Origin: Macrostomum lignano
Taxonomy: Eukaryota
Direction: 5' to 3'
Assembly (NCBI GenBank): GCA_002269645.1
Contig: NIVC01001279.1
Coordinates: 62,001 to 126,000, forward strand
DNA length: 64,000 bases
This document shows, piece after piece, positions 1-64,000 of this stretch (position 1 is its first letter; the number at the start of each line of letters is the position of its first letter). The notes under the pieces are model-generated. The model was not told the DNA's origin, did no database searches, and was given only the letters and a program-made list of their open reading frames with translations. The position numbers and the translations under genes were made by a program.

Positions 1-13
1 TCCAAGGTTCACA

Positions 14-2079
14 ATGCCTTCGATATTTCAGGACGCAGCTGGGACGCCTCGAGTGGCGGCTAATCCACTGGCTGAAAATGTGGATGTGCTGCAGAATCAG
101 CAGCGTAAAGCTCCAGATGGCCAGCAGCAGGTGTTTAAAAAGCCTGATAAACGACCGAAATCTCGTCCTAGCAGCTCTCTGATGAGCTCAGTTTGCCGCC
201 TGAACTGGGGCTCTTTGCGGCACAGCATTGCCGGTGGCAAGAAGGCCTCCAGCTCGTCCGCTGACGCTCCTGCCAGCGCTGTGTCGACTTCGCGGCTCAG
301 CCGAAAGAAGCAGCTAGTTAGCAGTGGATCGCTTTCTATGGCTCTGAGAAAGGTTGGTTTTGATAACTTTCACCCAGATCCTAGATTTCAGCCTCCCAGA
401 TCCCCAGATTAGGTTACCAGCCTCCCAGATCCCCAGATTAGGCTACCAGCCTCCCAGATCCCCAGATTAGGCTACCAGCCTCCCAGATCCCCAGATTAGG
501 CTACCAGCCTCCCAGATCCCCAGATTAGGTTACCAGCCTCCCAGATCCCCAGATTAGGCTACCAGCCTCCCAGATCCCCAGATTAGGCTACCAGCCTCCC
601 AGATCCCCAGATTAGGCTACCAGCCTCCCATATCCCCAGATTAGGCTAGCAGCCTCCCAGATCCCCAGATTAGGCTACCAGCCTCCCAGATCCCCAGATT
701 AGGCTACCAGCCTCCCAGATCCCCAGATTAGGCTACCAGCCTCCCATATCCCCAGATTAAGCTACTGTACCAGCCTTCCAGATCCTCAGATTAAGTTACC
801 AGCCTCCAGATCCCCAGATTAAGCTACCAGCCTCCCATATCCCCAGATTAGGCTAGCAGCCTCCCAGATCCCCAGATTAGGCTAGCAGCCTCCCAGATCC
901 CCAGATTAGGCTACCAGCCTCCTAGGTCCCCAGATTAAGCCACCAGCCTCCAGATCCCCAGATTAAGCTACGGTACCAGCCTCCCAGATCCTCCCAGATT
1001 AAGCTCAGGCCAGTCCAGCAGCCACCAATCACTTGCTCACCCTCAGGGCAGCGACATGGACTGCAGCTCCAGCAGCTTGGCCTCTCTTGCCGTAGTTGGC
1101 GAGTCGAATTCAACGGTGCGCAATCCAGACGACCCGTATGACATGGACGACTACGAGGACGGCCACAAGGACTGCGAGCAGTATGATTCGGCCTCGATTT
1201 CTGCTGTCTCGGCTGCTGGTAGAGGATCGCGCCTCGGCAACATGTCGGTAGCCAGGGCCTCTACTGCTACTTTGGCTAATGTTGAACAGGTTAGATTGTG
1301 TGCTCTTTCTTCTGTGTATCGCATGGCTCTGCCTTTGTCTTGGGGTCATTGACCCCTCATTGTGTTCTGGGCTCTTTGATGGTAAACGACGAGGTCATTG
1401 ACCCCTTTATTGTGTCCTGGTCTCTCTGATTGGTAATAGGGAGGTCATTGACCCCTTTATTGTGTCCTGGTCTCTCTGATTGGTAATAGGGAGGTCATTG
1501 ACCCCTTTATTGTGTCCTGGTCTCTGATTGGTAATAGGGAGGTCATTGACCCCTTTATTGTGTTCTGGTCTCTCTGATTAGTAATAGGGAGGTCATTGAC
1601 CCCTGTATTGTGTCCTGGTCTCTGATTGGTAATAGGGAGGTCATTGACCCCTTTATTGTGTCCTGGTCTCTCTGATTAGTAATAGCGAGGTCATTGACCC
1701 CTTTATTGTGTCCTGGTCTCTCTGATTAGTAATAGCGAGGTCATTGACCCCTTTATTGTGTCCTGGTCTCTCTGACTGGTATTAGGGTGGGGGTCATCTG
1801 CCCCCACAGCGTCTGAATTCGAATGCAATTGTATAATTAAACAAGAAGTAATTTCATATTAAACAGCTTCGGTGCGACTCCATCGCTCACTTGGGCTCCG
1901 CAGCCGCCGTCGCGGTCAGCTGTTCCTCATCTGGCAGCGTCGCCTCTGTCGCAGCCGCCGCCGCCTCAGCCTCTAGCCGGTTCAGCATCGGCGGCAGCGG
2001 CCACAGCAGCAGCGGATCTACTTCGTCGTCTGCTAAACGTTTTCGCAAGCACTTCAGCTCGTGGAGCCTGTTTAAGTGA
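14..2079 (+). CDS. Orphan Ser/Ala-rich low-complexity protein, 3 exons: 14-352, 1047-1289, 1867-2079 (may begin upstream of the window)
   Basis: Donors AAG|GTTGGT (352) and CAG|GTTAGA (1289), acceptors CCCTCAG|GGC (1046) and AAACAG|CTT (1866). All junctions are phase 0 and join three track ORFs into one frame ending SWSLFK*. No recognised domain. The frame is open to the window edge. Confidence 0.65.
385..1000. repeat. 29-bp minisatellite CAGCCTCCCAGATCCCCAGATTAGGCTAC (intron of orphan gene)
   Basis: About 20 tandem near-identical units read directly. Confidence 0.95.
1340..1800. repeat. 48-50-bp minisatellite containing AGGTCATTGACCC
   Basis: About 9 units within the second intron of the orphan gene. 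Confidence 0.95.
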
Positions 2080-2759
2080 ATTAATTATCAGACAGTGAGA
2101 AAGTTTTGGCTAATTTAGCCGCAAATTTCTTACATTTTTACTGTAAGTAGCATGATTGGTGCATTGCTTTAATTTTATTATTTGTATATGCATTTCGTTG
2201 GGTTGGCAATAGGTCGATATACAACCCAAAATTAGCTGGTAGCTATTTTTCCTTTTTAATAATTTTCTTAAATAGCGATTGTTTTTCAACTCCAATCAGT
2301 GTATTGTGTTTAAATTTGCTAATAAATTGCATTTAGCATCTCGGCGCTAGCTTCCTTCTATCATATTAGCATCTACTAGTTTGTATTTATAAAAAGACGT
2401 CAGTCTGTGTCCGTCACGCTGGCAAGAAACTTCTTTTTTTCAATATTTTTTCTTGTTTTATTGACTATTTATGTGTAATTAGTTATTAATTATTGCTTTT
2501 TCAACAGTCGCCCCAATATTTAAATTCCACTGCAGGTGCATCTATTATTAGTCATTTCTCTGCAAATAAAATCCGTGCAATTATGTGAAGAAAAACATTT
2601 CAGTTTCCGCATTTCTGTGTTTCGATTGTTTTTATGTGCACTCCTTCTAACAGTCTGCATATTGTTAGTAGTACCATGCGAACATGACGCTACAGATCAT
2701 TTTAATGGCTACATTCTCCATTGAGTAGCTATACGATGGACATTTACGAGTCTGATATG

Positions 2760-3520
2760 TTTAAGAGTGACTTTTATAGCAAAGAGAGTCTTCGAGAGTG
2801 ACATTTTCCATGGAGATAAGTGTTGCGGGAGTGACATTTTTCACTGAGAGAACTTTCGCGATAGACATTTTCCACGAAGAGAAGTCGTGTGAGAGTGACA
2901 TTTTCCACAGAGAAGTCTACTGAGAGTGACATTTTCCACAGATAAGTCTTGTGAGAGTGACATTTTCTACGAGAGAAGTTTTACGAGAGTGACATTTTCC
3001 ACGGAGAGAAGTCTACTTAGAGTGACATTTTCCTCAAAGAGAAGTCTACTGAGAGTGACATTTTCCACAGATAAGTCTTGTGAGAGTGACATTTTCTACG
3101 AGAGAAGTTTTACGAGAGTGACATTTTCCACGGAGAGAAGTCTACTTAGAGTGACATTTTCCTCAAAGAGAAGTCTACTGAGAGTGACATTTTCCATAGA
3201 TAAGTCTTGTGAGAGTCACATTTTCCACAAAGAGAAGTCTACTGAGAGTGACATTTTCCACAGAGAAGTCTACTGAGAGTTACATTTTCCACAGAGAAGT
3301 CTACTGAGAGTGACATTTTCCATAGATAAGTCTTGTGAGAGTCACATTTTCCACAAAGAGAAGTCTACTGAGAGTTACATTTTCCACAGATAAGTCTTGT
3401 GAGAGTGACATTTTCTACGAGAGAAGTTTTACGAGAGTGACATTTTCCACGGAGAGAAGTCTACTTAGAGTGACATTTTCCTCAAAGAGAAGTCTACTGA
3501 GAGTTACATTTTCCTCCAAA
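2760..3520. repeat. About 30-bp minisatellite GAGAGTGACATTTTCCACAGAGAAGTCTACT with higher-order blocks
   Basis: Tandem units; explains ORFs 2926-3276 and 3335-3523. Confidence 0.95.
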
Positions 3521-4214
3521 TGAAGGTTTGTTCTGCAAGGATATTGTTCAGGATGGTATTTTTTGAGAAGAAATTCCCGAGTTGGTCATCTCACTTTGTT
3601 GAAGTGAAATCTTCAATGAGAGAATCTTGAGGCGTTAAATAAAGAGCTCCTCTTTCTTAGAAAGTTGTTGCGATCCGGTATAGCAAAGGTTGCATATGCA
3701 TCGATCGAGATGAGCTCTTATTTGAGTCCATCAAGTGAACAGGTTTAGCAACAAAGTGGGAGGAGCCTACAAAGAAGCGAAAGCAACAAAGCGAAAGAGA
3801 CATACTTCACAAGAAATTCTTTACCTGCCAATTAAGAAGGACCCGCTTTAGAATTGACACCTGTGACCAATAGCTATGCACTGTGGATTGATTGATTTTG
3901 ATGAGTTGGTGAAACTCAAAAGGCGGACGGAAGAAAGAACTTCAAACGGTTGTTTGGAGTCAAATTTCTGCCTTTGCCTTTTTCTTATGCACTGTTTCAA
4001 GATTCAATTCTTCGTTTGCAACGTGTCACTAATAGCTTCAATTCTACATTTTATGCAGTCAAGAATGTATTTTCGACTGATTCTACAGACTGAATTAAGT
4101 AGATAAATACACGTGTGGTACTACTAGAGACATTACCCATCTGAGATTAACCTCTGCGAATTCACGCGGACCTCGTGAAGCTTCGAGGGTTGCTCGAGTT
4201 TTCTGACCCCTGAT

Positions 4215-5265
4215 CTAGAGATGTAAACGCCCTATCTAGAGATCCTGTCGCAACATTTAGAGATCCGCATGTACACGAGTAACTGCACTATCTATGGATC
4301 CAAGCGCTCCATCTAGAGATTCTTAGATCCTATTTATAGATCTAAAAACTCCCCATCTAGAGATCCTTACGCCCCATTTGTAGGTCTAAACTCCCATCTA
4401 GAGATCTAAACGCCCCATTTAGATATCTAATCGCCCCATCTAGGGATATAAACTCCCCATCTAGAGATCCTTACGCCCCATTTGTAGGTCTAAACTCCCA
4501 TCTAGAGATCTAAACGCCCCATTTAGATATCTAATCGCCCCATCTAGGGATATAAACTCCCCCATCTAGAGATTCTTAGATCCCATCTATAGATCTTAAC
4601 TCCCCATCTAGAGATCCTTACGCTGTAGATCTAAACTCCCATCTAGAGATATTAACGCCCCATCTGTAGATCTAAACTTCCATCTAGAGATCTAAACGCC
4701 CCATTTAGATATCTAATCGCCCCATCTAGGGATATAAACTCCCCCATCTAGAGATTCTTAGATCCCATCTATAGATCTTAACTCCCCATCTAGAGATCCT
4801 TACGCTGTAGATCTAAACTTCCATCTAGAGATCTAAACGCCCCATTTAGATATCTAATCGCCCCATCTAGGGATATAAACTCCCCCATCTAGAGATTCTT
4901 AGATCCCATCTATAGATCTTAACTCCCCATCTAGAGATCCTTACGCTGTAGATCTAAACTCCCATCTAGAGATATTAACGCCCCATCTGTAGATCTAAAC
5001 TTCCATCTAGAGATCTAAACGCCCCATTTAGATATCTAATCGCCCCATCTAGGGATATAAACTCCTCATCTAGAGATTCTTAGATCCCATCTATAGATCT
5101 TAACTCCCCATCTATAGATCCTTACGCTGTAGATCTAAACTTCCATCTAGAGATATTAACGCCCCATCTAGAAATCTAACCACCCCATCTAGGGATATAA
5201 ACTGCCCCATCTAAACGCCCCATTTAGAATTCTAAACGCCCCATCTAGAAATCTAAACGCCCCCA
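4215..5265. repeat. About 20-22-bp degenerate CCCCATCTAGAGAT minisatellite with higher-order repeats
   Basis: Tandem units read directly. Confidence 0.9.
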
Positions 5266-5595
5266 GATCTTGGTTCTTGCAGTCGGGAGATTCTTAAATG
5301 AGGTCGACTTGAGGTCGACACATGTATCCTGCTAGCTATAGTTGCATGTACATCGGTGGGCTGTTTTTTATACATTAGGAAACAAGCTTCAGCATTAATG
5401 AAATCCGAAATTGTCATCACCCAACACCCATTGGTGTGTGAGCCATCCGCTACACAAAACTCCGGGCCAATCAGAAGCTGTGCCAGCCATCTTCAAGCCT
5501 CATTGGTCAGATGACGAAAGACTGTTAATACGATAAAAAGGCTTTGCAGAATTGAGTTTTAAATTCTAAACTTATAAGCTCTGTAGTTTGTAATA

Positions 5596-8500
5596 ATGTC
5601 TTCGTTTAATCCTTTCGAATTATCATTTTTTCATTCGCTAGGCCAGCAAACCAGTTACAGTACAGCCTCGTCAGGCGTTGCTGAAGGAACCTTCAATTGG
5701 CCTATGATGAAGCTGCCGCAGTTTCTTCAAGGCCAGCCGGCGACGGGAGCGAATTATGAGCACGCGAGAGTTGACCTAATAGAGAAGGAGCTTTGGCAAC
5801 AGTTTCACGCCCTAGGAACTGAAATGGTGATTACTAAGAGTGGCAGGTGAGGTTCTGGATGCATGGCTATCATTGGGAAGCTTGCAGATTGTGTTCAAGT
5901 AAAGTCGATGTTGTATTTTCGGGAGTGGAGCTTCAAGAAATAAGTTAAATTTAGGTGTCATTTCTAGCGCCACTTCTGTAGCGCGAAATGTATAGCGCCA
6001 CTTTTATAGCGCCATCTCTATAGCGCCACTTTTATAGCGCCATCTCTATAGCGCCACTTTTATAGCGCCATCTCTATAGCGCCACTTTTATAGCGCCATC
6101 TCTATAGCGCCACTTTTATAGCGCCATCTCTATAGCGCCACTTTTTAGCGCTGTCTCTATAGCGACATCTCTATAGCCCCAACTCTGTAGCGCCATCTCT
6201 AATAGCGCCACTTTTTAGCGCTATCTCTATAGCGCCACTTTTTAGCGCTATCTCTATAGCGCCACCTCTATAGCCCCAACTCTGTAGCGCCATCTCTATA
6301 GCGCCATGTCTATAGCGCCACTTCTTAAGCCCCACTTCTTTAGTGCTATCTCTATAGCGACATCTCTATAGCGCCACTTCTTTAGCGCTATCTCTATAGC
6401 GACATCTCTATAGCGCCACTTCTTTAGCGCTATCTCTATAGCGACATCTCTATAGCGCCACTTCTTTAGCGCTATCTCTATAGCGACATCTCTATAACGC
6501 CACTTCTTTAGCGCTATCTCTATAGCGACATCTCTATAGCGCCACCTTCTATTACGCCACTTCTGTAGCGCTATCTCTATAGCGACATCTCTATAGCGCC
6601 ACCTTCTATTACGCCACTTCTGTAGCGCCATCTCTATAGCGCCACTTCTTTAGCGCTATCTCTATAGCGAAATTTCTATAGCGCCATCTCTATAGCGCCA
6701 CTTCTTTAGCGCTATCTCTATAGCGAAATTTCTATAGCGCCACTTCTATTACGCCACTTCTGTAGCGCCATCTCTATAGCGCCACTTCTTGCCCCAATAA
6801 AATGCCCTGTGCATGTAAGCTGCGTAATGTACTGTGCGCGAATAGTTTCTCAATTAACTAACAAGTGAAAATTTTGTCCATTTGTTTAGTTTCTATGCCC
6901 GTTGTTAGCCAGTTGACTTCTCCATAATGTAAATAGTACGGGACATCGCTGCGATTGTATGGACAATTAATTATTAGACAGCTAATGCATTTGAGTAAGC
7001 AAGCAGTTTTGGCGACACAATGTCTGCGTTTGTTTGCGCAACTCTGCTTTTTTGTGCTCAAGTAGAGCGTTTTAGTATATATGACATGGTGTTTTGTGAG
7101 TTATCGCTTGCATCTCTGCACACTGACTCTACTCTGTGCAAAAATTTTCTAGGTCGAAATTTCTGTTAAATTTAGCTAGACAGATGAGCCTTGATGACTT
7201 GAAAACAGAGGCAGGGATAGGAAGGGTAGAGAGTGAGGGTGGAGATAGAGAGAGAAGATGAAGAGGGAGAGAAGATAGAGAGAGAGAGAGGAGATAGGGA
7301 TAGAGAGGGGAGAGGAGATAGAGAGGGAGAGAGGATAGAGAGGGGAGAGGAGATATAGATAGAGAGGGAGAGAGGATAGAGAGGGGAGAGGAGATATAGA
7401 TAGAGAGGGAGAGAAGATAGAGAGGGAGAGAGGATAGAGAGGGGAGAGGAGTTATAGATAGAGAGGGAGAGAGGATAGAGAGGGGAGAGGAGACATAGAT
7501 AGAGAGGGAGAGAGGATAGAGAGGGGAGAGGAGATATAGATAGAGAGGGAGAGAGGATAGAGAGGGGAGAGGAGATATAGATAGAGAGGGAGAGAGGATA
7601 GAGAGGGAGAGGAGATATAGATAGAGAGGGAGAGAAGATAGAGAGGGAGAGAGGATAGAGAGGGGAGAGGAGTTATAGATAGAGAGGGAGAGAGGATAGA
7701 GAGGGGAGAGGAGACATAGATAGAGAGGGAGAGAGGATAGAGAGGGGAGAGGAGATATAGATAGAGAGGGAGAGAGGATAGAGAGGGGAGAGGAGATATA
7801 GATAGAGAGGGAGAGAAGATAGAGAGGGAGAGAGGATAGAGAGGGGAGAGGAGATAGAGATAGAGAGGGGAGAGGAGATAGAGAGGGAGAGAGGATAGAG
7901 AGGGAGAGAGGAGATAGAGATAGAGAGAGGAGATAGAGATAGAGAGGGAGAGAGGATAGAGAGGGAGAGAGTATAGATGTTGATAGAGAGAGGTGATAGA
8001 GGGAAAGAGGAGATGGTGAGGGAGAGGAGGAGAGCCATCAAAAGCAAGTATAATTTTGAGTCAAGAATCAGGTTTTGCACTAGGAGTCAGAAGTTCCGGA
8101 AACTTCTGCACGTGCATGCCATGCGCACATAACTGTGTGTCAATCCGTCATAAAATCTAATTTATTGAGTCCATGTAATTACGCTCGTAGAAATCAATTA
8201 CCTTTGCCTCCAAGACCAAGTAAAGCAATCAGCACAATGTAAACAATGCTCTTTTGTAGGCGATTTTTCCTGAAAAGAAACTGTGTTTCTTTTGCTATTA
8301 TTATCGTTTCTGCAGTCAATTCTATCTTAGCCAATTCAGCAGGCTGCTTTTAAGACACATCACATTTTTTCTTTTTGTGTGAATTAGCGTCAAAAGCCCA
8401 GATTTGAATTGGCGCCAAAAACCCTGATTTGAATTGGCGCCGAAACCCAGTTTAAATTGGTGCTAAAAAACTCTTCCCTAGAACTTGGGGTTCAAATTAA

Positions 8501-11500
8501 ATTCAAACTATAACATTCGTGATACTGATATCTATTTAAATTTTTCTTTGGTTGTTTCGTTCGTTTTTTGTTACCGGCGTTCAATTTAAACCGACACATT
8601 AAAACATATTTTAGTAATAACATTAAATTGTAACACAAATTCGTTAAAAAACTACTCAAAATTAACCCTTTCGTTGCAGACGAATGTTTCCACCGTTTAA
8701 AGTGAAGATATCCGGTTTGGATAGAACAGCCAAATACGCAATGCTGATGGATATTGTGCCTGTTGATGACTGCAGGTGAGTTTTTCTATACTTTTATGGA
8801 TAGCCTTTGACCAGATATTTTTGGGTCGTTATCAACATGCTTTTTGTGTCCGTGGTAGTCAGTTTTATGATTAGTTTTTGGTGTGCGACGGATAATTTTG
8901 TACATGTAGTTTTGTGTCTGTCTGTGACAGGTAGTTTTGTGTCTGTGACAGGTAGTTTTGTGTGTGTGACAGGTAGTTTTGTGTGTGTGACAGGTAGTTT
9001 TGTGTCTTCGGTAGGTAGTTTTGTGTCTTAGGGCGGATGCTGCAGTGTCAGGAGAGACAAACGATTCACATTTCTCCAATCGCAGGTACAAATTCCACAA
9101 CTGCAGCTGGGTAATAGCTGGCAAGGCCGACCCGGAAATGCCCAAAAGGATTTATATCCACCCGGACAGCCCCTGCACAGGGGAGCAGTGGATGCAAAAG
9201 ATTGTCAGCTTTCACAAGCTTAAGCTGACCAACAACGTGTCAGATAGGCACGGATTTGTAAGTTGCTTTTGATTTAACTTTCCCGCCACAGTTTCAAGGT
9301 CGTTTTTTAAAAGGAGATTTTTACAAAATGGTTTCAGTTTCCTTTTAAAGTTAAACTTTTCAACTGCGATTCCAAGGTCATCTTCAAACGAAAACTTTCC
9401 ATCAAATAGTCTGCAAGGTTATCATTCATCTTCATTAATCTTCATCAATTATCTTATTCATCTTTAAACGAAAACTTTCCATCAAGACTTCAAGGTCATT
9501 TCTAAAATAAAAATTTCCATCATGCCTTTCAAGGTCATATCCAAACGAAAACGTTCAAGACTTCAAGACTTCAAGGTCATCTTCAAGGAAAGATACAAAT
9601 TTCAAGGTCATCTTCGACCGAAAACTTTCGATTAAGACTTCAAGGTCATTTCCAAGTTAAAAATCTCCACTTAGACTTTTAAAACCATTTCCAAACGGAA
9701 ACCTCTTATGGCTTCCAACCACCCTTCCGCCAACAGACCATCTTGAACTCCATGCACAAGTATCAGCCCAGATTTCATCTGATTTGCTCCAGCGAACTTC
9801 ATCGCTTGCCATTTGCGCCCTATCGATCGTTCGCCTTCGCCGAGACGCAATTCGTGGCCGTGACTGCCTATCAGAATGAGCGAATCACGCAGCTCAAAAT
9901 CGATCACAATCCGTTTGCTAAAGGCTTCCGGGAGAGCGGCGGCGGTGGGAGGAGCTCAAAGAAAATGTTTGTTGAGCTTTGACTGATTTCATTTGACTCT
10001 GGGGTGTCAGTTGGTTGTCCAGTGATGTGTCAGCTGGTTGTCCAGTGATGTGTCAGCTGGTTGTCCAGTGATGTGTCAGCTGGTTGTCCAGTGATGTGTC
10101 AGCTGGTTGTCCAGTGATGTGTCAGCTGGTTGTCCAGTGATGTGTCAGCTGGTTGTCCAGTGATGTGTCAGCTGGTTGTCCAGTGATGTGTCAGCTGGTT
10201 GTCCAGTGATGTGTCAGCTGGTTGTCCAGTGATGTGTCAGCTGGTTGTCCAGTGATGTGTCAGCTGGTTGTCCAGTGATGTGTCAGCTGGTTGTCCAGTG
10301 ATGTGTCAGCTGGTTGTCCAGTGATGTGTCAGCTGGTTGTCCAGTGATGTGTCAGCTGGTTGTCCAGTGATGTGTCAGCTGGTTGTCCAGTGATGTGTCA
10401 GCTGGTTGTCCAGTGATGTGTCAGCTGGTTGTCCAGTGATGTGTCAGCTGGTTGTCCAGTGATGTGTCAGCTGGTTGTCCAGTGATGTGTCAGCTGGTTG
10501 TCCAGTGATGTGTCAGCTGGTTGTCCAGTGATGTGTCAGCTGGTTGTCCAGTGATGTGTCAGCTGGTTGTCCAGTGATGTGTCAGCTGGTTGTCCAGTGA
10601 TGTGTCAGCTGGTTGTCCAGTGATGTGTCAGCTGGTTGTCCAGTAATGTGTCAGCTGGTTGTCCAGTGATGTGTCAGCTGGTTGTCCAGTGATGTGTCAG
10701 CTGGTTGTCCAGTAATGTGTCAGCTGGTTGTCCAGTGATGTGTCAGCTGGTTGTCCAGTGATGTGTCAGCTGTTTGACTGAAGTGTCAGGTTAGACTGTA
10801 GCGTTTCAGAGTAGACTATAGGGTGTCAGAGTAGATTGTAGGGTGTCAGTATAGACTGTAGGGTGTCAGGATAGACTGTAGGGTGTCAGGATAGACTGTA
10901 GGGTGTCAGGGTAGACTGTAGGTTGTCAGGGTAGACTATAGGGTGTCAGGGTAGACTGTAGGTTGTCAGGGTAGACTGTAGGGTGGCAGTATAGACTGTA
11001 GGTTGTCAGGGTAGACTGCAGGGTGTCAGGATAGACTTTAGGGTGTCAGGGTAGACTGTAGGGTGTCAGGATAGACTGTAGGGTGTCAGGATAGACTGTA
11101 GGGTGTCAGGGTAGACTGTAGGGTGTCAGGGTAGACTATAGGGTGTCAGGGTAGACTGTAGGGTGTCAGTATAGACTGTAGGGTGTCAGGATAGACTGTA
11201 GGGTGTCAGGGTAGACTATAGGATGTCAGGGTAGACTGTAGGTTGTCAGGGTAGACTGTAGGGTGGCAGTATAGACTGTAGGTTGTCAGGGTAGACTGTA
11301 GGGTGTCAGGATAGACTTTAGGGTGTCAGGGTAGACTGTAGAGTGTCAGGATAGACTGTAGGGTGTCAGGATAGACTGTAGGGTGTCAGGGTAGACTGTA
11401 GGGTGTCAGGGTAGACTGTAGGGTGGCAGTATAGACTGTAGGTTGTCAGGATTGACTGTAGGGTGTCAGGATAGACTTTAGGGTGTCAGGGTAGACTGTA

Positions 11501-14500
11501 GAGTGTCAGGATAGACTTTAGGGTGTCAGGGTAGACTTTAGGGTGTCAGGATAGACTGTAGAGTGTCAGGATAGACTGTAGGGTGTCAGGATAGACTGTA
11601 GGGTGTCAGGGTAGACTGTAGGGTGTCAGGGTAGACTATAGGGTGTCAGGGTAGACTGTAGGGTGTCAGGATAGACTTTAAGGTGTCAGGATAGACTGTA
11701 GGGTGTCAGGATAGACTGTAGGGTGTCAAGATAGACTGTAGGGTGTCAGAGTAACCTGTGGGGTAGACACTAGGATGTCAGAAACAACCCTGCGAAGTCA
11801 CAGAAGACACTACAAATTCTCCCCTCCACAAAACCAACCGCAGAAAACTGTCAGTTGATCATCAGCTCGAACAGCAGTGCGGCCAACACCAGTCTCATCT
11901 TGTGCACCGCCGACCGCAGAGTCAAGTCGCTGACAGCAGCTTCGAGCGACGCCTGCAACTGGAATTCGATCAAGAGGTGCCACCTGAGGAGGAGACTTCC
12001 AGGTGGCGACTGGAATCGGACGAATCACGGAGCCGGAGGAACCCCCAGCGTCCGTTGACGAGGGCAGACGGAGGGTCCAGCCCGGATAACACGGTCACTT
12101 CTAGCGACATGCCCGACTGTACGAGTCGCGAAGGTAGGGCTTGATTCTTGAGCCATCCCTACCCCTCTGAGCCCCGCCACCCCATCCCTACCCTTCTGAG
12201 CCCTGCCACCCCATTCCTACCCTTCTGAGCCCCGCCACTCTATTCCTACCCTTCTGAGCCCCGCCACTCTATTCCTACCCTTCTGAGCCCCGCCACTCTA
12301 TTCCTACCCTTCTGAGCCCCGCCACCCCATTCCTACCCTTCTGAGCCCCGCCACCCCATTCCTACCCTTCTGAGCCCCGCCACTCTATTCCTACCCTTCT
12401 GAGCCCCGCCACCCCATTCCTACCCTTCTGAGCCTCGCCACCCCATTCCTACCCTTCTGAGCCCCGCCACTCTATTCCTACCCTTCTGAGCCCCGCCACC
12501 CCATTCCTACCCTTCTGAGCCCCGCCACTCTATTCCTACCCTTCTGAGCCTCACAACCCCATCGCATCATTCTGAGCCCCGCCACCCCATCCCTACTCCT
12601 CTCGACCCCGTCACCTCACTCTAAACCCTATCTACAGTCATAATAAACCGACTGTGATGAGTGGTTTTACATTCGTTTATTCTCTTGAAATAACTCCTGT
12701 TTCATTATGGTTTTCTCCACTTGTAGTCATATTTTCTGCACAAAAGCTAACCATTGAGTTCGTCTTTTTTCGAGCGTTTTTTAATCCCGCCACTGTTTAT
12801 CTAGGCTGTCAACCAACCTGTCATAAATTATGTGCAGGGAAATTTATAAAAATTCCCGTATAGTTTACAATTCTGTTGAGCGAAATGGCCACCTGTCGAA
12901 GTGATGTAAGCATGTCAATCACAGATGGGCTTCTGGGCATGATTTTCGGGGATTTCTGATTACCTAAAAAATGTGCCTACGATTTTGAAGGCTTTGATGA
13001 AAAAAAGCAGTTTCAGAACTGGCACGTTTATATAGCATGGGAGAAATTTGGTAGATAGGATAGAGGAATGTTAATTAGGAAGTGGGCAATATAGGACAGG
13101 GACAGAAAAATGAAAAGGATATTGATGGGGGAGATAAGAGACGGATATAGGGGGAGATAAAAGACGGAGATAGGGAAGATAAGAGACGGATATAGAGGAG
13201 ATTAGAGACGGATATTGGGAGAGATAAGAGACGGATATTGGGGAAATAAGAGACGGAGATTGGAGGAGATTAGAGACGGAGATTGGAGGAGATTAGAAAC
13301 GGAGATTGGAGGAGATTAGAGACGGAGATTGGAGAAGATTAGAGACGGAGATTGGAGGAGATAAGAGACGGAGATTGGAGAAGATTAGAGACGGAGATTG
13401 GAGGAGATTAGAGACGGAGATTGGAGGAGATAAGAGACGGAGATTGGAGGAGATTAGAGACGGAGATTGGAGGAGATTAGAGACGGAGATTGGAGAAGAT
13501 TAGAGACGGAGATTGGAGGAGATAAGAGACGGTGATTGGAGGGGATAAGAGACGGACATAGGGGGAGATTAGAGACGGAGATTGGAGAAGATAAGAGACG
13601 GAGATTGGAGGAGATTAGAGACGGAGATTGGAGAATATTAGAGACGGAGATTGGAGAAGATTAGAGACGGAGATTGGAGGAGATAAGAGACGGTGATTGG
13701 AGGGGATAAGAGACGGACATAGGGGGAGATTAGAGACGGAGATTGGAGAAGATTAGAGACGGAGATTGGAGGAGATTAGAGACGGTGATTGGAGGGGGTA
13801 AGAGACGGAGATTGGAGGAGATTAGAGACGGAGACTGGAGGAGATTAGAGACGGAGATTGGAGGAGATAAGAGACGGAGATTGGAGAAGATAAGAGACGG
13901 AGATTGGAGAAGATTAGAGACCGAGATTGGAGAAGATTAGAGAGAGAAGATTAGAGACGGAGATTGGAGGAGATAAGAGACGGAGATTGGAGATGATAAG
14001 AGACGGAGATTGGAGAAGATTAGAGACGGAGATTGGAGGAGATAAGAGACGGTGATTGGAGGAGATAAGAGACGGTGATTGGAGGGGATATGAGACGGTG
14101 ATTAAAGGATAAGATATTCAAACAACAGGCAGAATAAGTTTTCGCTCTGACACACTTGCAGACTTACCAACTCGCAGCAATGGGAATCTTTCCTGGCACC
14201 TGCACCAACCGTGGCTGCAACTTTCGACTCAAGAGAACCAGCTGCCACTAATGCTTCATCAACCTGGTCTATCATCGATATCGACATCGACGGAAACTCG
14301 AGCCGCCCAGGTGACTGCGGCGGCTGCGGCGGCAGCGGCGGCGGCTGCGGCAGCGACGGCTATCGAGCTGTCGCAGCAGCTCATCCTGAGAAGGCATCAA
14401 ACATTGCCTACGCGGAGTTCTAAGCGATTATCGTCGAATGATTTTTCCAAAATTCACACTCTCATTGAAACGAAAGCCAATGACAAATCTGAGGCTGAGG

Positions 14501-14526
14501 CGAGTACGACTGCCGAGATGAATTAA
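5596..14526 (+). CDS. TBX2/3: T-box transcription factor, Tbx2/3 (optomotor-blind) subfamily; exons 5596-5846, 8680-8775, 9086-9257, 9737-9966, 11844-12133, 14162-14526 (467 aa)
   Basis: The spliced sequence gives [34 protein letters not shown]...[38 protein letters not shown]...[28 protein letters not shown]...[44 protein letters not shown] and [16 protein letters not shown] are Tbx2/3-type. All junctions are GT-AG and phase-consistent; 1404 nt total. The last two exons are less certain than the T-box exons. Confidence 0.95.
5965..6790. repeat. CTCTATAGCGCCA-type minisatellite (Tbx intron 1)
   Basis: Tandem 12-14-bp subunits; explains ORF 6296-6631. Confidence 0.95.
7230..8035. repeat. Purine-only GA-rich array (Tbx intron 1)
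   Basis: GAGAGGATAGAGAGGG-type units. Confidence 0.95.
10005..10775. repeat. Near-perfect 23-bp minisatellite GTGATGTGTCAGCTGGTTGTCCA (Tbx intron 4)
   Basis: About 33 almost identical units. Confidence 0.97.
10780..11760. repeat. 20-bp minisatellite GGGTGTCAGGRTAGACTGTA (Tbx intron 4)
   Basis: About 48 units abutting the 23-bp array. Confidence 0.97.
12150..12620. repeat. 29-bp minisatellite CCTACCCTTCTGAGCCCCGCCAC(CCC/TCT)ATT (Tbx intron 5)
   Basis: Starts just after the donor at 12133. Confidence 0.95.
13120..14100. repeat. 23-bp minisatellite GATTAGAGACGGAGATTGGAGGA (Tbx intron 5)
   Basis: Explains ORFs 13306-13503 and 13743-13940. Confidence 0.95.
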
Positions 14527-14619
14527 CCTGAATATTTGACCTTCACTTTTCTATCAAATGTTTAGCATTGGACTGTATATGTACAGTAGAAACTGCTTCT
14601 ATGACCTTAATTACTCCAG

Positions 14620-15140
14620 GCGCCCGAATGACTATTTGGCACCTCCAATGACCATTTAGAATCTTCAATGACCATTTTGGCGCCTCCAATAACCATTTAC
14701 AACCTCCAATGACCATTTAGAATAGTCAATGACCATTTTGGCGCCTCCAATGACCCTTTGGAATCTCCAATGACCCTTTGGCATCTCCAATGACCATTCA
14801 AAACCTCCAATGACCATTTACAACCTCCAATGACCATTCAAAACCTCCGATGACCATTTAGAATATCCAATTACAATTTGGCATCTCCAATGACCATTTG
14901 GCATCTTCAATGACCAGTTAAAACCTTCAATGACCATTTAGAATCTCAAATGACCATTTTGCATCTCCAATGACCATTTGACTCCTTCACTGACCAATTA
15001 AAACCTTCAATGGCCATTTAGAATCTCAAATGACCATTTTGCATCTCCAATGACCATTTGACTCCTTCACTAACCAATTAAAACCTTCAATGGCCATTTA
15101 GAATCTCCAATGACCACTTGAAATCTCCAATGACCTGTTT
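14620..15140. repeat. Degenerate CTCCAATGACCATTT minisatellite 3' of the Tbx stop
   Basis: About 20-22-bp units. Confidence 0.85.
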
Positions 15141-15789
15141 GATCACTTTTGATGACAATATTTCACAATAAGAATCGATCATCTACATCTCAAAAATCAA
15201 TGAAAACGCAATAAAAAACTGTTTGATAAAAATAGCTATTTACCGTATTATCCATCGAAAGTAGATTCGTCTCGCGCAGTCTCTGCAGTTTTATAAGTTC
15301 TTCTCTTTAAGGCTTGGAAAAAAGTCTCAACAACTTTCGAAACCAAAAACGAGATTACGAGTATTAGGGAAGGATTCGATGCTAATCCACTTTAAGACCT
15401 TGGAACAATGCCTCATCAGGGTCTGTCGCTGGCTCCCCTGAGAGTCGCTTTGCAAAGAAATGTAAAACCGAGCGTGAAATACCCTTGAAGATTCGCGAAA
15501 CTCCTTGCCATTAGATCAGCTAGTTCCTGTCCCATCAAAGTCCTTATCTTGTTACTCTCTGCTCCGATCCTTCAACTCTACGACTGCCAGCGTGATTGGC
15601 TTCTGAGTTTTGCTTTTCCCAATTCAATTGCTTTGATTGCCGCTGATCAGCCTCTTTTGCTTCTGGCTGGGCTTGGAAATGATAATTTTGTTCTGCAACT
15701 GGCTGACTTTTTATGTCTGAATGTAACCATAGATGCATTCTATCTTCTCTTTACCTGTGACCCTTGCTCTTCCTTGTGTCCCCTTCTCC

Positions 15790-16990
15790 TCCTCTCTTCA
15801 TCTTCTCTCACCCTCTCTTCATCCCCTCTCCCCTCTCTTCATCCCCTCCCCCCTCTCTTCATCCCCTCTCCTCTCTCTTCATCCCCTCCCCCCTCTCTTC
15901 ATCAGTTCCCCCCCTCTCTTCATCCCCTCCCCCCTCTCTTCATCCCCTCTCCCCTCTCTTCATCCCCTCTCCCCTCTCTTCATCCCCTCTCCCCTCTCTT
16001 CATCCCCTCCCCCCTCTCTTCATCCCCTCTCCCCTCTCTTCATCCCCTCTCCCCTCTCTTCATCCCCTCTCCCCTCTCTTCATCCCCTCTCCCCTCTCTT
16101 CATCCCCTCTCCCCTCTCTTCATCCCCTCTCCCCTCTCTTCATCCCCTCCCCCCTCTCTTCATCAGTTCCCCCCTCTCTTCATCCCCTCCCCCCTCTCTT
16201 CATCCCCTCTCCTCCTCTCTTCATCCCCTCTCCCCTCTCTTCATCAGTTCCCCCCCCTCTCTTCATCCCCTCCCCCTCTCTTCATCCCCTCCCCCTCTCT
16301 TCATCCCCTCTCCCCTCTCTTCATCCCCTCTCCCCTCTCTTCATCCCCTCTCCCCTCTCTTCATCCCCTCCCCCCTCTCTTCATCCCCTCCCCCTCTCTT
16401 CATCCCCTCCCCCTCTCTTCATCCCCTCTCCCTCTCTTCATCCCTCTCCCCTCTCTTCATCCCCTCTCCCCTCTCTTCATCCCTCTCCCCTCTCTTCATC
16501 CCCTCTCCCCTCTCTTCATCCCCTCTCCCCTCTCTTCATCCCCTCTCCCCTCTCTTCATCAGTTCCCCCCTCTCTTCATCCTCTCTCCCCTCTCTTCATC
16601 CCCTCTCCCCTCTCTTCATCCCCTCTCCCCTCTCTTCATCCCCTCTCCCCTCTCTTCATCCCCTCTCCCCTCTCTTCATCAGTTCCCCCCCTCTCTTCAT
16701 CCTCTCTCCTCCTCTCTTCATCCCCTCTCCCCTCTCTTCATCCCCTCTCCCCTCTCTTCATCCCTCTCCCCTCTCTTCATCCCCTCTCCCTCTCTTCATC
16801 CCCTCTCCCCTCTCTTCATCCCCTCTCCCCTCTCTTCATCCCCTCTCCCTCTCTTCATCCCCTCTCCCCTCTCTTCATCCCCTCTCCCCTCTCTTCATCC
16901 CCTCCCCCCTCTCTTCATCCTCTCTCCTCCTCTCTTCATCCTCTCTCCTCCTCTCTTCATCCTCTCTCCTCCTTCTCACCTTCTCTCCTC
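15790..16990. repeat. Pyrimidine-rich about 20-bp array CTCTTCATCCCCTCTCCCCT
   Basis: Explains three overlapping 400-500-aa Pro/Ser/Leu ORFs. Confidence 0.97.
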
Positions 16991-17474
16991 ACTCACCTTT
17001 TTAACTATGATTCACACATCTAGGCATCGCAGCTTCAGAAGTTTCACTTGGTTTTCAGCAGCTACTGTACAAAAACAGCTAAGCTAAGATTGCTTGTGTG
17101 CATTGAAAATATGCTGGTTATAGCCAGACTAGCTGGCGTCAGATCAAAAGATTTCCATTTCTTGTTGACTATTTGGAAACAAACCAACCTAACGCTTGCA
17201 GTGTTGGGTGGAGACCTCATGCTGAGACAAAAATATCTGTATTTAGCTGTGACTCTGTTTCATGCTCCCCTTGTTGGGCATTCTTAGGGTAATTATTCTA
17301 GTATATAAGGGCTTCATGTACATGTACTTTCAACGCTGTTGTTCAAGCAAATTATCGACACAGGCGCCACAGTCAGTTGCACTGAAGTTTGAAGTGTCTG
17401 CTTTTTCTGACCATTTTTTCTCTGCAAGCTAATTGCACTTGTATTTATTGACTGCGGCTCATTCCTTTTTCTAC

Positions 17475-18870
17475 AGTGGGTCACTCCGTCTGTCAGTGGG
17501 TCACTCCGTCTGTCAGTGGGTCACTCCGTCTGTCAGTGGGTCACTCCGTCTGTCAGTGGGTCACTCCGTCTGTCAGTGGGCCACTCCGTCTGTCAGTGGG
17601 TCACTCCGTCTGTCAGTGGGTCACTCCGTCTGTCAGTGGGTCACTCCCTCTGTCAGTGGGTCACTCCGTCTGTCAGTGGGTCACTCCGTCTGTCAGTGGG
17701 TCACTCCGTCTGTCAGTGGGTCACTCCGTCTGTCAGTGGGTCACTCCGTCTGTCAGTGGGTCACTCCGTCTGTCAGTGGGTCACTCCGTCTGTCAGTGGG
17801 TCACTCCGTCTGTCAGTGGGTCACTCCCTCTGTCAGTGGGTCACTCCGTCTGTCAGTAGGGCACTCCGTCTGTCAGTGGGTCACTCCGTCTGTCAGTGGG
17901 CCACTCCGTCTGTCAGTGGGTCACTCCGTCTGTCAGTGGGTCACTCCGTCTGTCAGTGGGTCACTCCGTCTGTCAGTGGGTCACTCCGTCTGTCAGTGGG
18001 TCACTCCGTCTGTCAGTGGGTCACTCCATCTGTCAGTGGGGCACTCCGTCTGTCAGTGGGTCACTCCCTCTGTCAGTAGGGCACTCCGTCTGTCAGTGGG
18101 TCACTCCGTCTGTCAGTGGGTCACTCCATCTGTCAGTGGGGCACTCCGTCTGTCAGTGGGTCACTCCCTCTGTCAGTAGGGCACTCCGTCTGTCAGTGGG
18201 TCACTCCGTCTGTCAGTGGGTCACTCCATCTGTCAGTGGGTCACTCCGTCTGTCAGTGGGTCACTCCGTCTGTCAGTAGGGCACTCCGTCTGTCAGTGGG
18301 TCACTCCGTCTGTCAGTGGGTCACTCCGTCTGTCAGTGGGTCACTCCGTCTGTCAGTGGGTCACTCCGTCTGTCAGTGGGTCACTCCGTCTGTCAGTGGG
18401 TCACTCCGTCTGTCAGTGGGTCAATCCCTCTGTCAGTGGGTCACTCCGTCTGTCAGTGGGTCACTCACCCGCTCAGTGGGTCACTCCCTCTCTCAGTGGG
18501 TCACTCCCTCTGTCAGTAGGTCACTCCCGCTGTCAGTGGGTCACTTCCGCTGACAGTGGGTCACTCCCTCTGTCAGTGGGTCACTCCCTCTGTCAGTGGG
18601 TCACTCCCTCTGTCAGTGGGTCACTCCCTCTGTCAGTAGGTCACTCCCTCTGTCCGTAGGTCACTCCCCCTGTCAGTGGGTCACTCCCTCTGTCAGTAGG
18701 TCACTCTTTCTATCAGTGGGTCACTATATTTATCTTTGGGTCATTCTATCTATCAATAGCTCGTAGGTCACTCCATCCATCAGTGAGTGGGTCACTCTAT
18801 CTACCAGTGGGTCACTTCATCTATCACTACGTCACTCATCCATCTATCAGTGGGTCACTCTCTTTTCTTA
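17475..18870. repeat. 20-bp minisatellite GTGGGTCACTCCGTCTGTCA
   Basis: About 65 units, degenerating at the 3' end. Confidence 0.97.
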
Positions 18871-19539
18871 CAGAGTAGCCTATTCTATCAGGTTTCCTAT
18901 GCATGAACTATTTTCTTATATTCGCGTATGTTATAAAATTAAAAAATCCTAACTACACTACTTAATTCCTCAGAAAGTAGTGCAGTTTGCATTTTTACAC
19001 TGAGTCCGATACTCATAATATAGCCTAGTTTTGATGTCAATTAAAATTTTAATTAAATGCGACAAATATATAGATATATACGTCAATAAAGTCAGAAAAA
19101 ATGGTTATAAAAAGGTTGAACATAGTTTTTAATATATTTAATATCCCGGCTGCTTTGATATTGGTCGCAAAAAATTACGTTATAGAAGTGTAGGAAACAA
19201 ATTGAATAGGGCGCAAGTAGAAAAAAGCTGTTAAAATGGAATAAAGTGGTATCTAATGAGCATTTTATTGAGGTGAATTTAAACTTCAACAAATAATTGT
19301 TTTGTTTGAGATTCGCTTCAAAAAACTCGGCTCGGGTTTATTTTACACAATAGAATAGTTAGTATGGGATAACTCGAGTAACTTATAAAAAACCTAACAA
19401 TAGAAAGATCAATATCTGAAGTTTTAAAGCGATTTCTCTTGTAAGTTATCACAACCTTTAAATTAAATATTTTCTTTAATTTGTGTCCGGAACTTGTTTA
19501 GCTTTGTATCATAATTTGTATAATAGAGATTGTAGCTCT

Positions 19540-19830
19540 GTGTCAGGAGCTGGTGTAGCTCTATGTCAGGAGCTGGTATAGCATTGTGTCAGGAGCTGGT
19601 ATAGCTTTGTGTCAGGAGCTGGTATAGCATTGTGTCAGGAGCTGGTATAGCATTGTGTCAGGAGCTGGAATAGCTTTGTGTCAGGAGCTGGTATAGCATT
19701 GTGTCAGGAGCTGGTATAGCATTGTGTCAGGAGCTGGAATAGCTTTGTGTCAGGAGCTGGTATAGCATTGTGTCAGGAGCTGGTATAGCTTTGTGCCAGG
19801 TGCTGGTGTAGCATTGTGTCATAAACTGAT
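19540..19830. repeat. 23-bp minisatellite TGTGTCAGGAGCTGGTATAGCAT
   Basis: About 12 units. Confidence 0.9.
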
Positions 19831-20148
19831 AGGATAATGCCAGGAACTGGTTGATTCTTGTCAGGAATCGGTAAGTTTGTGTCAGGAACTCAATATATTG
19901 TGCTTCAGAGCTACGAAAAGAACTATATTTTTGGAGAAAAAAACTGAAAATAATCCTAACAATTCACCGATAAAGGCTTCTTTACTTTGTATCAGAAACT
20001 CAAAGTTGTGTCCGGGAAGTTAGGTAAATATTTAGTAAAATTATGTCTGTAGGAGTTGAACTTTAAGAATAGTTAATAAGTCACGCGAAGAGTACATCTG
20101 TACGTAGCTAACGATGCTTGAGCACTGCATTTCACTCCAACTGCCAAC

Positions 20149-23100
20149 TCACAGTCTAATCATATCTGTGACGGCTTTCTGCGAGCGCAGCTCAGCGCTC
20201 ATCTTGGTCAGACCGATCAGGTGCAGAATTCGAATTAATTCGCCTGAAGTTGCTAAATGAGATTTCTCCTCTTGCCAGGCTAGAAATCCCTGCATTGGTG
20301 GTAGTTGAGATGAAGATGTGGATGCTTGAATTGATGTCCAGTACTAACAGATGCACGTGTACCAGCTGCAGCGGGGCGCGCCAACTACAGAGGGGGCGCC
20401 AGCTACAGAGGGGGCGCCAGCTACAGAGGGGGCGCCAGCTACAGAGGGGGCGCCAGCTACAGATGAGGCGCCAGCTACAGATGGGGCGCCAGCTACAGAT
20501 GGGGCGCCAGCTACAGATGGGGCGCCAGCTACAGAGGGGGCGCCAGCTACAGAGGGGGCGCCAGCTACAGAGGGGGCGCCAGCTACAGATGGGGCGCCAG
20601 CTACAGATGGGGAGCCAGCTACAGAGGGGGCGCCAGCTACAGATGGGGCGCCAGCTACAGATGAGGCGCCAGCTACAGATGAGGCGCCAGCTACAGATGG
20701 GGAGCCAGCTACAGATGGGGCGCCAGCTACAGATGGGGAGCCAGCTACAGATGGGGAGCCAGCTACAGATGGGGAGCCAGCTACAGAGGGGGCGCCAGCT
20801 ACAGATGAGGCGCCAGCTACAGAGGGGGCGCCAGCTACAGATGGGGCGCCAGCTACAGATGGGGCGCCAGCTACAGATGAGGCGCCAGCTACAGATGGGG
20901 CGCCAGCTACAGATGGGGAGCCAGCTACAGAGGGGGCGCCAGCTACAGAGGGGGCGCCAGCTACAGATGGGGCGCCAGCTACAGATGGGGCGCCAGCTAC
21001 AGAGGGGGCGCCAGCAACAGATGGGGCGCCAGCTACAGATGAGGCGCCAGCTACAGATGGGGAGCCAGCTACAGATGGGGCGCCAGCTACAGATGGGGCG
21101 CCAGCTACAGATGGGGCGCCAGCTACAGATGAGGTGCCAGCTACAGATGGGGCGCCAGCTACAGAGGGGGCGCCAGCTACAGATGGGGCGCCAGCTACAG
21201 AGAGGGCGCCAGCTACAGATGGGGCGCCAGCTACAGAGAGGGCGCCAGCTACAGATGGGGCGCCAGCTACAGAGAGGGCGCCTGCTACATAGATAAATTA
21301 CGTCCTTATAGATTTTAGCATCTACACTCACTTGAGGAATTCTCTCCTTGGACTTCTCCTTGCCCTTGAATTCTTTCTCAATGGCGGTCATGCGATCCTC
21401 GGAGACCCCCAGCTTTCTAAACAGATGCCGGAAGTCGGCCTTGTCGATTCTATACTGAATAGCTTCGATCATGCGCTTGACGAGGCTCTCTGTTAAACAA
21501 AGTAGTCAAGGACTTTCAAATGTTAAAACATTGTTACTTTTTGTTGGTTCTACCACCGACAGAGGACTACCACCCCAAGCTCTAAACCTCAAGGACTACC
21601 ACCCCAAGCTCTAAACCTCAAGGACTACCACCCCAAGCTCTAAACCTCAAGGACTACCACCCCAAGCTCTAAACCTCAAGGGCTACACCTCAAGGGCTAT
21701 ACACCTCAAGGGCTATACACCTCAAGGGCTACACCTCAAGGGCTACACCTCAAGGGCTACACCTCAAGGGCTACACCTCAAGGGCTACACCTCAAGGGCT
21801 ACACCTCAAGGGCTACACCTCAAGGGCTACACCTCAAGGGCTACACCTCAAGGGCTACACCTCAAGGGCTACACCTCAAGGGCTACACCCAAGGTGCAGC
21901 GCGAACTTACGCTCTCGTTCGTCGTATTTGTGCACAAAAGCTCCAATTGGTTTGACTTCTCCGCCAAAGACAATCTCAGCTGGTGGCACTTTACTAGGAT
22001 TACCTTCGGCATTGAAATTTACTGACTGACCGCCGAGCTCTTCAATGCTGCGAGGCAAATAGGCGATGAGGTTGTTCTCCAGTTTCAGCGTATTCAAGCT
22101 CTTGAGCTGGCGAACAGCGTCTGGAACGACTTTGAGACGGTTATTTTGTAGCAGCAGGTCGCGAAGCTGAGTCAGGCGACCGAGTGTTTCAGGCAAGCTG
22201 GTCAACTCGTTGTCTGACAGATCCAGATGAGTCAGCAAGTCCAGGCAGCCGATGTCTTCGTGAATTTGCAGCAGCTTCTTGCCAGAGCCTTGGTGAAGAC
22301 GCAGCTGTCTGAGAGCCGGCACGACGCAGACCTCGGTGGGAAAGTCACTAAAGTTGTTATTGGACAGGTTGAGACTTTCCAAGCAGGTGAGTTGCTTCAA
22401 ATCTTCTGGCAATTGGGCGATGCGATTGCCGGCCAAGTCCAGCTGCTCCAGCTGCTTCATCCGGCAGAGGACATCGGGAAACTCCTCGATTGCGTTGCCT
22501 GGCAGCTGCAGGATGCGAAGCTGTCGGAGTTTCTTGAAGTCGTCGGGCAAATTGGCGAGCCTGTTTCCCGTCAAGTTGAGCACCTGAAGCGACTCGAGTT
22601 CGCATAGTGACTGGGGAAATTCTTCAAAGTCGTTGTTCTCCAGAGTCAGCTGTTTCAGGCGTTTCAATCGGCCAAGCTCGTCGGAGACATCAGTCAGGCG
22701 GTTGTCTCCTAGTAGCAGAACCTCCAGAGCCGGAAGGGTGGCGATGATCTCCGGGAAAATCTCCAAGCCGTTGGAGCTCAAGTCGAGAATTGAAAGAATC
22801 TTTAAATTAGAGAACTCAAGCGGCAAAAATAGGATTCCATTCGATGCCAGATTGAGAACTCGGAGATTCGAGCAGAAGCAGAAGTTTTCGTCAAATTCTG
22901 TCAGGTCGGCCTTGCCCAAGTTCAGCTCCAGCAGGCAGCCCAATCGAGCCAGGCTGGTGGGAATCAGCTGCAGCGGATTGCCCTCAGCGTTCAGGTTCTT
23001 CAGCTCACTTAGGTAGCCAATCTCGTTAGGCAGCTCCTCGATATTATTAAACGACAGGTTGAGAATATCCAGTCTGGCTAACTTTGCTATTTCCTCCGGA

Positions 23101-23813
23101 ACTTCGCTTATTTGGTTGTGCGACAAGCCGAGCTCGACGAGACTCTCCAGATCAAAAATTTGGCAAGGCATGAATTCGAACTTGTTGTTGTCAAGCCGCA
23201 AAATTTGCAACTGTTCCAAACTGTCAAGCTGCCGGGGGAGCGAAGTCAATGAATTGCCATTCAATCGCAATGATTGGAGAGCAACCAAATTGCAGACGCT
23301 ACCGCTGAGCTCCGTGAAACAGTTTGACTCAAGCACCAACGATTTCAGAGTCCAGTTCTTTGATCCGATCTCTGGTAGGCATTTAATTCGATTCGACCCA
23401 AGCGAAAGAACTTCGAGTCTTCGGAAAGAAAAGCAGAAATCAGGTATTTCAGTGATGCTATTCGAGCAGAGGTTAAGGAACTTTAAACTCTTGCATGATT
23501 CAAGAGAACCAGGCACTTCCCTTAGTCTGTTAAATGAAAGGTCTAAGCAAGTCAATTGGTAAAGGTTAATAGAAGACTTGGGAAAGCTCTCAATTCGGTT
23601 GTTGTTCGCCACGAAGTATTTCAATCCTTTTGCTGCCTCGAGAAAATCGGAAATCGAATGTAGCTCATTATCGCTAACGCATAAAAATCCAAGTTTCTTA
23701 ATATCAAAAGCCTTCGCAGGGATCTTCTTTAGCCCCCTGTTGCTCAGATTTAAACACACAGTACCGTTTGAAGTGTAGCATTCATCCGAAAGCTTTTGCT
23801 TGGCTTCAGTCAT
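20149..23813 (-). CDS. LRRD1: Leucine-rich repeat and death domain protein (LRRD1-like); exons 23813-21911, 21489-21332, 20289-20149 (about 733 aa)
   Basis: The large exon has more than 20 LxxLxLxxNxL repeats. Splices GAG C|GTAAGT to TTTAACAG|AG (phase 1) and CAA|GTGAGT to AATGCAG|GGA (phase 0) add a death-domain-like segment DFRHLFRKLGVSEDRMTAIEKEF...GFLAWQEEKSHLATSGELIRILHLIGL. The start ATG (MTEAKQ) is inferred; the track ORF starts at a TTG at 23888. Confidence 0.8.
20372..21290. repeat. 18-bp minisatellite CCAGCTACAGA(G/T)GGGGCG (LRRD1 intron 2)
   Basis: About 51 units; stop-free in several frames. Confidence 0.97.
21560..21892. repeat. 29-bp then 14-bp (GGGCTACACCTCAA) minisatellites (LRRD1 intron 1)
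   Basis: Tandem units ending close to the splice donor. Confidence 0.95.
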
Positions 23814-24184
23814 GGCTTCAATATATGCCCAATATTTTAAACAGGCATGACACGTAGAAAGCGAAATGATTATAAAAAATCGACTCAAAATGTTAAACTA
23901 AAAGTAAACTATAGAGACAGATATTACTAGTTTATTTTTGTATGAAGGACAAAAAAATACAATAAAACATTTTTTCAACTAATTCCATTACTTTTTGAGT
24001 TAAAACTCAGGCAAAAATATTATTACGCAGTAGCAGTTGTTTTAATAGGAAATTTTTCTTGCTAATTTTACGTGTCATGAATTTGAATTTGATTCTACAG
24101 TATTTACTATTAACCATCGATTATATCCTGCATTCATTAACTGAGAGCTCCCTCTGATTTTTGAAAGACGTGATACCATATTAC

Positions 24185-25440
24185 CAGTGTTGGGCACTTC
24201 CGTTACCGAGTAACTTGTAAATGGTAACGCAAGTTACTTTTTCGTAAAGCGTTCCTTACGCAAGTTACTTTCCTATTTTGGTAACGGAGTAACGGTAAGT
24301 TACTCAAATTTCGGAAGTCCGTTACAGTTACTTTGCAACAATCGCAATATTTAAATTTAAAACTGATATGCTTAGCTATTACTCCAGTTGTCACATTTTT
24401 AGCATTTTTCATTCCTAAATTCAAAACTAAGTGAATAATATCATACGGTATTACGCTGTAATTAATAAAGAAATACTTGAAACATGTTTTTACTTTGTTA
24501 TTTTCGGTAAAATATTTTTGCTTTTCGTTTTTAAGTTAATAAAAATATTTTGTTTAGTTCTTAGAAACAAACAACCAAAGAAAGAAATTCATCTGTAGTC
24601 TCCACAAATCCACTCAGTGATCGACGTAGCCAGGAATTTTAATTGGGGGGGGGGCGGGTTGGCCTGGCTGGCCATGCCTCATGCCATTGCCACTTTTAGC
24701 GCCGCAGGCACTCATTTTAGCGCCGCAAGCACTCATTTAAGCGCCGCAGGCACTCATTTAAGCGCCGCAGGCACTCAATCGCCTCATGGTTTTTGGTACC
24801 CGCCACGCCCAACCCCACCCCCCCCCAGGTGGGGTGTCTTGCAGGTGGGGTGAAGTTGCCGCCCAACGATTGTTAAGGCGGCCTCCCTGGCTACACCACT
24901 AAAGTCCACTGGCACTGCACTGCACTGCACAATAATTTAATATTAATGATAATAATTGAAAATAAATAAAAAGACTAGTAAAGCAGACTGTAGAGTGGAG
25001 TAAAGCCAGGTACTTATTACGAGCGATGTATTATCAAGGACAACTGAAGTTACGTTAAGTTGTCCTTGTGTATTATAACTTATAATGTTATTAAAAATTA
25101 AATTGCGTTTTGCCTTTAACGTTTCTGACCTTCAGCTTCTCTTCTTTTTACGGAAAGGGCCTAAAGTGATTAAAATTTAATACAGTTACTGAAATTAATG
25201 TTGTTGTATTCTTCCTCCTGGCTTTCGCGATCATTTGTGCTGTTCCATCACATTTGCAATGTTAAAAAAGCAGAAAATTTTGTTAATAACATAGGTAACG
25301 GAAGTAAGTAACGGAAGTAACTTAAAAGTTACCGGGTTTTTGTTCAAAGTTACTAGGCTAACGTAAGTTACTTTTTAAAAAGTGGTAGCTTAAGTTACAG
25401 TAACGCAAGTTACTTTTTTTGAGTAACTTGCCCAACACTG
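24185..25440. mobile_element. Non-autonomous hAT-type DNA transposon, 1256 bp
   Basis: Perfect 12-bp TIRs CAGTGTTGGGCA / TGCCCAACACTG. Exact 8-bp TSD CATATTAC (24177-24184 and 25441-25448). Dense subterminal GTAAC/GTTAC motifs at both ends. No transposase ORF. Confidence 0.9.
24615..24901. mobile_element. Probable small MITE nested inside the hAT element
   Basis: Degenerate TIRs CAGTG(ATCG)ACGTAGCCAGG versus CCTGGCTACACCACTA. Near-duplicated flanks AAATCCACT / AAGTCCACT. GC-rich interior with about 4 copies of TTTAGCGCCGCAGGCACTCA within an AT-rich host. Confidence 0.5.
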
Positions 25441-25732
25441 CATATTACCGTCTATGCCGTAAAGCGTAAATCTATTCTGCTTATCAAAAATATGATATTA
25501 ATATCAGATCAGTATTTAAACATATTTGATTCAAATTAATGCAGTTTTATATTCAATTAAAAACAATTTTTCAGCAGAAAGGCATATCCATATGCCGTAT
25601 GGCATGCAGAAACAGCTAGTTTTTTAATTAAATGTATAAATTCTTATAATATTTAAATTTTATTTAAAATTAAATCTTAAGATTTCAGTTTTTTGACAAA
25701 TTTTGAATTAGTGCTACAACAACATAGGTCTA

Positions 25733-26166
25733 GGGGTCTCCCTAAAACATACTGCACCCAGAGCTACAAATTATAACATTTTTTGTCAATGCAGTATTTG
25801 ATTGCTGAGAGAACTATTTATTGTAAGACAAGAGTAATGGAATAAATACCTTAAATTATTAGGCCTATATTAAATATTGTTAGGGCCTATTTTTCTTATT
25901 CTCATTATCATTATTAAATTACATTATTAATATTATTAATATTATTTTATTATTAATACTAATAGTTTTTATTCACCAAATTTTAGATAATAAAGTAATA
26001 AAGAAACATAAATTTCTTAAACACTTTAAAGCGTAACAAAAAATACATTTTAAAATGTCTTTAGTTATAGCCTAGTGCAATTTGTTTTAATGTATAGCTA
26101 TATATATAAATATAGGCCCCTAACATAAGCTTTAAACTAATGTGGTACATGTTTTAGGGAGACCCC
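25733..26166. mobile_element. Possible MITE bounded by 18-bp inverted repeats
   Basis: GGGGTCTCCCTAAAACAT (25733-25750) and ATGTTTTAGGGAGACCCC (26149-26166) are perfect reverse complements around a very AT-rich core. No clear TSD. Confidence 0.4.
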
Positions 26167-26725
26167 AACATAGTGCTTCTAATCATAGATACTTTTCGAT
26201 TGAGCAATTGATAGAGATTAGAGAAATAAATAGAGCTCTAGCCCATGGCACCTAGTTAGAATCATAGAACAAATCGTATTAAAAAAGTTTGCTTGTGCTA
26301 TGTACTAGAACTATTCCTATCAAATAAGTCTTCTTGTGCTGTGTGCTATAAATTTATTAAAAAAAGGATAAGAACATAATTTTCTATCTGAAAAAGTAAA
26401 ACCAATATTTTAATTAAAATATTATATTATTAATACACTAGCAAATAAAAAGTGCTAATGTAAAGATCTCCAAATAAGATACAAAGTAGACTACTATAAG
26501 TAGCAACATGAAGATGCAAAAAACTCAAATGTTACAAAAATTGCAAATTGTCATAATCTATTTTTAAAGACCATGAAAATAACAAGTGACCATCTTTTGC
26601 AACATTTAAATTTAGAACTCCAAATATGGTATCGGCGCTCAAAGTATTCTATAGGGGTCAAATTTCCAAAGCGCTAAACTGTCACCTACTAAAAATAAGC
26701 TGTTTCTCAAGAATTTTTCCTATAA

Positions 26726-27400
26726 ATATTGTACAAGCCAAAATCCGAGCTAAAAATCTCAGACTCGGAGCAGCCTCTAAAGATCTTGGAGCTTGTTGGA
26801 ACAGCTAAGCGAGGCTACATCTCTGAAAGAGAAGTAAACCAATTGGTGAGCCGTTGCTTGAGCCTTTGTTATTGATTTTGAGAGCGACTTATTGCCAGCC
26901 GCTACTGTCCAGTCGATTTGACTGAGTTCATTGAATTTGAGGACTCCCATTTTCCTAAGGGATTAAACAGGATCTGCGGACCGATTCCGATACCCTTAGA
27001 GGATTATCAATTGATTGATTTTGGTTATCCTAGATTAACCAATAGGAGCACACAACTTCGATTCTGTTATTTCTAGAAGAAGACGCCCTTCTTGGAGGAC
27101 CTCGTTGTTGTTACAGAAAGTAGATTTTATTACAAGGGTGCTTTGTTGATATTGATTACTGAGCTTAAGGCCTATATTGATTTGCATTCGAGAAATACTG
27201 CGACGTCGCCTGATTTGATCGTCACGTTCTCATTCGGCCGATTCAAGACTTCAAGAAGATTCCTCCAGAGAAGAAGAAGATTTGAAGAAATGAGCTTGGA
27301 GAACCTGCACTACACAGAAGAGGAGCCCGCAACAGTAAGTGATCACTTTATTTTGTTCCCAGGCTTAAGTGTCTGGAAGTGGGAGTTTTTGGGAGACTGA
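26726..27400 (+). pseudogene. Degenerate unknown coding sequence, about 224 codons with three in-frame stops
   Basis: One frame continues upstream of track ORF 27092-27400 with stops only at 26873 (TGA), 26879 (TGA) and 27074 (TAG). It reads protein-like (DSEQPLKILELVGTAKRGYISEREVNQLVSRCLSLCY*F*ERLIASRYCPVDLTEFIEF...) and is more GC-rich than its flanks. Confidence 0.45.
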
Positions 27401-30400
27401 TCACCTCTCGAATCAACTCTTCACTAATAAAAAAATTGCTAATTTTCTGTCTACAAAAATATCCTCTCCAAAGTTTTTGTCTTGCACTATACTATACCAG
27501 ACTTTTCTTGTTTACTATTAATAATTATGCCAAAATATGCTAGTGTACTTGCAGTACATGTCCAACCCCTTTTTATGCTTATAATTTTCCATAAAAAAGG
27601 TCATTTTCCTGACTATAGGCAATAGCTAAGCCTAGTGGAGAAGTAAATAGAGCAACAGATAGAGCAGTAGAATGCAGATAGAAACATAAATAAAGCTAGG
27701 GGCTAGGGGATTTTCTAATACCATTTCCCATCCCATTTGGTCAGATAATTTTTTACTATTGGCATGTTTATATTGAAATACCAATTCAAACTTTAAATAA
27801 TATCACAAAACAAACTAAAATATTGCTAAATTTTGGGCAATGTCCTAGATCTAGGCCTATTTTCCTATATTTAATTATTTTTGCATAAAAGTTTTTGAAT
27901 AAAATTAATTAAAGCAAGTTTATTAAAGTATACTTAAGGTCTACTAAGCTATTGCTGCCAATTATTTAGTAGTAGCTAATATATATATATATATATATTG
28001 CCTGGGACATGTATTTTGACTGATAGTTAGCAAGCATACAATCTAGGATAGAATCTTTGCATGGCAATTTTGGAATAAAAAGTTGCACTTAAGTTTTTTT
28101 ACCTTAAACTGTGCAAGTGTTTTAGCACTTTCATTTTAAAAGCAACTGTTTTTATGATGTTTTATACAAATTTTAAATAAATATGTAAAAATAAATTTTT
28201 ATAAATATCTTTTATAGTAGTAATATAATACTAAGTGGAAGTGGCTTTGTTTTTAAATGTAATGACTTTATTTTATTGTAACAAGTATAATATTCAACAT
28301 TTTCAAATGGAATATTGCAAGTTTTTTGAACATATAAAAGTTGTACACATGTAAACCTTTTTAGAATTGTGCAAGTGCCAAAAATATGCACGCAAGTGCA
28401 CAATTTTTGTTTGTACACATGAAATGCATTTATGATTTTGTACAAAAATTTCATCCAGGCATATAATGCACTTCTAACCACATGTTTGCCAAATATCATC
28501 TGCAGTTCATTGATCCAAACAGTCCTACTATATATATAAAAATTATCACTTAGGCACATGTGAAGGCAAAGTTCTATAGCCAGCACAGCATTAGCTATAT
28601 AGCAAATTGGTCCCCAAGCATTTGGACCAAATTGATGCTTGTTGGACCAAATTAAATGCTATTGTATTACTAGCCTTGCTACCATAGACAAAAGGTCTGT
28701 TACATTGGCAAACATGTAAGCTTTAATATGTGCTTATTATTATATGTTACATTACATGTTAAATTATTATATTATTACATATGCTTAATATCTTAGCACT
28801 TTATCTCCCATCTCTCTAAGCCTTGGAATCTTAAAAACCTAATGATTCTATTATTTCTTTTATTTCATTAAGTTTTCTTCACTCTAAAAAACTTTGTATA
28901 TAAAAAATAAAAATTGTATATAAAAAAATTAAAACCCTGTTGGTTGCATTAACAGTTAGTCTATTAATATCTAGGCTAAGATCTTATTGAATCAATCACA
29001 GGAATTGTAACACTTTAGATTAATACTTGCATTAAGTAAGTTAAAATACATCATAGGAAACAGTTATGATATAATCAATTTCTTAGTCAACAGTATTAGT
29101 CTCTATTATTAAAGCTAGTATAAAATAGTAGAGAATGCAAGCAAGCAATTAAATAATTGATGGCAAAGTTAATGGATTTTCTTATTGTGTATGGTCAAAG
29201 CCATGAGCATTACTATAGCCAAATAAATAATGTGGACACATAATTGATAAATTTCTCAGTAACTTAGCAAATTTCTATTGCTCTTCAAAGATCGACGGCT
29301 AACCGTGATACTGTATATTTAATAAGCCAAAAAGTGGTACAAAAAGTGATTATGTAATATAAAAAATGGAAAAAACTAGTACACACAACTCAGGGAAAAG
29401 TATAAAATGAAATTCTAAAAGATTTTCTTCAGTGAAGCTGTCCAATATATGACAAAAAACCTGGAAATCTGCACAGCAGTCTCTTTGCTCAAGCACACTC
29501 ATTACCAGTTCATATTTTTTGTTGCTTATCTTGGCATATGGACCCCATGCTACTGCCACCTGAACTGGTTCTCCAAGAGTGTCCTCTGTGGTGACAAAAC
29601 TCTCTCCATCCTCCTTCAGAATTTTGTAATCCTCAATGTTGATTGTGTCCATTTTGAGCCGCTATCAAGATCAGTTCACATAAGAACTGAGAAAATTTAT
29701 CAGTTGTATGCCTGCATTATTTATTTGGTTGTAGGAATGCCCATAGCTTTTTGAGAATACCCACAGGAATTTGAGAACAGTTGAATGAGATTGAATTCAA
29801 TACAGAAAGTGTAAAATTATTGTGAAGCGCTAAATGAAAGAAAAAACAAATAATGCATTGTCTAGTGCAATAAGCACTTTTTTGTTTGCTGGTGTATTGA
29901 TAGCTTTTTCAATTAAAATATGTTAACATTGTATTTGTACAAAACAGATTCAAATACAAGTTTTACCAGTATTTTTCAAATGAAAAATACAGATTTTGTG
30001 TTTTGTGTTTTTTTTCAAAATAAGTTCAAGCACACAGCATAATCAAAACTTTTTAATATAATTTGTTCCAGTGCAGGCATGCCATGATCCTGACTATGGC
30101 TCACACAGTAGGCCATTACAACCTTCAACCTAAACCCTCCTTCAACCTCAATATAAAACAAATTTATGTACATTACAGTAGCATATGGTGGCACAGCCAT
30201 AGTGGCTTACTTCTGCATATTGTTGCATATATATATATATATATTATTGTGAAGGCACATTTGGGTCATTTGTTTTGTACTATTATCTACTTACTATAAT
30301 ATAGGCTAATTTTTATCTATAACTTAAGTGCTATTCTTCCTGTACAAATTCACAATTGCAACTGGATCTCCAATTCTCAATTGACTTATTCTTGGTCTCA

Positions 30401-30752
30401 AATTTTTTATAAAATTCTCACTCAATCTCGCTCAAAAACCAAAATCTGGTATTGGTCAGATAAGGTTTGTGTCATGACACTATGACAAAGAACCTAAACA
30501 TTATGGTCAGATATTTATGATAATGTCCTTTCCCAAATGCTAGTTAATTTCTTGGTCTTTGTCTATTTTTTTACAAAAATGCTTAAACCTTAATAATATT
30601 TAGAGGGTTTTTCAGCTATGATGCTTTTTAAAATGTTTTAATAACAAATCTTTTATCAAAACATCCTTGAGACTAAAAATAGTTTAGTAGCATTATAAAT
30701 CCAAACTCAAATTTCAGCTGTCAATTAAGCTTTGTCAACCAAATAAACAACA

Positions 30753-31421
30753 ATGCAGTTAGCCAACTTCACTCTACTCCGCCTGCTGAGCCCAATCTCC
30801 ATCAGGTGCACTCCAGCAGCAGTCATCAATCGCACTCTGCACTCTAGTCCGGCTCTGCTTGGCAAAAAGTATGCAAAATATTATTTCACACCAAAGAAAA
30901 TCTTTCGCAAAGAAGAAATCTACAGGGTGCCAAAGACTCAATTGATTTTGCCGCACGAGCGCCTTGATCCATTGAATATCCCGGAGCCTTCGGCGCCAAC
31001 TGCAACTGAATCAGGCCTCCTTGAACAGTTAGCTTCCGCTGTCAATCATGAGCAGTCAACATCCGGCCGACCCTTTGCCATAGTCCACCTGGTTGGCAAG
31101 CAGTACAAAGTGTCCGAAGGCGATCTAGTTCAATTAGTTGGCAAAAGTTTGCTAGCCGAGCTGGGCGACGAACTTGTCTTAGAGAAGGTGCTGGCTCTGG
31201 GATTCACAGACTTCACTCTCTATGGCAGACCCATTCTGTCTCGGGATTGTGTCACAGTCCGAGCCACCGTAGTCGAGAAGACCCTGGAGCCGCCAAAAAT
31301 TCGATTCGAATTTCGTAAGCGACAAAATTTTCGTCGAATGAATATCCATCAAACTAATGCGACTGTGCTGCGTATTGGGTCGATTGAGTTTAATAAGCCA
31401 GCGGTTCAACAGGCTCTGTAA
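30753..31421 (+). CDS. MRPL21: Mitochondrial ribosomal protein bL21m, intronless
   Basis: L21 motifs FAIVHLVGKQYKVSEGDLV, LEKVLALG...TLYGRPIL, VRATVVEKT and RRMNIHQ...TVLRI. Basic/hydroxylated N-terminal presequence-like region. Confidence 0.93.
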   Translation: MQLANFTLLRLLSPISIRCTPAAVINRTLHSSPALLGKKYAKYYFTPKKIFRKEEIYRVPKTQLILPHERLDPLNIPEPSAPTATESGLLEQLASAVNHEQSTSGRPFAIVHLVGKQYKVSEGDLVQLVGKSLLAELGDELVLEKVLALGFTDFTLYGRPILSRDCVTVRATVVEKTLEPPKIRFEFRKRQNFRRMNIHQTNATVLRIGSIEFNKPAVQQAL

Positions 31422-31689
31422 ATTAAAATTATTGATCAAAGCGTGTTCAAAAAACAGTTAGTTTAGTTGCTATTGCGGTTTGTCTGGAAGTTTTGACTGC
31501 GTATTTTTATTGCCTACTAAGAGTAGAAACTACAGCGTTTGCTTTTTGTCGCATTTTTTAATTTATTCATCTAATTGTTTGAAAAATAAACAAATGGATA
31601 AATCTTTGCTTGATATATTTCTGTTTCAGTTGCTGAATTATTTTAATTATCAATCATTTTGGAAGAGGTAACGGTGTCCGATTAATGAT

Positions 31690-32675
31690 TATTAATCTAG
31701 AGAGATAGCGGTTCCCCCTAAATGATAATTATTTTAGGGAGCTAGCGGTGCCCCGGAATGATAATTAGTTTAGAGGGGGTAGCGGTGCCCCTGAATGATA
31801 ATTAGTTTAGGGGGATAGCGGTTCCCCTGAATGATAATTAGTTTAGGGGAAATAGCGGTTCCCCGGAATGATAATCAGTTTAGGGGGAATAGCGGTTCCC
31901 CTGAATGATAATTAGTTTTGGGGGAATAGCGGTTCCCCTGAATGATAATCAGTTTAGGGGGAATAGCGGTTCCCCTGAATGATAATTAGTTTAGGGGGAT
32001 AGCGGTTCCCCTGAATGATAATTAGTTTAGGGGGGATAGCGGTTCCCCTGAATGATAATTAGTTTAGGGGGGATAGCGGTTCCCCTGAATGATAATCAGT
32101 TTAGGAGGAATAGCGGTTCCCGGAATGATAATTAGTTTAGGGGGGATAGCGGTTCCCCTGAATGATAATTAGTTTAGGGGGGATAGCGGTTCCCCTGAAT
32201 GATAATCAGTTTAGGGGGGATAGCGGTTCCCCTGAATGATAATTAGTTTAGGGGGGATAGCGGTTCCCCTGAATGATAATTAGTTTAGGGGGATAGCGGT
32301 TCCCCTGAATGATAATTAGTTTAGGGGGATAGCGGTTCCCGCTGAATGATATTTAGTTTAGGGGGGATAGCGGTTCCCCTGAATGATAATTAGTTTAGGG
32401 GGATAGCGGTTCCCGCTGAATGATAATTAGTTTAGGGGGATAGCGGTGCCCCTGAATGATAATTAGTTTAGGGGGATAGCGGTTCCCGCTGAATGATAAT
32501 CAGTTTAGGGGGGTAGCGGTGCCCCTGAATGATAATTAGTTTAGGGGGATAGCGGTTCCCGCTGAATGATAATCAGTTTAGGGGGGTAGCGGTGCCCCTG
32601 AATGATAATCAGTTTAGGGGGGTAGCGGTGCCCCTGAATGATAATTAGTTTAGGGGGATAGCGGTTCCCGCTGAT
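31690..32675. repeat. 35-36-bp minisatellite AGCGGTTCCCCTGAATGATAATTAGTTTAGGGGGAT between MRPL21 and NDUFV2
   Basis: About 28 units, each with an internal inverted repeat. Confidence 0.97.
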
Positions 32676-32883
32676 TCATCGATCCAGGGAATAGTAGTAA
32701 CTTTAAATGCTTCAGACTCGAGAGATATTCAAAAGTGGCATTGCTCGTTGAAGTCCTGAAATAAGTGTCTGTAATCGCTTTGAACTTGTTGCATGGTTGA
32801 ATCAAATTAATCAAAATCAATCAATAGAGTCTTGACAGAAGAGAACAGTTATTATAGCCAATAAAGATTGAAGCGCTCACACG

Positions 32884-33621
32884 ATGCTGTCATTTCTGTC
32901 TCGTCGAATGTTGGCTGCTCCCGCGCGGCTCTCTCTGCCCCAGCGCTGCCTTAGCGACAAGCTATTCGTCCATCGGGACACGCCAGAAAACAATGTAGAC
33001 ACTCCGTTCGAATTTACACCAGAAAATCTCGAACGAGCTCGAAGTTTGATTTCAAACTATCCTGTTGGACACGAGCGCGCCGCTATGATGCCGCTGTTAG
33101 ATTTGGCTCAGCGCCAGCACGGCGGCTGGTTGCCGATTTCTGCTATGCACTGCGTTGCCGACATGTTGAAGGTGCCGCGTATGCGAGTGTACGAAGTGGC
33201 CACCTTCTACACTATGTACAATCGCGACCCGATTGGCAAATATCATGTACAGATCTGTACTACAACTCCCTGCATGCTGGGCGGCTGCGGCTCCGGACCA
33301 ATATTGGACACTTGCAAACGGGTGCTGGGGTTGAAGCCGGGCCAGACAGACTCTGAGCGGCTGTTCACCCTGTCTGAAGTGGAATGCCTTGGCGCCTGCG
33401 TCAACGCGCCAATGGTGCAGATTAACGACGACTACTACGAAGACCTGACACCGGAGGATACTGAAGCCATCCTCATGGCGTTGAAGCGGGGCGAGAAGCC
33501 GCCGAAACCCGGGCCGCAGTCTGGCCAGGACTGGCGGCACTGCTGCGAACCCAAGGGCAGTTTGACCTCGCTGACCGAACCGCCTAAAGGTCCTGGATTT
33601 AAAGTTCTGCCCGAACTTTGA
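32884..33621 (+). CDS. NDUFV2: NADH dehydrogenase (complex I) 24-kDa 2Fe-2S subunit, intronless
   Basis: [11 protein letters not shown]...[39 protein letters not shown], the Fe-S cysteines in CTTTPCML and [13 protein letters not shown], then [10 protein letters not shown]. Confidence 0.97.
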
Positions 33622-33959
33622 ATCTTTATTTATCTGCTTATCAATGACCTGTCAGCAACACGTTAATCAACTTATTCAATTCAATTTAGTGTCAGATAAG
33701 AAACAGTTAGAATAAAACTAGAATTAAAACTTGTTTGTCAGCAGTACTACAATTAGCTACTTCTCTTGTATATTTCAATTGTCTAGTTTAATAGAGATAT
33801 GTTTATATTTAATAAAGATTAGACCGACACGCATCGTTTCGTAACTATATGCTAAATATAGTAATATTATTACTGACAATATGTAATGTGATATGTGACT
33901 TTTGCTTACTTTCGGTGTGTTAAAATTAAAGCCATCGTAATTTCAAGGTCAGTTACAGG

Positions 33960-34400
33960 TCACTCTATAGGCTACGAATTAAGGTCGGATTAATGGTCAG
34001 TTAAGGTCACACTTTAAGCTACGGGTTGAGGTCGGATTAAGGGTCAGTTAAGGTCACACTTTAGGCTACGGGTTGAGGTCGGATTAAGGGTCAGTTAAGG
34101 TCACACTTTAGGCTACGGGTTGAGGTCGGATTAAGGGTCAGTTAAGGTCACACTTTAGGCTACGGGTTGAGGTCGGATTAAGGGTCAGTTAAGGTCACAC
34201 TTTAGGCTACGGGTTGAGGTCGGATTAAGGGTCAGTTAAGGTCACACTTTAGGCTACGGGTTGAGGTCGGATTAAGGGTCAGTTAAGGTCACACTTTAGG
34301 CTACGGGTTGAGGTCGGATTAAGAGTCAGTTAAGGTCAGATTAAAGGTTAGCTAAGGTCACACCATATGCCATAAATTAAGGTTGCATTAAGTGTCAGTT
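33960..34400. repeat. 47-bp minisatellite between NDUFV2 and SLC35B1
   Basis: TTAAGGTCACACTTTAGGCTACGGGTTGAGGTCGGATTAAGGGTCAG, about 8 units. Confidence 0.95.
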
Positions 34401-34507
34401 AAGGTCACACCATAGGTTTTTAAACAGAAGAATCAATATAGATCTGCATGTTGCTATCCTCTTCACATGGTTATTCGTTGCATTCATGCTAATACCTCGC
34501 CGCTATC

Positions 34508-37229
34508 ATGTCGCAAAAGCACTCTCAATCGATGATAAAATTCCTGGTATTTGCTTTAGGAATTTTTATTAGTTATTTTGTCTACGGATTGTTGCAGGAG
34601 AAAATGTGAGATTTTTCTATAACTGATAAAAATGCTTTATATTTATGCAATAAATATGTTTATTGCTGCTAGCTAAAATTTAACTATAATTTCATTTCGC
34701 AGCACAAAGACTGAGTACGGTCTGGACAAACAGACTTTTACGTTCACCTGCAGTATGGTGCTTATTCAGTGCGCCATTAATGCGGCATTCGCCGTGATTG
34801 GTGAGTCTAAGTGTATTTGTGTGTGTTGGGGATCTTTGTTTCTTTTGAAATTGTGCTTCTCATTCTTTATTTCTGCTATATTATTGTCAGACTTTATTTC
34901 TAATGTTGTTCAGTCTTTGTTTTTGATGTATGCCGGTCTTTGTTTCTGATGGTAGGCGGCATTTGTTTCTTATGTGTGTCGGGTCTTTGTTTCTGATGGT
35001 TGGCGGCATTTGTTTCTTATGTGTGTCGGGTCTTTGTTTCTGATGTGTGACGGTCTTTGTTTCTGATGTGTGTCAGTCTTTGTTTCTGATGTGTGTCAGT
35101 CTTTGTTTCTGATGTGTGTCGGTCTTTGTTTCTGTTGTGTGTCAATCTTTGTTTCTGATGTGTGACGGTCTTTGTTTCTGATGGTAGGCAGCATTTGTTT
35201 CTTATGTGTGTCGGGTCTTTGTTTCTGATGTGTGACGGTCTTTGTTTCTGATGTGTGTCAGTCTTTGTTTCTGATGTGTGTCGGTCTGTTTCTGATGTGT
35301 GTCGGTCTTTGTTTCATGTCTTTGTAATAGTTAATACATAGATTTCCTGCATTCCAGTTCCCGTGGTAATTTCATCTGGATCTTCATCGGCTGACAGCAC
35401 CTGGCGAGTTCCACCGTCAGCCTCCGTGTATTCATTTGCACTGGCTGCGTTCACCTACATCACCGCAATGTGGTCTAGTAATGCCGCACTTCAGTTCGTA
35501 TCTTATCCCACACAGGTGAGCTCAATACTTATGGATTTATAATTCAGTCATTTTAGGAAAGGCAAATGAAATGCAGAGAGATCAGGGTGTGGGGTGCAGG
35601 GAGATCAGGGTGTGGGGTGCAGGGAGATCAGGGTGTGGGGTGCAGGTAGATCAGGGTGTGGGGTGCAGGGAGATCAGGGTGTGGGGTGCAGGGAGATCAG
35701 GGTGTGGGGTGCAGGTAGATCAGTTGTGGGGTGCAGGGAGATCAGGGTGCAGGGAGATCAGGGTGCAGGGAGATCAGGGTGCAGGGAGATCAGGGTGCAG
35801 GGAGATCAGGGTGCAGGGAGATCAGGATACACGGGAAAAGGTACAAAGCCTGTGCCTCTACCAATCGACATCCCAGGTGCTGGGGAAGTCATGCAAGCCG
35901 ATCCCAGTGATGCTGTTAGGCCTGCTATTCGGCAAACGCTATCCAATGATAAAATACCTGCTAGTGCTGATCATTGTTGTTGGCGTATCGTTATTCCTGA
36001 TGAAAGACAGCAAAGGCACAGGCCCGGACACCGATCACAGCTTTGGTTTTGGAGAGTTTCTATTGGTAAGTTAATGCTTGTTGTGTTTTTTTTCAATTGG
36101 TTTCAATAATTGGAAACCTGTCTTGAATTGTTCATATTTCCTATTGACAATCATTTCAGCTGGTCTCTCTGCTATGCGACGGACTCACTGGTTTAGTGCA
36201 GGATCGAATCTGTTTAAAGCATAACTCAGTGTCCAGCTTTGCTATGATGTTCCAGATGAATTTGTGGTCTACTATCTATCTGTTTGTTGGTAAGCTTTAT
36301 TGCTCTCTATTTCATTGAAAATTTTGAGGCACTTTTGTTTGCAAAGCACTGCTTCTTCTGTTAGCAAAGCACTGCTTCTTCTGTTAGCAAATCACTGCTT
36401 CTTCTGTTAGCAAATCACTGCTTCTTCTGGTAGCAAATCACTGCTTCTTCTGTTAGCAAATCACTGCTTCTTCTGTTAGCAAAGCACTGCTTCTTCTGTT
36501 AGCAAATCACTGCTTCTTCTGTTAGCAAATCACTGCTTCTTCTGGTAGCAAAGCACTGCTTCTTCTGGTAGCAAATCACTGCTTCTTCTGGTAGCAAAGC
36601 ACTGCTTCTTCTGGTTGCAAATCACTGCTTCTTCTGGTAGCAAATCACTGCTTCTTCTGTTAGCAAATCACTGCTTCTTCTGGTTGCAAATCACTGCTTC
36701 TTCTGTTAGCAAAGCACTGCTTCTTCTGGTTGCAAATCACTGCTTCTTCTGGTAGCAAAGCACTGCTTTTTCTGCTTATTTTGCCTTTAAAATCACAGTT
36801 TTTGTCAAAAATTGACTACCCGACAATTCAATTAAGGATTCTCTCCCTTCTGTCACTGTTTTAGTTGCCGTAGCAACAGGCGAACTGCCTCAGTTCGTCG
36901 CATTCGTCGTGCAATACCACACCGTACTGTGGGACATCCTGCTGTTTAGCCTGTGCAGCGCCCTCGGCCAGCTGTTCATCTTTGCCACCGTGGTTAATTA
37001 TGGCCCGTTGAACTGCTCCTTGGTGACCACTACTCGAAAGTTCTTCACCATTCTCGGCTCCGTGATTCTGTTTGGTCACCCGCTGACTAACAGGCAGTGG
37101 CTTGGCACCTGCCTGGTCTTTGTTGGCCTTTTTGGCGAGTCTCTGGTTAAGAGGAAGCCGAATCTGGTTGCTCCTGCTGCTTCTGCTGACGCTGCGGTTG
37201 CTAATGGCAATGGGAAGAAAGCTCAATAG
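34508..37229 (+). CDS. SLC35B1: Solute carrier 35 member B1 (ER nucleotide-sugar / ATP-ADP transporter family); exons 34508-34605, 34703-34800, 35358-35515, 35877-36065, 36160-36289, 36865-37229 (345 aa)
   Basis: [58 protein letters not shown] and [23 protein letters not shown]. All junctions are GT-AG and phase-consistent (1038 nt). The C-terminal KKAQ is a KKxx ER-retrieval motif. Confidence 0.93.
34930..35320. repeat. TCTTTGTTTCTGATGTGTG minisatellite (SLC35B1 intron 2)
   Basis: About 22-bp degenerate units. Confidence 0.9.
35575..35826. repeat. G-rich 23-bp then 14-bp array (SLC35B1 intron 3)
   Basis: GATCAGGGTGTGGGGTGCAGGGA followed by GATCAGGGTGCAGG. Confidence 0.92.
36340..36775. repeat. 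23-bp minisatellite AAATCACTGCTTCTTCTGTTAGC (SLC35B1 intron 5)
   Basis: About 19 units. Confidence 0.95.
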
Positions 37230-37279
37230 AATTTTTTTAAGTGTTTAGAACTTTAAGATTTTAATTGTTCTTCTATAGC

Positions 37280-37285
37280 TTTGTG

Positions 37286-37316
<31 letters not shown>

Positions 37317-37357
37317 GTCTGTCTGTCTGTGTCTGTCTGTGTGTGTGTGTGTGTGTG

Positions 37358-37413
<56 letters not shown>

Positions 37414-37415
37414 CA

Positions 37416-37482
<67 letters not shown>

Positions 37483-37485
37483 TAG

Positions 37486-37537
<52 letters not shown>

Positions 37538-37563
37538 CATCTGTCTGTCTGTCTGTCTGTCCA

Positions 37564-37614
<51 letters not shown>

Positions 37615-37649
37615 TTGTGTTTGTCTGTCTGTCTGTCTGTCTGTCTTTG

Positions 37650-37693
<44 letters not shown>

Positions 37694-37695
37694 CA

Positions 37696-37782
<87 letters not shown>

Positions 37783-37817
37783 TTGTGTTTGTCTGTCTGT
37801 CTGTCTGTCTGTCTTTG

Positions 37818-37860
<43 letters not shown>

Positions 37861-37885
37861 GTGTCTGTCTGTGTTTGTCTCTGTC
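37280..37885. repeat. (GTCT)n microsatellite just 3' of the SLC35B1 stop
   Basis: Explains the VCLS and DRQT ORFs. Confidence 0.98.
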
Positions 37886-38534
37886 CGTCGGTCTTAACAG
37901 CTGTTTTTCTCTCTATCTATTATATGTATTCAAATTTGTATTGTATAAATCCTTTCAACTCAATATACCAGCATCAATATTTAGCCTGTGTTCTTGTTCG
38001 GATTTTCAAAAAATCCCGATATACTCACTATCAATCTATTATAAATTTACTGCTACCGATAAGTAGTGCTGTTTGCTTGTTTCGTATATTACTTTGTGTT
38101 TTCACAGGGTTATCTTAGTCAAACTTATAAAGTTTCTGGCTGTTAGAGATATTTAGGATCTTCCAATCAAAAGATTTTGAATCCCTAGTCAGACACTCGA
38201 CTCGATAAGGCGCATTAGTCGAATTTTTAATCCTCGATGTTTTTATTTACGGTAATTAACAATTAATTTGGTAAGCTTTATTGCTCTCTATTTCATTTGC
38301 ATCTTTACTACTAGCGCGTCTTGACGTTTAAGTAGTTACAGTGCGCATCGATGCGAAAATTAAATGATTTTACATCTAAAAAGAAGTTTGTCGGATCATC
38401 ATTCTCACTAATTTTTTGTTTTTTATTCAGTTTTTAGTTGATTGGTGTTTGATAAATTAAACGTTTTTTAAATGTTTTATGATGATGCAAATCTGCTTCT
38501 TAAGCGGAGCTATAGGGATCAGCTTAGCTGAGAA

Positions 38535-39110
38535 AGACCAGCCTCCCAGATCCTCAGTTTCTGGGCCAGCTTCCCAGAGCGTCAGTTGCTGGGCCAGCCT
38601 CCCATAGTGCTAGTTGCTGGGCCAGCCTCCCAGATCCTTAGTTGCTGGGCCATCCTCCCAGAGTGTCAGTTGCTGGGCCATCCTCCCAGAGTGTCAGTTA
38701 GCTGGGCCATCCTCCCAGAGTGTCAGTAGCTGGGCCATCCTCCCAGAGTGTCAGTAGCTGGGCCATCCTCCCAGAGTGTCAGTTGCTGGGCCATCCTCCC
38801 AGAGTGTCAGTTTTCTGGGCCAGCCTCCCAGAGTGTTAGTTGCTGGGCCAGCCTCCCAGAGTGTCAGTTGCTGGGCCATCCTCCCAGAGTGTCAGTTTGC
38901 TGGGCCAGCCTCCCAGAGTGTCAGTTTGCTGGGCCAGCCTCCCAGAGTGTTAGTTGCTGGGCCAGCCTCCCAGAGTGTCAGTTGCTGGGCCAGCCTCCCA
39001 GAGTGTCAGTTTGCTGGGCCAGCCTCCCAGAGTGTCAGTTTGCTGGGCCAGCCTCCCAGAGTGTCAGTTGCTGGGCCAGCCTCCCAGAGTGTCAGTTGCT
39101 GCTAGGCCAG
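38535..39110. repeat. 27-28-bp minisatellite GCTGGGCCAGCCTCCCAGAGTGTCAGTT
   Basis: About 20 units. Confidence 0.95.
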
Positions 39111-40154
39111 ACTCACAGAGCCTCATGAGCTTCATGTTAACTTCGCTAAGCTGATCCCTGCCATAATAAACGAATACGCTACTGCATATATTCCGCTATT
39201 GCCAAAGAAAATAATTATCGTTGTATTTTGTGCCTCCTGCCAGTTTAGTTTATCGGTAATTTTGTGCAAAAAGTGCAAACTTTATCTTTTGCAAACAGTG
39301 TTTCATTTTCCTTTGTGCTTTTCCGCAATGTCTCTATTTATAAACCAATGGCTGTTAAATGCACATTTAAAAGCAATGCCGTAGTTTTCAACTCTTGCTA
39401 TATAAAAAGAAAAAAACTTTGATGTAAGTACTTTCGACCTTGCGTAAGTAGCATTAAGGAAATTCTGCTACCGAAAGTTGCTTATCAATGAAAAAGCGTT
39501 GCATAATTTTTCCACCAATATTTTCTCTAATGCCGCTTGTTATTGCTAATGCGATCGACATATTGTCTTGCTGTTTGCAAACATGTGTGCTTTGCAAGTT
39601 TTGCCCGCTAGAAGAATGTTTAATAAAGAGTGCGTTATTTTGTTGTCTGCCAAAAATGTTCGCCTTGTCTTTGATTTGTTTTAGTTAATCTCTCGTTGAT
39701 TAGTGATTAGTTTCTTTTGATTTTGTTGTTGGTGTTTCATTTCTTGAGTATGCTGTTGTTTTGCTTATGAATTACTTGTGTTTAACTTAAATGCTACTAT
39801 TTATTGGTGTTCAATTTTCAGTCTATTATTGCTTTTCTGTGTTACGTGAAGTGGATAATTCAAAATCAAAAACGTTTATTTAAGTTTGTGGTTGAACAAG
39901 AATATATTGCTTCTTGCTGCAGCTGCTTTAGCTGTCTGTTAAATGTTTTATTGACAAAATGAAATTTAATTGTGCGTAAGAAATCAGTTATTGACTCTTT
40001 AGTCAGCTTTTATTATTTTCACCGGACTGACTAATTGGCGTGAGCTGTTGGGTGGTGGGCGCTGGGCGCTTAGATTTTAAGTGACATTTCGCTGAGAATA
40101 TGGCAGCTGAAATTTCCTTTCCTTCCTCGGGGCTTGCGGCCTCAGGAGCAGAAT

Positions 40155-40760
40155 GAACAGCCAATGAGAAAGCAGCAAGGAGAGAGTTCAAAGTCAGACG
40201 GACAAAATTCAGCCTAGAAGACAGCTCCAATCTAGCTCAGCCAATGAGAGAGCAGTAAGAATAGAGTTCAAAGTCAGACGGACAAAATTCAGCCTAGAAG
40301 ACAGCTCCAATCTAGCTCAGCCAATGAGAGAGCAGCAAGGAGAGAGTTCAAAGTCAGACGGACAAAATTCAGCCTAGAATACAGCTCCAATCTAGCTCAG
40401 CCAATGAGAGAGCAGCAAGGAGAGAGTTCAAAGTCAGACGGACAAAATTCAGCCTAGAAGGCAGCTCCAATCTAGCTCAGCCAATGAGAGAGCAGTAAGA
40501 AGAGAGTTCAAAGTCAGACGGACGAAATTCAGCCTAGAAGACAGCTCCAATCTAGCTCAGCCAATGAGAGAGCAGCAAGGAGAGAGTTCAAAGTCAGACG
40601 GACAAAATTCAGCCTAGAAGACAGCTCCAATCTAGCTCAGCCAATGAGAGAGCAGTAAGAAGAGAGTTCAAAGTCAGACGGACGAAATTCAGCCTAGAAG
40701 ACAGCTCCAATCTAGCTCAGCCAATGAGAGAGCAGCAAGGAGAGAGTTCAAGGTCAGACG
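40155..40760. repeat. 80-bp tandem repeat, about 8 copies, each with AGCCAATGAG
   Basis: Unit starts at 40158, 40238, 40318, ... 40718. Confidence 0.95.
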
Positions 40761-41267
40761 CAAGCGGTGCAAGAGGAAAGTCAAGCTGTTTATCGGCCTT
40801 GCTGGGGGCTGCCACCCCTTTTCTCTCTTGCTCGCTATGCAACACGTACTGAGAGCGTAGTAAGATTTGGAATTTTCAAGTTTGTCTGCAAGCTTCAGAT
40901 TAAAGTTCCTTTACTTTCAATATTTTCGAATAAGGGACGGCCTGGAGTTGGTTTAAAATGGTTAAAACAGTTTAATTTAATAATTTTCAATTGTACTACT
41001 ATAAAAGCGAAAACGTTAATTTTTCTACTAAAAAGGAGTACATCAGCGAATTTTTGCCTAGAAACCCAGATATTCGCGTATCTTTTTCGCCAACTGATAG
41101 TAGTAGTAATTATATTTGACTTAATTTTTTCACAAAGCACAAAAGATGCATATATTCAGCATGCTACTCACGTAAGTAGTAGCGTAGCGTTACCTAAATA
41201 AGCATGTCATCCGTGATCGCGTTTCGGATTAGCGAATCAGGCTAAACCACAGGGCTGCAATGCCATT

Positions 41268-41468
41268 GATTGGCCTGAAATTTGGCATGAAAGTCCCATC
41301 AAACGCGATAAGTCCTGCACTTCTCTACTGACCAGCGTGAGTCGCATTGGCTATAAGCCAGTAGTTATTGGCTGTTCAAGATTGCCGCTTCTCGCAAAGC
41401 ATTTTAAGCTGAATACGCTGGGTCAAGTTCTCAACTTTAGTGATAGCTTTGGAGACACTCAGGTAAGT
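41268..41468 (+). promoter_or_regulatory. Candidate promoter and non-coding first exon for the peptide gene
   Basis: ATTGG (reverse CCAAT) at about 41269, 41346 and 41367, TATAA at 41352, and a perfect donor CAG|GTAAGT at 41462/41463. Candidate acceptors at 43976, 43998 and 44091 (TTTAACAG|CCATG). Confidence 0.35.
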
Positions 41469-41519
41469 CACTCTGTAGCCTCTTGACTGACTCTCATCTG
41501 GCACCTGCACCTGTCTCCG

Positions 41520-42440
41520 CTCAACCTCTGCACCCTCTCTCTCTGTCCTCTCTCCCCCTCCCCCACTCCCTCTGCCGCCTCTCCCTTTGCCCCATCTCCC
41601 CCCCTTTCCTCTTTCCTCTGTCCACTCTCCTCTGCCCCATTCATTCTGCCTCCTCTCCTCTGCCCCATTCATTCTGCCTCCTCTCCTCTGCCCCATTCAT
41701 TCTGCCTCCTCTCCTCTGCCCCATTCATTCTGCCTCCTCTCCTCTGCCCCTCTCCTCTGCCCCCTCTCCTCTGCCCCCTCTCCTCTGCCCCCTCTCCTCT
41801 GCCCCCTCTCCTCTGCCCCCTCTCCTCTGCCCCCTCTCCTCTGCCCCCTCTCCTCTGCCCCATTCATTCTGCCTCCTCTCCTCTGTCCCTCTCCTCTGCC
41901 CCCTCTCCTCTGCCCCTCTCCTCTGCCCCCTCTCCTCTGCCCCCTCTCCTCTGCCCCCTCTCCTCTGCCCCCTCTCCTCCTGCCCCCTCTCCTCTGCCCC
42001 CTCTCCTCTGCCCCCTCTCCTCTGCCCCCTCTCCTCTGCCCCCTCTCCTCTGCCCCTCTCCTCCTGCCCCCTCTCCTCCTGCCCCTCTCCTCTGCCCCCT
42101 CTCCTCCTGCCCCCTCTCCTCTGCCCCTCTCCTCTGCCCCCTCTCCTCTGCCCCTCTCCTCTGCCCCTCTCCTCTGCCCCCTCTCCTCTGCCCCCCTCTC
42201 CTCTGCCCCCTCTCCTCCTGCCCCCTATCCTCTGCCCCTCTCCTCTGCCCCCTCTCCTCTGCCCCCTCTCCTCTGCCCCTCTCCTCTGCCCCCTCTCCTC
42301 CTGCCCCCTCTCCTCTGCCCCCTCTCCTCCTGCCCCCTCTCCTCTGCCCCTCTCCTCTGCCCCCTCTCCTCCTGCCCCCTCTCCTCTGCCCCCTCTCCTA
42401 CTGCCCCTCTCTTTGCCCCCTCTCCTCTCTCTCTCTCTCT
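41520..42440. repeat. C/T-rich CTCTCCTCTGCCCC array
   Basis: Explains the Pro/Leu/Ser ORFs 41483-42517. Confidence 0.95.
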
Positions 42441-43129
42441 CGTATACTGCCCGAAGGGGGGGGGCTACTACCTGGCTAGTCCCATTTACTAAAAATGAAT
42501 TTTCTGTCTCTAGGTAAGAGTGCGATTTGATTTCAGAAAAACGGCTCAACCGATTTTCATAAAACTTGCACCGTTCGATCAGAAATTTTCTGGTGACGGT
42601 TCATGTGTCGTGGCTAAGAAATTGCTCAGTACTAAGGGGATGAAATATTCGGGAAACATACGCTCGTAGTATCTAATTGTTACCATCCAAAAGCACTAAA
42701 AATGAGTCACTAGATGTCTTTCCAAATGAATATTTTTCAGAGTAAAAGAATAATTCAGAAACACAAGAGCAGAGAAAAAAATTTCGCCTTTTTAATCGCT
42801 TTTGTTACACCCCCCCCCTATCCTGCCAAATTCTGCTTAATAAAGCTCTAAACAGATTCCTAGCGTAGCCCTGCATTGCTGCTGGATAATTGGAAAGCAG
42901 GAGAAAAAGGCTTAAAGCTTTTTCGCAGCAAAACAGCCAGACTTACGGCAGACACATGTGGCCTAAAATGAGATTCATTCATGGGTTTCAGCAGTATTTA
43001 GCGGTGCATGCCTTCATTGTTCTGCAAATATACTGGTATTTTGAGCTACCTAAACAGAGCGCTGAAATTCGATTTGAATCTCAAACTGCACTATAGCGGC
43101 TTGCTAATTGTCATAGCAGTCCCTAGAAT

Positions 43130-43830
43130 TCACTATAGAAATCACTCTGGGAGTCACTATAGGAGTCACTCTAGAAGTCAATCTACGAGTCACTCTAGGA
43201 GTCACTCTGGGATCACTTAAGGGATCACTCTAGGGTCACTCTGGGATCACTTAAGGGATCACTCTAGGAGTCACTCTGGGATCACTTAAGGGGTCACTCT
43301 AAAAATAACTCTAAGAATCACTCTAGCCATCAATCTAGGAATCACTCTAGGAGTCACTCTAGGAATCACTCTGGGAGTCACTCTAGAAGTCCCTTTAAGA
43401 GTCACCCTAGGAGTCACTCTAAAAATAACTCTAAGAATCACTCTAGCCATCAATCTAGGAATCACTCTAGGAGTCACTCTAGGAATCACTCTAGGAGTCA
43501 CTCTAGAAGTCCCTTTAGGAGTCACTCTAGGAGTCACTCTGGGATCACTCTAGGAGTCACTCTAGAAATCCCTTTAAGAGTCAATCTAGGAGTCACTCTG
43601 GGATCACTTAAGGGGCCACTCTAGGAGTCACTCTAAAAATAACTCTAAGAATCACTCTAGCCATCAATCTAGGAATCACTCTAGGAGTCACTCTAGGAAT
43701 CACTCTAGGAGTCACTCTAGGAATCACTCTAGGAGTCACTCTAGGAATCACTCTAGGAGTCACTCTAGGAATCACTCTAGGAGTCACTCTAGAAGTCCCT
43801 TTAAGAGTCACTCTGGGAACTCTGGGAATA
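43130..43830. repeat. 12-bp AGGAGTCACTCT array
   Basis: Tandem units with higher-order blocks. Confidence 0.93.
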
Positions 43831-44093
43831 TCCCTAGCTATTTCTCGTCCCCTGTTTCTCATTCCCTGCTTCTCATCTTTATCACTAATTAGTTACTCAA
43901 ACGCTGAGTAGCATCCTTCCCGTCATTATCATTAGGGAACCCCAATATTTTGTTGGTTCACAATCGGACTTCTTAGAATATGTTTATAAAACATTCAGCT
44001 CGCATTCTCGCATGCCAGGGCGCTCGCACATCGCCGCGGCTCGACAACTGTTGAAATAGCATCGAATCACGCCACCAGCATAATTTAACAGCC

Positions 44094-46573
44094 ATGAAAA
44101 TCTCTCGCCGCGTAGCCGCCCAGCTTCTGCTAATCTTCATCGCCCAATCAGCGCTGATGTACAGGGAAACTGAAAGCATGAAACTCCTGCAAGCTGGTGA
44201 GGATCTGGCTTTCTTACATTTTATCGCGCCTTATAAAGTCATTTTCACTACATATCGGTTACAAGAAGTCCGAATTCCAAAATGTATTTTTCGCCTTTTA
44301 AAAAATCTAGTGTAAATCTATCGGCAGGTAAACATCAGAGATCCCGATTTGTTTGCATGGTTTAGAATTTTTTTACGCTGCATATCATCTTAGTAGATCT
44401 TTGCATTTGTGCGCCTTGTAAAGGTATTGACGCTACATATCGGATACAGAAAATACGAGTTCCAAAACTTATTTTCCGACTTATAAAGGTACTTACGCAG
44501 CATATCGGCTAGTAAAGATTGAGATTCCTATTTATTTTCACGGTTTATAAAGATTTTTACGCTACATATCGGTTTATTAGTCCTCTACATCTGTGCGCCT
44601 TGTAAAGTTATTGACGCTACATATCGACGGTTTTCGACTACGCAAACAGCTCTGCAGATTGTCCTTTTGGCAAGAAAACCTTAACGACTTTCTAAGAGTA
44701 AATTGTAGATCTGATTCTTCTGAACTTCTCTGAGCCTAGCTTCACAAACAAAGATTAGAGGACCAAAAGAGGGACAACGCAAGGACGCAGCTGCGAGGCG
44801 AGAAAGTTGAGGCTGTAAAATGTAGCAGCCAGAAGGCTAAGACGGAACTCAAAGGAAGAAGAAGCCTCCTTTTCTGCTGTCAGTTGCTGCGTGACTTGCA
44901 TCGTGTCGTCACAAGGTCTGTCTGGGACTCGGTACTTAGAAGCGGGGAGCGGGGACATTTCGGATTCTAAATCTAACAATTTGGCTGCAAACAGAGCAAC
45001 GCCTTCTATGGAAACTCGATGAGCTTATTCAGACCTCGGTCATTATCAGTTGATTATCCAATATTTGCCTGAGCACGAGTCCGAAATTTATGCGGACGGC
45101 CTATTTTCGGACAGCACAGACTCCTCTACGAGGTTCTCGTATACATGACATCCTATCAGTTCGTTTGCGTTATACGTTGAAAATATTTTTATTATCGCAC
45201 GGAATCGAACCCGGGCACTTGCGTTTAGAGTCGGACGCGTTTACCGCTGAGCTACTGCGGCCCCCTCCTTCTAGGCAGTTTGACAGGCTATTTAAAGTTC
45301 TTAAAGCCCCAAACACCTCTAAACATCTCAAAACACCTCTAAACACATCTAACCACCTCTAAACATCTCTAAACACCTCTAAACATCTCTAAACACCTCT
45401 AAACACATCGAACCACCTCTAAACATCTCTAAACACCTCTAAACATCTCTAAACACCTCTAAACACATCGAACCACCTCTAAACATCTCTAAACACCTCT
45501 AAACATCTCTAAACACCTCTAAACATCTCTAAATACCTCTAAACACCTCTAAACATCTCTAAATACCTCTAAACACCTCTAAAAACCTCTAAGCACCTCT
45601 AAACATCTCTAAACACCTCTAAATATCTCTTAACATCTCTAAACACCTCTAAACATCTCTAAACACCTCTAAACATCTCAAAACACCTCTAAACATCTCT
45701 AAACACCTCTAAACATCTCTAAACACCTCTAAACACCTCTAAATATCTCTAAACACCTCTAAACATCTCTTAACATCTCTAAACACCTCTAAACATCTCT
45801 AAACACCTCTAAACATCTCTAAACACCTCTAAACATCTCAAAACACCTCTAAACATCTCTAAACACCTCTAAACATCTCTAAACACCTCTAAACATCTCT
45901 AAACACTTCTAAACATCTCTAAACACCTCTAAACACATCTAACCACCTCTAAACATCTCTAAACACCTCTAAACATCACTAAACACCTCTAAACACATCT
46001 AACCACCTCTAAACATCTCTAAACACCTCTAAATATCTCTTAACATCTCTAAACACCTCTAAACCTCTCTAAACACCTCTAAACATCTCAAAACACCTCA
46101 AAACATCTCTAAACACCTCTAAACATCTCTAAATACCTCTAAACACCTCTAAACATCTCTAAACACCTCTAAATATCTCTAAACACCTCTAAACATCTCT
46201 TAACATCTCTAAACACCTCTAAACATCTCTAAACACCTCTAAACATCTCAAAACACCTCTAAACATCTTTAAACACCTCTAAACATCTCTAAACACCTCT
46301 AAACATCTCTAAACACCTCTAAACATCTCTAAACACCTCTAAACATCTCTAAACACCTCTAAACATCTCTAAACACCTCTAAAAACCTCTACTGCAGGCG
46401 CTGCCTACAAGCGATTTCTGTACTACTCGAACGGCAACTGCGAGACATTCGATATACGATGCTTCAGCCAGCGCGACTGCCAGATGGCTTACGGTCCGGG
46501 GTATCAGTGCGTGATTCTGAGATGCTCACTGAGCTGCCAGCTGCTGCCATCTGACAGAGGCCGCATTGCCTGA
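44094..46573 (+). CDS. Novel secreted cysteine-rich prepropeptide, 92 aa; exons 44094-44196 and 46398-46573
   Basis: Donor GCTG|GTGAGG (44196) and acceptor CTACTGCAG|GC (46397) are both phase 1. Product: MKISRRVAAQLLLIFIAQSALMYRETESMKLLQAGAAYKR-FLYYSNGNCETFDIRCFSQRDCQMAYGPGYQCVILRCSLSCQLLPSDRGRIA*. It has a signal-peptide-like N-terminus, a dibasic KR and six Cys. AATAAA motifs lie near 46725-46736. Confidence 0.75.
45195..45265 (-). mobile_element. tRNA-derived SINE head (A and B boxes), not an intact tRNA
   Basis: The minus strand reads GGGGGCCGCAGTAGCTCAGCGGTAAACGCGTCCGACTCTAAACGCAAGTGCCCGGGTTCGATTCCGTGCGA. Pol III A box TAGCTCAGCGG and B box GGTTCGATTCC are present, but the D, anticodon and acceptor stems do not pair. 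Confidence 0.6.
45310..46390. repeat. 10/20-bp AAACATCTCT-AAACACCTCT array (intron of the peptide gene)
   Basis: Ends immediately before the acceptor at 46397. Confidence 0.97.
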
Positions 46574-46789
46574 GTCAGTTCGGCATCAACTCAAACTAAA
46601 ATGATTTCAGGACCAATGCAACAACTTCGTCTACATTTAAGTAGGGAATGGTTCAACATGCTGCCAACTCTGAACAAATTAAAACAATTTCTTCATTTTA
46701 TCGGCTACTAATCTCTTTTGGAGAAATAAAAATAAAGACAAAGGGTTCGATTGGAATTGAATTCTTGGTTAACCACATTTCAGAGCAAG

Positions 46790-47125
46790 ACTACATTCTA
46801 CTCTCATTGCATTCTATTCTGTACTATCATTGCATTCTATTTTCTACTCTCATTGCATTCTATTCTCTACTCTCATTGCAATCTATTCTCTACTCTCATT
46901 GCATTCTATTCTCTACTCTCATTGCTTTCGATTCTCTACTCTCATTGCATTCTATTCTCTACTCTCATTGCTTTCGATTCTCTACTCTCACTGCATTCTA
47001 TTCTCTACTCTCATTGCATTCTACTCTCTACACTCACTGCATTCTATTCTCTACTCTCATTGCATTCTATTATCTACTTTCATTTCTACTCTCACTGCAT
47101 TCTTTTCTCTACTCTCACTGTTTTC
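46790..47125. repeat. 23-bp CTCTCATTGCATTCTATTCTCTA minisatellite
   Basis: Explains ORFs 46648-47245. Confidence 0.93.
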
Positions 47126-47509
47126 TATAAAAAATCTACAAACCGAAATGTTAATATCATAACAGCAGAGTGGAGCACTGGAGATGGACGCAGATGGATG
47201 GAAGCGGAGATGAAGACATGCAGGAGACTGATACAGTGTCAGTGAGGAATCCAGAATTTTCGGGAACACAGCCCCGCACTGGCGCACAGAAACTCGAGAG
47301 CAGTCATGCTGCACCGAATGCAGTTGCGCTCGCTCTGATATTCAGAAATTCAAAATAACAAACATATTGTTCTGTCTTGAACTAATTCCCACCACCTGCA
47401 GCAGATTAGGTGTATGATAGAAACATTTTCTCTGTCTTTTTAGCTTTCCTTGCTAGGTCCTAGTTAACTAAGACTTAGTTAACTTTGTTAGTTCGTTATT
47501 TTGCTGGGT

Positions 47510-48655
<1,146 letters not shown>

Positions 48656-49374
48656 CTGCTCCCAGTCGTTAGCTTTTGTGTCTCCCACGCAAGCACTTTA
48701 ACTGTCGCCCACGCAGGTAGGAAATATTTTAATTCAGCCGCAGAAAAAATATAATTTCGATAGCTTGCAGCGAATTTCTGTTGTCAATCGATCAGAGAGC
48801 CTTTCTATCTTTGATTTTCAAGCTGGCATGCATAGGTTATGAATATAGATCCATCTGCAAATAAGCCAATAGTCTCACCTAGCACAACCGACAAAGAGGA
48901 GCAAATTTTCACGCGCCGAACTCTTCTCAAGTGCTAATAATATAGCTCGTAAGAGATTCGAGTCACCGCAGTGCCGGCCATATTTGCTGATTGTGTGGGA
49001 GTGAAGCCAGAGGCGCGAGTTGGTTGCATAGAGACCTCACCTTGCCCCACCCAATTACAAGCTTATAGCGTCAACTTTACGCTGCCCAGGGTCGGTCAGG
49101 CGCACAATTAAGATAATTAATTGAATAGGCTCGAAAGTGCTAGACAATATAATAATGACTTTGTCCACTTTGCAATGCTGAGAAGTAGAAAAAGAACTTT
49201 TCTAGCAATTATGGGTGACTAAATGAATATCTGTTTGAAATTTATCTTTCTTTATCTAGAAAACAAAACCAGTCTCTCATTCCCATCTAGACAAAGGCGA
49301 GGTGTAACTGGCGTTAGATTTTAACATGATTTTCCTATCTTATATAATTATCTAAAGCTTAATTAGGAAGATGA

Positions 49375-49795
49375 CATAGTGGTGTACATTGTGGTGGGTG
49401 GCTGGGGGCTGGTCGGGAGCGAGTGTACATTGGGGTGGGTGGCTGGGGGCTGGTCGGGAGCGAGTGTACATTGTGGTGGGTGGCTGGGGGCTGGTCGGGA
49501 GCGAGTGTACATTGGGGTGGGTGGCTGGGGGCTGGTCGCGAGCGAGTGTACATTGGGGTGGGTGGCTAGGGGCTGGTCGTGAGCGAGTGTACACCTCACC
49601 TCACCCACACAATAGGGTGGGTGGCTAGGGGCTGGTCGGGAGCGAGTGTACATCGGGGTGGATGGCTAGGGGCTGGTCGGGAGCGAGTGTACATTGGGGT
49701 GGGTGGCTAGGGGCTGGTCGGGAGCGAGTGTACATTGGGGTGGGTGGCTAGGGCCTGGTCGTGAGCGAGTGTACATTGGGTTGGGTGCCTGGGCG
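49375..49795. repeat. 41-bp G-rich minisatellite
   Basis: GGGGTGGGTGGCTGGGGGCTGGTCGGGAGCGAGTGTACATT units. Confidence 0.93.
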
Positions 49796-50274
49796 TCAAG
49801 CTTTAAGAGTACTTGAAGGTTTTACAGCCGAATAAAAAAACAAAAAAGCGAAAAATTAGCAGCCAGCCACATTTTAGTAGATTTAGCACCATAATTGCTT
49901 TGGGGAAATATGCACGTAAATGTTTGTTTTGCTTCAGTATATTTTTGGTATTATTTTAAACTGGTTGCTTAAATGCATTAAGCTGGTTAAAAGCGATTAG
50001 AAACAGTGCAGAGAAATGCTTAATTATTGATTGAGAAAGAAACAAATTGCAATCGACAGAAACCAATATTAAATAGGTTGGACATAGATTATAAAAAGTA
50101 AAAGTGGATAGCAATTGTAATTGCAAAAGCCAAAATGCATAATATTGCTAATAGTAAATTTGTTGGAAAGAGAAGAATGAAAATAACGATATTTAATAAA
50201 CCAATGATTGCAAAGCCCTAGTTTGTACAAAAATCAATAAAAGAGAACAATAGTTCAATTGAATAAGAAGATGC

Positions 50275-50482
50275 GTCAGGATCCCCATCAAGGTCAGTAG
50301 GAGGATGGGTCAGGATCCCCATCAAGGTCAGTAGGAGGATGGGTCAGGATCCCCATCAAGGTCAGTAGGAGGATGGGTCAGGATCCCCATCAAGGTCAGT
50401 AGGAGGATGGGTCAGGATCCCCATCAAGGTCAGTAGGAGGATGGGTCAGGATCCCCATCAAGGTCAGTAGGAGGATGGGTCA
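50275..50482. repeat. 34-bp perfect repeat, 6 copies, abutting the MCM10 stop
   Basis: CAGGATCCCCATCAAGGTCAGTAGGAGGATGGGT. Confidence 0.97.
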
Positions 50483-50484
50483 GG

Positions 50485-53400
50485 CTACTGACCCACGAAC
50501 TTTCTCTCCTCGCCCCTAGCCAGCAGCACGTCCCTCTCCAGCGTGGGCCCCTTGCGCTCGGTAGCGAAGCTGGTCTTCTCGTAGCTCTGCCCGCCGCAAC
50601 GGCGGCACGGCTCGGTTGGATAGCGGCAGTCCAAGGTGAACGTCGTCTGCTTGCAGTCCTTGCACCTGGTGAAATTAGGTAGTGTAATTAGGTCATGATC
50701 CACAAAATACCAAAGCGATTTAAATTTTGTGATTATATATGAACTTTTTGTGCCGATCCCGCATCGAGAGTCCCGATCCCGCATCTAGAGTCCCGATTCC
50801 ACATCTAGAGTCCCGATCCCACATCTAGAGTCCCGATCCCACATCTAGAGTCCCGATCCCACATCTAGAGTCCCGATCCCGCATCTAGAGTCCCGATCCC
50901 ACATCAAGAGTCCCGATCCCGCATCGAGAGTCCCGATCCCGCATCGAGAGTCCCGATCCCACATCAAGAGTCCCGATCCCGCATCGAGAGTCCCGATCCC
51001 GCATCGAGAGTCCCGATCCCACATCTAGAGTCCCGATGCCACATCTAGAGTCCCGATCCCACATCTAGAGTCCCGATGCCACATCTAGAGTCCCGATCCC
51101 ACATCTAGAGTCCCTATTCCCATAAAGAGTCCCGATGCCACATCTAGAGTCCCGATCCCACATCTAGAGTCCCTATCCCCATAAAGAGTCCCGATCCCAC
51201 ATCTAGAGTCCCGATGCCACATCTAGAGTCCCGATCCCACATCTAGAGTCCCTATTCCCATAAAGAGTCCCGATGCCACATCTAGAGTCCCGATCCCACA
51301 TCTAGAGTCCCTATCCCCATAAAGAGTCCCGATCCCACATCTAGAGTCCCGATCCCCATAAAGAGTCCCTATCCCCATAAAGAGTCCCGATCCCCATGAA
51401 GAGTTCCGATCCCCATGAAGAGTCCCGATCCCCATGAAGAGTTCCGATCCCCTTGAAGAGTCCCGATCCCCATGAAGAGTCCCGATACCCATGAAGAGTC
51501 CCGATCCCCATGAAGAGTCCCGATACCCATAGAGTCCCGATCCCCATGAAGAGTCCCGATCCCCATGAAGAGTCCCGATCCCCATGAAGAGTCCCGATAC
51601 CCATAGAGTCCCAATCCCCATGAAGAGTTCCGATCCCCATGAAGAGTCCCGATCCCCATGAAGAGAGTCCCCGATCCCCATTAAGAGTCCCGATCCCCAT
51701 GAAGAGCCCCGATCCCCATGAAGAGAGTCCCGATCCCCATGAAGAGCCCCGATCCCCATGAAGAGTCCCGATCCCCATGAAGAGTCCCGATACCCATAGA
51801 GTCCCGATCCCCATGAAGAGTTCCGATCCCCATGAAGAGTCCCGATCCCCATGAAGAGAGTCCCCGATCCCCATTAAGAGTCCCGATCCCCATGAAGAGC
51901 CCCGATCCCCATGAAGAGAGTCCCGATCCCCATGAAGAGTCCCGATCCCCATAAAGAGTCCCGATCCCCATGAAGAGAGTCCCCGATCCCCATTAAGAGT
52001 CCCGATCCCCATGAAGAGCCCCGATCCCCATGAAGAGAGTCCCGATCCCCATGAAGAGTCCCGATCCCCATGAAGAGTTCCGATCCCCATGAAGAGTCCC
52101 GATCCCGATGAAGAGTCCCGATCCCCATGAAGAGTCCCGATCCCGATGAAGAGTCCCAATCCCAACGGCAAGCAAGCATGAGTCTCACTTGAACGGCCTC
52201 TTCACCGCAGTAGTCCAATTCAGCTGGTGTCCCTCTCGTTTGCACCTCTCGCTAGGCTGCTGACACCTCACTCCGCACTGGGCGCAGTCGGCTACCCGAA
52301 CTTTCCTCTCCGTGATGGTGGCCAATTTAGCTTCGACTTGCTCCTTTCGCTCCAGCGTATTGAAATAGCTGTCCTGCTCTTTGCTGACGCGATCGCTAGC
52401 TAATTCGGCGTAGGCAGACGATTGCGACATTAGACGAAGGAATTCCGGCGATTCAGTATCGATGTTGCCTAACAGTCGGTGTTGCCGAGCAGGCTTGCTA
52501 ACCGTTGAGGCTTGAGTCTCGGCGGCGTCTCCAACGGGATCTTCGTTGAGTCGCTGGTTGAGTTCGGCTAGACGGCGCTGGCTCTGCTGCTGTTGGAGCT
52601 GCTCCATGCCGCCCGCTGCTCGCATCTGACAGAAGGGGGGGGGGTGAGACGGAGCTACTCTGTTGTAAGCCTGATTGTGCACTGTTTTGGGCGTTTCTGA
52701 CACTAATTATGAGGGTTCCATATCTCATTTGGGACGTCTGACATCTTATTAGGCGCGTCTGTCATCTTAATCTGAGCGTCTGACACCTTATTTGGAGCGT
52801 GACACCTAATTGGGAGTATCTGACACCTAATTGGGAGCATCTGACACCTAATTGGCAGATTATCTGACACCTAATTGGGAGTATCTGACACCTAATTGGG
52901 AGATCTGACACCTAATTGGCAGATTATCTGACACCTAATTGGGAGTATCTGACACCTAATTAGGAATATCTGACACCTAATTGGCAAATTATCTGACACC
53001 TAATTGGCAGATTATCTGACACCTAATTGGGAGTCTCTGACACCTAATTGGGAGTATCTGACACCTAATTAGGAGTATCTGACACCTAATTGGGAGTATC
53101 TGACACCTAATTGGGAGTATCTGACACCTAATTGGCAGATTATCTGACACCTAATTGGGAGTATCTGACACCTAATTAGGAATATCTGACACCTAATTGG
53201 GAGTATCTGACACCTAATTGGCAGATTATCTGACACCTAATTGGGAGTATCTGACACCTAATTGGCAGATTATCTGACACCTAATTGGCAGATTATCTGA
53301 CACCTAATTGGCAGATTATCTGACACCTAATTGGCAGAGTATCTGACACCTAATTGGGAGTATCTGACACCTAATTGGCAGATTATCTGACACCTAATTG

Positions 53401-56400
53401 GCAGATTATCTGACACCTAATTGGCAGATTATCTGTCACCTAATTGGCAGATTATCTGACACCTAATTGGGAGTATCTGACACCTAATTGGGAGTATCTG
53501 ACACCTAATTGGGAGTATCTGACACCTAATTGGCAGATTATCTGACACCTAATTGGCAGAGTATCTGACACCTAATTGGCAGATTATCTGACACCTAATT
53601 GGGAGTATCTGACACCTAATTGGCAGATTATCTGACACCTAATTGGCAGATTATCTGACACCTAATTGGCAGATTATCTGACACCTAATTGGCAGATTAT
53701 CTGACACCTAATTGGCAAATTATCTGACACCTAATTGGCAAATTATCTGACACCTAATTGGCAGATTATCTGACACCTAATTGGCAAATTATCTGACACC
53801 TAATTGGCAGATTATCTGACACCTAATTGGCAAATTATCTGACACCTAATTGGAAAATTATCTGACACCTAATTGGCAAATTATCTGACACCTAATTGGA
53901 AAATTATCTGACACCTAATTGGCAGATTATCTGACACCTAATTGGCAGATTATCTGACACCTAATTGGCCAGCACGAGTTATCTGACCCCTAATTTAAGA
54001 CATTAAGTCTAAAGTTTTTCAGCACTTTTGGCTTCTTGGGGCGTCGGAATGTCGCTAATGCAGAAAAGAGAAAATGGCAACTTGCTTTTGTCGCAATAAT
54101 TAATGGGGAACAAACGTCTGGGTGTGTAATTTATGAATAAAGGCGAGCAGCCTATGCTATAAAAGGTAAGTTGTAATCATTGTTTTCATAGGCAATAAGA
54201 TTATAAGATGTAGAACAGAGTTAAAAGAGAAAACGAAAAATAAAGTTGAATAGGAAAACTATCGGTAATATACTTTTTTGCTACTTATGAGTAGCAAGTA
54301 AAAAACTCTTGCTTTTAGAGAAAACACGTATTATATGCATTTCTTCGAAGTCTATGGAGTAACGTGGGTGCCTGTGAAGTGAGGTGGGTGCCTATGGAGA
54401 GAGGTGGGTGTCTATGGAGTGAGATGTGTATCAATGGAGAGTGTTGAGTGTCTATGGAGAGAGGTGGGTGTGTATGGAGAGAGGTGGGTGTCTATGGAGA
54501 GAGGTGGGTGTCTATGGAGAGAGGTGGGTGTGTATGGAGAGAGGTGGGTGTCTATGGAGTGAGGTGGGTGTCTATGGAGTGAGGTGGGTGTCTATGGAGT
54601 GAGGTGGGTGTCTATGGAGTGAGGTGGGTGTCTATGGAGTGAGGTGGGTGTCTATGGAGTGAGGTGGGTGTCTATGGAGTGAGGTGGGTGTCTATGGAGT
54701 GAGGTGGGTGTCTATGGAGTGAGGTGGGTGTCTATGGAGTGAGGTGGGTGTCTATGGAGTGAGGTGGGTGTCTATGGAGTGAGGTGGGTGTCTATGGAGT
54801 GAGGTGGGTGTCTATGGAGTGAGGTGGGTGTCTATGGAGTGAGGTGGGTGTCTATGGAGTGAGGTGGGTGTCTATGGAGTGAGGTGGGTGTCTATGGAGT
54901 GAGGTGGGTGTCTATGGAGTGAGGTGGGTGTTTATGGAGTGAGGTGGGTGTCTATGGAGTGAGGTGGGTGTCTATGGAGTGAGGTGGGTGTCTATGGAGT
55001 GAGGTGGGTGTCTATGGAGTGAGGTGGGTGTCTATGGAGTGAGGTGGGTGTCTATGGAGTGAGGTGGGTGTCTATGGAGTGAGGTGGGTGTCTATGGAGT
55101 GAGGTGGGTGTCTATGGAGTGAGGTGGGTGTCTATGGAGTGAGGTGGGTGTTTATGGAGTGAGGTGGGTGTGTATGGAGTGTGGTGAGTGTCTATGGAGT
55201 GAGGTGGGTGTCTATGGAGTGAGGTGGGTGTCTATGGAGTGAGGTGGGTGTCTATGGAGTGAGGTGGGTGTCTATGGAGTGAGGTGGGTGTCTATGGAGT
55301 GAGGTGGGTGTCTATGGAGTGAGGTGGGTGTCTATGGAGTGAGGTGGGTGTCTATGGAGTGAGGTGGGTGTCTATGGAGTGAGGTGGGTGTCTATGGAGT
55401 GAGGTGGGTGTCTATGGAGTGAGGTGGGTGTTTATGGAGTGAGGTGGGTGTGTATGGAGTGTGGTGAGTGTCTAAGGAGTAATCTGGGTGTCTTTAAAAG
55501 CAATACCGGTATTAAATGAAAGAAAACTGAATACTAATAGAGATATTGCTTACCTTCTTAATTGCCTTCAACTTGGCAATCTCTCCAACAGACATCACAG
55601 TCGGTTTGGGCAGCACCGGACCAGCCTGATTACTTGGACAGGTGTCGTTCAAATCGACGATGTCGCCAACCCCACAGCCTCGGCCGAGAGTTGGCCGAAA
55701 ATCTCGATTCATTCCGGCCGCAAATTCTGAGAATGCCAAATTTGTGCCGCTGCTAGGATCCGGCATGCCGACCCGGCTGATGCCGGAAAATGGAACCGAA
55801 GAAGATTGGCTCTGTTGCTGCGACTGGTTTTTCTGCTTCTGTGTCGTGACTGACACTTCAATAGACCGACGCAGCATTCGAGCACCGGGCGAATTGCTGG
55901 CCGAAGCGTTCTGCTGCTGCAGGAAGGCTCGAATTCCGCTGACGCCACCGCCGCCGCTTGTCGCGGAGGCCTGCGACGTTGACAAGCTTGACGAAGGAGA
56001 CTGGCTAAATTTGATGCTGCTGTTGTTGTTGCTCTTCAAAAATGTGACGCCAATCGGACTGGCGGCTGCCGCGGCCAACGGCTTGTGGGGCTGTGGGAAG
56101 AGAAATTGAGTGGGGTGGGTATTTTTGGAGTGAGGTGGGTGTCTGCGGAGTGAGGTGGGTGTCTGCGGAGTGAGGTGGGTGTCTGTGGAGTGAGGTGGGT
56201 GTCTGTGGAGTGGTGGCTGTCTGCGGAGTGAGGTGGGTGTCTGCGGAGTGAGGTGGGTGTCTGCGGAGTGGTGGGTGTCTGCGGAGTGAGGTGGGTATTT
56301 GCGGAGTGAAGTGGGTGTCTGCGGAGTGAGGTGGGTGTCTGTGGAGTGGTGGCTGTCTGCGGAGTGAGGTGGGTGTCTGCGGAGTGAGGTGGGTGTCTGC

Positions 56401-59400
56401 GGAGTGGTGGGTGTCTGCGGAGTGAGGTGGGTATTTGCGGAGTGAAGTGGGTGTCTGCGGAGTGAGGTGGGTGCCTGTGGAGTGAGGTAAGTGTCTGTGG
56501 TGTGAGGTGGCTGTCTAGAGAGTGAGGTGGGTGTTTGTGGAGTGGGGTGGCTGTCTAGGGAGTAAGGTGGGTGTTTGTGGAGAGTGGGTTGTCTAGGGAG
56601 TGAGGTGGCTGTCTAGGGAGTGAGGTGGGTGTCTGCAGAGTTGTGTGGATATCTGCGCAGTGAGAAGGGGGGTCTGAAGAGCAACGTTAGAAGCTACGGA
56701 ATGACTAAGAAGGCTAGGAAGAGTGGTGGATACTCGTACCCTCAAAGCGGTCCCTCACCTCGCGATACTTCCTAGGCTCCACTCCAACAAAGGTGGACGC
56801 CACATCCGACCGTTTGCTAGCCAGCCTCCTGTACTCCTGACCAGCGTGATACTCGCACACCGGACACACGGCCAAATTAACGGCATTCTGGCAGCGGCCA
56901 CCCTTGTTTACGGATTTAGTCGGCCGGCCGCAGACTCCATAATCGGCTGCTTTGCCCAGGATAAGCAGCTGCTGCGGATTGTCTATGGCCAGACTCATTC
57001 CTGAGAGATGGTTTTTTAATATGGAATCTTATGTCTGATATCTAGGAGACAATGACTCAACATTTAATCTATGATATCTAACCTTAACTATGTCTGCACC
57101 TCTACCTTTGACGGCTCACCTTCGATCTATGAGACCGCACTATCCAACCTAACTCCTATGTAATCTCAACTAGTGACCTATGAGATATTTGAACCCTTTA
57201 ATCTAGGAGGTCTTAACCTATCATCTATGAGATCTTATTTATATCCGCTAACGTTAGAGATCTAACTTTTTATTGATGAGATCTGAACCTTTACTTATTA
57301 TATCTCACCCTCTATCGATGAGATCCCAACTTATGATCTATGAGATCCCAACTAATGACCTACGAGATCTCATCTTATGATCTATGAGATCCAACTAATG
57401 ACCTACGAGATCTCATCTTATGATCTATGAGATCCAACTAATGACCTACGAGATCTCAACTTACGTTCTATGAGATCTCGATTTATTATCTATGAGATCT
57501 CAACTTATGATCTATGAGATCCCAACTAATGACCTACGGGATCTGAACTTATGATCTATGAGATCCAACTAATGACCTACGAGATCTCATCTTATGATCT
57601 ATGAGATCCAACTAATGACCTACGAGATCTCAACTTACGTTCTATGAGATCTCGATTTATTATCTATGAGATCTCAACTTATGATCTATGAGATCCCAAC
57701 TAATGACCTACGGGATCTGAACTTATGATCTATGAGATCCAACTAATGACCTACGAGATCTCATCTTATGATCTATGAGATCCAACTAATGACCTACGAG
57801 ATCTCAACTTACGTTCTATGAGATCTCGATTTATTATCTATGAGATCCCAACTAATGACCTACGGGATCTGAACTTATGATCTATGAGATCCGACTAATG
57901 ACCTACGAGATCTCACCTTCAATTGATGACATCTTAACTCACCCATGATATCTCATCCCTGATCTAGGTAACAACAATCGAAACGAACCTGAACTGCCGC
58001 TACTGCCAGCCCGAGCCGGCAGAATGCGCGGCTGCAGCACCGCCACTGCCAGCCCCGTGGCCGCCTCCTTCCAGTGCGCCTCGTGCACTTTGCCGAACAG
58101 GAACAGGCCCGCAGGCTGCTGGTCCAGTCGATCTAAATCTGCCAGACGCCAAATCGAATACGAAGATTTACTACTGCCAGACTGCCGCTTCTGCTGCTGC
58201 TGCTGAACTGCTCCAACCAGCACGGCAACCAGCACCGGCTGCACACCATCGCTGCGGCACTGCTCCAACTGTCTGCCCAGCTGGTCTGCATTGGTTGCCA
58301 TGGCAACTAGGCGTCTGCCGCGCATCAACCGTTGCTCCCAGTCTAATGAGGACACTTTCAAACGGGTCAGGCGGAGTCGAGTACCGGCAAGGACTGTGAA
58401 GTCGCCTGGATCGGAAGCTGTGCTGGATTTTCGAGTTGAAAAATCTGATTTGATTGCGGCCACGAGAGATTCTCGTTTGGCTTTCAATTCTTCTGCTAGG
58501 GATTGCTGCTTCTGCTCTGATTGTTGCTGCTGTTTTGTTTCTGAAAGAGAAACGGTTAAACTTGCTCGAGCAGAGAAAAAAAAATAAGTATTGGCGCGCC
58601 TGTGTGTTCATAATAATAAATAATAATAATTACACCTGCCCTAATTGGGCCAGATGTGCAACCGACAGCTCAGCCGCAGCTATTGTGCGGCGCATCTGAA
58701 GGCTGCGTACGGCTGTTCAGTCCAAGGACTGGGGGGTCGCCACACACATCCTTAATTACCTCAGCTATGCTCAGCTAATGCGCTAGGATGTCCCCACAGT
58801 CCTCCTGTGAATAATAATTATTTAATAATACATTTTTTCTGACGTTAAGGTCTCTATTAAAAATCTATTTCGATACATATCGGTAGCTAGGGTAAGCTAC
58901 AGCGGGAATAAAAAAAAGAGCTCTATTTCTAATACCTTACTGAAGGGTTGCAGCCTAGTGGTTAGAGCGCCGGACTCACGACTGAAAGGTCAGGGGTTCG
59001 ATTCCCGACCCACTCGGAACAATTTGCGTCCTTAAGCAAGACACTTAACTCTGCATTGCTTCAATTCACCCAGCTGTAAAATGGGTGATTGAGGGTGTAT
59101 GGCGACCCCCCAGTCCTTGGACTGAACAGCCGTACGCAGCCTTCAGATGCGCTGCGCAATAGCTGCGGCTGAGCTGTCGGTTGCACATCTGCCCATTAGG
59201 GCAGGTGTAATCAGTTATTCTTTTTATTATTTACTGAAGAATTACTTTAAATTTTTTTATACTACTCATTATTGAATTTCTATCGTAGTAGTGCGAAAGG
59301 ACATTACTCTCTAATTAAAGCTATCGGTGCAAAGACAATCTAAAACCAATAAAACTTATTTTTGCTTTGCTATCAAACCTTTATCCTCCGCAGATGCCGA

Positions 59401-59976
59401 AGCCTTGGCGCTAATACTGTCGTTCAATCTCCGGTCCCTGCTTCTATCCTGGGACTCTTCCTCCAACAGTCGCATTCGTTTGTAAACCAGCTGTCCAAAC
59501 TCTGAAAACGCCTCCCCCTCATCGTCGATGTTTCGGTCATCCGAGTCGAAAGCGGCGGCGTCGGCGGCTTGCCGCTTCTGCGGTCGCCTGGAGACGGTCC
59601 CGTCATCGTCTAGTTCGTCGATGCCCCGACGTTCACCATTGTCAACGCTTGAGCCTCGTGGCAGATAGGAGCCGCCGCGTCTCTCCAGCTCTTTATTGAC
59701 TTTGTCTATTAATCTACTGGATGAAGCAGCTGAGGCTGAAGACGAGGCGGGAGACGGGCTATTGAGAAAAGATTCAATGCCGATATCTGTGTAGCCTGAC
59801 GAACTTTGTTGCAAATTTTTCTGCTTCTCCAATTGTCTGGCTTTGAAATCTTCCATGCTCTCCTCCTGGATGCAGTCCCAATCGGAGTCAGAGTCGGAGT
59901 CAGACTCGTCGTCTGATGGCGCGGATTTGCGCGCCTCATCATCGCACTCGGAAGCTGGATTGTGCTGCTTCGACAT
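50485..59976 (-). CDS. MCM10: DNA replication factor MCM10; exons 59976-59379, 58540-57989, 57000-56759, 56090-55554, 52625-52189, 50665-50485 (848 aa)
   Basis: OB fold (SIWRLADL...LFLFGKVHEAHWK). CCCH zinc finger (IDNPQQLLILGKAADYGVC...RCQNAVNLAVCPVCEYH). C-terminal zinc domain (YFNTLERKEQVEAKL...CAQC...VKRPFKCKDC...CRRCG...LLARGEERKFV). All junctions are GT-AG and phase-consistent (2547 nt). Confidence 0.95.
50755..52165. repeat. Two related about 20-bp GAGTCCCGATCCC arrays (distal part of MCM10 intron 5)
   Basis: Explains the MGIGTLHGDRDS-type ORFs. Confidence 0.95.
52735..53990. repeat. 22-23-bp CTGACACCTAATTGGCAGATTAT minisatellite (MCM10 intron 4)
   Basis: About 50 units. Confidence 0.97.
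54365..55480. repeat. 20-bp GGAGTGAGGTGGGTGTCTAT minisatellite (MCM10 intron 4)
   Basis: About 55 nearly identical units. Confidence 0.97.
56108..56660. repeat. About 20-bp GGAGTGAGGTGGGTGTCTGC minisatellite (MCM10 intron 3)
   Basis: Same core as 54365-55480 but more degenerate. Confidence 0.93.
57330..57920. repeat. Complex GATCTATGAGATCC / CTAATGACCTACGAGATCT higher-order array (MCM10 intron 2)
   Basis: Repeated multi-subunit blocks. Confidence 0.9.
58610..58765 (-). mobile_element. 5'-truncated inverted copy of the same SINE tail
   Basis: 58629-58742 is the near-perfect reverse complement of 59100-59211 and ends in an (ATT)n microsatellite tail. Confidence 0.75.
58945..59225 (+). mobile_element. 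Full-length tRNA-headed CORE-type SINE
   Basis: tRNA-like head with A box (TAGTGGTTAGAGC) and B box (GGTTCGATTCC). A CORE/MIR-like middle CCTTAAGCAAGACACTTAACTCTGCATTGCTTCAATTCACCCAGCTGTAAAATGGG, then a 3' tail ending in T/TTA-rich sequence. Confidence 0.75.
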
Positions 59977-60044
59977 CAGGAAATTGAAGTATTGTAATAG
60001 TGAAGCATCACTTTCAATTCGTTCTATGCCGCTTTTGATATATA

Positions 60045-60965
60045 TCGCTCCTTGATCTATGCCGCTCTTTGATCTATACTGCTCCTTGATCTATGACGCT
60101 CTTTGATCTATGCCGCTCCTTGATATTTGCCGCTCTTTGATCTATACCGCTCTGATCTATACCGCTTTGATCTATACTGCTCCTTGATCTATGACGCTCT
60201 TTGATCTATACCGCTCTGATCTATACCGCTTTGATCTATACTGCTCCTTGATCTATGACGCTCTTTGATCTATGCCGCTCCTTGATATATGCCGCTCTTT
60301 GATCTATACCGCTCTGATCTATACCGCTTTGATCTATACTGCTCCTTGATCTATGACGCTCTTTGATCTATGCCGCTCCTTGATATATGCCGCTCTTTGA
60401 TCTATACCGCTCCTTGATCTATGACGCTCTTTGATCTATGCCGTTCCTTGATATATGCCGCTCTTTGATCTATACCGCTCTTTGATCTATACCGCTGTTC
60501 GATCTATGCCGCTCTTTGATCTATACCGCTGTTCGATCTATGCCGCTCTTTGATCTATACTGCTCCTTGATCTATGCCGCTCTTTGATCTATACTGCTCC
60601 TTGATCTATGCCGCTCTTTGATCTATAATGCTCCTTGATCTATGCTGCTTTTTGATCTATACCGCTCTTTGATCTATACCGCTTTGATCTATACTGCTCC
60701 TTGATCTATGACGCTCTTTGATCTATGCCGCTCCTTGATCTATACCGCTCCTTGATCTATGCCGCTCTTTGATCTATACTGCTCTTTTATATATACTTCT
60801 CCTTGATCTATGCCGCTTTCTGATCTATAGCACTCTTTGATCTATGCCGCTCTTTGATCTATACCGCTCCTTAATCTGCTCTATGCCGCTCTCCTTGAAA
60901 TGCTCTATGCCGCTCTGATTTATACCACTCTTTGATCTAAGCCGCTCTTGACTTATACCGCTCTT
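60045..60965. repeat. About 20-bp TTGATCTATGCCGCTC array upstream of MCM10
   Basis: Tandem degenerate units. Confidence 0.93.
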
Positions 60966-61959
60966 TGACCGATATTAGTATTTTATCTACGCTGTTTCTA
61001 CAATAATTTCAGCAGCTCTTCGATCCATGCCGCTAATCATCTTATCAACAGATGATTTATAATGCTCTAAATTCCGTTTTAACTATGCTGCACTCTTTCG
61101 GCTGACAAAAAGAACACAGAAGCAGAAACACGCGGAATTAATTAGCATTGCCAAATATGTATATTAGATATTATTTATTTATAAATACGAAAATGATAAG
61201 TTTGAGAATTTGGTATAACTCATATGACATATAATACTACATAAAAGAATATTTGCATCTTTTAATACTACTTGTATAATCCATAGTGAGTAGTCAACGT
61301 TTGGAACTTCTGTTAGAAAAAATCAGGCGTTTATATGCGAGAGATAAAAATGTTGCACAATACGCAGGGGTAAGTTAACTAATCAACTTGCAACCACGAT
61401 AGTGCATAGAATTTAACACAGCAGTGGAAAAACAACAACAAACTAACACTACTACTAATAGTAGTAAAATAAGTTAAAAGAAACAACTATTGATAGAAAA
61501 AATATCACGAATTTTAGCTAATTGACAAAATCGATCTAATAATAGAAAAACAAACGACTAGAACATAAAGATTTCAGTGTACTACTTTAGGTAGTATGCA
61601 TTGCATCAATCTAAATAAGCTCTACGTGTATACGGATAAAGTGTAAAAAACCTCATTTAAATTTCTCGTTAAAGACGAATTTGAAACACAGGAAAGCAGT
61701 AAATAGAAGAAAAAAACAAAATAACAATGTCAATACAAAGCTATAAGCTGACTTATATTTCAGCATAAATCACTTTTTCAGCAGTCGCAAAAAAGCAGAG
61801 GTAACAAATGCGACATAAAAGTAAGCGACTGCGCGTGTTCAATAAAATTATCTTATATGCCATGGGGCGCAACATTTAGGATGCAAGATTAACAAAGGAT
61901 TAGTAAGGAACATGTTGGTAGCAATGTTTGAAAATATTGGGATCATTCAACAACCGCGG

Positions 61960-63050
61960 GGATTAAGCTACAGGGATCTGGGAGAATAGGGGATTAAGCT
62001 ACAGGGATCTGGGAGAATAGGGGATTAAGCTGAAGGGATCTGGGAGAATATGGGATTAAGCTGAAGGGATCTGGGAGATTAGGGGATTAAGCTACAGGGA
62101 TCTGGGAGAATAGGGGATTAAGCTACAGGGATCTGGGAGAATAGGGGATTAAGCTACAGGGATCTGGGAGATTAGGGGATTAAGCTACAGGGATCTGGGA
62201 GATTATGGGATTAAGCTACAGGGATCTGGGAGATTAGGGGATTAAGCTACAGGGATCTGGGAGATTAGGGGATTAAGCTACAGGGATCTGGGAGATTAGG
62301 GGATTAAGCTACAGGGATCTGGGAGATTAGGGGATTAAGCTACAGGGATCTGGGAGATTAGGGGATTAAGCTACAGGGATCTGGGAGATTATGGGATTAA
62401 GCTACAGGGATCTGGGAGAATAGGGGATTAAGCTACAGGGATCTGGGAGATTAGGGGATTAAGCTACAGGGATCTGGGAGATTAGGGGATTAAGCTACAG
62501 GGATCTGGGAGAATAGGGGATTAAGCTACAGGGATCTGGGAGATTAGGGGATTAAGCTACAGGGATCTGGGAGATTAGGGGATTAAGCTACAGGGATCTG
62601 GGAGATTAGGGGATTAAGCTACAGGGATCTGGGAGATTAGGGGATTAAGCTACAGGGATCTGGGAGAATAGGGGATTAAGCTACAGGGATCTGGGAGAAT
62701 AGGGGATTAAGCTACAGGGATCTGGGAGATTAGGGGATTAAGCTACAGGGATCTGGGAGATTAGGGGATTAAGCTACAGGGATCTGGGAGATTAGGGGAT
62801 TAAGCTACAGGGATCTGGGAGATTAGGGGATTAAGCTACAGGGATCTGGGAGAATAGGGGATTAAGCTACAGGGATCTGGGAGAATAGGGGATTAAGCTA
62901 CAGGGATCTGGGAGATTAGGGGATTAAGCTACAGGGGTCTGGGAGATTAGGGGATTAAGCTACAGGGATCTGGGAGAATAGGGGATTAAGCTACAGGGAT
63001 CTGGGAGAATAGGGGATTAAGCTACCTGGATTTGGGAGAATTGGGGGATT
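61960..63050. repeat. 31-bp GGGGATTAAGCTACAGGGATCTGGGAGATTA minisatellite
   Basis: About 34 units. Confidence 0.97.
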
Positions 63051-63194
63051 ATTAAGCTAGAGGTATCTGGGGAAAATCAAAGTAACTCAAAAGTAAAAAG
63101 TAGAAAAAAGGTGAAAATCTGCAGATAACAACAAGCTCAAGAACAACGGACACTGACTAGAGTAACAAGTTCAATTTACAAAAAAAGCTCAAGC

Positions 63195-63789
63195 TCAACT
63201 GTCGTCGCTGAAATCGTCATCCGACTCCTCGGACCGCAGGACCTGCATTTTCCACCAGGCCTTCACATCCTGACAGCCGCTGTGCACAAAATGAGTGATC
63301 GACCGTTTCTTGGAGGCCAAGTGTCGGTGCCTCGCAGAAGAGCCGTCTTGATCATTATCGTCGGAACCTTCCGACAGCTCTGGGATGTTGTTAACGCCGC
63401 CTCCGCCACCGCTGCCGCCGCTTCTTGTAGCTTTCAACGAACGGCGTCGCTTAGTTCCCATGGCAACACTGGTCGGATCGTTCAAAGCTCCAACGGCATT
63501 CTGGCCGGTCGAGTCGAGGCCGCCAGTCTGAGACAGGCAGGTTGGCGATGAGCTGTCAATACCGGGCGATCGCTGATCGTGCTGATGCTTCTGCTGCTGA
63601 TGCTGATGGTGGTGGGGATGAAAATGATCGTTGATGGCGTTGACTCCGTGAACGTGATCGACGCTTAGAGTCGCTCCGGCTATGGTCTTGCCAACGACGC
63701 TGGCTGCTGCGGTGGATGATGAGCCCGCGACTGCTGCCGCTGCTGACGGGGCTCCTAGGAAATTGGATTGGGATTTAGACATTAAACAC
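63195..63789 (-). CDS. Probable terminal coding exon of an unidentified gene extending beyond the window
   Basis: 195-codon GC-rich ORF with His/Gln, Gly and basic tracts, ending KAWWKMQVLRSEESDDDFSDDS*. Candidate acceptor TTCCTAG| at 63790, with a minisatellite upstream as in other introns here. No domain recognised. Confidence 0.6.
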
Positions 63790-63849
63790 CTAGGAATATC
63801 GGACTTCTCAAATTCTGGAACTTCTAAAGGGATTTCTAAGGATCTGAGC

Positions 63850-64000
63850 TGCCTGGGGATGTGGGATTTCTGGGAATGTGAGATTTCTGGGGATGTGGGA
63901 TTTCTGGGGATCTGTGATTTCTGGGAATCTGGGATTTCTGGGGATATGGGATTTCTGGGGATATGGGATTTCTGGGGATCTGGGATTTCTGGGGATGTGG
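63850..64000. repeat. About 19-bp GGGATTTCTGGGGAT array running off the window
   Basis: Tandem units read directly. Confidence 0.9.

Follow-up and report, generated by a model that had tools for sequence, protein, structure and literature searches.

A two-exon gene of Macrostomum lignano encoding a predicted six-cysteine prepropeptide of a small, apparently lineage-restricted family

The locus lies in a 64,000-nucleotide stretch of Macrostomum lignano DNA (positions 62,001–126,000 of contig NIVC01001279.1, referred to as the window) and contains a two-exon gene, whose structure was confirmed by direct reading and by script on the window sequence (Table 1). The ATG at 44094 stands in the context ACAGCCATGA and an in-frame stop is found 14 codons upstream. 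Joining the exons at the donor G/GTGAGG after 44196 and the acceptor CTACTGCAG/G at 46397/46398 results in a CDS of 279 nt and a 92-aa product with a cysteine spacing of 6-5-9-4-3. These exons, the junction and the product match the preliminary description exactly. The N-terminus has the features of a signal peptide, namely the n-region MKISRR, the h-region VAAQLLLIFIA and a predicted cleavage site AQS/A that satisfies the −3/−1 rule.

Table 1. Positions of the gene parts and associated features in the window
Feature	Positions	Strand	Remarks
TATAAAA box-like motif, putative core promoter	43985-43991	+	109 nt 5′ of ATG; at −109/−110 in 3/3 genomic copies
Exon 1 CDS	44094-44196	+	103 nt, ending in phase 1; signal peptide and start of propeptide; same exon in GenBank PAA69942.1
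Predicted signal peptide, codons 1-19, MKISRRVAAQLLLIFIAQS	44094-44150	+	Hydropathy and −3/−1 heuristic
Phase-1 GT-AG intron	44197-46397	+	2,201 nt, GTGAGG...CTACTGCAG
Dispersed imperfect direct repeats, 50-77 nt	44211-44629	+	Inside intron
tRNA-like fragment with B-box-like GGTTCGATTCC	45190-45270	-	20-mer unique within the window
20-bp minisatellite (AAACACCTCTAAACATCTCT), 55 copies	45311-46391	+	Ends 6 nt ahead of the acceptor
Exon 2	46398-46573	+	176 nt including stop
Propeptide end (G)AAY and dibasic K39-R40	46398-46414	+	KR = 46409-46414, invariant in the family
Predicted mature peptide	46415-46570	+	52 aa, 5,964 Da reduced, six Cys, net charge +1
Stop codon TGA	46571-46573	+	Sequence reading
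Polyadenylation-signal hexamers	46678-46736	+	ATTAAA 46678; AATAAA 46725 and 46731

All three genomic copies of the gene, which are described below, have the ATTAAA (+105) and the first AATAAA (+152) downstream of the stop codon, while the second AATAAA (+158) is missing from copy g3. The intron is filled with repeats. A functional tRNA at 45190–45270 was rejected, as neither ARAGORN nor Rfam gave a call there.

The gene had been described as hidden, which has to be corrected: the 2,480-bp two-exon model is identical to GenBank PAA69942.1 (BOX15_Mlig004136g2, Mlig004136.g2), located at the same coordinates of NIVC01001279.1 and labelled as a hypothetical protein (UniProt A0A267FAB9). The M. 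lignano annotation was built from StringTie, TACO and de novo RNA-seq transcripts with TransDecoder (PMC5730564); according to this RNA-seq-derived annotation, the gene is transcribed and it was already annotated. Some copies carry misleading automatic names. UniProt assigns ShKT to a paralogue (A0A267DLA0) and BPTI/Kunitz to another model of the same domain, and both names were rejected because they are mutually inconsistent and neither was reproduced by Pfam. The names "DUF4149" (177-aa P0004) and "Ion_trans" (1,437-aa P0014) were also rejected, as they come from fused models of an older assembly.

Three syntenic copies of the gene, g2 in the window plus g1 and g3, are located between the UAA transporter and Mcm10 genes, with gene lengths of 2480, 2469 and 1819 bp. 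Their reading frame is intact, and the four synonymous and four non-synonymous differences among them leave all cysteines unchanged. The exons of the three copies are 97–100% identical and the adjacent non-coding parts 93–100%, thus the idea that the exons are far more conserved than their flanks had to be rejected. As the three Mlig004136 copies are too alike to reveal exon-specific constraint, constraint has to be argued from the paralogues.

These paralogues were identified by an exhaustive phmmer search of 1.84 billion representatives, which revealed three further groups, Mlig025436, Mlig006190 and Mlig017203 (PAA49477.1, PAA84257.1 and PAA81298.1), at E values of 6e-8 to 3e-5, all from M. 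lignano. A fifth, uncalled family copy was also located and a local tandem inverted duplication was seen. The family is small, comprising at least five loci with two to three recent genomic copies each, and so far it has been found in M. lignano only. Although the paralogue groups are only 29–43% identical overall, they are true homologues of the query gene: after a signal-like N-terminus and a variable spacer they share the core K-R-F-x3-S-x-G-x-C-x6-C-F-x3-D-C-x9/10-C-x4-C-x3-C, in which K39, R40, F41, S45, G47, C49, C56, F57, D61, C62, C72, C77 and C81 are invariant and the cysteines span 33–34 residues. The paralogues thus have the same precursor layout, KR-F-x3-S-x-G-x-C start and cysteine spacing, 6-5-(9/10)-4-3, and differ from the query in one additional residue in the C3–C4 loop, in their spacers (42 to about 83 residues), and in their tails and net charge. 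In all four groups the coding sequence consists of two exons, and the GT-AG intron between them lies in phase 1, only a short distance behind the signal; exon 1 is 103, 97, 91 and 250 nt long, ending in phase 1 each time.

The prepropeptide layout proposed earlier is supported by the family as a whole. An N-terminal hydrophobic core is present in each of the four groups (Kyte-Doolittle 2.65–3.42 over 11 residues), it is followed by a poorly conserved spacer of 38 to about 83 residues, and the invariant KR, lying in the contexts RAKR, KTKR, NRKR, SKR or YKR, marks the start of the conserved core. Each precursor carries one peptide. Conservation begins exactly at the KR: identity is 43–61% in the core, 12–32% before the KR and 0–17% in the C-terminal tails. 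The net charge also varies from −1 (Mlig025436) through +1 in the query to +3 and +5 in two other members. The C-terminal RGR, previously considered as part of a DR-G-R amidation site, occurs only in the Mlig004136 copies, while the paralogue tails (VPVPRQ, HHVNNGL and MRPYMKSTK) have no conserved Gly-basic signal, so that this proposal was not supported.

For the two Mlig017203 duplicates, the mature region gave a pN of 0.075 and a pS of 0.287, a ratio of 0.26, derived from a single pair with 19 substitutions. Toxin-style acceleration in this pair, whose signal exon is 99.6% identical as compared with 84% aa identity in the exon-2 mature peptide, was rejected: a 99.3% identical block also spans about 700 nt of the Mlig017203 intron, which indicates a mosaic formed by gene conversion or partial duplication rather than acceleration, and the pN/pS ratio is low. 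Across the groups, the mature core and the F-x3-S-x-G-x-C segment following the cleavage site are the conserved part and are under purifying selection, while the signal, spacer, tail and charge vary.

Could the open reading frame be an annotation artefact, that is, a non-coding or spurious transcript with a short ORF resembling a peptide precursor by chance? The 92-aa ORF is indeed short, its intron is filled with repeats and its product is named only as a hypothetical protein. However, four divergent groups retain the frame, the six cysteines, the KR-F motif, S45, G47, F57, D61 and the intron phase, the pN/pS ratio is 0.26, and the differences among the three genomic copies disrupt neither the frame nor any cysteine, which make this explanation extremely improbable. 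Since GenBank contains the same model, and since three more paralogue groups share the framework, the KR-F motif and the intron phase, the two-exon gene is real, beyond chance.

Relatives outside M. lignano were found neither by the exhaustive phmmer search nor by word-index searches, which gave nothing new with the family profile A2 or with P0008, nor by a scan of JGI metagenomes. Thus, the cysteine pattern is conserved among the M. lignano paralogues, but the conservation in related species that had been envisaged was not seen in these searches. The duck protein XP_071890466 (E 4e-7) was rejected as a homologue, since it is a tandem-repeat protein with three cysteines per unit and matched in five short stretches. 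Among curated families (Pfam, NCBIfam and PDB sequence search) nothing rose above noise; Nodulin_late (E 0.0011, below the cut-off), DUF5556 (E 0.065), zf-TRAF_2, LDL-receptor A (E 1.3) and nNOS fragments were considered as chance matches of cysteines or composition. In the literature, no mention of the four gene IDs or of the cysteine framework string was found, and no family member was named in the supplements that were searched. The family is uncharacterised and apparently lineage-restricted.

Two independent AlphaFold models showed the same β-α-β-β layout with pLDDT of 73 and 76 (85–90 in the core), and Foldseek found no significant match for either of them (all E ≥ 0.9, TM ≤ 0.5). The top-ranked match for both models was the WAP half-domain of SLPI, likewise a small disulfide-rich domain, but at an E value of about 1 with TM 0.43 and rmsd 5–6.8 Å; furthermore, WAP domains have eight cysteines and four disulfides compared with six cysteines here, and no Pfam WAP match was obtained. 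Scorpion K+-channel toxins (noxiustoxin, tamapin, hongotoxin, Cn2 and kurtoxin) recurred among the weak matches (E 3–9, TM 0.26–0.44).

The earlier statement that the spacing does not fit insulin, eclosion hormone or knottin was supported by the Pfam, NCBIfam, PDB and Foldseek searches, which gave no match to these families, to ShK, to Kunitz or to other curated families. In general architecture, the family resembles the CSαβ peptides, such as invertebrate defensins and short scorpion K+-channel toxins, which are also about 4–6 kDa in size, have six cysteines and show the strand-helix-hairpin order that is predicted here. The charybdotoxin-type pattern is C-x5-C-x3-C-x10-C-x4-C-x1-C and its loop lengths resemble those of the query family. 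However, the CxxxC of the helix and the CxC of the last strand, which define CSαβ peptides, are replaced here by C-x5-C and C-x3-C, and the query family gave no significant structural or Pfam match to this group. ShKT domains contain six cysteines in about 35–40 residues in a secreted context, often with a KR-flanked propeptide in cnidarian toxins. Their spacing (PF01549/PROSITE PS51670) is 8-4-10-3-2 with a terminal C-x3-C-x2-C, in contrast to C-x4-C-x3-C here, and five family sequences had no match to PF01549 at E ≤ 10. BPTI/Kunitz domains (PF00014) span about 51 residues, C-x8-C-x15-C-x7-C-x12-C-x3-C, as opposed to the 33–34 residues of the family, which gave no Pfam match to PF00014; nor did the PDB profile search return any chain of the BPTI type. 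While β-defensins and big defensins end in adjacent cysteines, the last two are three residues apart in every member of the family. Inhibitor cystine knots are defined by the knotted connectivity C1-C4, C2-C5, C3-C6, and no knottin, toxin or defensin model of Pfam was matched. The family resembles the convertase-processed precursors of neuropeptides and hormones in its signal (by heuristic), its variable spacer and its dibasic site flanking a conserved segment with purifying selection, but it differs from them in having no conserved amidation Gly, in yielding one large disulfide-rich product instead of short repeated peptides, and in that no orthologues were found in other flatworms or phyla.

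Considering these results, we think that, on balance, Mlig004136.g2 encodes a 92-aa prepropeptide giving rise to a secreted 52-aa peptide that acts as an extracellular ligand. The N-terminal residues (about 19) would target the precursor to the ER and would then be removed at the AQS/A site, and the spacer of about 20 residues would be cut off after Lys39-Arg40 by a protease of the furin/prohormone-convertase type. The released peptide of about 6 kDa may pair its six cysteines into three disulfides in a fold consisting of a short strand, a single helix and a β-hairpin. It would most likely act extracellularly as a ligand of the hormone, neuropeptide or paracrine type that specifically binds its protein target, be it a receptor or a channel. 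Whereas the gene model, the family, the conserved KR and cysteine framework and the lack of a match to known families are shown by the data, we infer secretion, proteolytic processing, disulfide formation and the role as a ligand. Conservation of the mature core and of the residues that directly follow the cleavage site, with the rest being variable, points to specific binding to a protein target, while the range of net charge from −1 to +5 argues against a cationic membrane-lytic mechanism shared by the members; non-specific membrane attack therefore seems less likely than specific binding, and the peptide is probably a KR-processed, three-disulfide mini-protein that binds a protein target. 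On the other hand, the restriction to M. lignano, the lack of a conserved amidation signal and the single peptide per precursor count against the ligand reading. Neuropeptides of ancient origin are usually conserved across a wider range of taxa, and restriction to a single lineage is seen more typically in secretions that serve defence or reproduction.

Two kinds of secretion have to be weighed against a ligand. The family could supply a defence or toxin effector against microbes, prey or predators, that is, a lineage-specific channel-blocking or antimicrobial mini-protein with a β-α-β-β structure like that of defensins and scorpion toxins, freed at the KR. Its confinement to M. lignano in the searches, the local tandem inverted duplication, the two cationic members, and the AlphaFold layout with scorpion K+-channel toxins among the weak Foldseek matches are consistent with this. 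So is the gene layout, since a signal exon, a phase-1 intron and a mature-peptide exon are common in animal toxin and antimicrobial peptide genes. Nevertheless, none of the Foldseek matches was significant, the motif that defines the scaffold (CxxxC...CxC) is not present, toxin and defensin models of Pfam gave no match, the query and Mlig025436 are near-neutral or acidic, the family is small, and its mature region is conserved (pN/pS 0.26) rather than diversifying, thus we regard an effector role as possible but unlikely.

The peptide could also be a reproductive or structural product of exocrine glands, belonging to the seminal fluid (prostate), the cement or shell gland, the rhabdites, the mucus or the adhesive gland. 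Many gland-specific M. lignano transcripts, including putative seminal fluid proteins, are reported (PMC5977470), and a small, lineage-restricted orphan predicted to be secreted would fit among them. Reproduction-related genes of Macrostomum, in turn, are reported to evolve rapidly (PMC7336406), unlike the mature core, which is under apparent purifying selection, and an invariant dibasic site would be unexpected in bulk structural secretions. The supplements of the seminal-fluid screen that were searched contained no family member either, but this is a weak argument due to the older transcript IDs used there. Taken together, a gland product appears improbable.

Returning to the ligand reading, a more specific form of it can be proposed, although it is doubtful: these peptides may be hormone- or neuropeptide-like ligands of the Macrostomum lineage built on an undescribed three-disulfide β-α-β-β framework, whose flexible N-terminus, exposed by cleavage at the KR, would serve to activate a receptor or to gate a channel. 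If the peptides are ordinary gland or defence products, the family would be one more case of an orphan cysteine-rich peptide family, of which invertebrates have many. If they act as ligands, they would extend the signalling repertoire of flatworms, of which little is known, and they could define a new small disulfide scaffold. Transgenesis and RNAi both work in M. lignano, which serves as a model of regeneration, stem cells and sexual selection. With in situ hybridisation, promoter reporters and peptide synthesis also at hand, a compact family of processed, disulfide-rich secreted peptides that has no recognisable relatives would be an easy target in this species.

To verify the proposed secreted-peptide gene, the 43800-46900 region was read again and the CDS was rebuilt. 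All coordinates of the preliminary description were borne out, and the 279-nt CDS is translated to the very product it had listed, MKISRRVAAQLLLIFIAQSALMYRETESMKLLQAGAAYKRFLYYSNGNCETFDIRCFSQRDCQMAYGPGYQCVILRCSLSCQLLPSDRGRIA. The gene is not a hidden one, as had been supposed, since exactly the same 92-aa sequence is already deposited as PAA69942.1 in GenBank ('hypothetical protein BOX15_Mlig004136g2 [Macrostomum lignano]') and as A0A267FAB9 in UniProt. The gene of this record occupies the identical 2,480 bases on NIVC01001279.1 (assembly GCA_002269645.1), where position 62001 corresponds to position 1 of the window. StringTie and TACO provided the filtered genome-guided transcriptome behind the GenBank annotation, which also draws on a de novo assembly, on evidence from trans-splicing and poly(A), and on TransDecoder (Wudarski et al., 2017; PMC5730564), thus the deposited intron reflects an assembled spliced transcript. 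Five UniProt entries from an older M. lignano assembly (P0004, P0005, P0009, P0012, and P0014) have the peptide exons fused to neighbouring sequence or the intron read through; P0005, for example, runs on from exon 2 into unrelated sequence beyond residue 71. The automatic UniProt names of the relatives contradict each other ('ShKT domain-containing', 'BPTI/Kunitz inhibitor domain-containing', 'DUF4149', 'Ion_trans'). Of these, DUF4149 and Ion_trans are carried by fused models of the older assembly and are misleading, as is the BPTI/Kunitz name on the older fused or read-through models.

Positions of the peptide gene, its repeats and its neighbours in the window, and of the uncalled family member on NIVC01000540.1
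Feature	Position	Strand	Remarks
Leucine-rich-repeat protein	21876-23888	-	long single ORF
Mitochondrial-type ribosomal protein L21	30753-31421	+	
NDUFV2-like 2Fe-2S thioredoxin-like protein	32884-33621	+	single ORF
UAA/TPT nucleotide-sugar transporter	34502-37229	+	
12/24-bp array	43123-43818		directly 5' of promoter
TATAAAA motif	109 nt 5' of ATG	+	sequence reading
Start ATG	44094	+	context ACAGCCATGA; in-frame stop 14 codons upstream
Exon 1	ends 44196	+	103 nt, phase 1; followed by GTGAGG
Intron	to 46397	+	2,201 nt; 3' end reads CTACTGCAG
Dispersed 50-77-nt repeats	44211-44629		within intron
tRNA-like fragment	~45190-45270	-	intron; A-box- and B-box-like sequence (GGTTCGATTCC)
20-bp minisatellite	45311-46391		55 copies; half of intron; ends 6 nt before acceptor
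Exon 2	46398 to TGA 46571-46573	+	rebuilt CDS
Polyadenylation hexamers	105-158 nt 3' of stop	+	sequence reading
23-bp array	46797-47084		directly past poly(A) signals
(TTAG)n tract	47475 to at least 48000		
Mcm10	50485 to beyond 56573	-	
Uncalled fifth member	L006 10360-11650, NIVC01000540.1	-	exon 1 ~11401-11650; exon 2 stop at 10360

When 1.84 billion representative proteins were searched exhaustively with phmmer, three further groups were matched, every one from M. lignano: Mlig025436 (92 aa, E 6e-8), Mlig006190 (117 aa, E 9e-7), and the 5'-partial Mlig017203 (182 aa, E 3e-5). A fifth member, absent from the called genes, was revealed by tblastn of the fetched loci as a convergent duplicate lying about 3 kb downstream of Mlig017203g3; its mature peptide, KRFLYHSNGDCPVFRVGCFNSYDCYRQTGVYYYRCVVHGCTVRCFDMRPYMKSTK, has all six cysteines intact and is preceded by an NRKR site. 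Neither the phmmer search nor word-index searches nor a scan of JGI metagenome contigs gave relatives outside M. lignano, in collections that apparently hold no other Macrostomum genomes or transcriptomes, and the conservation described here is consequently that among M. lignano paralogues.

Thirteen residues are invariant across the groups (K39, R40, F41, S45, G47, C49, C56, F57, D61, C62, C72, C77, and C81). Between-group identity is 12-32% before the KR (38 to about 83 residues), 43-61% from the KR to the last Cys (43-44 residues), and 0-17% in the C-terminal tail (6-11 residues). Every precursor opens with a hydrophobic stretch (Kyte-Doolittle values of 2.65-3.42 across 11 residues) followed by a plausible -3/-1 cleavage site, which is AQS|A after residue 19 in the peptide gene, and all members share a layout in which a phase-1 GT-AG intron, placed soon after the signal peptide, separates two coding exons. 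The KR stands in the contexts YKR, RAKR, SKR, KTKR, and NRKR, several of which are of the furin type (R/K-x-K-R), and the predicted mature peptides are 48-53 aa long with a Cys spacing of 6-5-9/10-4-3 and group net charges of +1, -1, +5, and +3. The signal-like N-terminus, the conserved KR and Cys core and the common gene layout support the prepropeptide organization suggested previously. The paralogue tails (VPVPRQ, HHVNNGL, MRPYMKSTK) lack a conserved Gly-basic signal and do not support the suggested amidation site. The observation of the preliminary description is confirmed, and its interpretation partly supported.

Comparison of the Mlig017203 duplicates (L006 5958-6943 and 10360-11700, minus strand) revealed a 5' block, comprising exon 1 together with some 700 nt of the intron, that is 99.3% identical, and a 3' half (3' intron, exon 2, and UTR) of about 79% identity. 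The pair is therefore a mosaic, and its sequence suggests gene conversion or partial re-duplication. In the mature region of this one pair pN was 0.075 and pS 0.287, and the ratio of 0.26 indicates purifying selection. Considering the invariant residues, the intron phase and the pN/pS value together, it is very unlikely that the ORF arose by chance or that the transcript is non-coding.

The two other genomic copies of Mlig004136, g1 and g3, show the same gene order as g2, that is, the UAA-type nucleotide-sugar transporter, the peptide gene and Mcm10 on the opposite strand, in agreement with the recent duplication of the genome reported for M. lignano (PMC5730564; PMC10733133). The three CDSs differ at 4-7 of 279 positions; the changes are four synonymous and four non-synonymous ones in total, none of which hit a cysteine. 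Since the adjoining non-coding DNA is almost equally similar (93-100%), these copies say little about selection. They are unequal in length (2480, 2469, and 1819 bp). The intron contains three sorts of repeat or remnant, namely dispersed repeats, a tRNA-like remnant and a minisatellite. The tRNA-like fragment, a 20-mer of which is unique in the window, was called by neither ARAGORN nor Rfam and may be what is left of a decayed tRNA gene, or else the head of a SINE derived from a tRNA. Minisatellites both split the peptide gene and flank it on either side. The neighbours of the peptide gene are ordinary genes of the housekeeping or receptor type, and no cluster of secreted-peptide genes was found in the 64-kb window.

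Comparison with known families gave no significant match. Pfam at E <= 10 returned nothing above threshold, and none of its ShK, Kunitz, defensin, toxin or WAP models was among the noise; NCBIfam did not match the family, and sequence searches of the PDB, by protein and by family profile, yielded no more than chance matches (E ~1). The AlphaFold2 model of the mature domain of this gene, built on the family alignment A2 (pLDDT 73 overall, 85-87 in the core), consists of a short strand followed by a helix (residues 26-33) and a hairpin (37-41 and 45-50), and the independently modelled Mlig025436 domain (pLDDT 76) has the same layout. In Foldseek, neither model matched a PDB structure with E < 0.9; half-SLPI ranked best with a TM of 0.43, and scorpion K+-channel toxins recurred only at E 3-9. 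The predicted β-α-β-β order and loop lengths resemble those of cysteine-stabilised αβ peptides; however, these are defined by CxxxC...CxC, which is replaced here by C-x5-C...C-x3-C, thus the family does not qualify by this motif. A duck tandem-repeat protein (P0007 and relatives; Anas platyrhynchos XP_071890466 and isoforms, E 4e-7) was not accepted as a homologue: the match comes from five copies of a ...SWGSCEKFQLPCESYRTC... unit with only three Cys each, and we regard the resemblance as accidental and enhanced by the repetition. The literature searched mentioned neither the four gene IDs nor the Cys framework.

These results show that the gene has two coding exons and is transcribed, that the KR junction and the six-Cys core are conserved in its family, with purifying selection on the core, and that no known family matches; we are largely confident that the gene encodes a genuine secreted, KR-processed six-Cys peptide. 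The precursor would enter the ER, lose its signal near S19 and be cut after KR40 by a convertase or furin; three disulfides would form and a peptide of ~6 kDa would be secreted. Tentatively, we favour a ligand of the hormone, neuropeptide or paracrine type that specifically binds a protein target. The reasons are that conservation lies in the mature core, along with the flexible N-terminus that cleavage would expose, and that the signal, the spacer, the tail and the charge are all variable. In venom-type families the reverse pattern is typical, and the varying net charge makes a shared cationic membrane-lytic mechanism a poor fit. Restriction to the lineage and the missing amidation signal nevertheless leave room for two rival roles, one in defence or as a toxin, the other exocrine or reproductive. 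The gene itself was already publicly annotated, and the novelty is confined to recognising that a small family, uncharacterised so far, has a Cys framework matched by no other; orphan families of cysteine-rich secreted peptides of this kind are common in invertebrate genomes.
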